DNA from: Octopus vulgaris
Lineage: Eukaryota
NCBI GenBank assembly: GCA_951406725.2
Contig: OX597820.1
Location: 33,108,001 to 33,172,000, forward strand
Direction of reading: 5' to 3'
DNA: 64,000 nt
Both the position numbers and the translations under genes were made by a program. The number at the start of each line of letters is the position of its first letter. The first letter of the stretch is position 1. Shown piece by piece: positions 1-64,000 of this stretch. Under the pieces are notes generated by a model. That model was not told the origin of the DNA, ran no database searches, and was given only the letters and a program-made list of their open reading frames with translations.

Positions 1-126
1 TAACCATATATCTACGAAATCCGCCAGCCCAATGATTTCCCTTCGTGGCAGAATAGTCAAGACTATTTAAGCATTTTATCCTATGTATGAAATTTTAAGG
101 CGTTTCCCTTATTTTGTCCAACCCCT

Positions 127-200
<74 letters not shown>

Positions 201-456
201 GATGTTTATTGGAAAGGACAAGAGAAATGCTCGTAATTATCGTATTACCGTTGCGCTGCATTTTCACATTATTATACATCTGCTTGTTGTGGCAGTGATG
301 CTAGTGGTCATAGTAGTGATAGCGGCGTCGGTGGCGGCAGCGGTGGTAGCGCTGTGGTGATGTTAGTGATGGTGTTGTTGATAATCGGAATATTGGTGAT
401 TGGTGCGTGCTCATATCTAGAATACCTTGACTGGCCAAGGGTTAAACAATAAAGGC

Positions 457-487
<31 letters not shown>

Positions 488-561
488 GTAGCAGCAACAG
501 CTAATACCTCGACCTACAAGAAATAGCATTCAAATCTCTTTGATATTATTAGACTCAGCCT

Positions 562-826
562 AAGGCGGCGAGCTGGCAGAAACGTTAGCACGTCGGGTGA
601 AATGCGTAGCCGTTACGTTCTGGGTTCAAATTCCAATGCGGTCGACTTTGCCTTTCATCCTTTCGGGGTCGATTAAATAAGTACCAGTTACGCACTTGGG
701 TCGATATAATCCACTAAATCCGTTTGTCTGTTCTTGTTCGCCCCCTCTGTGTTTAGCCCCTTGTGGGTAGTAAACAAATAGGTATTTCGTCTGCCGCTAC
801 GTTTTGAGGGCCCTGTGCCACCAGTA
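562..826 (+). mobile_element. tRNA-derived SINE, family A (head GGCGGCGAGCTGGCAGAAACGTTAGC; central GACTTTGCCTTTCATCCTTTCGGGGTCGAT motif)
   Basis: A-box/B-box-like head (TGGCAGAAACGTTAG; GGGTTCAAATTCC). The same sequence recurs more than 10 times in the window (8963, 25745, 27418, 35308, 35691, 59850 and others). Confidence 0.8.
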
Positions 827-895
827 GAAAGGATTATTATGCTCAACCGTCTAAAAAGAGAACTCTGGATAGTATAGTCTTAGATACGCTGTGTG

Positions 896-1228
896 AAGGC
901 GCATGGCCCAGTGGTTAGAGCGTCGAACTTACGATCGTGAGGTTGTGAGTTCGAATCCCGGACCGGGCTGCGTGTTGTGTTCTTGAACAAGACACTTTAT
1001 TTCATGTTACTCCAATTCACTCAGATGTAGAAATGAGTTGCGACGTCACAGGTGCCAAGCTTTATCGGCCTTTGCCGTTTCCTTGGATAACACTGGTGGC
1101 GTGGAGAGGGGAGGCCGATATGCGTGGGCGACTGCTGGTCTTCCATAAACAACCTTGACTGGACTTGTGCCTGGGAGGGTAACTTTCTAAGTGCAATCCC
1201 ACGGTCATTCATGACCGAAGTGGGTCTC
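896..1228 (+). mobile_element. tRNA-derived CORE-like SINE, family B
   Basis: A box TGGCCCAGTGG and B box GTTCGAATCC, followed by a CORE-like block TGTGTTCTTGAACAAGACACTTTATTTC...CACTCAGATGTAGAAATGAG. Near-identical copies at 9962 and 18490(-). Confidence 0.85.
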
Positions 1229-1392
1229 AATAGACACACTGTGTTTGATGAAAAAAAACACAAAAGACATTTATAAAGTCTTTGATCAAAGTTTATCCTG
1301 GTCTAAAGAACAACAACAAAAACAACAGAATCATCTCGCATATTCTTCCAGCTTTTCTGTCAATTTTCACATTGTTATATATTTCATCGTTT

Positions 1393-1645
1393 TCTTGTTT
1401 CAGTCTTTAGACTGCGGCGATACTGGGGTACTTTATTAAAGGATTTTAGTCGAACGAATCAACTTATTCAACTTATTTTACCGTTCTCCTTTATGCCGAA
1501 CCGCTAGTTCTTAAACAAAAACTTAAACAAACCAACACCGGGTGTCAAGTGGAAAACAAACACACACATACACACGGACATATACGACGGGCTTCTTTTA
1601 TTTTCCGTCTACCAAATGCACCGAGAAGGTTTTGATCGGCCTGGT
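1393..1645 (-). mobile_element. Degenerate family C SINE
   Basis: Reverse complement matches the family C body and tail (GGTAGACGGAAA...GACTGAAACAAG). Confidence 0.6.
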
Positions 1646-2208
1646 GCACTGGTATTCATTTGCCTCCAAGATTGGGTCAACATAAAATTATCTTAATAAT
1701 AAATAAATATATAACTCAGACCAGGAATTGAAACCACGACCTTAAGATGGTCGTGGTTCAAAATCTTTAATTACTAAACCACACCATGAAGTGTTTTATT
1801 CAAACGGAAGAAAAATGTCATTGAGTGCCAAGACTAGGAAGTGAACCTAGGACGTTATGATCATAGCATCTTGAGCTCAACCACTGATTCAAGACCGTCG
1901 CTATATTGAATATGCTATTTAAACCGAATTGAAAAAGCTACAACGTTTGAAATATTAATGATACGTCTTTCTCGTCAAATATGACCTTGGATCAGATAAA
2001 AACAACAAAAATTAAAGCCCAAAAATCGGTTACCTAAATATCTCATATATACGTGTATTAAGCAATATTCACGCAATTCAAGTTATTACGTATAATTTAT
2101 CTCATCATATAATGCATATTAAAAAAATGCACAGAATTTAATGTTTTTATTTGTCTAATACACATCCTGTTTTAGTAGCCCAAATTACGCTACTGGTACA
2201 TTATATAC

Positions 2209-2262
<54 letters not shown>

Positions 2263-2271
2263 GTATATATG

Positions 2272-2361
<90 letters not shown>

Positions 2362-2652
2362 GTGTGTGTGGTAAGACTTCAACAAGTAGAAAAGTACTCG
2401 ATCAGCTAAGAGTAAAAGTAATGTTAAATTGTTCAGTATGTTCTCTTGAAAAACTATCTCTTAAAGAACTTGAGAACCTCCAGTATATACGTAAATTCCA
2501 GTAACGAGATTTTTTTTCAGTATATCCGCATTTCAAGAAATACATCTTATTGGAATTTCAAAGTAGACCACCAGACACTCAGTAACTCATTCACATCATG
2601 TTTACGCCAGCTTGACATCGAATTAGTACAACGTTGATTATCTCCCATGTGT

Positions 2653-3039
2653 GGAGGCGCAATGGCCCAGTGGTTAGGGCAGCGGACTCGCGGTCATAGG
2701 ATCGCGGTTTCGATTCCCAGACCGGGCGTTGTGAGTGTTTATTGAGCGAAAACACCTAAAAGCTCCACTAGCTCCGGCAGGGGATGGTGGTGATCCCTGC
2801 TGTACTCTTTCACCACAACTTTCTCTCACTCTTACTTCCTGTTTCTGTTGTACCTGTATTTCAAAGGGCCGGCCTTGTCACTCTCTGTGTCACGCTGAAT
2901 ATCCCCGAGAACTACGTTAAGGGTGCACGTGTCTGTGGAATGCTCAGCCACTTACACGTTAATTTCACGAGCAGGCTGTTCCGTTGATTCGGATCAACCG
3001 GAACCCTCATCGTCGTAACCGACGGAGTGCTTCCATTCC
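2653..3039 (+). mobile_element. tRNA(Arg-like)-derived SINE, family D, with 13-bp TSD
   Basis: A/B boxes TGGCCCAGTGG and GTTTCGATTCC. Flanked by the direct repeat ATCTCCCATGTGT (2640-2652, 3040-3052). Near-identical to 11497-11872. Confidence 0.9.
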
Positions 3040-3272
3040 ATCTCCCATGTGTTTTTCGTCTTGTCTTCTTCCTTACCAGCGTGTCTTGTTTAAACGTCAT
3101 CTGCTCGAACGACAACTGACAAACGGTCTTGTTCTAAGCTTGAAAAATGGCGAAATAAATTATTATTTCGTCCAAGAAACCCTGGGTAACTGTACTTAGC
3201 AAAACTTGTGGTTTTTATAATAAAATTGAATATACATATACACACACGCACACACACACACACGTACACACA

Positions 3273-3338
<66 letters not shown>

Positions 3339-4099
3339 AAGTGAAGTTGTAAGGTACCGCAGGAGTGGAAATATATATGAAAGAAAGTTTGAAAATGCAA
3401 TTTTTAAGATGTACATCTCTAAAATTGTATTTTCAAACCTTCTTGCGAAATATCGCTAAGCATTTTGCCCGTCCTGCTCACCGCCTTCACGCCGCTTTTA
3501 CACTGCCTTCAATAATAATAATGATAATGATCTTTCAACTATAGGCACAAGGTCTGAAATTTTGGTGGAATGGGTTAGTAGATTACATGTTTCATTGACC
3601 TCACAAGGATGGAAGGCAAAGTCGACTTCGACGGAATTTGAACTCCGAACGTAAATACGAACAAAATGTCACAAAGCATTTTGTCCCGTGTGCTAACGAG
3701 TCTGCCAACTCGCCGCCTGTATTTTGTTTTGAAATTTTGGCTCAAGGTTAGTAGTGAGGGAATTAAGGCCAGTAGAAGGCCAGTAGTCAAGGCCCGTAGA
3801 AGTGGGGGGTTAATCGATTTCATCGACCCCAGTATTTAACTGGTACTTTTTATTTTATCGACACTGGAGGGATCAAATGCAAAGTTGGTCTCGGAGGGAT
3901 TTGAAATCAGAATGTAAAAATAAGAAAAACAGGGCGGAACAAATACCACCAGACATTTTCTCCCGACACTCTGGCAACGATAAATTGTTTCATAAATTTG
4001 GCACTTGAAGAACAATAAGCAGTTGCAACAGCACGAATGACGATGAAGAAACAAAAAAAAAAAGAAAAAAAGCAACGGAAAACAGACACTTACACCAAC

Positions 4100-4289
4100 T
4101 CACCCACCACCATCACAACCACCACTAACAACAACAACAATAACAACAATAACTGCAGGAATAATTATAATGGTTTCTTGTGTTGCCACGTGAACGGAAA
4201 GCAAAGTTACTACAGACGATTACATCAAGTACATGGACAGAAGCAACAGCAGTAACAACGACTGAACCACCACCACCACCACCACCACC

Positions 4290-4321
<32 letters not shown>

Positions 4322-4425
4322 TAAAGAACGACAGCACCAGCATTACCATCACCACTATTACAAACAGCAATAGCAGCAAAAGTTCCACCACCACCACCAC
4401 CACCACCATCAACACCACCACCACC

Positions 4426-4478
<53 letters not shown>

Positions 4479-4715
4479 CTAAAGAACGACAGCACCAGCA
4501 TTATCATCACCACTATTACAAACAGCAATAGCAGCAGAAGCTCCACTACTACCACCACCACCACCATCAACACCACCAACTACTACAACAGCAACAACGA
4601 CGGCCCCGCTACCACTGACACAAACATCGACAACTTGAGTATCAACAACAGCAATAACAACAACGATTAAATAGTAACAGCAACAGCAACAACAACAACA
4701 ACTACCAAAACAACA
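4100..4715. repeat. (CAA)n/(CCA)n trinucleotide field with a ~160-bp tandem duplication
   Basis: TAAAGAACGACAGCACCAGCATTA...CAAACAGCAATAGCAGCA occurs at ~4322 and again at ~4480. Confidence 0.85.
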
Positions 4716-5049
4716 GCTATTAGCTTTCATCTAATTTGCAGAGCCGTCGGTTGGTCTGGAGAGGAAATGAAGCGGGTGTTACTATGTCAGCACCAAATAG
4801 CCATGTCACCTTTACACATACATACACACATACACACACACATAAATATACATACATACACGCATACACACATTTAGATACACGCACACACAAGCACACA
4901 GATATACACAAACGCACACATTTCATGTTCATATACTCAATAACATTGCGACATCCCCTTCTGAGCCGTTGACATAATCAACGAATACATGCAACCACAC
5001 ATATACACATATGCACATTCATACATATACATGTGTATTGTATTATGTT

Positions 5050-5965
<916 letters not shown>

Positions 5966-6405
5966 TGCAGGGGTGGGTACGCGTGTTTGTAGCACATATA
6001 AACGCGAGCGCACACGCGAATACACACACTTGTAAGGCAATTATACAGAACTTATTTATAATTACCAAACTTTCGTTTATTCATTCACGTGTGTATGCGA
6101 GTGTGTGTGTGTAATTATTATGTGTTAACGTACGTATTCAGACGCAGACACACACACATACACACGCATATGTGTGTGCGTGTATGTGTGGATAAGTGTG
6201 TGTGTGTGTATATGTGTGTATGTGTGTGTGTGTGTGTGTGAGTATCTGTAATTGCATGGTCGTATGTCGCTTTGTTATATTGTGTTAGAACCTTAACAGT
6301 AATATCAACAATTATCAATGTTCCATTGAAAGATACTGTCATGCATTTTTATGTATGTATGTATGTATGTATGTATGTATGTATGTATGTATGTATGTAT
6401 GTATG

Positions 6406-6480
<75 letters not shown>

Positions 6481-6494
6481 CTTTATTCTTTTAT

Positions 6495-6669
6495 TGTTTT
6501 ACTTGCTTTGACTGCGGCCATACTGGAGCACCGCCTTTTAGTCGAAGGTATCCTCCCCAGGACTTATTTTTCTAAGCTTGGTACTGCTAAGTTCCGGGGA
6601 CGTAAACACACCAATATCGGTTGTCAAGTGATGGAGAGGGAGACAAATATAAACACTAAGACGCGCGCA

Positions 6670-6705
<36 letters not shown>

Positions 6706-6870
6706 TAAGATGAGATTCTTTCAGTTTTCGTCTACAAAATCCACTCACAAGGCTTTGGCCAACCCGAGTCGATAATAGCAGTCACTTGCCCAAGGTGCCA
6801 CGCAGTGTGTGTGAATCCGGATCCATGTGGTAAGGAAGCTAGCTCCTTACCACACAGCCACGCCTGCGCC
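6495..6870 (-). mobile_element. Family C SINE with internal (CA)n
   Basis: Reverse complement begins GGCGCAGGCGTGGCTGTGTGGTAAG, contains CACCTTGGGCAAGTG (CORE-like) and the GGCGGTGCTCCAG tail. Confidence 0.8.
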
Positions 6871-6953
6871 TATATACGCACACATATATGTATATGTCCC
6901 TTTTTTGTACCACGTAACTGTCTGGATGTTTTGCTTTTTTTACCCCATTTTTG

Positions 6954-6999
<46 letters not shown>

Positions 7000-7014
7000 T
7001 TTTTTTTTTTTGCC

Positions 7015-7280
7015 CCTTTCAAGCCTAGCCAGGCTCATGGGCCCGGTTTCTGTGGCGTATGTGTTCCCACAGCTGGACGGTACGCCAGTCCATCGCAGCG
7101 TTATTCAGGAAACAGGAAGAGAGAGTGAGAGAAAGTTGTGGCCAAAGAGTACAACAGGGGTCACCACCACCCCCTGCCGGAGCCTCGTGGAACTTTTTAG
7201 GTATTTTCGTTCAATAAACACACACAACGCTCGGTCTGGGAATCGAAACCACAATCCTCCTACTGGGCCATTGCACCTCC
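7015..7280 (-). mobile_element. Family D SINE with alternative tail
   Basis: Reverse complement has the family D head/body but ends ...GAAACCGGGCCCATGAGCCTGGCTAGGCTTG, as at 51009. Confidence 0.75.
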
Positions 7281-7284
7281 GCAG

Positions 7285-7329
<45 letters not shown>

Positions 7330-7611
7330 CGTACAGGGTGTGTATTTATATTGTATGTCGTTAGGTTTTTAGACGATCTAAGGTCTATTTTTTCACTATA
7401 TTGGCACAGAAAGTTTTTTTTCTTTTGCCCTTATTTATAATTGTTTATAATTTTCACCTTCAAAGATATTTCAATATGCTGGCCACTGATAAAATTTTAT
7501 TTTTCTAAAAAAAAATGTATCTTTATATTAGAAGTATATATATATATACTTCTAATATAAGGATACACAACCAATTTCATTCAAATTTTACACATGCCTT
7601 ACTCAGGGTCC

Positions 7612-7888
7612 AACAAAACTCCTTGTAATCCCAAAGATGAACTGAAGGCAAGGATTATGGCAGCATTCACCAACTTAAATAAGGGGACCGTCCAGAAGAG
7701 CTGCAGGAGATTCTTAAGTTGTCTAGAGGCCATGGTTGAAACCAATGGCGATTTTATTGAATAAATTTACTCTTTAGTATTTCAAGATATATTTATGTAA
7801 TTTTGGTAAATATCTCTGTGAAAATGAGATATCAGTGCTATTTTCATTTTTGCGTAATTTAGCCGACAGTTCATTCACCGAACCCTCT
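7612..7888 (+). pseudogene. Tc1/mariner-superfamily transposase C-terminal remnant plus probable right TIR
   Basis: 7612-7764 reads NKTPCNPKDELKARIMAAFTNLNKGTVQKSCRRFLSCLEAMVETNGDFIE*, a typical IS630-Tc1-mariner C-terminus. Ends ...CACCGAACCCTCTA. Confidence 0.7.
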
Positions 7889-8752
7889 ATATAGACATGC
7901 ATACAAATATATGCTTATATATGCATGCATATACCTACATATATATACAAACATATGGATATAAGCCTGTATACATATATATACGTACATAGATATACCT
8001 ACAGTCACATATATTCATCAAATACCTTGAGAATGTATTTTCGTACAGAAACTTAATTCTCAACACCTTACAATCTTTACTACACAGACATGCTGTTCCC
8101 TCCTTCTGCCCACTCAACTGTTACTATCACGTACTCTGTTCCTCTGGACTAAATACATATATACTACATATAGCTTACTACCCGACACATCTGCGGCATT
8201 TGTTGTTCTTCTCGGCGTCTACTCATACTTCCACGATCTACACAAACTAATGAACCAAATCCTTTTTGCCTTGCAGATCAAACGAAACCGCCCGGAAGTC
8301 CCTTTTTGGCCCTTGTTTCTTCTAATAGGCACCGACCTACATTTGCTTCAAAGTTGACCGTATCAGTGTGACCAGTGTATGTAGGCCTTGCAAAGGTTAA
8401 GGACGCTGACCACTTCGTCCTTACTAAGGCCATGCAAAAACAGCATGGCTCTTAAAGTGGTCATTAAAGGTGCTTTGGTGCAGCTGAATGAGTGACCAGT
8501 GTGTGTACATAACACTTGAATGTCACTAATCAACAACCACGCGTGTAAACATACACACATACATTTCTATGTGCATATATACATACATATATCTCTTTAT
8601 ATTATGTATATACTCGTACGCATATACACACCACTTGAAAGTTATCAATTGACAGATGTTGCGTGAGCATACGCACGCGCACATATACATAAAGTTATGT
8701 ATACATACGTAAAGTTATAGGTATACGCAAACAATAAGTGCTAACTATATTC

Positions 8753-8877
<125 letters not shown>

Positions 8878-8962
8878 CATACATATACATCTACATACAT
8901 ACATATACATAAACATAAATACACACATAGATATACTCACACATTAATATCTCTTATTATAT

Positions 8963-9340
8963 AAGGCGGCGAGCTGGCAGAAGCATCAGCACGCCGGGCG
9001 AAATGCTTAGCAGCATTTCGTCTACCGCTACGTTCTGAGTTCAAATTCCGCCGAGGTCAACTTTGCCTTTCATCCTTTCGGGGTCGATTAAATAAGTACC
9101 AGTTACGCACTGGGGTCGATATAATCGACTTAATCCGTTTGTCTGTCCTTGTTTGTCCCCTCTGTGTTTAATCCCTTGAGGGTAGTAAAGAAACAGGTAT
9201 TTCATCTGTCTTTACATTGTAAGTTCAAGGTCCGCATCATCCTTTCGGGATCGATAAATTAAGTACCTGTTGCGTATTGGTGTCGATCTAATCGACTGGC
9301 CCTTCCTCAAAAAAATTCGGGCATTGTGCCTAGAGTAGAA
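8963..9340 (+). mobile_element. Family A SINE with partially repeated 3' unit
   Basis: Full head and central motif, then a second CATCCTTTCGGGATCGATAAATTAAGTACC unit. Confidence 0.85.
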
Positions 9341-9621
9341 GAGATTAATATATATTATATATATGGATGCGTACAAATATGTATATACGCACAATCATAT
9401 ATACATGCGTTATACACACACACACATGCATACATACCTCAAAATAATAAATATATTCATTTCTGTACAAATTTATACACATACAAGGATACACACATAT
9501 ACATAATTATATACATACGTACATACATGTGGTGCTGTATTCATTAAAAGAAACGTGTGTCGGGCTACTTACAAGCAGCATAATTACTTTCAAGTGTGTT
9601 CATATGTTGACACAGGCCAAG

Positions 9622-9654
<33 letters not shown>

Positions 9655-9870
9655 TACAGGCACAAACACGTACAGACACTTGCCCGTGCGTCAACATACA
9701 GATTCACACACGCATATAGACACTAACATAAGACAATATATATCAAGGAATATATATATATATATATATAAAAAAATTCTTTATTTCATAGGCCTGTCCA
9801 CGTAATACGTATACATATGTGTTTACATGAGTGTGCATGTATACATGCAAATATGTGTGTGTGGGTGTGC

Positions 9871-9961
<91 letters not shown>

Positions 9962-9964
<3 letters not shown>

Positions 9965-10283
9965 CTCAGTGGTTAGAGCGTCGAGCTTACGATCGTGAGG
10001 TTGTGAGCTCGAATCCCGGACCGGGCTGCGTGTTGTGTTCTTGAGCAAAGCACTTTATTTCACGTTGCTCCAGTTCACTCAGCTGTAGATATGAGTTGCG
10101 ACGTCACTGGTGCCAAGCTGTATCGGCCCTTGCCTTTCCCTTGGATAACACTGGTGGCGTGGAGAGGGGAGGCTGGTATGCATGGGCGACTGCTGGTCTT
10201 CCATAAACAACCTTGCCCAGACTTGTGTCTAGGAGGGTAACTTTCTAGGTGCAATCCCATGGTCATTCATGACCGAAGGGGGT

Positions 10284-10286
<3 letters not shown>
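9962..10286 (+). mobile_element. Family B CORE-like SINE inserted in (TA)n
   Basis: Near-identical to 896-1228; (TA)n on both sides. Confidence 0.85.
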
Positions 10287-10351
<65 letters not shown>

Positions 10352-10429
10352 GTTTTCCTGGAGCTAAAAGAACAGTAACATCGTCCTCTACAGGATTTCC
10401 ACAGCCACTCACACGCACACACGCGCCTC

Positions 10430-10488
<59 letters not shown>

Positions 10489-10539
10489 TTCATGTAATAC
10501 ATATAACTCCTTCTAAGTACGTTGAGTGCCCTTTTATCG

Positions 10540-10950
10540 TTTTGTTACCAACTTTGACCGTCCGCAAATCCCGAATTCTAGTTTAGTTTGTGGGAGCAAC
10601 TGTTTTCTCGAAGGCACATATTGCCATGAATTGCTTGAAATGTGGAGTAGATAAACAACATCCGACAACTGATGAAGGGTCGTTCCTTATGTTACTTGTC
10701 CTGTTTTCCATTTGTTTCTCCCGTTGTTCGCATACAAAAGTTTATCCTCATATTTCATACTATTGTCGTATTCCGTATTTCATGTTGTTTTCGTATTCCA
10801 TGTTTTTTACGTTTTGTGATGTCCTGTACCCATATATGCATATATATATATATATATACATATATGTATGTACATACATGTACGTATATATGGCTATATA
10901 TATATTTTATTTATATTATTATATGATTGAACGCCACGCATCCATTTCTA
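10540..10950 (+). mobile_element. Non-coding (TA)n-associated repeat, putative Penelope-like pLTR family
   Basis: Homologous to 37440-37690(-), 38066-38510(-) and 42440-42650. The conserved ATTGAACGCCACGCATCCATTTC lies beyond an internal (TA)n. Confidence 0.55.
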
Positions 10951-11049
10951 TACATACACACACACACCTATATATACAGATATACGCACACTCGCGCGCA
11001 CGCACGCACGCACACGCGCGCACACACACACAAACACACATATTTCATA

Positions 11050-11445
11050 GGGCAGGCGTGGCTGTGTGGTAAGAAGCTTTCGTCCCGACTAGATGGCTCT
11101 GAGTGCAGTCCCACAGCATAGTTTCTACTATACTCTTCTAATATAGGTTCGGGCTGACCAAAGCATTGTGAGTGGATTTGGTAGATGGAAATTGAAAAGA
11201 GGCCCGTGTGTGTGTGTGTGTGTGTATTTATGTGTCCGTGTGTTCCCCACCACTATCACCATTTCTTGATAACCGATGTTGGTGTGCTTACGTGTGCTAA
11301 CGGTTCGGCAAAAGAGACCGATAGAATAAGTACTAAGCTTACAAAGAATAAGTCCTGCAGCCGATTTCTTCGACTAAAACCTTTTCAGGCGGTGCTCAGG
11401 CATAGCCGCAGTCAAACGACTGAAACAATTAAAAGAATAAAAGAA
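11050..11445 (+). mobile_element. Family C SINE
   Basis: GGCAGGCGTGGCTGTGTGGTAAG head, internal (GT)n, tail GGCGGTGCTCAGGCATAGCCGCAGTCAAACGACTGAAACAA. Confidence 0.8.
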
Positions 11446-11496
11446 TGTATGTACGTATGTATGTATGTATGTATGTATGTATGTATGTATGTATGT

Positions 11497-11872
11497 ATGG
11501 CCCAGTGGTTAGGGCAGCGGACTCGCGGTCATAGGATCGCGGTTTCGATTCCCAGACCGGGCGTTGTGAGTGTTTATTGAGCGAAAACACCTAAAGCTCC
11601 ACGAGGCTCCGGCAGGGGATGGTGGTGATCCCTGCTGTACTCTTTCACCACAACTTTCTCTCACTCTTACTTCCTGCTTCTGTTGTACCTGTATTTCAAA
11701 GGGCCGGCCTTGTCACTCTCTATGTCACGCTGAATATCCCCGAGAACTACGTTAAGGCTACACGTGTCTGTGGAGTGCTCGGCCACTTACACGTTAATTT
11801 CACGAGCAGGCTGTTCCGTTGATTCGGATCAACCGGAACCTTCGTCGTCGTAACCGACGGAGTGCTTCCATC
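11497..11872 (+). mobile_element. Family D SINE inserted in (TATG)n
   Basis: Near-identical to 2653-3039; (TATG)n on both sides. Confidence 0.9.
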
Positions 11873-11923
11873 ATGTATGTATGTACGCAAGTATGTATGT
11901 ACGCAAGTATGTATGTATGTATG

Positions 11924-11954
<31 letters not shown>

Positions 11955-14874
11955 GCGTATATTCACACACACACACTCACGCATACGTACATAGAAAAAG
12001 AAATGGATTGAAGGGGAGAAAAAAAAACGTGATAAACCCGAAAAATATCGAAGAAAAAACTGTAACAACAACAATATAAAAGAATAGTTAAATATACCCG
12101 TGTCTGTTAAATTATCGCTGATTTGACCCGATAAGATGTGAAAAAAAATTTGAAAAAAGAAGATAATTGCCGACATGATAAGGTAGAGTCTCATGAGATT
12201 TAAAATAACTGTTATTTTTACATCTTCACGAATTGTTTTGCAATTCTAATGTAGTAAGGTTGACCAGGTGTGATCTCTTTTTGTTATTTATTATTCGTGT
12301 CTGTATTAATAATTCTGAATAGATTTAGTCAGCTATCTGGCTTTGTTGCTATACCTGGCTGTGTGGAGACACAAATAGTAACATAGACCCGCCCGGTCGT
12401 GTAACTTCACCTGTTTAGATTCACCACTGGCATTCATATATAACTGACCTGGGTATAAGGGCGGCGACCTGACAGTATTGTTATCACGCTGTACATGCTG
12501 GATTCCACCGTCGTCAACTTTGCCTTTCACCCTTTCGGAGAAGATCAAATAAGTACTAGTTGAGCACTGGGGTCGATGTAATCGACTTACCCCTCCCCCT
12601 AACTTGCTGGCCTTGTGCTAACATTTGAAACCATTATTACACCTGGGTATAAAGTACACCGGGCAAAATGCTTATTGACACTTCGTCCGTCTCTATGCGG
12701 TGAGTGCAAATTCCGCCGACGTCAACTTTGCCTTTCATCCTTTCGGGGTCGATAAAATAAGCATCAATTGTGTACTGGGGTTGGTGTATTTGACTTACTC
12801 ACTTCTCCCGAAATTACTGACTTGGTGCCAAAATTCAAAGCCAATAATTATCCACTACTGTTTCCGTGTTTTGGGTTACTTGTCTGTATTAATCACAGAC
12901 TTAAACACTGAGTTGAGGTACTATCCTTGATAGTGTGATGCACAATATACAACCCCTCCTCAGACACTGGTCCTCACATTTCACGGTGATTTGTCATGTT
13001 GAAGGAAAGACCTAAAGCTCTAATTTAATAGTAATACCGTGCCAGCTGAAACCTTCACGAGGAGATCCTGTTCTTACTGATCTGGGCAAATCTAGAGGGG
13101 CAGAAATCACAAAAGTAAGCAAAGTCCCCGATGGCAGAACAAGTTGATGACGACCTATGATCTCAACAGCTGAACAAGCGAAAGGGAACAATACCAGACG
13201 GAGTGACTATAAAGGTACAAGTCAAGCAATACCTTGGCTGATAGCAGTCAGTTGCAGTTTTGTTATTCGATCCAGCATGTCATATATCACATGAGCTACA
13301 GAGAATATCTTCGAAACCACTGTACGTGGATCACTTCTTGGTAGGCTAGGATCGATTCTAATCAAAACCACGTCAACTGCATTTTTCCACTGAAGAAAAA
13401 AAATACTCGGAAACGATGACAACGATATCAACCACTGTGACCCGTGGGACTTTCTGAATGACACTTCTAATTTGACGATGAAAATAATGTTTATTAAAAT
13501 TATCTCGAATTTTTTAGTACTGCGGCCCACCTTATGATGAGCCATGTATTAAGGCGGCCTGCTACTCCTAAAAGGTTGCCAATGCCTTGTCTAGAGGAAT
13601 AGGCAATGCCCTTGTCTTTCAGCCCCTCAGAGATTGATGAGATCAATAGGTTTAATATTACACTTTAACAGCTGCTTTTAGTGGTTTCAGGCAGTTGATG
13701 TACTGGGGGGGGGGGGAAGAAGCGGACATAATGGTTAGTGCAAAGCCTATGTGGTTGGAAGAGGAAGGATGTGTACCTGTGTGGAGGTGGCACAAAAGCA
13801 GAAGTCACTGTCGTAATGACAGAAAATGAAGAACGAAGAGAGATGTTTGTGGGTCAGAGGTTGGGGTATGTTGGAGATAGGCGATAGACTTGATGCTACT
13901 CAGTTCGTTGACTATTTTTCGGATGCTGTTTAGGATGCCTGTGTGCGTTGTAGCAACACCATAGTCCTAGATGCAGCAGTAGTTTTCCATTTTGTATCAC
14001 ACACCTTTGAAGAGAGAGCGAGGGGGAGAAGAGAAAAATATTCTAATATTTATATCTCCGTATCTACCTGACCACGTGTGCACCTATATCTGTGTACATT
14101 GTTCACTTATATTCATACAGCATTTTAGGTTATGCCTGGTTCATTAATCACTCGCAGTAATATCTAACTAGCCAGGTATGTTGTTATATACCTGCACACA
14201 TTATACTTATATATCACTACAGATATAACCAAGTGTGTTGCTATGTCTGGGTCTATCCTACTGAGAGGGCTAGGTGTGTTGTTATGGTCGGATTTATGAG
14301 GGCACGTGACCTAGTGGTTCGGGTGTTGCGCTGACGATCGCGATGTCGTGGTTTCGATTTCCGGACGAGGTGCTACATATGTTTGTGAACAAAACACTAC
14401 ATTTTTCGTTGCTCTGCAGTCGTTTCGATATTTGACGAGTGACACACTTTTCACCTGTACAAGCATTTCGATTTGCTAGGAGTAGCAAGTTAATGTACAG
14501 CAGAATCATTTAAGCACTATAAACAAATCCTCTGTGCAGGCTGTTCAGTAAGAAATTAAGGAACGCACACTCAGGTGTCATTTACAGCAAGGGGGTCCAC
14601 AATTTACTCTTTTACTCTTTTAGTTGTTTCAGTCATTTTGACTGTGGCCATGCTGGAGCACCGCCGTTAATCGAGCAAATCGATCCCAGGACTTATTCTT
14701 TGTAAGCCTATTACTTATTCTATCGGTCTCTTTCGCCGAACTACTAAGTTACGGGGACGTAAACACACCAGCATCGGTTGTCAAGCGATGTTGGGTGGGG
14801 GGGACAAGCACATACACACAAACATATACACACACACGTACACACACACACACACACGCGCGCCCACACGCAGG

Positions 14875-14916
<42 letters not shown>

Positions 14917-14975
14917 ACTATAACTGCTTAAAAGGATCTGCACAAGATCTTCATAATTTGATAACTTCGTGTTCC

Positions 14976-15330
14976 TCAGGAAACAACTACAGCAAAAGGA
15001 TCCCGCGATTCTTTTTCAATGCGAGACATGGTCTCCAAAAATAGCTCGTCCTGAAATAGCCACCAATTATGTGGCCCATCAAACACACCGACCTTAATTT
15101 TCTCACAAGACAAAACTGGAAACTTTCTGCTTAAGCATTTGAAGCTGTCACTGTTTCGGTGTTTCAACACATGTTTTATACACTATATGGGGCGCCTTTG
15201 TCTTGTCACCCAGTTCCATGCTAAAGTAAGTAAGGAAGTAAGGTAAGTGATTTTATTTCACTGCCTAATCCAGAAATAAGCAGAAGACATCGGGGCTGTT
15301 TTTACATTCTCTTCTCTCACAACTGGCTAT
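14976..15330 (-). pseudogene. Internally deleted CMC/Chapaev3-like transposase remnant
   Basis: Minus-strand peptides RRECKNSPDVFC, YFSMELGDKTKAPHIVYKTC and KFPVLSCEKIKVGVFDGP...EKE resemble the N-terminal Zn-binding and central KFP.LS..KIKEGIFVGP motifs of Chapaev3 transposases. Confidence 0.6.
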
Positions 15331-16093
15331 ATTTCTAAAACACGAAGCATATTCAAGCCGGTTGTCACCCGGGCAAAGCATTTTCAGAACAGTCAACAGA
15401 TATAGAGTAAGCAAATGCAGATTTGGGATGGCAAAGTTCCATAAAGAGAATACATACCATGAAGTTATTTTTATAGTTCTTTGACAATTGCTTGACGAAA
15501 AGTGACCTTGACCCATATGGCTTCACAACTGAAACATTAAGGGCACATTCAAAATACTAATTTCTATAAGAAACCGTTTAAAATTCAATAAAACATGTCT
15601 CAACTAGTTTGCAGTGATAATCACACTAAATTAAGCAAAGCGTGGGCGTATTTGTAGATAAATTCCGTTAATATGAGACGTATGGTGTCAAGGGCCACAA
15701 AATATGTTGTTTCTTAACATCCAATTGTATAAAGAACATTTATGTGATCCTCATGACATTTGAAACTGGTTAGGTTGAAGATACTGAGAGTTGCTCAAGT
15801 TTGATACTTATAATTTACTGAAGATACTTAAATCATGACTTTTGTTTTCACTTTTGTAGTTGTATGTACTTTAAATGACATTGAAAAACTATATTTTCAA
15901 AGTTAAGTCATCCTCCACATATGGGTTCGCATTTGATGAAGTCAAATCTATCCTTAGAAATGGTGACAATATCAGAAATGTTGAAAAATGGACATCTAAG
16001 CAAAATGGATTTCATTTTTGAAACCAACACCCCAGAATTAGTAGGAAATGTGTCTCCAACATCAAACAACAAAATCCCTGTTCACCAGTGTAA

Positions 16094-17105
16094 GCAAATG
16101 GAGCAATGTCCGGCGAATATGGTGGGTGGAGCATCGTTTCCCATTCAAACTGCTCCAGCCTTTCGCATGTCATCCTCGCTGTATGTAGCCGAGCATCATC
16201 TCGAAAGAAAAATACCTTACGTCTTGAAATCAAAGATGGCCGTTTTTCTTCTAGCGCTGATCTAAGCCGCTTAAACTGTCCGCAGTATATCTCCTTTATT
16301 ATAATTTGCTTTGGGTTTAAAAGTTCAAAGTGGACTAAACCTTTCATATCCCACCAAACATATATAACAACACCTTCGTAGGTGAAGGCCTTTAGCCTCT
16401 GGTGCCGGTGTTTCTCCTTTCCCTACCCACTGTCTCCGGTGCTTAACATTTTTATAGAGAACCCATTTCTCGTCACATGTCACTATTCGGTCCAAAAACG
16501 GCTCATTCGTGAGTCGTGACAGCAAAGAAGAGCACACATTCACTCTCTGCGTGCGATTAGACTCAGAAAATTGTGAGGGACCCATCGACCCAATTTTCTG
16601 ACTGTTTCCATGTGACGATGAATGGTTGAATGACCAAATCCAAGTTTCTCTCCTAGATCCTCAACAGTTACGATGAGATTTTCTTCCACCATGGTTTGCA
16701 GGACGTCCTCGTCGAGCTCTACAGATCTTCCAGGACGAGGTTCGTCTTCTGGGCTGTAGTTTCCGGCTTGGATTTTCTGGAACTACCATTGACATTAGCT
16801 TACGCTTATTGTCCGATCCCCATAAACTGCTTTAATATTCCTCGCACTTTCCGTTGCGCTGTTGCCTTTATTGAACTCATAAAGCAAAATATGCCGAATA
16901 TGCTCCTTTGTCACTTCCATTATAGCTTTGAAAAAATAACTGTTAAAATCGAACTGCACTCTTCAAAACTTGATCTAAGAAAAAGGACATGGTAAAATTA
17001 CTCCCTGCTTTTAGAGCAAGTTCATGCAAGTAGTTTATCCCGTCCCCCTACGAACTTTAGTTCATGCAATTGAAACAACTGCATTATTTATGAGATGACC
17101 CAATA
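16094..17105 (-). mobile_element. Decayed mariner (DD34D) transposon, 3' truncated
   Basis: FLDRIVTCDEKWVLY, RDDARLH and HPPYSPDIAP in shifted frames. TIR-like end TATTGGGTCATCTCATAAATAATG at ~17080-17105. Confidence 0.85.
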
Positions 17106-17418
17106 TGTATGTAGACTGAAAAGCAGACAGACGGAAAGATCGAGATATAAGTAATATTTCAAGTGCGGAAAGAAGTCAAATTGACATGTCAACTTGACTT
17201 CTTTCCTCATTCAAATTATTACTGTTATTACTCACTCTACATAACTTAGATTAAGCCCATTGGCTTTTACCTTGGAGATGTGTAGTGTTCCTTGTAATAT
17301 CAATCGAAATCTTACAGATTTTCTTTTGAATTTGGAATACTACGCTAGCCACGATACTGCATGATGTGCTAATGAGGCGAAAGCCAGGACTATAATTAGC
17401 CCGGTGTCTATCTGTCTG

Positions 17419-17493
<75 letters not shown>

Positions 17494-18309
17494 GCCTGTC
17501 TGTCTGTCGTCAGTGTTGCTTTTTTTGCTTAGTAACAATTCAAACAATAACAACAAAACCTAAAATCAAAACATTCCGTGAGCATTAATCCTTTCATTAT
17601 TTAATGTGCTTTTTCCTTTTAACGACTGTAGGGTATGGTTTAACTGATATTTGACTACTGCTTCTAGCCTATCCGACCAACAAGTAGAAGATTTCCACAC
17701 CCCATGGTGTGTATCTTGTTCCAGGACCTGGCCATTGAGCTACAGAGGCTGTGAAAAGTGTAAGATGTATCTCTGCATCCAAACTACAGGCAACAACTAA
17801 AAGCGCAACAATAATAACATTCAGTAACAACAGCAACAAGTGTAACAACAATGATGATAGTGAAGACAATAGGACCTTGACAACAATAACAGCCGCAACA
17901 ACAATAAACAAACAAAAGTTTCAAGTACATAACAACAAAGAAAAACAAACGAGACGACTGGTAAACACATGCATTTAAAGCACTATACTCAAACACATGT
18001 AAAGAGTAACATATACACATATATATGCATATTAACTATAGTATGTAATAACATGAGCACACATACATATATACAAAAGACTTTCACACATACAATATCA
18101 TACACACATACACACATACATATAAAACAGTATGCAATAGCATACGCACATACATATAGATAAAACCACACGATAACATATTTACACATGTACATACATA
18201 CATATAAAACACTCCACATACACACGAACACATACGCTCACACACAATGCCATATACAAATACATACACAAGAACACAGTACATAATATAACTACATAGA
18301 AAGGGTGAA

Positions 18310-18825
18310 AGGGTGACACCCTTCGGTCATGAATACCATGGGATTGCACCTAAAAAGTTGCCCCTCGAGGCACAAGTCCGGGCAGCGTTGATTATGGAAG
18401 ACCAGCAGTCGCTCATGCATACTAGCCTCCTCTGTCCGTGCCATTATATATACAAAGGGTAAAGGGTAAAGCCCCCCCCACCTCCAACACCACCTTCAGT
18501 CATGACTGAAACCCATGGGATTGCACCTAGAAAATTGCCCGTCGAGGTACTAGTCCGGGCAAGGTGGTTTTATGGAAGACCAGCAGTTATCTATGCATAC
18601 CAGCCACCCCTCTCCACGCCAGCGGTGTTATCCAAGGGAAAAGCAAAGGCCGATACAGCTTGGCACCAGTGACGTCACAACTCATTTCTACAGCTGAGTG
18701 AACTGGAGCAACATGAAATAAAGTGTCTTGCTCAAGAATACAACACGCAGCCCGGTCTGTGAGCCGAACTCACTACCTCATAATTGTGATCCCGATCCTC
18801 TAACCACTGAACCATATGCCTTCAC
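18310..18825 (-). mobile_element. Family B SINE preceded by an extra copy of its 3' tail
   Basis: Tail segment CCCTTCGGTCATGA...GGAAGACCAGCAGT occurs twice (18320, 18495); CORE and head lie at 18680-18825. Confidence 0.75.
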
Positions 18826-19301
18826 CATAACTACATATACACACACACAATAAAGTAGACAATAACATACATACACACACACACACTCACATATATATAT
18901 ACATATACACACCCACATCCCACACTCACAGACACAATAACATCGATGCATATGTACACATATATCATAACATACACATACACGCATACATGAAATAATT
19001 GTCATGCGCAATAACTTATATACACATACGCACACACACTCACACAATGACATACAAACATAAACATATCTGAAACAATGCACACATACATACTCAAAAC
19101 ACTCCACACACACACACGAACTCTAACGCATAAACAGTGCACACACACACACTCACACATAAACATACGCATACACACACAAGCACACACACACGCACAC
19201 ACACACAAACATACACACACACACAATAAACTGAAGCAATATGATACATAGAATGTATTTCGCAAATTCTCATTAACTGCTTTTCACCTGACACGATGTG
19301 T

Positions 19302-19348
<47 letters not shown>

Positions 19349-20349
19349 TGTCTGTGTCTGTGTGTGTGTCTATGTGTGTTTATTTTGTGTGTGTGTTTCT
19401 GGGTGGTGGTGGTGGGCGGAGTGTGCATGTGCGTACGTATGTGCGCGCGTGCAATTGATATGGTTTGGACAAAACTGGTTTGAAAACATTCACCTGTTCT
19501 TCAACTCATCTCTATACATGTGTGTGCGTATATATGTATATATGTCAATATGTGTATGTCTGATATATATATATATATATATACGCACACACACATATAC
19601 AAATATATGTGTATGTACACACACGCACATATACATATATATATATATATATATATGTATATGTATATGTATAAATATATATATATACACACACATATAT
19701 TGCCTATCTATATATATATGTATGTTTATCTATCTATCGATTGATCGATTTATCTATATCTAATTTATCTATATATATTCCACGACGGTAGTAGTTGAAT
19801 AATATTCTTAAAGCCGCAATTTACTCAAGCACAGCATTTTCAGAGCTTGTCGCTAATGCAGTTCTTAACTAAATTGAAAACTCTTAACATTTTTGGAGAG
19901 GGTTGATCCCTAGCTACATTTTAAAAGCAAAATATATTTATCTTAGCTTCAATGATAGAAGAAAGCATGGAGAATTTTATAGTTTTGGTCCCATGCAACA
20001 AAAATTTGTATTAAAAAATTGTGAGGTAAAATATGATTAACTTTTTTTCTTTTAAAACCAAACTATATTTTAATTAAGCTTAAATGGTAGAGCTCAATTC
20101 GAAGAATTTCCTAGTATCAATCTCATGCAATGAAGTTTTAAAAGAAATAAGTTATGAGTGTTTGTTTCTCAAATTTGAGAGTGATAATATAGTTCTATAC
20201 TTTTTTATGAATATAGTTCTATACGGGGACTTTTAATATATGTCACCGGCGTCATTGAGGTAAGGAAAAAATGCACAACGATACTGCTAATTGAGACATT
20301 TGACACATTATTAATTAGCATAATAGCATAGCCAGGAAAAATACATGAA

Positions 20350-21270
20350 TTATATGGAAAAGGGCGAGCAAGAGAAATAATATTCTTAAGATTATAAACC
20401 TGGAAAAGTACACGACAAGTTATTACACTTGGAAAAGTTCAGGACAACTTATTACATCTGGTAGTAAAGTACAGAACAAGAAAGTTTTTACTTAAATTAT
20501 TGCAGCTAAGGATAAAATATGAATATTAAAATTATTTGATTTTAATTTACAAAGTAACATTATAATGAAAAAAAACGTACTTTCATTTTGTTAAAATATT
20601 GACATACTAGAATACTTAAATAATGAGAGTCAGAAGTAGCAATACAGCTATAGTTTCATGTAAAGCAGAATAGTATATATATGGTAGGCAGATTCAATAT
20701 GTAAAAAATAGGCATCGGGTCAAGACTAAAAATGTGAAGGCTTAGCAATAACTCAAGCAAATTTTACCGTGAATTTGTTGTTATAGGTAGATTTTACTGT
20801 AATATATAACTAATTTTTGTATTATTCTATTTATTGTACTAACTAATTATGTACTACAAGTGGTTAGGGTGTTGAACTCATGATCGTAAGGTTGTGGTTT
20901 CGATTCCTGGACCGGGCGATGTGTTGTGTTCTTGAGCAAAACACTTCATTTCACGTTGCCCCAGTCCACTCAGTTGGCAAAAATGAGAAATCTTGCGACG
21001 GACCGGCGTCCCGTCCAGGTGGGGAATTTCCACGCTACTGAAACCGGGAAACCGGCCCTTATGAGTCTAGCATGGCTCGAGAAGGAACGTTTATTATTAT
21101 TTTTTTATAGCCTATTTTCAAATTTCTGATTATTTTATTCTTAGCAGCAGTATTTTAAGCAAAAAGTTTCTTGTTCTGTACTTTACCAGTTGTAATAAGT
21201 TGTCTTAAGATTTTCTAGGTTTATAATGTTAAGAATATCATTTCTCTTGCTCGTATTTTTCCATGTAACA
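20350..21270. mobile_element. AT-rich foldback/MITE-like element with ~150-bp imperfect inverted arms, interrupted by a SINE (20858-21092)
   Basis: GAGCAAGAGAAATAATATTCTTAA...GTAAAGTACAGAACAAGAAA (20365-20482) is matched in reverse complement at 21165-21255. Confidence 0.65.
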
Positions 21271-21912
21271 CACACACACATACACATACACACACACACA
21301 TATTATAATATATTATAAAATATTATAATAATCCAGGTTTCTCGGAGCACTAGACCACTTGGTGTTGAATAGATATACTATTAAATTAGTATCTAATTCT
21401 CTCACCCTTATTAATTAATTATATATATTCATATATATATATATACAAAATTAGAAAATGGAGAAACATACTTAAATCAATCAATCATCAACCATCAGAT
21501 AATACCCAATCAATACTTTATTACACCATTACATAACAGCAAAGGCATTATACATAATATATTGTAAATATAACCAGACATAGAAATAGAAATATAAAAT
21601 ATAAATATAAATATAAAATATAAATATAAATATAAATATAGAAATATATATATATATATATATATAACAGGCATTTGTCTTGCCATGAGTAGGCAGTTTC
21701 AATATGTAAAAAACATTGCGTAGGCTGTAGGCGTAAATTAGGTAATTTGACGAACAAGAGACATTTCATTACGTGACAATATTTAAAATGTTTTGAGAAT
21801 AGAACTTACCTACACAAACCTGCATAAATGCATAAACTTATACACGCCTGCACGCATGTATGTATGTATGTATGTATGTATGTATGTATGTATGTATGTA
21901 TGTATGTATGTA

Positions 21913-21945
<33 letters not shown>

Positions 21946-21987
21946 GTGTGTGTGTATGTATGTATGTATGATGTATGTATGTATGTA

Positions 21988-22212
21988 TGCCAGAAGGTGT
22001 GCAAATCCAACGGAGGCCTCAAGAGACATTTTAAGATCCACAAAGAGCAGAACTTATCTGCAGACCTTGGTGGTCCAAATCGAAGGTACAATCTATGTGG
22101 GTGTTTTTTCAGAACATTGTCTGGTTTAAAAAGCGACATCAGATGCCATGATGGTGCTAAGGTGTAGGTACAAGAGGTGGTCAAATTCTGCATAAGGAGT
22201 AGACAACCACCA
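21988..22212 (+). pseudogene. LINE 3' fragment (RTE-like) encoding two degenerate C2H2-type zinc fingers, flanked by (TATG)n
   Basis: CQKVCKSNGGLKRHFKIH...LCGCFFRTLSGLKSDIRCH then a stop and short tail GACAACCACC running into ATGT repeats. Confidence 0.55.
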
Positions 22213-22244
22213 TGTATGTATGTATATACATACATATATATATG

Positions 22245-22285
<41 letters not shown>

Positions 22286-22759
22286 ACACGCGTATACGCG
22301 TATACGCTTACATACATTTATGTATATACATGCCCATGCTCTCAATAATGACGTCAAATATGCTTTTCTTAAATCTATTGAAAATGATTACAAAGTTGAA
22401 AATATATGAAACTACGTGTACTAGTATATGATATATATGTGTGTGTGGGCTCGCACGCGTCTGTGTGCATTTCTGTGTGTGTGTGTGTGTGTGTGTACAT
22501 GCGTGTGTGTGTGTACATGCGTGTGTGTGTCTGCATGTGTGCGTATTTGTAGCTTGATTAATTATATGTTGTGTGAAAGACTTGAAAAGTTAGAAACTTA
22601 CGGGTTATATATCAATAGCTTTTAGGGATATAGAAGTGAGCGCGTGTGTGTGTATGCGAGTGTGTGTGTGTGTATGTGTGCGTGTATACATACATGCATA
22701 CATACACACGCAGAAATCTCGATTCTTGTGATTATTTCCGTTATTTAGAGTCGGTATTA

Positions 22760-22985
22760 AATGCGTCTACTCCCTGACAATACCCTGCTTTCACTTACGT
22801 GCGTAAAGTAATAATAAGAGCTTCTACAAAAGATTTGACACTTAGGGATAGCAAAAATTATCAGGAGGGTTGTAAGCACTTGGAAGACTGCTGAAGACTT
22901 CCGGATACCTAAAGTTAGAGATAATAACCCGCTATCCACCTAATTCCTACCAGGAATAAGACTGAACCTAAGCCAAACCATACTC
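22760..22985 (+). pseudogene. Degenerate R4/Dong-like LINE 3' end
   Basis: ELLQKI*HLGIAKIIRRVVS resembles the QKIALLGTAHILRRTLS terminus of the Dong-like copies. Confidence 0.5.
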
Positions 22986-23069
22986 TTTTTACTTGCCTAA
23001 GGTGCCACGCAGTGGGACTGAACCCGGAACCATGTGGTTGGTAAGCAAGCTACTTACCACACAGCCACT

Positions 23070-23135
<66 letters not shown>

Positions 23136-24019
23136 TATGGATAATTCAGTCCTCTTGATACGGGAACCCGCGCCCCAGCCAGGGCCAAATATGAGGAACC
23201 CCACTGATCCAAAACCCACTCTGGCCACCGAGAGCAGGTGCTTTCATATTATTATTTGTTCTGTAATTTACAAGTGCATGTTTAGAGTAAGTTCGATATT
23301 TAGAGTAGTTCCATACAGTTGCCCAACCTTTGACAAATTTGCTTCAGTATAGCACTTCCCTTTTCCCCACTACCACCACCACCTCACTTTCCTTTCCAAG
23401 AGGGACTTAGAAATGTCGATGAGAGTTTGACTACAGAGGAAAATGCCTGTACTCAATTCTTTTAGCATCGTTCACCGCCAAACTCTTTCAGCACAGCTAC
23501 CAGCCAGAGGGTCCTTCTTATATGTGACAACAACTGTTCGCCTTCGTGGCCCCTGTGGGAGAACTCTTACAGATTGCACCTTCGGCTAACAGAAACATGC
23601 AACAACATTAACGCTCAAACATTTTGTTAGATCCCTTTAGGACTACGCCAGTTCTACAGGGGTAGTTTAGGCAATACCTACAAGGAACCACAACAAGCCA
23701 CAACGTGCGCAAAAAAGGCATTGTGCACACACCACACCTGCAGACCATATACACACAGCAGGACAAGCGAGAGACACAGTTTTTCGGAGGATGGTGGCGA
23801 GGTGTCATTTTCTTTGCGGCAAACAATTTTCAACACTTAATGGTTTCTGCCACAGCATGACAATCTCCAAACACCCTGAGATATACAAAAGACTTCAAAA
23901 CCATCTCTAGAACAGAACCCTAAGTAGTCTATTCATCCATAATCACAGCCACCACCACCACCACCACCACCACCACCACCACCACCACCACCGCCGCCGC
24001 CGCCACCACCACCGCCACC

Positions 24020-24700
24020 ATTTGTTCTCTTTCACTTTTCCTCTCCAGATTATCCTTTTCTTTGTTTTACTCATTCGCTTTTTTCTTCTTTTTCTCTTTC
24101 ACTTTGCAATTCATTTTTTTTCTCATCTTTCTCTTTCTTAATTCTCTTTTCCCCCTTTTCTCTTTCACTTTTCCTCTCCTTCATATTATCCATTTTTGTT
24201 TTACTCGTTCGTTTCTTTTTCCTCTTTTTCTCTTTCACTTTCTTACTCAATCTTTGTTATCATCATTCAATTTCTCTTCATTTTTCTCTTTCAATTTTAC
24301 TCTCATTAGCACACCTTACTCCTTCCTTTTTCTTCCTATTTTAGAGTCATTCACCTTCATTCATTTTTCATTTTCACTTTAAAACTGATTCACTTTTCCT
24401 TAATACTTTTCTTTCCCTAATTTCGTTTTCGCTTTTTCCCAAGTTTTCTTTTTAAATTTTGTTCTCTTTTACATTTTTGCTTTACTCATTCACTCTTTCC
24501 TTCTTGTTCTCTTTCAGTTCATTAAACCTTCTTTCATTTCTTTTGTATTTTCGTCTTCTTTATTCTTTTTATTCTCTCCTTCAATCACTTCAACCTTTCC
24601 CTTCTTCATCCTTTCTCTATCATTATTTCTCACTTTTCCATCTTCATTTTGTCTCCACACCTTTCACTCTCCCATCTTTCTCTCTGATGTCCCCCTACTC
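24020..24700. repeat. Long pyrimidine-rich (T/C) low-complexity tract
   Basis: About 680 bp of almost exclusively T/C with recurrent TTTTCTCTTTCACTTT. Confidence 0.85.
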
Positions 24701-24703
24701 ACT

Positions 24704-24812
<109 letters not shown>

Positions 24813-25365
24813 GAAGTGGTACAAAGAAGAGGGGAAGAACAACAGACAAGAAGAAATGAGAGGCGGAGGAGGAGGAAGAAATGGAGGGGCAAGTAGTAGT
24901 AGTAGTAGTAGTAGAAGAAGAAGAAGCAGAAGAAGAAGAAGATGATGATGATGATGATGATGATAATGAAGAAGTGGAGGAGAAGAAAAAAGGTGAAGAA
25001 ATATGTGAAGAAAAGAATTATGAAAGAAGTGTCTCTTTCAACCTCTCTCTTTTCTCTCTCTTTTCTTTCTCTCTCTTTTCTCTCTGCTTCCGTCCCTCAT
25101 ATCCCACATGTGGCTGTATATATGTATATATATATGTATGTGTATGTATACATGTGCGTATAACTATATGTACGTGTACATTGTTTGCACGCGCGCGTCT
25201 ATGTGTGTATGCGTGTGTGCGCGTGTAGGTATGTGTATGTGTGTGCGCGGCGTGTGTGTGTGTGTGTGTATGGTTTTTATGATCGCCATGACTAACACTC
25301 CTGATGATAGCAGCGACAAAACTCTCCGGATCATCTTAATCAAAGCAACCCCATTAAATACTCAC

Positions 25366-25374
25366 TTTATCCAG
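25366..25374 (-). other. Candidate 9-nt microexon (CTGGATAAA)
   Basis: Minus strand reads ttccaatttctgttttggtctcag|CTGGATAAA|gtgagtattt, in a unique-sequence island between microsatellites. Confidence 0.3.
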
Positions 25375-25664
25375 CTGAGACCAAAACAGAAATTGGAAAT
25401 GCCGGCTTTTCAAGCCAACTTCGTTATTGTTTGAATATCTGTACGTCTGCATGTCTGTCTGTTTGTTTCAATGTTGTTATTGTTATTGCTGTCGTTGTTG
25501 TATTTGATTGGTGAATTATTGCATTATTACAATTGCATGAGGTGTTTGTGTTTGTATGCGTCTATGTTTGTATGGGTTTTTTATTTATTCTGCTGTTTAA
25601 TTATTTTGTTTGTTTAGATTTATTTTAATTTCATTTTGTTACATTCAATTTCGGTTTCATTTGA

Positions 25665-25732
<68 letters not shown>

Positions 25733-25961
25733 TATATTTTTATTAAGGCGGTGAGCTGGCAGAAACGTTAGCACTCCGGGCGAAATGCCTAGCGGTATTT
25801 CGTCTGCCGTTACGTTCTGAGTTCAAATTCCGCCATGTCGACTTTGCCTTTCATCCTTTCGGGGTCGATTAAATAAGTAACCACTGGGGTCGACTTAATC
25901 CGTTTGTCTGTCCTTGTTTGTCTCCTCTATGTTTAGCCCCCGGTGGGCAATAAAGCAATAA

Positions 25962-26034
<73 letters not shown>

Positions 26035-26037
<3 letters not shown>

Positions 26038-26240
26038 TAGTTTTATTTTTATAGCGTGCTTTCACTTCACTACCGACGCAGCTCTGTGTGCCTTAGGTAT
26101 GTGCTGTGATTTGTTGTGATGCTCTGATGGTTATTGTATGGAAAGTGTTCTGCGTAGGATGTGTGCAGTGCATAGTAGTGCAATTTTCTGTATGTTACAT
26201 GTGTTTGTAAGTCCTGGTGTTTTTGTTATGTATTTGTCTG
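26035..26240 (-). mobile_element. Short R4/Dong-like LINE 3' fragment in (TAA)n
   Basis: Near-identical to the 3' part of 26321-27335. Confidence 0.8.
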
Positions 26241-26254
26241 GAGCTGGCAGAAAC

Positions 26255-26320
<66 letters not shown>

Positions 26321-26323
<3 letters not shown>

Positions 26324-27331
26324 TAGTTTTATTTTTATATCGTGCTTTCATTTCACTAACGAGCACAGCTCTGTGTGCCTTGGGTATGTGCTGTGATTTG
26401 TTGTGATGCTCTGATGGTTATTGTATGGAAAGTGTTCTGCGTAGGATGTGTGCAGTGCCTAGTAGTGCAATTTTCTGTATGTTATATGTGTTTGTAAGTC
26501 CTTGTGTTTTTGTTATGTATTTGTCTGAATATTTTTTTATCATGCCTAATGCACCTACTATGATAGGAATTGTTTCTGTTTTCAGATTCCACATTCTAGT
26601 TACCTCTATTTCCAGGTCTTTGTATTTTGAGAGTTTCTCCATTTCTTTTAGAGACACGTTGTCATCAGCCGGTATTGATACATCAATTAGAAAGCATTTT
26701 TTTCTTCATGATCTCTGACACCTATATCTGGTCTGTTGGCCTTAATTTCTCTATCTGTGTGTATCGGCATATCCCAGAGTATGGTTGCTTTCTCGTTTTC
26801 TGTGACCTTTTCAGGTGTGTGCCTATACCATCTTTTTTCTGTTGTTATTCCATAATGTTGGCATAGCTTCCAATGTATGTAGGTTCCAACTCTGTCATGT
26901 CTGTGAATATATTCCTTCTTAGCCAAGACTGGGCAGCTAGAGATAATATGATTTATTGTTTCTTGTCCATCTCCACATATTCTGCAGTTACTTGTAATAT
27001 TTCTTTTCATTACATGTTTTTGGTAATTTCTGGTGGGGAGGCTTTGGTCTTGTGCTGCAATTAAAATCCCTCTGTTTCTGCTTTGAGTCCTGAGCTTCTC
27101 AACCATTGCTGGGATTTTTCTTTGTCTATTTCTTTTGCGTTTAGTTTAGTCCAGTATTTACCATGAAGGGGCTTTTCTTGCCATCGTTTTATCATGGTTC
27201 GTTGCTGTTCTATTTTTAGTTTGGATTTCATTTGTTTTATAGCTTTTGTTGTTTCTTCATCTTCTTCTTCTTCTTCATGTTTATTAGGTGGTATGATTTC
27301 TTGTTTGTATTTGTCAGCTTTTATTTGTTTG

Positions 27332-27335
<4 letters not shown>
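26321..27335 (-). mobile_element. 5'-truncated R4/Dong-like non-LTR retrotransposon (CCHC finger + restriction-like endonuclease), frameshifted, in (TAA)n
   Basis: CRICGDGQETINHIISSC, RHDRVG, ANRPDI, KLSKYKDL and PIIVGALG motifs; (TAA)n on both flanks. Confidence 0.9.
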
Positions 27336-27419
<84 letters not shown>

Positions 27420-27619
27420 GGCGGTGGCAGAAACGTTAGCACTCCAGGCGAAATGCCTAGCGGTATTTCGTCTGCCGTTACGTTCTGAGTTCAAATTCCG
27501 CTGATGTCGACTTTGCCTTTCATCTTTTCAGGCTCAATTAAATAAGTACCCACTGGGGTCAACTTAACCTCCTTGTCTCTCCTTGTCTTTATTGCCCCTG
27601 TGGGCAATAAAGCAATAAA

Positions 27620-27696
<77 letters not shown>

Positions 27697-27794
27697 GGCG
27701 GTGAGCTGGCAGAAACGTTAGCACTCCGGGCAAAATGCTTAGCGGCATTTCGCCCGTCGCTACATACTGAGTTCAAATTCTGCTGAAGATGGCT

Positions 27795-27940
27795 TTAAGT
27801 AGCTTGCTTACCAACCACATGGTTCCGGGTTCAGTCCCACTACATGGCACCTTGGGCAAGTGTCTTCTACTATAGCGTCGGGCCGACCAAAGCCTTGTGA
27901 GTGGATTTGGTAGACGGAAACTGAAAAGAAGCCCGTCGTA

Positions 27941-28024
<84 letters not shown>

Positions 28025-28190
28025 TCCCACCAACATCGCTTGACAACCGATGCTGGTGTGTTTACGTCCCCGATAGAATAAGTACTAGGATAACAAACGA
28101 TAAGTCCTGGGGTTGATTTGCTCGACCAAATGCGGTACTCCAGCATGGCCACATTCAAATGACTGAAACAAGTAAAAATGTAAAAGAGAT
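27795..28190 (+). mobile_element. Family C SINE with internal (TA)n(GT)n
   Basis: GGTTCCGGGTTCAGTCCC B-box region, CACCTTGGGCAAGTG, tail CAGCATGGCCACATTCAAATGACTGAAACAAG. Confidence 0.85.
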
Positions 28191-28289
28191 ATATTTAGTA
28201 TGACAACAAAAGACTGAATGAGACCTCGATATTATGTAAATCGAGGAATTTATCTGTAAAATAATATGTGGCAATTATTCGGTTGCGAT

Positions 28290-28350
28290 AATAAAACTCC
28301 GAGTTTTGGATGTCGTGGCAGAAATCTGCTCCGGCACCTCGTCAGTTATT
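28290..28350 (-). ncRNA. Degenerate minimal type-I hammerhead ribozyme (G12A)
   Basis: Mirror copy of 29603-29663. Confidence 0.6.
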
Positions 28351-28443
28351 TACACAAGGCTTCGAATGTCCCGTCCGTGTTTTTTGTATCGTCTTCTAAA
28401 TGTTTTGCGTTCTTGTCCCAGTTTGTATTTTTTTTCACACACA

Positions 28444-28516
<73 letters not shown>

Positions 28517-28702
28517 TTATTTATTTATTTATTTATAACTATAATTAAGGGTTTACAACAAGTTGCTTTGCCACATACCGAAACTTTAGGAATAGCAGCC
28601 AAAGGACCGTTATTTTCTTTTCACTCTAAATATGACTCCACAAAAAAATATTTGTAACTCATATAGATAAAAAGAAGAAAAGATGATGAAATCAAACAGT
28701 CT

Positions 28703-28802
<100 letters not shown>

Positions 28803-28902
28803 AGACTGTTTGATTTCATCATCTTTTCTTCTTTTTATCTATGTGAGTTACAAATATTTTTGTAACTCACATAGAAGAAAAGATGATGAAATCAAACAGT
28901 CT

Positions 28903-28958
<56 letters not shown>

Positions 28959-29155
28959 AGACTGTTTGATTTCATCATCTTTTCTTCTTTTTATCTATGT
29001 GAGTTACAAATATTTTTGTCTGTGGAGTCATATTTGGAGTGAAAAGAAAATAACGGTCCTTTGGCTGCTATTCCTAAAGTTTCGGTATGTGGCAAAGCAA
29101 CTTGTTTCTAAACCCTTAATTATAGTTATAAATAAATAAATAAATAAATAAATAA

Positions 29156-29239
<84 letters not shown>

Positions 29240-29602
29240 AAATACAAACTGGGACAAGAACGCAAAACATTTAGAAGACGATACAAAAAACACGGACGGG
29301 ACATTCGAAGCCTTCAATCTTCAGTCAAGAACCGGATCATCCTCGCAATTTCGGCTGATTAATCTTGAGATTGCTCCGATCTGGCCAGCCCCAAAGGAAA
29401 ATCTAAACTAAGTGCATTAGATTCCTTGGAAGAAAGCTTCGAATGTATACAAAACAAGGACGGAAAAACGGACGATGTTACACGAATAAGAATACGAAAA
29501 TACGTAAAAACAATAATGATGATAATAATAACAAAAACAGGACGTTACAGACAGGCGTCTTTCGACAGGACGAGTATATATATAGCATGTTTGCTTTGTG
29601 TA

Positions 29603-29663
29603 AATAACTGACGAGGTGCCGGAGCAGATTTCTGCCACGACATCCAAAACTCGGAGTTTTATT
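29603..29663 (+). ncRNA. Degenerate minimal type-I hammerhead ribozyme (G12A)
   Basis: AAUAA-CUGACGA-[GG...CC stem II]-AAA-ACUCGGAGU-U-UUAUU: perfect 5-bp stem I, intact CUGANGA, near-palindromic stem III, but GAAA is changed to AAAA. Confidence 0.6.
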
Positions 29664-29798
29664 ATCGCAACCGAATAATTGCCACATATTATTTTACAGA
29701 TAAATTCCTCGATTTACATAATATCGAGGTCTCATTCAGTCTTTTGTTGTCATACTAAATATATCTCTTTTACATTTTTACTTGTTTCAGTCATTTGA

Positions 29799-29843
<45 letters not shown>

Positions 29844-29944
29844 TTTAAAAATTGAGGGAGATAAATTAATATTAATTTTAATATCAATTTAAAACCAGTA
29901 GTCCAGCATTCAAAAAATCTGAGGAGTCAGAGAAAATTCAAATA

Positions 29945-30482
29945 TATGTGTATATTGGCAGGGCTGGCCTGCTAGGTAGCCGGCCAGAATGCTAGAAGAA
30001 GATCATCAACGATCAAACTACAAGGGAAATTCTCTAGAGGAAGAATTCAGCGAACACCAGAACCAAATTTGGCGGGCAGGACATATGAAAAATTAAATAA
30101 AAAACAGACTTAAATGCATACCTGTTTCGGTCTTAACAGAGAATTACTTGCATAATTCAAGTGTCCGGACTTCATCAGTACATTCGGTCCTCGTGATGCA
30201 AACCGCAGGACCGAAGCTCTCTGTGTCAAGATGAAGACACGTGCTACACTTGATTACATCGCAATAAAATTTCAAATGTCCGAATGTACTGATGCATTTA
30301 AGGTATGCATTTAAGTCTGTTTTTTATTTAATTTTTCATATGTCCTGCCCGCCAAATTTGGTTCTGGTGTTCGCTGAATTCTTCCTCTAGAGAATTTCCC
30401 TTGTAGTTTGATCGTTGATGATCTTCTTCTAGCATTCTGGCCGGCTACCTAGCAGGCCAGCCCTGCCAATATACACATATAT
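29945..30482. repeat. Inverted pair of ~180-bp pLTR-like repeats
   Basis: 29945-30122 is the near-exact reverse complement of 30302-30482; a third (direct) copy lies at 30846-31015. Confidence 0.9.
30113..30184 (-). ncRNA. Type-I hammerhead ribozyme motif
   Basis: AAUGUA-CUGAUGA-AGUC...GACC-GAA-ACAGGU-A-UGCAUU. Confidence 0.7.
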
Positions 30483-30775
30483 ATATAAAACTGTAGTTGT
30501 GTGAGTGTCTGTCCCCTTCGATTTAGATTCCTAACTACTCCCACATTTTGCGGTGCAGTTTAACCAAATTCGGATATCTTATAGTCGTGATTTATATCGA
30601 GCCCGTCTGGCTATTAGCCCGCGTCTATGATGTGTCTACGATTTTAAAAATAATTTAACATCATTTTTTATTCCATTTTAATGCATAACTTTTCGTGTGT
30701 CGATGGCGGCGGAGTTGGCCTCCATGGTCACACCTGCACCTGTGTTGCTTCTCCCCCTTCTTCCCTCCCTCGTGA
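30482..30775 (+). mobile_element. Non-autonomous Helitron, 5' portion only
   Basis: Same sequence as the first ~290 bp of the two full copies downstream; truncated at CCCTCGTGA. Confidence 0.75.
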
Positions 30776-30783
30776 CGAGGACG

Positions 30784-30855
30784 AATGTACTGATGAAGTC
30801 ACGGACACTTGAATTATGCAAGTAATTCTTTTAGACCGAAACCGCGGTATGCATT
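30784..30855 (+). ncRNA. Type-I hammerhead ribozyme with palindromic stem III
   Basis: AAUGUA-CUGAUGA-AGUC...GACC-GAA-ACCGCGGU-A-UGCAUU. Stem I 6 bp, complete core, predicted cleavage after A30849. Confidence 0.8.
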
Positions 30856-31025
30856 TAAGTCTGTTTTTTATTTAATTTTTCATATGTCCTGCCCGCCAAA
30901 TTTGGTTCTGGTGTTCGCTGAATTCTTCCTCTAGAGAATTTCCCTTGTAGTTTGATCGTTGATGATCTTCTTCTAGCATTCTGGCCGGCTACCTAGCAGG
31001 CCAGCCCTGCCAATATACATATATA

Positions 31026-31532
31026 TATATAAAACTGTAGTTGTGTGAGTGTCTGTCCCCTTCGATTTAGATTCCTAACTACTCCCACATTTTGCGGTGC
31101 AGTTTAACCAAATCCTGGTATCTTATAGTCGTGATTCATATCAAGCCCGTCTGAGTATTAGCGCGCGTCTACGATGAGTCTACGATTTTAAAAATAATCT
31201 AACATCATTTTTTATTCCATTTTAATGCATAATTTTTCGTGTGTCGATGGCGGCGGAGTTGGCGTCCATGGTCATACCTGCACCTGTTTGATTCTCCCCC
31301 TTCTTCCCTCCCTCGTGAAGCTGTGGGGAAGGGAGTGTAAAGAAATCAACGTCGTAAAGCGTTGTCAAGGAGACCAGCGTTCTTTTAGAACAACGACTTC
31401 ATGACTTGAAGACACCAAAACAGAAATGGCTAAGAAAGCCCGAATTGGCATCTATAAGGGATGTAACTCTCTAAAAATGCTTATATAGTTATTTCCCTTA
31501 CAAACCCGAGCAACGCCGGGCGATACTGCTAG
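31026..31532 (+). mobile_element. Non-autonomous Helitron (~510 bp)
   Basis: 5' TATATAAAA start; subterminal hairpin CCCGAGCAACGCCGGG 12 nt before the end; terminal CTAG followed by T; no TSD. Confidence 0.85.
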
Positions 31533-31545
31533 TATATATATATAT

Positions 31546-32053
31546 ATATATAAAACTGTAGTTGTGTGAGTGTCTGTCCCCTTCGATTTAGATTCCTAAC
31601 TACTCCCACATTTTGCGGTGCAGTTTAACCAAATCCTGGTATCTTATAGTCGTGATTCATATCAAGCCCGTCTGAGTATTAGCGCGCGTCTACGATGAGT
31701 CTACGATTTTAAAAATAATCTAACATCATTTTTTTATTCCATTTTAATGCATAATTTTTCGTGTGTCGATGGCGGCGGAGTTGGCGTCCATGGTCACACC
31801 TGCACCTGTTTGATTCTCCCCTTCTTCCCTCCCTCGTGAAGCTGTGGGGAAGGGAGTGTAAGGAAATCAACGTCGTAAAGCGTTGTCAAGGAGACCAGCG
31901 TTCTTTTAGAACAACGACATCATGGCTTGAAGACACCAAAACAGAAATGGCTAAGAAAGCCCGAATTGGCATCTATAAGGGAAGTAACTCTCTAAAAATG
32001 CTTATATAGTTATTTCCCTTACAAACCCGAGCAACGCCGGGCGATACTGCTAG
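31546..32053 (+). mobile_element. Non-autonomous Helitron, second head-to-tail copy
   Basis: Near-identical to 31026-31532, with the same hairpin and CTAG|T end. Confidence 0.85.
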
Positions 32054-32077
32054 TATATATATATATATACACATATA

Positions 32078-32139
<62 letters not shown>

Positions 32140-33078
32140 CACTTTATTAAAAAGCAGCAAACATCAAAAAAAAAAAAAATGTTACTCAGAGTTTCACGTT
32201 CTTGTTTAGAATGCAACAAAATTAAGGTTATAAGCAAACATATACAATTAGTTTAATAGATACACATTTGAAAATGGTTTTGTTTCATTGGTCCTTTCAG
32301 CTAACGGTCTCTACAATGTCCGGTTGCATGCATCGAACAAATTTTGGTATAAAATCGACTTATTATAAAATCGAAGAAAACCTTAAAGAAGAACAAAGCC
32401 TGAATACCCAGAGTAAATAATTATCTGTAAAACATTGATCAATTGATATATTAAAAGTTATATCCATTTAAAAAATGTTCACGTTGGATTACATACACAT
32501 TTAGCAGTATATGCACATACGAAACCATCTGTAATATACATATATATATACTAAACATACAGATGCATGTGCATAACTACATACATATACAGACATAAAT
32601 ATATAGGCAAGACAAATATATATACAAATGCATATGTATTTATGTACGCACACATACGCACGCGCACAAAATCTCATGGCGTATGCTTATACAAGATAGT
32701 TGTTACGGGTGAAAGAAAGAGAAGGAAAAAATCAGGAAATATTAAGTATGGGGGTATGTGAGGAAAGATAACAGGGGAAAAGAAGAAAAAAAATAAAAGA
32801 AATAGTAACAGAAAATTAGAGTGAGAAAGAGAAAAGTTGATAGGGGAAGAGAATGTTGCATCATGGCATTCGAAAGTATCTAAGGGCGATTAGATAGCTT
32901 GCGCAACGAACACATGAAAACGCACACATAAAATTACATATATATCTACATAAGTACAAACATACATATAAATATGCACACATATAGATACGCATACAAA
33001 TATACAAAAATATATACGCAAATACATGCCCACATAAATAAAAGTATACACACATATACATACACATTTATATATGTA

Positions 33079-33116
<38 letters not shown>

Positions 33117-33500
33117 CGCACATACATATACATATATATACATACCTTCAATACATACATACACATAAAAATATAGACATCATAACGTATATATGCAAAC
33201 AATTTAAAAACTGTCCGGTGTATATAATATTAAAATGTAAAAATAAAGAAATTGTACATTAATGTGATATAACATAATAAAATACGTGAGTAAACAATAT
33301 AAAATAAACCTCGGCGAAGTTTAAGCTTAAATTTGTAAAACAGTCGAAGGCTTTCTTAAAAATGAAGTCGAAATATACACTAGCATTGCAATGCAAAATA
33401 ACTATACCGTGTAAAGTCAAATTCAAATGCGACGGTCAAAAGCTATATATATTTCGAAAGTCAAAATATTTTACTCATACGGTATTTTGTCAGTTGACAT

Positions 33501-34550
33501 TTAAACTTTGCGGCGTGCCTGCAGGAATTTAATAGCTCGCGTCTCTGGTTCAAAGCATTTTTCCTGGAACAGGATGAAGAACTTTTCTGAGAGGCAAAGA
33601 TTACATTTCAGAGGTCTTTTATAAGCTCCATGTCTGTATGCTGATGCTTTTTCTAGAATTTTCCAGGTTACATTGAAAGGACAGGTGTCATTCTCTTTCA
33701 ATTCCCAGACACGCTTCCCAAGACTAGTCGCTGTACTGTTCTTGGAGTATCGGAAAGAAATTCGATGGGAGTAGAATCGAGTCTTGAATGAATTTTCCGA
33801 AGCCCCTGTGTATGTTTTGTATTTTTGTGAACCATCTACTTGCACTTTGGCTCTATAAACAATACCTTTTCCAAGACATTTTCCTTCCAACGGACAGCAA
33901 GTCTCATCTTTGAAGTTGCAGTTCCTCAGATTAGATTCGGCACTGTAGTTGTCTGTACTAAACTTTGTGTTATGCTGGCTCAAAAAATAGGCGAAGCTTT
34001 TTTGCAACAAGAGTAGCTAACCTTCACTGTTCTCCTATTAAATATTCTATAGAACTTATGGCTAGACTGAAAATACTTAGAAACTAATTTTAAAAATTCC
34101 CTACATATATCAGTTTCTATGGTCATATTAAATGCGGGGTTAAACCGCAAAACTTTCCTAATTCTAGTTCTAAGGGGCCTATTATTGCTAGAATTAACTT
34201 GACTATACTAGATCTCCGAGAATCCACCTTTCCTTAATACATTATTGTAATGCGGCGCAGCATTTTGAAATGCTGTCTCATCCGAAGAAATTGATGATAT
34301 TCACCTTCCTACATTACTAACTAGGTTCTTAAGAATTACGAGTGGATAATTTAATTCTTTGTTAATATAACATAGCTTTTCATTGGGCTTACGGTAGAGT
34401 TTAAATTTATCTAATTGTAAATCTTAATTGATATCCAAAAAAATCTACGTTTTTAAAGTTTCTTTCTCTCGTAATCCGTAAGCCCATTCTTTGGAAGAAA
34501 GTAATCGGATTCTTCTTAGTTTATATAACTCATGGCCGTTTAAATTATGG
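33501..34550 (-). pseudogene. Decayed Penelope-like retroelement (Naiad-type): RT thumb + GIY-YIG endonuclease
   Basis: FLDIN*...YRKPNEKLCYIN, RFNPAF...IFNRRTVKVSYSC, then CN..CPLEGKCL, GIVY...YTG, KTRFYSH and CNLCLSEK. Contains stops and a frameshift. Confidence 0.85.
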
Positions 34551-34574
34551 GTGACTATAAGACCATCACCCTCT

Positions 34575-34872
34575 CTATTCCAGGAGCCCATACATGTTCA
34601 GATAAGACGAAGGAAATGGAGACGGATCGGACACACACTGCGGAAAGAATCCTCAAATGCGACATGACAAGCACTTGACTGGAAAAGTCTCCGTAGGGGA
34701 AAAGGAAGTGAGGACGCCCGAAGCAGACATGGAAGCGGAGCATTTTGGACGAGCTCAGGACCACTGGCCTGACATGGGAAGCAACCAAGAAACACGCCAA
34801 TGACCGCAAAAAGTGGAAACAAACTGTTGAGGCCCTATGCTCCACAATGAGCAAAAAGGACATCCCTGTATA
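34575..34872 (+). pseudogene. RTE-clade LINE 3' fragment
   Basis: IRRRKWRRIGHTLRK...GRPKQTWKRSI...W..TVEALCST; same family as 53861-54359. Confidence 0.8.
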
Positions 34873-35307
34873 ATCCTGCATCTAGGATTATAGATGTAGT
34901 TCTTAGGGAGATATAACGTGACACAAAATGTAAAGAGGCTGGCATTTTGAAATGCAGTTACTACTCGTTTTCTGCTGAGTGTACTGGAGCGTCGTGAGAT
35001 AAAATGTCTTGCTCAAGAACACAACGCACCGTCGGGAATCGAACTCACGACCTTACAATCGTGAGCGGAGTACTCTAAACACTAAGGCACACGCCTTAAC
35101 ACATGCATGCATGCCTACCTACCTACCTACCTATATACATACATACATATATGCATGCATGCATACGTACATGTATACCTATACACATGAATGCATACAT
35201 ACATACATTCTTACATACATAAATACATATATACATGGTGGTTGTCAATGGATAGACGAGTATGACAATCACTGACACATTATCTTTTCGTAGATGTTAA
35301 AGACAAA

Positions 35308-36040
35308 AGGCGGCGAGCTGGCAGAAACGTTAGCACGCCGGGCGAAATGCGTAGCGGTATTTCAAATTCCGTAGGCGCATGGCTCAGTGGTTAGAGCGCC
35401 GAGCTTACAATCGTGAGGTTGTGAGCTCAAATCGCGGACCGGGCTGCATGTTGTGTTCTTGAGCAAGACACTTTATTTCACGTTGCTTCAAAAAAAAAAA
35501 AAAAAAAGGCGAGCTGGCAGAAACGTTAGCACGCCGGGCGAAATGCGTAGCGGTATTTCAAATTCCGTAGGCGCATGGCTCAGTGGTTAGAGCGCCGAGC
35601 TTACAATCGTGAGGTTGTGAGCTCAAATCGCGGATTGTGTTCTTGAGCAAGACACTTTATTTCACGTTGCTTCAAAAAAAAAAAAAAAAAGGCGAGCTGG
35701 CAGAAACGTTAGCACGCCGGGCGAAATGCGTAGCCGTATTTCGTCTGTCGTTATGTTCTGAGTTCAAATTCCGCCGAGGTCGACTTTGCCTTTCATCCTT
35801 TCGGGGTCGATAAATTAAGTACCAGTTACGCACTGGGGTCGATATAATCGACTTAATCCGTCTGTCTGTCCTTGTTTGTCGTCTGTGTGTTTAGCCCCTT
35901 GTGGGTAGTAAAGAAATAGGTATTTCGTCTGCCGTTACGTTGTGAGTTCAAATTCCGCCGAGGTCGACTTTGCCTTTCATCATTTCGGGGTCGATAAATT
36001 AAGTACCAGTTACGCACTGGGGTCGATATAATCGTCTTAA
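35308..36040 (+). mobile_element. Tandem chimeric SINE array: 2x(A-head + B-head/CORE + polyA), then family A SINE with repeated 3' unit
   Basis: GGCGAGCTGGCAGAAACG at 35313, 35508 and 35691; A-runs at ~35489 and ~35674. Confidence 0.85.
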
Positions 36041-36064
36041 TACCTTTCTATGTCCTAGTTTATG

Positions 36065-36526
36065 CACTTCTAAAAAACCTAAACATTGTGTATAATACGC
36101 ACCCCTTCTCTAACTTAAGTTGTGCGTAATTAAGCCAGCAGCACCTAGTCGAACAAACACTTCCGCGCATCCGTAATACAATAATGGTGATGTTCTTAAC
36201 TGTTATATGGGAATGTAAATATGTTTGCAAATTGCTTCTGTTATATGTTATTCTGTGTTCTGAATACTTTTATTTTAATAAATGTTGCTTACTGCAAGTT
36301 ATGCATGATTCTTTTATGACTTTATTGCTTTCAGGCCAAGCTTAAGGTATTTTCGCTCCCGACATCATAAAATGCGTCTGAATAAACATAGCCGGACAGC
36401 AAATAGGGACTTGAACATTGCTTAGAAAATATTTTTCATTTTTAACCTCGTATATAGTACGCACTAGGGATTTTGACCTTTAAATTTTGGGAAAATAGTG
36501 CGGGTTATACTCGAGGATTTACGGTA
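36065..36526. mobile_element. pogo/Tc2-like DNA transposon end
   Basis: Terminal GCGGGTTATACTCGAGGATTTACGG followed by TA, with subterminal TATAATACGCAC-type repeats. Confidence 0.5.
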
Positions 36527-37248
36527 CATACATTCATACTCCATACATGCATGCATACACACGCACATACATACATACATACATACATACATACATACAT
36601 ACATACATACATACATACATTCATACAGTTATTGATGTATACCTATGCACCTATATATATATATACATACATGCCACGTTTATAATTATGCATTTATAAA
36701 TGTAAGGACCGATGTATACCATTACGAATGCACGCACAAATACATATACATGTGCGCGCATGTGTATATTTAAATGAATGTGTATGTGTGTGTATATATA
36801 TATATATATGCATATAACTATACTAAAATGAATGTGTATATATATGCTCGTGTGTATATATGTGTGTGTGCCTGTAAGTACGAATGTACATACTGTTAAT
36901 ATAAGTTATAATGACTAATGATAGTGTATATATATATGGTCGTGTGCTGGTATGTTTTTGCGTGTGCATTTGTGTGTGAGTGTGTATGTGTGTGTGTGTG
37001 TGTGTTAGTAGGAATGTACATAACTATTAATGCAAGTTGTAATGACTATGAAAACGCTCCAATACCACAATAATGCTAATTGCAATAATGCTAATTACAG
37101 GAATAGCAATTATTTATCTTATCAGAGATAAAAGACCTTTGAGTGGGATTTGGAAGAAAATGCCAGAATCCCGTTTTATATATATATATATATATGTATA
37201 TATATGTGTATGCGTGTGTGTATCTATCTATCTATCTATCTATCTATA

Positions 37249-37334
<86 letters not shown>

Positions 37335-37358
37335 AATGTATATCTATATCTATCTGTC

Positions 37359-37404
<46 letters not shown>

Positions 37405-37439
37405 GAATATATACATATATGTACATACTTACATATATA

Positions 37440-38190
37440 TGTATATGTATATGCATATATGGGTACAGGACGTCAGAAAACGTAAACAACATGAAATACG
37501 AAGGCAAACCTGTGTATGCGAACAACGAGAGAAACAAATGGAAAACAAGACAGGTAACATAAAGAACGACCCTTCATCAGTTGTTGGCTGTTTATCTACT
37601 CCACATTTCGGGCAATTCACGACAATATGAGTCTCCCGTGAACCAAAGTAAAATTTGGGATTTGCGGAGGGTCAAAGTTGGTAACAAAAACAGGAAAGTG
37701 GAAACATACAGCAAACCAAATGAAAACAATCATGGAGGGCCGTTAAGCTACACGATGTAAGGTAGCAAGCGCGGGAGTAATATACTTTGACAAGAGAAAA
37801 GATAGGAGAGGAGACAGATAAGAATACGTCTGGTCTGTGCGACAGACTGAAGGAAAAGAAAGATGGACGATGGTCACGTGTGAGCAACGAGAGAGAATAA
37901 AGGAGGAAGAGGGAGAGAGAGACAGAGAGCGAAACAAACAATCAGATAGAACAGAGGAGAAAGAAAAAAAAGAATTAGAGAAAGGATGAAGGAGAAAATG
38001 CGAAAGGGAGAGAAGGGGAGAATAAAGAACTAGAAAAGGAAAAGAGAGAGAGAGAACTGTACAGGGTAGAGTCGCATCAAAATTAAGATAAACTTACTCG
38101 GAAATGGATGCGTACGTTCAATCATATATTGATATAAATTATATATATATATATACATATACATAATATACATACATATATGTACATACT

Positions 38191-38276
<86 letters not shown>

Positions 38277-38565
38277 TATGTGGGTACAGGACGTCACAAA
38301 ACATAAACAACATGAAATACGAAGGCAAACAACGAGAGAAACAAATGGAAAACAAGACAAGTAACATAAAGAAAGACCTTTCGTCATTTGTTGGCTGTTT
38401 ATCTACTCCATATTTCGAGCAACTTATGACAATATGAGGCTTCGAAAAACAGTTGCTCCGCGAACCAAAACAAAATTTGAGATTTACGGAAGTTCAAAGT
38501 TGGTAACACCCCCCCCCATCCATTTCCAAGTAAGTTTATTTTAATAATTTTGTTGCGATTCTACT
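37440..38565 (-). mobile_element. Tandem pLTR-like repeats with short inverted tail (putative non-autonomous Penelope-like element)
   Basis: 37440-37690 and 38270-38510 are direct repeats; 38066-38110 is inverted at 38517-38563. Confidence 0.55.
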
Positions 38566-38915
38566 TCTTCACTACATTTTTCACTTCCTCGTAACTGGAA
38601 TAATGTTTGCCTCTCAAACCCTCTTTCATGGGGCCGAAGAGATGATAGTCCAGTGACGATTGTAAGTCCAGTGACGAGGAAGTGAAAACTGTAGTGAAGA
38701 AGTAGCTCAAAGAACAGTCAACATAATTTTACGGAGCAGGGATACATGCTCTCATTCGAAGGTGGAGATTTGCTTTCGAGAGAAACGGCGACTATGTTGA
38801 GAAGTAGGGATGTGATCCACTGATCCACAGCTTCATTTTGATGTATGATACATGTTCCTGTGTTGGTAATTATTCCTGTGCTAAACAAAATGGCATTACT
38901 TTTTAACTCACCCTC

Positions 38916-38917
<2 letters not shown>
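38563..38917 (+). pseudogene. mariner 3' remnant with right TIR and small internal inversion
   Basis: SDEEVKTVVKK*LKEQ...GIHALIRRW...NGDYVEK*; ends TTACTTTTTAACTCACCCTCGTA; 38563-38598 is an inverted copy of 38667-38702. Confidence 0.75.
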
Positions 38918-38967
<50 letters not shown>

Positions 38968-39557
38968 TGTTTTATCTTAACTGAGGCCCTTAAACTTCTT
39001 GGTGGAATTGTAGTGGCGCCATTGTGACATACGATGATGAGCCTAAGGCATTTTGAAACCTAGAAGAGCCCACCCTTGTCTAGAACTGTCTACAAGTGAT
39101 TTTTTTCCAGAAAGAAAGACAGACAGACAGACAGAAAGTGAAACTAACAGATAAGTATATGACTCAGTATATGACTGGTACGTTGTTTTATCGACCTGAA
39201 GAGGGGGAAAAGCAATATTAACTTCGACAGGAATTGAACTCAGGACGTAAAGAGCCGGAATGATTGCTGCAAAGCACTCTCTCCGACGTTCCAACGAATC
39301 AGCCAATGGCTACCTGGGTATGCGTTTATGTGTATATGTGTATATGAGCATATGTGCGTGTGTATATGCTTGCATGTTTGTATGCATGAATAAGTACATG
39401 TATGCGAGCATGAGCGAGCGTATACACACACACACAAACTCACATACATACATAAATATACATGCAGACGCACACTTATATATGTATATGTATGTGTGTA
39501 TGTGTTGGCGATTTTTTTCCCTGTGTCTTCCCTTCTCTGGATCTTTCCTTCTCCTAT

Positions 39558-39592
39558 GTTTCCGACGAAGAGCTCCGCTCGAAACGTTAAAC
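39558..39592 (+). ncRNA. Degenerate minimal hammerhead motif in a (TA)n-tailed repeat
   Basis: GUUU-CCGACGA-A-GAGC(UCC)GCUC-GAA-ACGU-U-AAAC; U4C in the core. Confidence 0.5.
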
Positions 39593-39679
39593 CCTCCTTC
39601 TTTCCTTCTTTCCTGAGCATCCAATAATACTATATTTATTCCACGTCCTTGTGTTTTTTGTGCTTTCTTGTTTGGATTA

Positions 39680-39731
<52 letters not shown>

Positions 39732-39779
39732 AGTATATACATACAAGTATATATATATGGGGAGAGAGCGAGAGAGAGA

Positions 39780-39817
<38 letters not shown>

Positions 39818-39836
39818 TATATAGATAGATAGATAA

Positions 39837-39893
<57 letters not shown>

Positions 39894-39918
39894 CGGACAG
39901 ACAGATATATAGAAACAT

Positions 39919-39984
<66 letters not shown>

Positions 39985-40168
39985 GCATGTATTGTGTATG
40001 CTAATATTTGATCTGTTTGTGTGAAGGCGGCAGAGTGGGAAGAGCGAGGAAGACATATTTGGTAGAGATTATCATATTTTAACCGACTTTGGGTCATCAT
40101 ATCATTATTTAATTATGGGCGTTCACTAATACCGTACAACAGCAGCAGCAGCAACAACAATTACAGCA

Positions 40169-40211
<43 letters not shown>

Positions 40212-40814
40212 AGGAATCTTTCTGTATAGTATTTTTATTTGCTAGAAATAGCAGCTCAGTCTCGCACTCAAATAATCCTTTCTACTAGAGGCTGAAGGCC
40301 TGAAATTTTTTGGGGAAGGAGCTAGTCGATTACATCGACCCCAGTGCTCAACTGGTACATATTCTATCGAACTGGAAGGGCTGAAAAGCAAAGTCGATCT
40401 CGGCGTAAAGACGACGAACGAAATGCCACTAAGCCAGCCGAGCTAAAGATTCTGCCAGCTCTCCGCCGGGCCTCGCACTGAAATAATAGTTTCGAATTTT
40501 GGCAAGGCCAGCAGTTTTTTTTTTGGGGGGGGGGGAGGAGTAAGTCAATTACATCGACCTCAATGTTCAACTGGTACTTATTTTATTGACCCCGAAAGGT
40601 TGAAAAGTAAAGTCGACCTTGGTGGAATTTGAACTCACAACGTAAAGACGAACGAAATGCCGTTAAGTAATTTTTCCGGCGTGCTAACGATTGTGTCTCA
40701 GATGATGTTTGTCGTTTCCTAAATAAGGAATAAAACACATTGTAATAATATAGTTCCAGACCAACGGTTCCGAGCCATTTGTAGCTCAGTGGCCCCTTTC
40801 TCTGACTGGTGTTA

Positions 40815-41200
40815 CGCAAATAGCCCCTATTCATTGCCTTCTTTCAAAGGACAGTGTTAAGAATGGCCCCTGTTCATTATCCATTTTACTTTTTACGAAA
40901 TTGTGTTTTACAAACATCCCCTCTTCATAATCATATTACCCCCTTTCTCTAAATGGTATTTTATAAACGACCTTTATTCATTATCCTCTGTCAAAGAATG
41001 GTGTTATATAAACAATCACGCTTCATTGCTTTCTTTCGCTGAACGGCTTTATATAAACACCCCCTATTTATTACCTCCTTTCAGAGAATACTGTACAAAC
41101 GCCCTTTCTTCATTACCTTCTTTCACTAAACGATGATTGACAAAACCCGCCTCTCCATCACCACCCCCTCTCAAAGGAAGGTGTTTTATAAACAATCAAG
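40815..41200. repeat. Highly diverged ~43-bp minisatellite (~9 units)
   Basis: Recurrent AAAC.CCC.T.TTCATTACC...TTC...TGTTTTATAAAC pattern. Confidence 0.6.
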
Positions 41201-41669
41201 CACTCTCTTATGCCATCAAAAAATGAAAACCGAAAAGATTGTTTTAACCAAACGAAAGTGAATTTTGTGCAGAAGTTATTTTTATCTCTTTTTTTTTAAT
41301 ATATCAGCCCCTTCAAGATGGGACATATTTCAGATATTTACGTGGGCTAGGACCCCGCTATGTTATGCCAAATTTTTTATCAAATTACGGAGAAAGGAGG
41401 GGGAGGATTTACATAACATACATATATAGATTCTTTCGTGAAGCGCATAATATGTCTGAACATATACAATAATAATAAATGCCAAGCAAACATCAAGTAC
41501 AGGACATCACCAACGAGTGAAAAATACATAAAAACATAATGAGAGACAAGTACGGGCCAAAATACCACAAGAAGTTTAACCCCTCCTCTGTTGTCGGCTT
41601 TCAAAATTTCTCTCAGGCGTTACCCATTACAATACGTCTTGGTCTAACGGCCCTCAAGTGAAAACACAT

Positions 41670-41965
41670 AGCCTAGTGGTTAGAGCAACGGACTCGCGGT
41701 AGCGGGATCGCGGGTTCGAATCTCAGACCGGGCGATGTGTGTGTCTATGAGCGAAACACCTAAGCTCCACGCGGCTCCGGCAGTAGGTAATGGCGAACTT
41801 CAGTTGACTCTTTCGCCACAACTTTTTTTTCACTCTTTCCTCCTGCATCTTGCAGCCCACTTGCGACAGACTGGCGTCCCATCCAGGTGGGTAGCCTATA
41901 CGCCTAGGAAATCGGGAAACCGGCCCTTATGAGCCAGGCATGGCTTTCGAGAAGGAACAAACATA
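41670..41965 (+). mobile_element. Family D-head SINE with 10-bp flanking direct repeat
   Basis: B box GGGTTCGAATCT; TAACGGCCCT at 41645-41654 and 41966-41975. Confidence 0.75.
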
Positions 41966-42103
41966 TAACGGCCCTTAATGTTTGTTTACTCTGTACGTCC
42001 ACCCTGTCGTTGATTGTTCGTTTGAAGCTCTAACTCTCAAGAAATTTTATATTTTTTAAATTTCTGGATGCAGCTGTTTAATGAAGTTTTCCTATATTGT
42101 CGT

Positions 42104-42428
42104 GTGAGGGCGCGTGGCTTAGTGGTTAGGGCATTCGGCTCATGATCGTAAGGTTGTGAGTTCGATTCCCGGCGACGCGTTGTGTCCTTGAGCAAGACAC
42201 TTTATTTCACGTTGCTCCAGTCCACTCAGCTGGCAAAAATGAGTTGTACTTGTATTTCAAAGGGTCAGCCTTGTCACTCTCTGTGTCACGCTGATTATCC
42301 CCGAGAACTACGTTAAGGGTACACGTGTCTGTGGAATGCTCAGCCATTTGCACGTTAATTTCACGAGCAAGCTGTTCCGTTGAGCGTATCAGCTGGGACC
42401 CTCGTCGTCGTAACCGGCGGAGTCTTTA
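42104..42428 (+). mobile_element. CORE-head SINE carrying the family D tail, 10-bp TSD
   Basis: ATATTGTCGT at 42094-42103 and 42429-42438; A/B boxes, CORE block, tail identical in type to 2850-3030. Confidence 0.85.
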
Positions 42429-42647
42429 ATATTGTCGTTGAAAGCTCGAAATAGGGAGTAATTTAACAGTCGACAACTGAGAAGGGGTTACACTTCTTGT
42501 GGTATTTTGTCCCGTACTTGTCTCTCAATACGTGTTCACGTATTTTTCATTCCTTGGTGATGTCCTGTATGTACTTGATGTACTTGATGTATATCTATTT
42601 ATTTATAATCGAACGCCACGCAGCCTTGTCCATGGTAAGTTTTTACT

Positions 42648-42758
<111 letters not shown>

Positions 42759-42784
42759 ATACATACATACATAGATACATAATT

Positions 42785-43055
42785 TCTTTTACTTGTTTCA
42801 GTCATTTGACTGCGGCTATGCTGGAGCACCGCCTTTAGTCGAGCAAATCGACCCCAGGACTTACACACACATTTATATGTATACATATATACGACGGGCT
42901 TCTTTCAGTTTCCATCTACCAAATCCGCTCACAAGGCTTTGGTCGACTCGAGGCTATAATAGAAGACACTTGCCCAAGGTGCCACGCAGTGGGACTGAAA
43001 TCAGAACCATGTGGTTGGTAAGCAAGCTACTTACCACACAGCCACTCTGGCGCCT
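42785..43055 (-). mobile_element. Family C SINE (internally deleted)
   Basis: Head and tail of family C on the minus strand. Confidence 0.8.
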
Positions 43056-43623
43056 ATGCTCATATATATACATATACACACACACATGCACACATATATA
43101 CATACACACACATACTCATATATGATGTACATATGAATGTTTGTGTACGCGTGTGCCTGTGTATATACGCGTGCGTGTTTCTGTGCATGCAAAAATGTGA
43201 AGGAAATGGCGTATGATGAGTTAAAGAGAGAGAAAAAAAAGAGAGAAACAAAGAGGGATAGTATGAGGGACAGAGTAATAGTGAGGGGAGAAGGAGTGGA
43301 AAATGAGTATGGTGGTGGAGGGGGGGAGAAACTGAAGAGAAACAGAGTTAACAGGTTGTGTGGGTGAAGTGCTCTAATCAGACCCACGGCATTTCTGTCA
43401 CGTTATCTAACTTGACAAACACTCAGTATAAGTCAACATATCGAGCCTTTTGATCGTGGATTAGTGGTGGTGATGATGATAATGATGATGTTGATGATTA
43501 TTACGATGAGGATGATGATGATAATGATGACGAGGTTCGGGATGATGATAATGACGATGATGATGATAAGAAAACAACAGCATTGAAAACAAAGTGTTTG
43601 TGATATACATGTCTAGTGTAGAA

Positions 43624-43791
<168 letters not shown>

Positions 43792-43913
43792 TGTATAGGC
43801 GCTGGTATCAGCTTATAAGTTGAACTTATAACCAAATTCGTTCAATACTGAGTGCTTTATTCATATCTGCCAGAAAATTCTAAACACTTTTTGTCTTGAA
43901 TTCACTCAAAAAG

Positions 43914-43964
<51 letters not shown>

Positions 43965-43983
43965 TGTGTGTGTGTGTGTGTAT

Positions 43984-44022
<39 letters not shown>

Positions 44023-44289
44023 TAAGTCACACACACACATACACACTCACACAAACTACGTTTTTATATATTATTACAAAATGGCGCCCTCAACAGCTCA
44101 CTTGATTTGTCATGCGTTTGGGTAGAATTGAAAACCATTCGCTATTGCACATGTGTTGAAAAAATGTTAAGTCCACGCAAAAAAATATTTTAAGTACGAA
44201 GGTATGTTCATATGTATGTATGTATATATATTATGTATGCATGCATATACTTATGTACACACACATGTGTGTGTTGTGCCTGTGTGTGT

Positions 44290-44404
<115 letters not shown>

Positions 44405-44479
44405 TTTACTTGGTACGGAGCTTGTAATAAAATTCTTTTCTGTTGCTAAGGCAGCTTCGATTATTCAATAAATCTTTTG

Positions 44480-44544
<65 letters not shown>

Positions 44545-44644
44545 ATATACGTGCATATACACACACATGCATAGACACACATATACTCTCATACGCTCAC
44601 AAACACACACATAGGTATATATTATATTATGTATGTATATTTAC

Positions 44645-44676
<32 letters not shown>

Positions 44677-44931
44677 TTTGTGCACGTATGTGTATGTGTG
44701 TGTGTGTATAAAATTGAGGATATTATTACAAAACTAGATTAATGGGGTGACATAGTACGAAAATTTTATTAATTTTTAATAAATGTCATGTTGACTGAGA
44801 CTTCAATTTACGCCTCCATGTTTTCATGCACGTATACATGCGAGTGTATGTATGCATGTCATTCGTTACGTATATATGTATCTATGAAGATACACACACA
44901 CACACACACACACACATACACACACACACAC

Positions 44932-44981
<50 letters not shown>

Positions 44982-44984
44982 CGA

Positions 44985-45182
44985 TTTTTAAATCAAAGCT
45001 GGACATCTTCCTGTCAAGAGTCCCAGATGAACCTACCTCACGGCAAGAGGTGCAAATGAGAGTAGCTGTATCAAACTCCATTCTTCACCAAGTGCCACAT
45101 ATTAGACGAGATTCGTCGCAATAACAGTGTAGCACAAAACGGCGGTGCGTCAGCATGGCCGCAGCTCTGAGCTGAAACTAGA
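44985..45182 (+). pseudogene. CR1-like LINE 3' end with 3' UTR
   Basis: FKSKLDIFLSRVPDEP...SNSILHQ then GGCGGTGCGTCAGCATGGCCGCAGCTCTGAGCTGAAACTAG + A-run. Confidence 0.6.
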
Positions 45183-45185
45183 AAA

Positions 45186-45225
<40 letters not shown>

Positions 45226-45409
45226 ATGTCTCGACTTCAACCCCAAAAAAATTTATAAAAGTTACCGACGAGAAACCTAGTCGTGCTTCATAATTAATCG
45301 TGCTTCGCTGTTTTCGTCGGGTAACGTGTGTCGTTTCGCTTTCCTGCAGGCCCCGATTATTAGAAAGCGAAACGACCCATGTTACACGACGAAAGCATTG
45401 AAGTTTGTG

Positions 45410-45955
45410 GGTGAGAGTCTGATGCTTTGGGAATACATAAAAAGCTGATGGTTCAAGAAAGTTGGTTAAAATTTACGGTAACTTGAATAGTGCCAAATAC
45501 ATCCGGTTGTTGAAGGACAATTTGATACCGGACTTGGATGAAGATGAGATTTTTCAGCCTGATGGAGCTCCATGCCACAGATCACGTGCAACACAACAGA
45601 GCCCGGCTGATGAAGGTGTTACCGTATTGAAAGATTGGCCAGCTCAGAGCCCTGACTTAAGTATCATGGAGCAAATGTGGACAGAACTAAAGACAAGAGT
45701 TCATCAGAAGAATCCACGCAGTCACAGAGAATGGCATCTCAAACTTGTGTAGATGGAGAAGGATTTGTACGCACGTCTTCCCAGGTGCATTGAAACAATT
45801 ATTCAAGCTAAGGGAAGCTACACGAAATATTAACAATGTACAGTAATTTCTTGAAATGAACATTATGTAATAAATTTTCATTATAGACATTTTTCTGTTT
45901 TAAAACTGTGTATCTTGGTTTATGTGAGATGGCCGAAAACTTTTTCACGACCACA
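45410..45955 (+). pseudogene. Tc1 (DD34E) transposase 3' remnant with TIR-like end
   Basis: GNLNSAKY...IFQPDGAPCH...WPAQSPDLSIMEQMW; ends CCGAAAACTTTTTCACGACCAC. Confidence 0.85.
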
Positions 45956-47644
45956 TTTGGTGGTCGTCTCGCATATTTCCCTTTCATTAAGAACTCCGAC
46001 TATAAAATATAATGATTAATTATGGAAATGACTCCATCAAGGTCAATGTTTCAACTGTTAAAAACGCAATGTGAAACATCCACTTATAAGTTAGCAATTA
46101 GCAGAAATTTACGATAAAGTGCTTTTTAATTAATTTTTTTAAATTCTTTTCTTGTTTCCAATTTATATTTATTTTTCTCTTGTTTTTTTTTTTTTTTTAT
46201 ATGTTTTTGTTAACTTTATTCTTCAGGGTATGAATTCATTAAAAAACAGTTAAACCAGCATGGCTTCAATTTTGAAAATATGATGATAATAATAATAATA
46301 ATAATAACAATAAGTATGTTCACTGTTTTACTTAACTATACAAGAACCATTGGCTAATGAAACTCCCCACTTCCCTCTCAACTAATCTTCACCATTTGTT
46401 GGAATTGCCTATTAGAAACAGCTGTCATTTTTATAGGAAAACTGGATGATATCTGAAAAAAAAAACAAGAAACAAAGAAATTTATCATTTTCACACACAC
46501 ACACACACACACGTTCGCAAGTTGGATATGGGTCTGTCTGCGTGAGTTAATGTATTTGTCTAAATATTGGGTTGTCCGGAAAGTTCGTGCCGATTTATAG
46601 TAGCTTACCTTTCGTCTTACCCTCACAAGCACCTCAGTTCTGGGAAGAGGGTATTTTCAAGTTAAAGTACTCTGTGTGTGTGTGTATATATATATATGTG
46701 TGTATACATACATACATATATATATATGTTGTCGAACGGATTCCAGAACTTATTGTTTTTCTAAAGCCTGTTACTTATTCTATCGATCTCTTTCTGTGTA
46801 TCACTTGTATCACTCAGACTGTCGCTTGACCACTGGTATTGGTTGGTTTACACCATCGTAACATAGCAGTTCGGCAAAAGATACCAACAAAAGATATCAA
46901 CTAAAAAAATTAGTACTAAGGTCGATTTGTTCGACTAAACTCTTCAAGGCAGTGCCCTAGTATGGCCGCAGTCCAATCACTGAAAAGAGCAAAAGATATG
47001 TGTTTATATGAATGTATGTATTTATAGGCGCAGGTGTGACTATGTGATAAGAAACTTACTTCCCAACCAAATGGTTCCGAGTTCAGTCACACAGTGTGGC
47101 ATCTTGGGAAAATGTCTTCTACTATAAATATATATACATACACACACACGACGAGCTTCTTTCGGTTTTCGTCTACCAAATCGACGTACAAGGTTTTGGT
47201 CGGCCCGAGAGTATAACAGAAGACACTTGCCCAAGGTGCCACACAATGGGACTGAACCAGGAACCATGTGTTTGGGAAGGAAGCAGTGGTGGTGGTGGTG
47301 GTGGTGGTGGTGATGGACACAAATTCAAAGATACACACACAAGTGTGTGTGTATGTATTCTCACGCATCACTGCTTGACAACCGGTGTTGGTGTGTTTAT
47401 ATCCCCGTAACCAAGTGGTTTAGCAAAAGCAATCAATAGAATTACTACGAAGCTTAAGAAAGAAGAAAAAGTAGTACTGGGGTCGATTCGTTCGACTAAA
47501 ATTCTTCTGGGTGGTGCCCCAGCATGGCCGCAGTCTAATGACCGAAACAAGTAAAAGGTAAACGGATTCGTGCTGATGTGTGTGGACGTGTCGTTCGCAA
47601 GTTGGATATGGGTCTGTCTGCGTGAGTTAATGTATTTGTCTAAA

Positions 47645-47873
47645 TATTGGGTTGTCCGGAAAGTTCGTGCCGATTTATAGTAGCTTACCTTTCGTCTTAC
47701 CCTCACAAGCACCTCAGTTCTGGGAAGAGGGTATTTTCAAGTTAAAGTAAAGATGGAGAGGCATTGTGCAACAAAATGATTCATATTTGGTTGATTAAAA
47801 ATGTAATGGCAAGTATTTGTTGACCTTTTTTTATCCTTTAATAATCGGCACGAATTTTCCGGACAACCCAATA
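47645..47873. mobile_element. mariner-derived MITE with ~27-bp TIRs and TA TSD
   Basis: TA-TTGGGTTGTCCGGAAAGTTCGTGCCGATT ... AATCGGCACGAATTTTCCGGACAACCCAA-TA. Confidence 0.9.
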
Positions 47874-49069
47874 CTTATGCTTTGATGTGTGACTCAGTAT
47901 TTCTTATCAGTATTTAAGACTGGGGTCCGTGCGCGCACCTCTTTGTCTCTGTGTATGTTACAGTATATGTGGTCATGTGTCTGAATAAATGTGTCTACAC
48001 GACCGTTTGTCTGGTATCTGTGTCTGGTATCTGTGTATGTGTGTGCCCGCGCCGTGCGAGTGTGTGTGTGTGTGTGTGTATGTATGTGTGTTCGACTTGA
48101 CCCTCCATCTTTGGGGATCAATGAAATAAGTAGCAGATGAACACTGGGGTCGATTTAATAGACATGCTCCACCCCACCCCACCCAACCCTGAAATTTCTG
48201 GCCTTGTGCGAGGGACTAAGTTCAGCGACGTATGAACATTTGCAAACAACTGTTGGCAAATCCTTGAGATGCCTGCTTTTGACGTCAAATTTATTATTTC
48301 TCTAATGTCTGTTTATATATTGTTTGTTCTGTCATTTAATGTTGTAGTGTCTCCTTTTGACCGATGTAAACCTTACCGTTTACATTACAGCGTGGAGTTT
48401 TCGGTGTTTCGCTCATAAACACGCACATCGCTAGGTCTGAGATTCGAACCCGCGATCCTTCGACCGCGAGTCCGCTGTTCTAACCACTAGGCCATGTGCC
48501 TCTACGGGTACAAATATACGAAGCCCAATATATCCATCTTGACTACCCGTCTGATAAGGGTACACTACGCTCATAGATCACAACCATATGTGCGCGACAT
48601 GGTGATCTCATGTCAAAATAAACAACGCATGACCTTGCAGGTGGGGCCCTGTCAGAATTTTTTTCAGGTCGGGTAGCCCATCCCATGCAAAAGGTCCCTG
48701 AATAAGGGTTGTTTGAGGACGTTGAACAAAACACTAATGTTTCCCGAGATGAATTAGTGAAGCCCCAAAGAATTCCTCTCAACACATGGCTATGATGCTT
48801 CCCCGCTACTTCTGCTCATGATTAGAGATACATATATCATCAATCACAAGGGGACATGCTCATCCATTTAAGATCAAACAACTGAGAAACAAATCTGTAG
48901 CATTGAGCAGAATATTTGCTGTAGCAGATCTTTTATACCAAGACAAAACACGTACATGATAACGCTTGATAACAATGATAACACTTATTAACATGATAAC
49001 AATAAGTTAAGATCAGAAGCCATGAGAGCCACTGCCAGGTACTGCATCAGGGCATTTATTATTATTATT

Positions 49070-49133
<64 letters not shown>

Positions 49134-49294
49134 TGGTTGTTGTTGTTGTTGTTGTTGTTGATGATGTTGTTGTTGTTGTTGTTGTTGTTGTGCTGCTGCT
49201 GCTGCTGTTGTTGTTGTTGCTGTTGTTGTTGTTGTTGTTGTTGTTGTTATTATTATTATCATCATTATCGTTATCGTCATCGTCATCGTCATCG

Positions 49295-49334
<40 letters not shown>

Positions 49335-49349
49335 TGTTACTATTATTAT

Positions 49350-49524
49350 TTAGTGTCTTTGCACATCTTCTAACGCTGGAGATGCACTGTGGTGCCAGCT
49401 GTTCACTACCAGAGAACTAAGGTAACACCCCTTATTTTTCGAGTACCATTCGGAGCATTCGAGCGGTTCTAAGTAGTGCTTTTTTCTGCAAGTGTTCCAC
49501 GTTTATTGCAGCTCCTATATGTTC

Positions 49525-49527
<3 letters not shown>
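49350..49527 (-). mobile_element. Dong-like LINE 3' end, second subfamily
   Basis: EHLQKKALLRTARMLRMVLEK*; flanked by (TAA)n. Confidence 0.6.
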
Positions 49528-49597
<70 letters not shown>

Positions 49598-49599
49598 GT

Positions 49600-49829
49600 T
49601 ACTTTTTTTTTCTTCTTTTTTTTCCTTCCATTTCTTGCCGAGTGTCTTCCCGACTCCTAGGGCAAAGAAACTCATAGTATACATTGGTAGGCCATTAAAC
49701 CAAACTCAATAGTTCGTTCATTTTTTTTTTTTTTTAAGTTATATTAAAATACATGAGCAGCAACAGTTCTCACATCGACAATGCTCTTCTCAATACGTGT
49801 GATGTACCAGTTAAGACAATCTTTTGCAC

Positions 49830-49830
<1 letters not shown>
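49600..49830 (-). mobile_element. Dong-like LINE 3' end, third subfamily
   Basis: VQKIVLTGTSHVLRRALSM*; flanked by (TAA)n. Confidence 0.6.
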
Positions 49831-49878
<48 letters not shown>

Positions 49879-49885
49879 TATTAAG

Positions 49886-49926
<41 letters not shown>

Positions 49927-49930
<4 letters not shown>

Positions 49931-50440
49931 TAGTTTTATTTTTATAGCGTGCTTTCACTTCACTACCGAGCGCAGCTCTGTGTGCCTTGGGTATGTGCTG
50001 TTGTGATGCTCTGATGGTTATTGTATGGAAAGTGTTCTGCGTAGGATGTGTACAGTGCCTAGTAGTGCAATTTTCTGTATGTTATATGTGTTTGTAAGTC
50101 CTGGTGTTTTTGTTATGTATTTGTCTGAATATTTTTTTATCATGCCTAATGCACCTACTATGATAGGAATTGTTTCTGTTTTTAGATTCCACATTCTGGT
50201 TACCTCTATTTCCAGGTCTTTGTATTTTGAGAGTTTCTCCATTTCTTTTAGAGACACGTTGTCATCTGCCGGTATTGATACATCAATTAGAAAGCATTTT
50301 TTTTCTTCATGATCTCTGACAACTATATCTGGTCTGTTGGCCTTAATTTCTCTATCTATGTGTATCGGCATATCCCAGAGTATGGTTGCTTTCTCGTTTT
50401 CTGTGACCTTTTCTGGTGTGTGCCTATACCATCTTTTTTC

Positions 50441-50445
<5 letters not shown>
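49927..50445 (-). mobile_element. R4/Dong-like LINE 3' fragment (REL endonuclease) in (TAA)n
   Basis: ORF 50018-50371: ANRPDIVV...LIDVSIP...KLSKYKDL...QKIALLGT; near-identical to 26321-26850. Confidence 0.9.
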
Positions 50446-50493
<48 letters not shown>

Positions 50494-50777
50494 GAAAAAA
50501 ATAACAACATGAACAATACTGAACAATAATAGTAAAGGACCGAACCAGTTCGTGTGCCTATTATTACCGACCGGTATAGTGTCCCTCCCAAGGTTCAATT
50601 GTAATTTCTTTCAACACACGAATTCACATTAAGAATCTTGCAAACCACATATGACAAGAAATAAAAAGAGAAAAGAAAAAAGAAATAACAACACGAACAT
50701 ACTGAACAATAACAAAAAAGAACCAAACAAATGCCTGTTTTTATTATTACCGGCATAATGCCCCTCCCAAGGTTCAA

Positions 50778-50852
<75 letters not shown>

Positions 50853-50864
50853 TATTACTATTAC

Positions 50865-51275
<411 letters not shown>

Positions 51276-51315
51276 ATAGATAAAAAAAATATTATTATTA
51301 TTATTGTTGTTGTTG

Positions 51316-51371
<56 letters not shown>

Positions 51372-51507
51372 GGAGCAACAACATCCGCAACAGCAAAATC
51401 AACAACAACAACAACAGAAACAAATGAAAGTAAAATGTGTGCTTGGTCACGAAAGCGGCACAGGGTTACTGCGAGGAACAGTAAGATGATACTGTTGAAG
51501 ACGGTGA

Positions 51508-51607
<100 letters not shown>

Positions 51608-51947
51608 GTATGGTTATGTGAGAGAGCGAGAGAACTCAGTGGAATACGACATTGTGACGGTAGTTGCGGTGGTGGTGGTGGTGGTGGTGGTGGTGGTGGA
51701 ATTAGAGGTCGGAGGTCACGTTAGAGGCAGTGCAAACGGGCGAAACGTGTACATGAGAGGTAACTCCCACACACACTCACCATGTATACGGCTCACCTGC
51801 TTGAGCTCTGACTTCGACTTTAAGTGTCGTCATCGTTATCATTGCCGCCGCCGCCGCCGTCGTCGTCGTCTTCCCGTCATCATCAAAAACTATTACTGTT
51901 CATATTACTATTGTTCTTTTAATGTACACGTATGTTTATATATATTG

Positions 51948-51991
<44 letters not shown>

Positions 51992-52030
51992 TTATTTATC
52001 TCTCTCTCTCTGTCTATCTATCTATCTATC

Positions 52031-52171
<141 letters not shown>

Positions 52172-52177
52172 ATATGT

Positions 52178-52340
52178 ATAAATAAAGATGAGAATGTATC
52201 TGTGTCTGTGTGTGTGTGTGCCTGTCTGTCTGTGTGAATCCCTAAAACTCGAGAACTACACAACCGATTTCATTCAAATTTTACACATGCCTCATTTAGG
52301 GTCCAAGTAGTGTCATGGGCCAAAAAATTGTTCAACTTTA
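52178..52340 (+). mobile_element. Helitron-like non-autonomous 5' fragment
   Basis: ATAAAGATGAGAATG..(TGTC)n..CTCGAGAACTACACAACCGATTTCATTCAAATTTTACAC; part recurs at 7565-7612. A similar 5' architecture occurs at 58628-58780. Confidence 0.45.
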
Positions 52341-52495
52341 CATCGACCTTGATAAAAAAAAATGATACGCGAGCGCGCACAAACATGCACACACAAATAA
52401 ACAGAAGGAAACATGTTTAATGCCATACACAAACCCAGACAGATAGAGAAGGAAGAGAGAGAAAGGGGAGAAAGATGAGAGAGAGAGAGAGAGAG

Positions 52496-52546
<51 letters not shown>

Positions 52547-53705
52547 AACAGAGAGAGGTAGGGAAAAAATTGAGTTTAGAGAAATGTTTTAGCGAAATCA
52601 ACAACCAGCAATCTAAGACACTCAAAGACATCTACACAGGAAATATCTACTTTGATTAAGACTTTGGTCACTACTCTTGGAATTGACCGTTTCCGCCGGC
52701 GTTCTTGTTATTATTGTTGTTGTTGCTGTTGTAGTTGTTGTTCTTCTTCCTCGTCTTCTTCTTTCTCTATTCCTCCTTCTTGTCTTTCTTGTTGTTGTAT
52801 TGTTGTTGTTGTTGTTGTTGTTGTTCTTCTTCTTCTTCTTCTTCTTCTTCTTCTTCTTCTTCTTCTTCTTCTTCTTCTTCTTCTTCTTCTTCATCCTCGT
52901 CTTCTTCTTCTTTTTCTATTCCTCCTTCTTGTCTTTTTTGTTATTGTTGCTTCTGCTTTTCGCTTGTCTGTTATAGAATGTTTACCGTTATGTTAATAGC
53001 ACTACCGCAAATACCCCCACCATCACAACCACCACCACCACCACCACCACCACAACTATCACAGAGTCCATAATCCTACTACCACCACCACCACCACGAC
53101 TACCACCACCACTATCATCACCACCATCATCACCACCACGACCACATCCGTCATCATCATCAACATCATCGTAATCGTCATCAGTCATAACAACCATAAT
53201 CACTGTCGGCGTCGTCACCATCGTCATCATCACCAAGCATCATCATCATCATCATCAGCATCATCATCATCATCATCATCATCATTGTCCTACGTCATTG
53301 TCGTCATCATCATCCTCATAGTCCACGTCATCATCGTCATTATCCTCGTCGTCATCATCATCATCGTCATCATCAACATTGTCATCATTACCTTCATCAA
53401 TGTCCTCGTCGTCCCCATCATCTCGCCACCGCCACCACCACCACAATCTCTTCACCACTCCCGGCTTTCAAAATGTTTTGATGTTTGTGTGTTTTCATTG
53501 ACCGTCGTCCATCAGTGACTTGCTTATGTTTTTTTTTCATATTTTTATATTTTATTTTCTTGTGATATCTATCGTACCTACATAACTTCACCTCGTCTTT
53601 CTCAATCTAAATGACCCTTGCTGGGAAACAGTGACACAACACACACACAGATGCAGAAAAATATACATATATAAATATAATTGAATACACACACACACAG
53701 ACACA

Positions 53706-53756
<51 letters not shown>

Positions 53757-53860
53757 ATATACGCACATATCAGCAGGTAAGTGTTCGGACATTTTAACTT
53801 AAGTACGTACGTAAATGCGTAAACGAATACTTATAAAATTAGATAAGTACCTAAGAATAC

Positions 53861-54359
53861 AAGTTGTTCGAGTGGAGTTTGAACTAAACTCGAACTTAAC
53901 TCCGCTTATTTGGTTCAAACGTAAAATCTGTGCTTTTGTATGGCTTTGAAACATGGAGTGCCACCTGCAGCAACTACAAGAAGATCCAAACCTTCATTAA
54001 CAAATGTCTCCGGTAGATCCTCCATCTGAAGTGGTTCGACAGAGTGCCAAACACCGACCTGTGGGAAAGGGCCAACCAGGAGCTCATACATGTTCAGATT
54101 AGACGAAAGAAATGGAGATGGATCGGGGACACACTGCGGAAAGAACCCTCAAATGTGACATGATAAACACTTGACTGGAACCCGCAGGGGAAAAGGAAGC
54201 GAGGTCGCCCGAAGCAGACATGGAAGCGGAGCATTTTGGAAGATCTCAGGACCGCTGGCCTGACATGGGAAGCAGCCAAGAAACACGCCAATGTCCGCAA
54301 AAAGTGGAAAAGAACTGGTGAGGCCCTATGCTCCACAGGGGGCAAAAAGGATTAAGAAG
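53861..54359 (+). mobile_element. 5'-truncated RTE LINE with 12-bp TSD
   Basis: SNVKSVLLYGFETW...KWRWIGDTLRK...GKRKRGRPKQTW; ACCTAAGAATAC at 53849-53860 and 54360-54371. Confidence 0.9.
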
Positions 54360-54654
54360 ACCTAAGAATACTCACTATATGTGTGTATAGGTCTATGTGA
54401 ATATACATATATTAATAGTTATTGTCAAGCTAATATGGCAGTCCAGGAAAATAGGACGAATGCTGCCGTTGATTAGCTCCAAGAGGCCATCACCTCTAGC
54501 TAGCTATGTGATACACAAATCTGTGTCCATTACAACCTTCGAACAGGGAAGGTCAGCAGCTTCCTCTTGCTTGTTCAACATCCACATACTACTTTCGGGG
54601 TGATTTCCCCTTCTCAATGCAGAGTAGCCGAACCCAGCAGGCGTCGCTATATAT

Positions 54655-55335
54655 ATCAGGTCATCCCATAAGTTCTGTCCGAATTTTGAATAAAGAAAAC
54701 AAGTGATCAAATGTTATATTTAATTGAAATTTAATCATCGTTGTACTTTCCTTGATTATCTATGACTTCCTTCCATCTATTTAGAAGCTTTTTAATCCCA
54801 TCAATGTAAAACTCTTTTGGTTTCAAAGCGAGGAACTCTGAAATGTCAGTTTCGACCTCATCCTGGCTTGCGAAAGTTATGTCCCCTAAATGATTCTGTA
54901 AACTACGAAACAAATGGCAGTCTGAAGGAGCAATGTTGGGAGAATAAGGTGGATGAAGAATTCTTTTCCCAACTAAGCTCTTCGTTCTTCTGTGATGTGA
55001 TCTTTGCAGTGTGGGGTCACGCATTGTCCTGATGAAACTAAAGCGATTCACTAAAGCGGGTCTTTTTTTCTTCAAAGCTAGGTTCAAACGCTCTAATTGC
55101 TGACAGTAGACTTGAGCATTGATTGTTGTATTAGGTGGTAACAATTCAAAGCGAATTACTCCTTTGCAATCCCACCAGATAGAGAGAACCTTTTTCCAAT
55201 GAAATTCCCCTGTCGGTTGTGGTTGAGCTTTCTCCCTTTTACCAAGCCACTTTTTACTAGGTTTAACATTTCGATAGAAGATCCATTTCTCGTCAACAGT
55301 CACAAGTCTATCCAAAAAGGGTGAAATGAGTTCCC
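54655..55335 (-). mobile_element. mariner (DD34D) transposon 3' half with TIR
   Basis: VTVDEKWIFY, HPPYSPNIAPSDCHLF, GIKKLLNRW...GKY; TIR ATCAGGTCATCCCATAAGTTCTGTCCG. Confidence 0.9.
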
Positions 55336-55636
55336 CTTCTCAATTATTAATTTAATATATAAATTGTTCATTTCCATGCTGACTACTAGATAATAATCAT
55401 TAACGTGATTTCAATACTTATTTTATGTATATATCAGTCGCCATGATAGATCGGTAGCCACTACACAATTTTTTTTTCTCTCCTTGTTTCTCTCTTTGTT
55501 TCTTTCTGTGTTCCTTTCTGTGGAAGAGCGTAGGCTTGAAACTTTAAAGACTTTTTCAGTTCCCGAGCGTTATGCTAATACATCTGTTTGTTTTCTACAT
55601 CACCTATCTTCGTCTTTTGTTTTTTTCGTGAATTCT

Positions 55637-55719
<83 letters not shown>

Positions 55720-55832
55720 TATATATGTAAATGGCGGTGCCCCAGCATGGCCACAGCTCGTGAGCTGAAACTAGATAAAATAAAATTAAAAAAATATATG
55801 TATTTATGTATGTATGTATGTATGTATGTATG

Positions 55833-55918
<86 letters not shown>

Positions 55919-56009
55919 ATAAGAGTAGATCGTATACGAGTGGGTATATATTTGTAAAAAAGAAGTTTGGGAACGCCACTATATTAGATAAATTTTTATT
56001 TTCTTATGA

Positions 56010-56054
56010 ATTTTACATGTTTCGGTTCTTGAAAAAACGAACCTTATCAAAAAT
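56010..56054 (-). ncRNA. Minimal hammerhead ribozyme motif, U3-A8 core variant
   Basis: AUUU-UUGAUAA-GGUUC(10 nt)GAACC-GAA-ACAUGU-A-AAAU. Confidence 0.65.
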
Positions 56055-56293
56055 ATTACAAAAAGTGTAATGGAGAAGAAAAGTGTAATGGAGAAGTTCA
56101 TAATCGTTTCTTACTGGTCTCAATAGAATCCATGTTCTTGAAAAAACGAACCTTATCAAAAATATTATAAAAAGTGTAATGTAGAAGTTCATAATCGTTT
56201 CTTACTGTTCTCAATAGAATCCATGTACCACATGGATTCTATTGAGAAGAGTAAGAAACGATTATGAACTTTTCAATTTTTATTTTTTATAAT

Positions 56294-56338
56294 ATTTTTG
56301 ATAAGATTCGTTTTTTCAAGAACCGAAACATGTAAAAT
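56294..56338 (+). ncRNA. Minimal hammerhead ribozyme motif, U3-A8 core variant (mirror copy)
   Basis: AUUU-UUGAUAA-GAUUC...GAACC-GAA-ACAUGU-A-AAAU. Confidence 0.6.
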
Positions 56339-56392
56339 TCATAAGAAAATTAAAATTTATCTAATGTAGTGGCGTTTTCAAACTTCTTTTTT

Positions 56393-56438
<46 letters not shown>

Positions 56439-56480
56439 AAACGTTAAGGAGTATATATATATATGCGTTACATAAATAAA

Positions 56481-56708
56481 AACGCGAAAAAGAATGGCGC
56501 TGCCTTAGGTCGTCACTGGTCACGTGATAGTGGGAGGAGGGTTACAGAGAAAGAAAATTGAGAAAGAAAGGAAATGAAGAGAAGCAAAGTAACTTTTAAT
56601 TTTCTTTCTCTCTCTCGCTCTCTCTCTATCTCAATCTTTCTGTGTTACCCTCCTCCCACTATCACGTGACCAGTGACGGTCTAAGGCGGCGTCATTCTCT
56701 TTCGCGTT
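56481..56708. repeat. ~230-bp imperfect palindrome
   Basis: CGTCACTGGTCACGTGATAGTGGGAGGAGGGT is mirrored by ACCCTCCTCCCACTATCACGTGACCAGTGACG. Confidence 0.85.
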
Positions 56709-56948
56709 TCCTTCGACCGTACTGCACGCGATTTTCTGAGCCCCTCGCTCTACCCGTCCCGTGTTTATAGTCCTTTAGGACAGTTTTCATCCCCTCTTCG
56801 CGTTACCCATTTTTGTCTTGTCTTGCAGTCCCGAGGCTTTTACGCTGTATATGTATTATCATTATTAATTGTTGTCTTTGTGTGGTCCTAAGCCTTTATT
56901 CTGTTTATTGTTTTGTCCCCCGTCCGTCCACCAATGGTCTCGACTCTC

Positions 56949-56993
<45 letters not shown>

Positions 56994-56998
<5 letters not shown>

Positions 56999-57210
56999 TG
57001 TGATGCTAAAAATTTCTGGTTTTGGATAGAAGAAAATACAGGAGGATGAGTTATGATTTTATTCAACATATTCGCCTCTCAGATTCACACACTTATTGAA
57101 GCGATCCTTCGGTTTTTCTAGGCCCTGTAAAAGAACTCAGAAGTTTGGGCCTCCAACCAAGTTTTTTTGCGATGCCTTTAAAACCAGGTACTTTTCAGCA
57201 CCCTCTTGTA
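56994..57210. mobile_element. Old mariner-type MITE
   Basis: TACGATGTGATGCTAAAAATTTCTGGTTTT versus reverse complement TACAAGAGGGTGCTGAAAAGTACCTGGTTTT. Confidence 0.6.
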
Positions 57211-57355
57211 TCAAATGAACCCATAGCACAGCAGGAAATGTACAGTAATGTAGCTCTGTCCAGCTAAACTCCATAAGTACTAATGACTACTCCCCAGCAT
57301 GGTCACAAACTCTAACTGAGAATGACAATGGTAGAAGTGAATGTGTGTGTGTGTG

Positions 57356-57396
<41 letters not shown>

Positions 57397-58466
57397 TAAT
57401 AAATAAATGTGCCATTTTAAAGCCTAGCCAGGCTCATGGGCCAGGTTTCCCGGTTTCAATGGCGTATGTGTTCCCCAGCTGGACGGAACGCCAGTCCATC
57501 GCAGCGCACTCATTTTTGCCAGCTGAGTGGACTGGAGCAACGTGAAATGAAGTGTTTTGCTCAATAACACAACGCGTCGTCCGGTCCAGGATCATGATGC
57601 CGACACCCTAACCACTAAGCCTCCACATACACACACACACACATACACATAAATGTACTTAGACATATCAATGTAAATATAAATGTATCTATGTATATAT
57701 AAATTATTGTAAAGGGTACTTATAATATTATCCTTATCTAATGCCCAGTGGCAAATAAAAGAAACCAAGAAATCATCATCATTGTCGTCGTCGTCGTCGT
57801 CGTCGTCACGGTCATCATCATTATCATCATCAGAGAATGAAACAGCTGACGAGATAGATTAATAAGTTAAGAATATAATGACGCACCCGTCATTATATTA
57901 TATTATTAACATATTAATAACACCGGCTCAAAGTAAAACATTGCACCAATTATTGTCATCATGCCCTTCTTCCTCCTTTACTTCATCATCGCATCGTAAT
58001 TATCATTATTAGTACTAATTTCGTGGGGCTTTCATCTTCCTTCTGTAAAATAGTTGGCTATGTAACCTTTCGTAGGCGGGGGAACCGTACCGCGAGACAT
58101 CTTATTACACGCCCACCTCAATAACTGAAAATGAATTATTGTTGATGAGGGAGAATTGCTAGAAATATTAAAATTATTAAGTAAACAACCATTGTTTCAA
58201 ACACAGGCTTTTCTTTAGGTTTAGTAATCACACCTAGTATATGCATTCACAGGCGAGTAAAATATATTTAATGTAAATAGTGCAATTTGTTCTTTCTTCG
58301 TACACATAAATGCACATATCTTTCATTATTCATATTTGCGTTGTGTATGTATCCATGCAAATACACACACACCTACAGTTCAAGTTTACAGAAGACAAAC
58401 GACGAAAACTGGTGAGGGAACAACAGGCAGGTGTATTAGTTTCACATTCGGGAAGAATGGAAAAGT

Positions 58467-58502
58467 CTTTGACGTTTCGAGGCTATGCTCGTCGACAGAA
58501 AA
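58467..58502 (-). ncRNA. Degenerate minimal hammerhead motif
   Basis: UUUU-CUGUCGA-C-GAG(CAUAGC)CUC-GAA-ACGU-C-AAAG; same repeat family as 55514-55549. Confidence 0.45.
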
Positions 58503-59849
58503 AGTTGAGAGGGAAAAACAGAGAAAGAATTTTAAAAAATCGAACAAGAAAAATAATGTGTAGGGATTAACGGTTCAATATGAGGAAATGACCAGAAGAA
58601 AGATATATATGCACGGTTTTATATATATTATATAAAATCCGTTCTGTCTGTCTGTGTGTGTCTCTTCCAGGATCTCGGGCATCCTCCATCCGATTGCGCT
58701 CAAATTTGATATGTAGATACCGATGGTATCAGGGCGTGTATAAGTCTTGAAAAATTTACAAAAATCGATTCCAGTCGAGAATGCGATCGATAAAGTGAAT
58801 AAAATCGTTTTCCTTTGGAATAGAAAAAAAGTCTATCTTTATTTCTTCTTTTGCTGGTGTCTCAAATTTAGGCTAAATCAGTGTTTCTCAAAAGGGGGGG
58901 GGCTATGGGACGGTCGGACAAGTTGTTTTGAGAAAATTTGGTGTAAATGTTTAACAACTCAGCACCGTCCATTGGACGGGGGGGGGCGTTTTGCTTGTAT
59001 ATAAATTTTTAACAGGAAAGGTTGCAAGATCACCTGCAGGATTCGAACACTAATCCTACTGTAAATAGACCGCACTGCTATGCAAACCACTACACCAAAG
59101 CATCATCACACCCCGGATGTCTTGTACAGGTAAGTTATCTATAAGCAATCAACCGTGGATGTGAATGCACATCCGAGAAATAGTACATAATATATAAGGT
59201 TCAAAATTTCTTGGACAGAAAAGTGCTCAATGATGCTTGAGGGACTCGAGACTCGGGACTCGAACCACGACCTGACTATAAACATGACATCTGTGGTACC
59301 ATAGTATTAAAGAAAATTTGCGACGTTTATCCATCTAAATAAGACTTACACCAAACGAAAAGAAAGTAGAACTAATGAAAAGGAAATACTCAACATTGAC
59401 TTAAACCTGCATCATTTGTAGATTCTAAGACGTAAAGGCAAGCTGTGAAAAAAACAATTTAACATATTCAATACGTTTTAGTTGAATATATGACAAAAGC
59501 AAGCAAGCTGAACCTTCGAAGCTATGTCTGCTTTTTCCTAAAGTATATGTAAAAAAAAGGTAAGGTAATGGTTTCCTCCTGGAGTCATGTCGACTCTTAA
59601 GAGGCGGTTTTCCTGTTCACATGGCGATTAAATTCCCTGCTGGATAGATCGCCGATCCGTCGCAAGTTTACTCATTTTTGCCAGCTGAGTGGACTGGAGC
59701 AACGTGAAATGAATAGTTTTGTTAAAGAACATAACGCGTCACACGGTATAGAAGTCGATACCACAGTCTTACGATCAACTAAGCTACGCACCTCCGCTAA
59801 AGCATATGTCCCCCCTCTCCCCCCTCTCTCTCTGTATATATATATATTT

Positions 59850-60140
59850 CTTTACTGCCCACAAGGGGCCAAACACAGAGGGGACAAACAAGGACAGACG
59901 AAGGGATTGAGTCGATTATATCGCCCCCAGTGCGAAACTGGTACTTTATTTATCGACCCCGAAAGGATGAAAGGCAAAGTTGACCTCGGCGGAATTTGAA
60001 CTCAGAACGTAACGACAGACGAAATACCGCTAAACATTTCACCCGGCGCGCTAACGTGTCTGCCAGCTCGCCGCCTTAACTGAACCCGGAACCATGTGGT
60101 TGGTAAGCCAGCTACTTACCACACAGCCACTCCTGCGCCG
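59850..60140 (-). mobile_element. Family A SINE abutting a family C head
   Basis: Reverse complement of the family A consensus followed by GAACCATGTGGTTGGTAAG...CCTGCGCC. Confidence 0.8.
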
Positions 60141-60200
60141 ATATGTGTGTGTGTGTGTGTGTATGCGTGCGTGCACACACTACACACATACACATACATA

Positions 60201-60240
<40 letters not shown>

Positions 60241-60552
60241 GAGATAGGGGTTGAAAATTCAACCCACCATGGGATAATATATATCCAATATACTGCCAGA
60301 TAGGTACCCAACAAGGTATGACTGCCCTCACTGCCGAAACAGCTGTCAGTTTTGATTAATTGCATATTATATTTGAAATTTTTTACTTATATCTCTTTAT
60401 CTTTTTACTATTAATGTATATCTCTTTTTGTATAATGCCTCTACTCATATGTAATGGTGTATTAAAGTATTGATTGGGTATCATCGGATAGTTGATGTTT
60501 TATTGATTTAAGTATGTTTCTCCATTCTCTAATTTTGTAGTATATATATATG

Positions 60553-60596
<44 letters not shown>

Positions 60597-60600
60597 ATAT

Positions 60601-60768
60601 AGGCGCAGGAGTGGCTGTGTGGTAAGTAGCTGGCTTACCAACCACATGGTTCCGGGTTCAGTCCCACTGCGTAACACCTTGGACAAGTGTCTTCTACTAT
60701 AGCATCGGGCCGATCAAAGCCTTGTGAGTGGCTTTGGTAGACGGAAACTGAAATATGTATATATATAT

Positions 60769-60832
<64 letters not shown>

Positions 60833-61030
60833 TTTTGCGTCTGGGTTTGAGCCCCTAGCATTGCTTGACAACCGATGCTGGTGTGTTTATGTCTCCTTAA
60901 CTTAGCGGTTCGGCAAAAGAGCCCGATAGAATAAGTACTAGGCTTACAAAGAATAAGTCCCGGGGTCGATTTGCTCGACTAAAGGCGGCGCTGTCAAATG
61001 ACTGAAACAAGTAAAGAGTGTAAAGAGAGT
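60601..61030 (+). mobile_element. Family C SINE with internal (GT)n
   Basis: GGCGCAGGAGTGGCTGTGTGGTAAG head through GACTGAAACAAGTAAAGAG tail. Confidence 0.85.
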
Positions 61031-61104
61031 ATACATACATATATATGCATATACATTCCTAGGTACACACACTTATACATCTGTAAATATATATATATCT
61101 GCAA

Positions 61105-61930
61105 GCACATTCGTCCGAATGTGCTTGATGCACGTTCGAAATGTGGAACAAGCTACTCAATGCGTTTTGTCACGGAGAATATATCTCGCCTGTTGACAAA
61201 TGGCGCCATCTAACGTGACTGTAAGATGCTAGCATTTCGAAGTAGTTATCTCCTCATTGGTCACATACACAGAACAGACGACACTACGAGCTGAATTAAG
61301 AGATTACATTTGTTATGCTTTTCCAGTCACTGTACAATGACTGGCAGCGCTATACGGCAGTGCAGCGTAAGTAAATTATCGAGTGGGGGGTGGCTAAGCA
61401 GTGATTAGTGAAATTGCAATGTTATTATCAGTCCGAATATGTCTGGTGCACGTTCGAACTGGGGAACAAGCTACTGAATTATTTACATTATTTACATTTG
61501 ACGGATATTTGTCCTCATCTTGTTAGCAAGAATAGGACAAATATCCGTCAAATGTAAATATTGTAAATAATGTATATAATTCCTCATCTCTTAAATATAG
61601 AACTGTATTAAGCTACTCAATGTCGTCTGCTCGTTGTGTCGTCTGCTCGTACGGTCGTCTGCTCGTACTGTTGTCTGCTCGTTGTGTCGTCTGCTCGTTG
61701 TGTCGTCTGTTTGGTGTGTCATCTGCTCGTACTATCATCTGCTTAGAGTCTGTGACCGATGAAGAAATAACTATTCTGAAATGCTAGCCTCACTCAGTCT
61801 AGGTGTATACACACCATTTGTCAGCTAATGGGATATATTTTCTGTGACAAAACGCAGTGAGTAGCTTGTTCCCCAGTTCTAACGTGCATCAAGCATATTC
61901 GGACACATAACATTGCAATTTTACTCATCA
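61105..61930. mobile_element. Foldback element with long inverted arms, internal 16-bp tandem repeats and a nested palindromic insert (8-bp TSD)
   Basis: 61112-61265 mirrors 61750-61905; (TGTCGTCTGCTCGTTG)-type units at 61621-61740; AAGCTACT at 61468-61475 and 61610-61617 flanks a hairpin insert. Confidence 0.7.
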
Positions 61931-62015
61931 ATTCTTAGCGCTCACCCTCAGACATTTATATGTATATAGATATATACACAAATATATACCTCTATAAAGA
62001 TGTAAATATATATAC

Positions 62016-62062
<47 letters not shown>

Positions 62063-62103
62063 CATATATATGTATGAAGACACACATCCACACACACATT
62101 CAT

Positions 62104-62176
<73 letters not shown>

Positions 62177-62827
62177 ATGTCAATGTCTTTTGTTTCTCAC
62201 CCATCGAGGTTTCTCAGAGTAGGTCACACTGTCTCTGTCTATCTCTTTTAGAACTCGCCAATTCCTAACACACACATACGCACACACACACACACACACA
62301 CCAAAAGATTGGCTGCAATCTTTCGCTTTCTCTATTTTCCCCCCTAATTCCCTTCTCTCCATTATCTCTTTCCCTCTTTTTGTCTCCAATTCTTCCTCCC
62401 TTTCTTCGTATTATTTTCTCTCCCCTCTTTCTCGGACTGTCCTTCATTGCTTTTCTATCACTATCAGCTGAAATCATTCACAAACATAGAAATTGGGTTA
62501 CTTTGAAGGCTTGTTTGGTCACCGAAAAGCATTAAAGGACACCGCATTTGATGTTTGGGACATACATACATGAATGTGTGTTTCTGTGTGCGCTCGTGTG
62601 TGCGTGTGCTTAAGTGGTTATGTATGTATTTACCCCAAAACATATACATGTGTCTGTGTATATATATATATGCCTACATACACAAACAGACACCCACCCA
62701 CACACATATATATATTTATATACACCCACAAACATATACATGTTCTGTATATATATATTTATATATAAATACATGTATATACATACATACGTACATATAT
62801 ATATATATATATATATATATTCATATC

Positions 62828-62858
<31 letters not shown>

Positions 62859-62903
62859 TTATATACACACACATATATATGTATGGATACATACATACAT
62901 ACG

Positions 62904-62946
<43 letters not shown>

Positions 62947-62979
62947 TTATACATACATACACAAACGCACACACACACA

Positions 62980-63018
<39 letters not shown>

Positions 63019-63416
63019 GTGTGCGTGTATGTGTGTCTGTCTCTGTGTGTGTGTGTGTTTGTGTGTGTGTGTTGTTTCCTAACCTAGCACGTTTCATAAG
63101 CTCCATTGTTTAAATAATAATAGAAATCCGCTCGCCTTCATATTGGGTTTCATTTGATAAGAAGTCTGTAAGCTTCTAATTTATCACAAGGAGTATACAG
63201 GGTAATAAGGGGAGTTGTGATATTCATGCATTTTTCTAATACCAATTTGAAGACCTTGAAGTGACGTAAAATTAAGTCCACAGACAATCGGACCTCGATG
63301 TTCTTGTTCTCTATTTATATTTCTATACTAAAATACACAGAATATGTAAAAGGAATTAAAGAAGTTTAAATTACCAGTACCGACTAAATGCACCTGTTTG
63401 TACTTATCTTTATATG

Positions 63417-63861
63417 CAGAGATCCCTCGTTTATCGCGGTAGATTGGTTCCGAAACCGGCCGCGATAACTGAATTTCCGCGAAGTAGGGACACCATATTT
63501 ACAGTATTTATTTAACGTGCATTTGGACTTTTAAAACCCTCCCTGTACTGTTAACAACCCACCCATTATAGTAGTCTATTAATATCAAGGACAACTGTTA
63601 AACAATAACACTTTAGATTTTAAAAAATAAAGATTGTTACTGTTACACCGGCCAGATTACAAAATAGAAAGCTGTGATTTGTCGTCTCTCTCCATTGCAC
63701 CAATCACAGCCCGTCTTAAGTTCAAATACCCCTGTATATGCTTTTTTGCTATTTTACGCTTGCTTTGTTGTTCCTAGCCTATATATATATATATATATTT
63801 TAAAAATCCGAGAAGTCGTGAATCCGCGATAGTTGAACCGCGAAGTAGCGAGGGATCACTG
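63417..63861. mobile_element. pogo/Tigger-like MITE
   Basis: CAGAGATCCCTCGTTTATCGCGGT ... ACCGCGAAGTAGCGAGGGATCACTG-TA. Confidence 0.75.
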
Positions 63862-64000
63862 TAATAATAGCCGATATAATTTTTGTTGGTTGTTTGGATG
63901 GTTGATTGATTTCTCCATCCGTATAAAGGTAGGAGCAGACAGAATAAAAGCGAGAAACATAGAGAGTTAACTCAAGATGTGCTGATGAGGACGAAAACTA

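What the first reader, a model, noticed from the sequence alone, without database searches (positions are those of the whole stretch)
56010..56338. Mirror pair of hammerheads with compensatory U3-A8 core
Both arms read UUGAUAA rather than CUGANGA. Positions 3 and 8 form a tertiary Watson-Crick pair in hammerheads, so C3G8 to U3A8 is a covariation rather than random decay. Stem II (GGUUC/GAACC), GAAA, palindromic ACAUGU and stem I are retained. Standard CUGANGA searches would miss this variant family.
Basis: partly seen in the sequence, partly recalled or inferred. Interest (0 to 1): 0.7.

Follow-up and report, generated by a model that had tools for sequence, protein, structure and literature searches.

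The report
Head-to-head Penelope retrotransposon ends, U-A hammerhead
This mirror-image stretch is two cut-down ends of an abundant Penelope-like jumping gene joined back to back, each carrying a hammerhead RNA motif (predicted to cut itself) with a U-A swap already described in such elements; the mirror layout is likely a by-product of insertion and not a working ribozyme pair, so it is an ordinary example of a known kind.

Summary
The motifs are real, at the stated coordinates. They are the 3' ends (pLTR pieces) of a high-copy Penelope-like retrotransposon (RT plus C-terminal GIY-YIG, Neptune/Nematis-type linker), joined head-to-head in (TA)n. Only the left arm is intact; the right has an A·C mismatch in stem II, and a third half-copy was missed.

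U3-A8 is inherited, not decay: 80 of 81 family copies carry it. The covariation with C3-G8 shows only between families: genome-wide pattern counts are U3A8 2464, C3G8 313, C3A8 83, U3G8 70. In Penelope-like loci of other organisms, 22 of 22 motifs are Watson-Crick at 3-8.

This is in print: U3-A8 in natural hammerheads (PMC3088659), and in Schistosoma Penelope elements together with opposite-strand pairs (PMC4209133).

The two arms lie on opposite strands, so no transcript carries both; a read-through RNA is predicted to fold into one long hairpin. The genome has 42 such pairs: 37 have the tail on exactly one arm, none on both. Cleavage is untested. The scan's notes report the same kind of thing on other DNA. 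New member of a known kind.

The parts
55913..55944 (-). 32-nt 'tail' of the element, on the left arm only; in full-length copies this sequence follows the 5' pLTR
   Evidence: (3 of 3 full-length tandem copies)
55945..56226 (-). left arm: 5'-truncated 3' end (pLTR piece) of the Penelope-like element, with a 91-nt tandem duplication and an 18-nt duplication
56010..56054 (-). intact type I minimal hammerhead motif: stem I strand 56054-56051, U3 56050, A8 56045, stem II 56043-56024, GAAA 56023-56020, palindromic stem III, predicted cut after A17 at 56014, stem I strand 56013-56010
56134..56159 (-). half hammerhead (UUGAUAA and most of stem II, no GAAA) in the upstream 91-nt unit
   Evidence: the same duplication is in L003, L014, L025, L026
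56227..56229 (.). head-to-head junction of the two 5'-truncated arms
56228..56403 (+). right arm: 5'-truncated 3' end of the same element, ending at the short (tail-less) site
56294..56338 (+). damaged hammerhead motif: U3 56298, A8 56303, G-to-A at 56306 gives an A·C mismatch in stem II, A17 at 56334
55833..55912 (.). (TA)n flank, left (likely target; boundaries approximate)
56398..56433 (.). (TA)n flank, right (likely target)

Best explanation
The locus is one insertion of a Penelope-like retrotransposon consisting of two short copies of the element's 3' end joined head-to-head in a TA repeat; each end carries the family's minimal hammerhead motif with an inherited U3-A8 core, predicted to cut RNA only as a dimer or with protein help, and the mirror itself is likely a by-product of reverse transcription primed on both target strands. 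Shown: element identity, full-length pLTR-ORF-pLTR relatives, inheritance of U3-A8, Watson-Crick covariation between families, orientation bias, and one tail per pair. Inferred: the endonuclease nicks (TA)n on both strands; one cDNA starts at the short 3' end and the other 32 nt further, in the tail; both stop early and are joined. Also inferred: in full-length copies the two same-strand hammerheads 4.7 kb apart pair through ACAUGU and cut after GUA or GUU. This copy is likely inert.
For: Copy number: 30 loci 94-100% identical over 174 nt, from 1508 candidates of which 40 were scored; 176 exact matches to a 35-nt motif, reversed control 0. Protein: upstream sequence leads into an ORF with RVT_1 (E 2.5e-8) and GIY-YIG (E 3.1e-6) and a C-x4-C-x2-C linker. 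Structure: 3 of 12 newly fetched long-ORF loci show ~500-nt direct pLTRs 4.7 kb apart, each with the motif. Core: U3A8 in 80 of 81 copies, H17 is A in 57 and U in 24, never G (the anchors favour intact copies). A sister family (50-75% aa identity in the C-terminal part) keeps the core and changes stem II pair 5 from C-G to U-A, while its 3' UTR aligns only near the ORF end and over the last ~90 nt. Covariation: U3A8 2464, C3G8 313, C3A8 83, U3G8 70, with reversed controls 28, 8, 14, 19. In 127 loci of related RTs from other organisms, 22 motifs: 19 C3G8, 2 U3A8, 1 A3U8, 0 non-Watson-Crick, reversed control 0. Mirror: 42 head-to-head against 2 tail-to-tail pairs; 37 of 42 have one tail, 0 have two (P about 1e-6 after merging duplicated loci); in 7 of 42 one arm is cut inside the hammerhead (read from the list). 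The whole mirror folds into one hairpin of -240.5 or -224.3 kcal/mol. Literature: PMC4209133, PMC8557442, PMC11167929, PMC3088659.
Against: No cleavage data for this family. Stem I is only 3-4 A-U pairs (probability 0.11-0.14 in the left arm), and the predicted homodimer forms stems II and III but not stem I. The subfamily with identical motifs and intact 781-aa ORFs (7 of 7 loci L068-L074, likely the youngest) has G10.1·U11.1 and a U·U at stem I pair 2, and fails my descriptor. The unpaired base after A9 in the published consensus is absent. Genome counts are inflated by copy number: the first 100 listed U3A8 hits are essentially two lineages. Pair counts are lower bounds from an exact pattern with 40-400 nt spacing. 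Neptune versus Nematis was not resolved.
Confidence: 0.85

Rival explanations
1. The motif is a vestigial or non-catalytic hammerhead in this lineage, kept because the last ~110 nt are the protein-binding or reverse-transcription start region.
For: Weak stem I and no folding signal. The likely youngest subfamily has G10.1·U11.1 and a broken stem I yet has many intact ORFs. Hammerhead mutants did not affect insertion in vitro in PAc (PMC11167929, part 2). The conserved block runs on past the ribozyme to the 3' end.
Against: The core and ACAUGU are kept across subfamilies and a sister family while loop II changes in length and sequence; H17 is never G; there is one double change in stem II. G10.1·U11.1 also occurs in motifs from other organisms. 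This rival concerns activity only and is compatible with the element identity.
Confidence: 0.35
2. The mirror pair is a selected functional unit: the two hammerheads act together, or the palindrome moves as a fold-back element.
For: 42 such pairs exist; 120-nt arms are 95% complementary.
Against: The motifs are on opposite strands, and a read-through RNA is predicted to be one long hairpin that buries both. Match lengths vary from 90 to 422 nt and junctions differ, one arm is often cut inside the motif, most copies are single (25 of 30 loci), and the right arm here is mutated.
Confidence: 0.04
3. The hammerhead likeness is chance in AT-rich repeat DNA.
For: No Rfam hammerhead hit; all A-U stem I; folding no better than shuffles.
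Against: 0 hits in 200 window shuffles and 2 of 20,000 UTR shuffles; it lies where Penelope-like elements carry hammerheads; the same architecture with C3G8 occurs 313 times in this genome against 8 in the control.
Confidence: 0.03

Closest known systems
U3-A8 minimal hammerheads of Cercyon Penelope-like elements in Schistosoma mansoni (Cervera and de la Pena 2014, PMC4209133; read parts 1-2 of 4 of the text and part 2 of 3 of supplementary file 2; file 1 not searchable)
   Same: U3-A8 core (about 1,300 hits there), location in pLTRs, short stem I, U-rich upstream and AU-rich downstream flanks, palindromic stem III, mostly single truncated copies, opposite-strand pairs 100-700 bp apart.
   Different: No unpaired base after A9; stem III palindrome is ACAUGU and not ACGU; stem I is all A-U; different host; the clade here is Neptune/Nematis-type by linker.
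Canonical EN+ Penelope-like elements, Neptune/Nematis type (Craig et al. 2021, PMC8557442; read the Introduction and passages)
   Same: RT with C-terminal GIY-YIG, CX2-5CxxC linker, (TA)n targets, partial tandems, inverted 5'-truncated copy, 30-40 bp tail often at one end only, hammerhead near the 3' end.
   Different: This copy has no coding part. Full-length copies also carry a ~466-aa upstream ORF; the paper's Fig. 1 legend lists an ORF1 for some PLE types, and I could not see the figure to tell which.
PAc Poseidon element of Anolis carolinensis (Frangieh et al. 2024, PMC11167929; read parts 1-2 of 4)
   Same: Two adjacent reverse-transcription start sites that define the tail, cleavage and extension of both target strands, AT-rich targets, a protein-assisted hammerhead with tested 3-8 pairing.
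   Different: PAc has C3-G8 and its hammerhead overlaps the ORF start; here it lies ~0.7-1.1 kb after the RT-EN stop and ~85 nt before the short end.
Natural core variants of hammerheads (Perreault et al. 2011, PMC3088659; passages)
   Same: States that C3-G8 covaries to U3-A8 in several natural examples and that such covariants had been shown active in vitro.
   Different: General survey; no retroelement context in the passages I read.

Membership tests
EN+ Penelope-like element | RT with C-terminal GIY-YIG endonuclease in one ORF | tested here: met
   on longer copies of the same family; absent from this truncated copy
EN+ Penelope-like element | pLTR-ORF-pLTR partial tandems | tested here: met
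   3 of 12 newly fetched long-ORF loci
EN+ Penelope-like element | inverted 5'-truncated copy and 30-40 bp tail at one end | tested here: met
Neptune/Nematis clades | [quoted passage not shown] | tested here: met
   read from the translation; flanks
Neptune versus Nematis | position in an RT tree with named references | not tested
   no named reference elements were available from the tools
Type I minimal hammerhead | core N3-UGA-N-N8-A, GAAA, A15.1-U16.1, H17, with Watson-Crick 3-8 | tested here: met
   both arms; family counts; between-family covariation
Type I minimal hammerhead | stem II closed by G10.1-C11.1 | tested here: met
   left arm met (probability 0.85); right arm has the closing pair but a mismatch at pair 2
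Type I minimal hammerhead | palindromic stem III allowing a dimer | tested here: met
   ACAUGU pairs between two copies in the predicted homodimer of the left arm
Type I minimal hammerhead | stable stem I | tested here: inconclusive
   4 A-U pairs, probability 0.11-0.14; broken in subfamily L068-L074
Type I minimal hammerhead | unpaired base between A9 and G10.1 (consensus of PMC4209133) | tested here: not met
   absent; also absent from some rows of that paper's alignment, so not obligatory
Type I minimal hammerhead | self-cleavage after NUH | not testable with these tools
   needs a bench assay
Non-LTR retrozyme | non-coding head-to-tail tandem units, each with a complete hammerhead | tested here: not met
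   arms are inverted, the upstream 91-nt unit has only half a motif, and the family is protein-coding

The most novel reading that the evidence does not exclude
The mirror is a mechanistic record. One Penelope protein dimer on one more-than-unit-length RNA primes both target strands, always taking one arm from the tail site behind the 5' pLTR and the other from the short 3' end (37 of 42 pairs one-tailed, none two-tailed; three loci pair the same two sequence variants in the same roles). Meanwhile the most recently expanding subfamily is losing the hammerhead's stem I, so catalysis would be dispensable or carried by the protein.
Probability: 0.35. Interest if true: 0.45.

Novelty: new member of a known kind. 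Interest (0 to 1): 0.2.

Why it matters
As a finding about U3-A8 it adds little: the variant and the opposite-strand pairs are in print. Two side results have some use. First, U3-A8 outnumbers C3-G8 about eight to one among motifs of this pattern in this genome, in at least two unrelated lineages, so CUGANGA-only surveys undercount here. Second, the one-tail-per-pair rule, counted in a protein-coding family with intact ORFs, gives a concrete prediction for the open question of how Penelope-like elements make inverted insertions, testable in the existing in vitro system.

Tried and rejected
Rfam: no match at gathering score in the window; only generic hairpin matches at E<=10, rejected as chance.

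Covariation inside the family: absent.

G3C8 with the same stem III pattern: 5 hits against 9 in the control, background. This does not test families with another stem III.

Expression and cleavage: no RNA holder listed (20 holders, none on record as RNA, all contigs). Contigs of 3 of 4 runs bridge the predicted cut site of L074, but contigs cannot show ends, so nothing is concluded. Four further runs showed only variants already seen among subfamilies.

Upstream ORF: no Pfam family at cut-off, no Atlas hit.

Papers not held: Przybilski and Hammann 2007, Nelson and Uhlenbeck 2008, Lünse et al. 2016. Measured rates for U3-A8 and for dimer cleavage were therefore not seen; they are known to me only through citing passages (PMC3088659, PMC3884650, PMC6765202).

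A report on this particular family was not found in four searches. The library lacks most subscription journals and repeat databases, so it may be catalogued. Supplementary file 1 of PMC4209133 and bioRxiv supplements were not visible and may list mollusc families.

MITE or fold-back DNA transposon, and retrozyme, were considered and rejected (see rivals and membership).

Full report
Observation. The region 55945-56403 is an inverted repeat between TA microsatellites. On the minus strand from 56050 it reads UUGAUAA, stem II GGUUC/GAACC with a 10-nt loop, GAAA, CAUG, UA, then AAAU, which pairs with the AUUU before the core. On the plus strand from 56298 it reads the same except for G to A at 56306, which puts an A·C mismatch at the second pair of stem II. 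A third copy at 56159-56134 (minus) stops before GAAA; it lies in a 91-nt tandem duplication also found in L003, L014, L025 and L026. My descriptor (C3G8 or U3A8 core, stem II of 4 or more pairs closed by G-Y, palindromic stem III, NUH, stem I of 3 or more pairs) finds only the left arm in the window, nothing in 200 shuffles of the window, and 2 of 20,000 shuffles of a 962-nt 3' UTR. Rfam finds no hammerhead here; two C3G8 motifs from this genome score 29.6 and 21.8 bits against a gathering score of 34, and none was listed for the U3A8 loci L238 and L240.

What it belongs to. The right arm matches 30 fetched loci at 94-100% over its full 174 nt (1508 candidates, 40 scored), and a 35-nt motif has 176 exact matches. 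Copies share a 3' end in (TA)n and are cut at varied 5' points. [quoted passage not shown] All 150 scored endonuclease hits are 89-100% identical and many lie in 781-aa frames. Named protein relatives, at 44-47% identity, are from bivalves or bivalve-symbiont assemblies; I did not determine the host. Of 12 newly fetched long-ORF loci, 3 show ~500-nt direct repeats 4.7 kb apart, each holding the motif: pLTR-ORF-pLTR. In those 3 the 5' repeat runs on through the tail into the element body, and the 3' repeat stops at the short end.

Positions 3 and 8. Among 81 motif copies in my own-genome loci (10 re-fetched loci left out; anchors allowed two mismatches and so favour intact copies; one row was mis-anchored), 80 are U3A8 and 1 is U3G8; H17 is A in 57, U in 24, never G. 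Exact searches with one position free gave 15 non-A8 copies, all U3, and 3 C3 copies, all A8. So the family inherited U3-A8 from its source and decays independently at the two sites; no covariation can be read inside it. Between families it can. With one pattern (N3-UGA-N-N8-AG, 9-26 nt, CGAAACRYGU) the genome gives U3A8 2464, C3G8 313, C3A8 83, U3G8 70 and G3C8 5, with reversed controls 28, 8, 14, 19 and 9. These counts are inflated by copy number. By eye, the first 100 U3A8 rows are this clade and an unrelated 362-nt tandem repeat; the first 100 C3G8 rows fall into several families; the mismatch lists look mostly like scattered decayed copies of those. In 127 loci of related RTs from other organisms, a descriptor with 3 and 8 left free found 22 motifs: 19 C3G8, 2 U3A8, 1 A3U8, none unpaired, and none in the reversed control; some rows are repeats of one element. 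A sister family with 50-75% identity in the C-terminal protein part keeps the core and ACAUGU, shortens loop II and turns stem II pair 5 from C-G to U-A, while most of its 3' UTR no longer aligns.

Against a strong ribozyme. Stem I has four A-U pairs with predicted probability 0.11-0.14; neither arm folds better than shuffles; the predicted homodimer pairs ACAUGU between copies and keeps stem II but not stem I. Seven of seven loci of the subfamily with identical motifs and intact ORFs have G10.1·U11.1 and U·U at stem I pair 2 and fail my descriptor. Published minimal Penelope hammerheads cleave weakly and only as dimers (PMC4209133, part 2), or need the element's protein and are not required for insertion in vitro (PMC11167929, part 2). 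I put activity of the family motif at about 0.6 and a function of this copy below 0.1.

The mirror. The motifs are on opposite strands, so a transcript in either direction holds one in sense and its complement; both directions are predicted to fold into one hairpin of -240.5 and -224.3 kcal/mol that buries the core. An exact pattern finds 42 head-to-head pairs within 40-400 nt and 2 tail-to-tail. Scoring all 42: 37 have the tail on one arm, 5 on neither (some with a damaged end), none on both. If tails were dealt at random, P is 1.3e-7, or 1.2e-6 after merging four loci that look duplicated. In 7 of 42, read from the list, one arm is cut inside the hammerhead, so the pair is not kept whole. 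The two arms here differ at 6 of 120 terminal positions and carry different variant blocks that each occur in other copies; L003 and L018 pair the same two variants in the same tail and no-tail roles. I infer that both arms were reverse-transcribed in one event from the two pLTRs of a longer-than-unit RNA, one from each of two start sites, as the two-strand, two-site behaviour of PAc allows (PMC11167929). The joining step is not shown.

Comparison with what is known. Perreault et al. 2011 (PMC3088659, passages) report natural U3-A8 covariation. Cervera and de la Pena 2014 (PMC4209133) report it in Cercyon Penelope elements, about 1,300 hits with a dedicated descriptor, along with opposite-strand pairs 100-700 bp apart. 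Craig et al. 2021 (PMC8557442) describe the inverted truncated copy, the one-sided tail and (TA)n targeting. Li et al. 2026 (bioRxiv 10.64898/2026.07.22.740005; abstract, introduction and part of the methods) link retrozymes to these elements. The 3-8 pair as a structural contact is confirmed in passages of PMC3884650. The scan's own notes hold several similar cases in this and other genomes; they are leads, not support.

Verdict. A real hammerhead-type motif and a real covariation, in an ordinary truncated, inverted Penelope-like insertion. New member of a known kind; interest 0.2.

Noticed in passing
L237:1162-2650, L238, L239, L240, L244: An unrelated 362-nt tandem repeat with a well-folding type I hammerhead that also has U3-A8 (z -1.98); looks like a non-LTR retrozyme, makes up over half of the first 100 U3A8 hits, and also forms head-to-head inversions.
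   Followed up: partly
L074:857-2254 (frameshifted in L068, L079): Full-length copies carry a ~466-aa ORF starting just after the tail and overlapping the RT-EN frame; charged N-terminal half, repeat-rich C-terminal half; no Pfam or Atlas assignment.
   Followed up: partly
L068-L074, motif at L074:5404-5437: The likely youngest subfamily has a 7-nt loop II, G10.1·U11.1, a GUU triplet and a broken proximal stem I, but a long distal A-U helix. One contig of run X11 reads A at 10.1, giving A-U.
   Followed up: partly
L074:5110: A contig of run X1 starts here behind a loose end that I recall as a cDNA template-switch adapter, and a contig of X11 starts at 5106; a weak hint of an RNA start inside the pLTR about 295 nt before the hammerhead.
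   Followed up: no
L241, L242, L266, L267: Sister Penelope-like family with the same U3-A8 core, a shorter stem-loop II and its own tail.
   Followed up: partly
L080-L109: Several C3G8 hammerhead families with the same palindromic stem III; L082 is a head-to-head pair like the one studied.
   Followed up: partly
L225:1969, L211:2216: Penelope-like loci from other organisms with A3-U8 and U3-A8 cores just downstream of the RT match.
   Followed up: no
window 56480-56709: A second, unrelated inverted repeat (about 80% self-complementary over 230 nt) directly right of the finding, single in the window.
   Followed up: no
window 25970-26527: Tandem repeat with a 287-nt period, 1.9 copies, 96% matches, rich in (TTA)n.
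   Followed up: no
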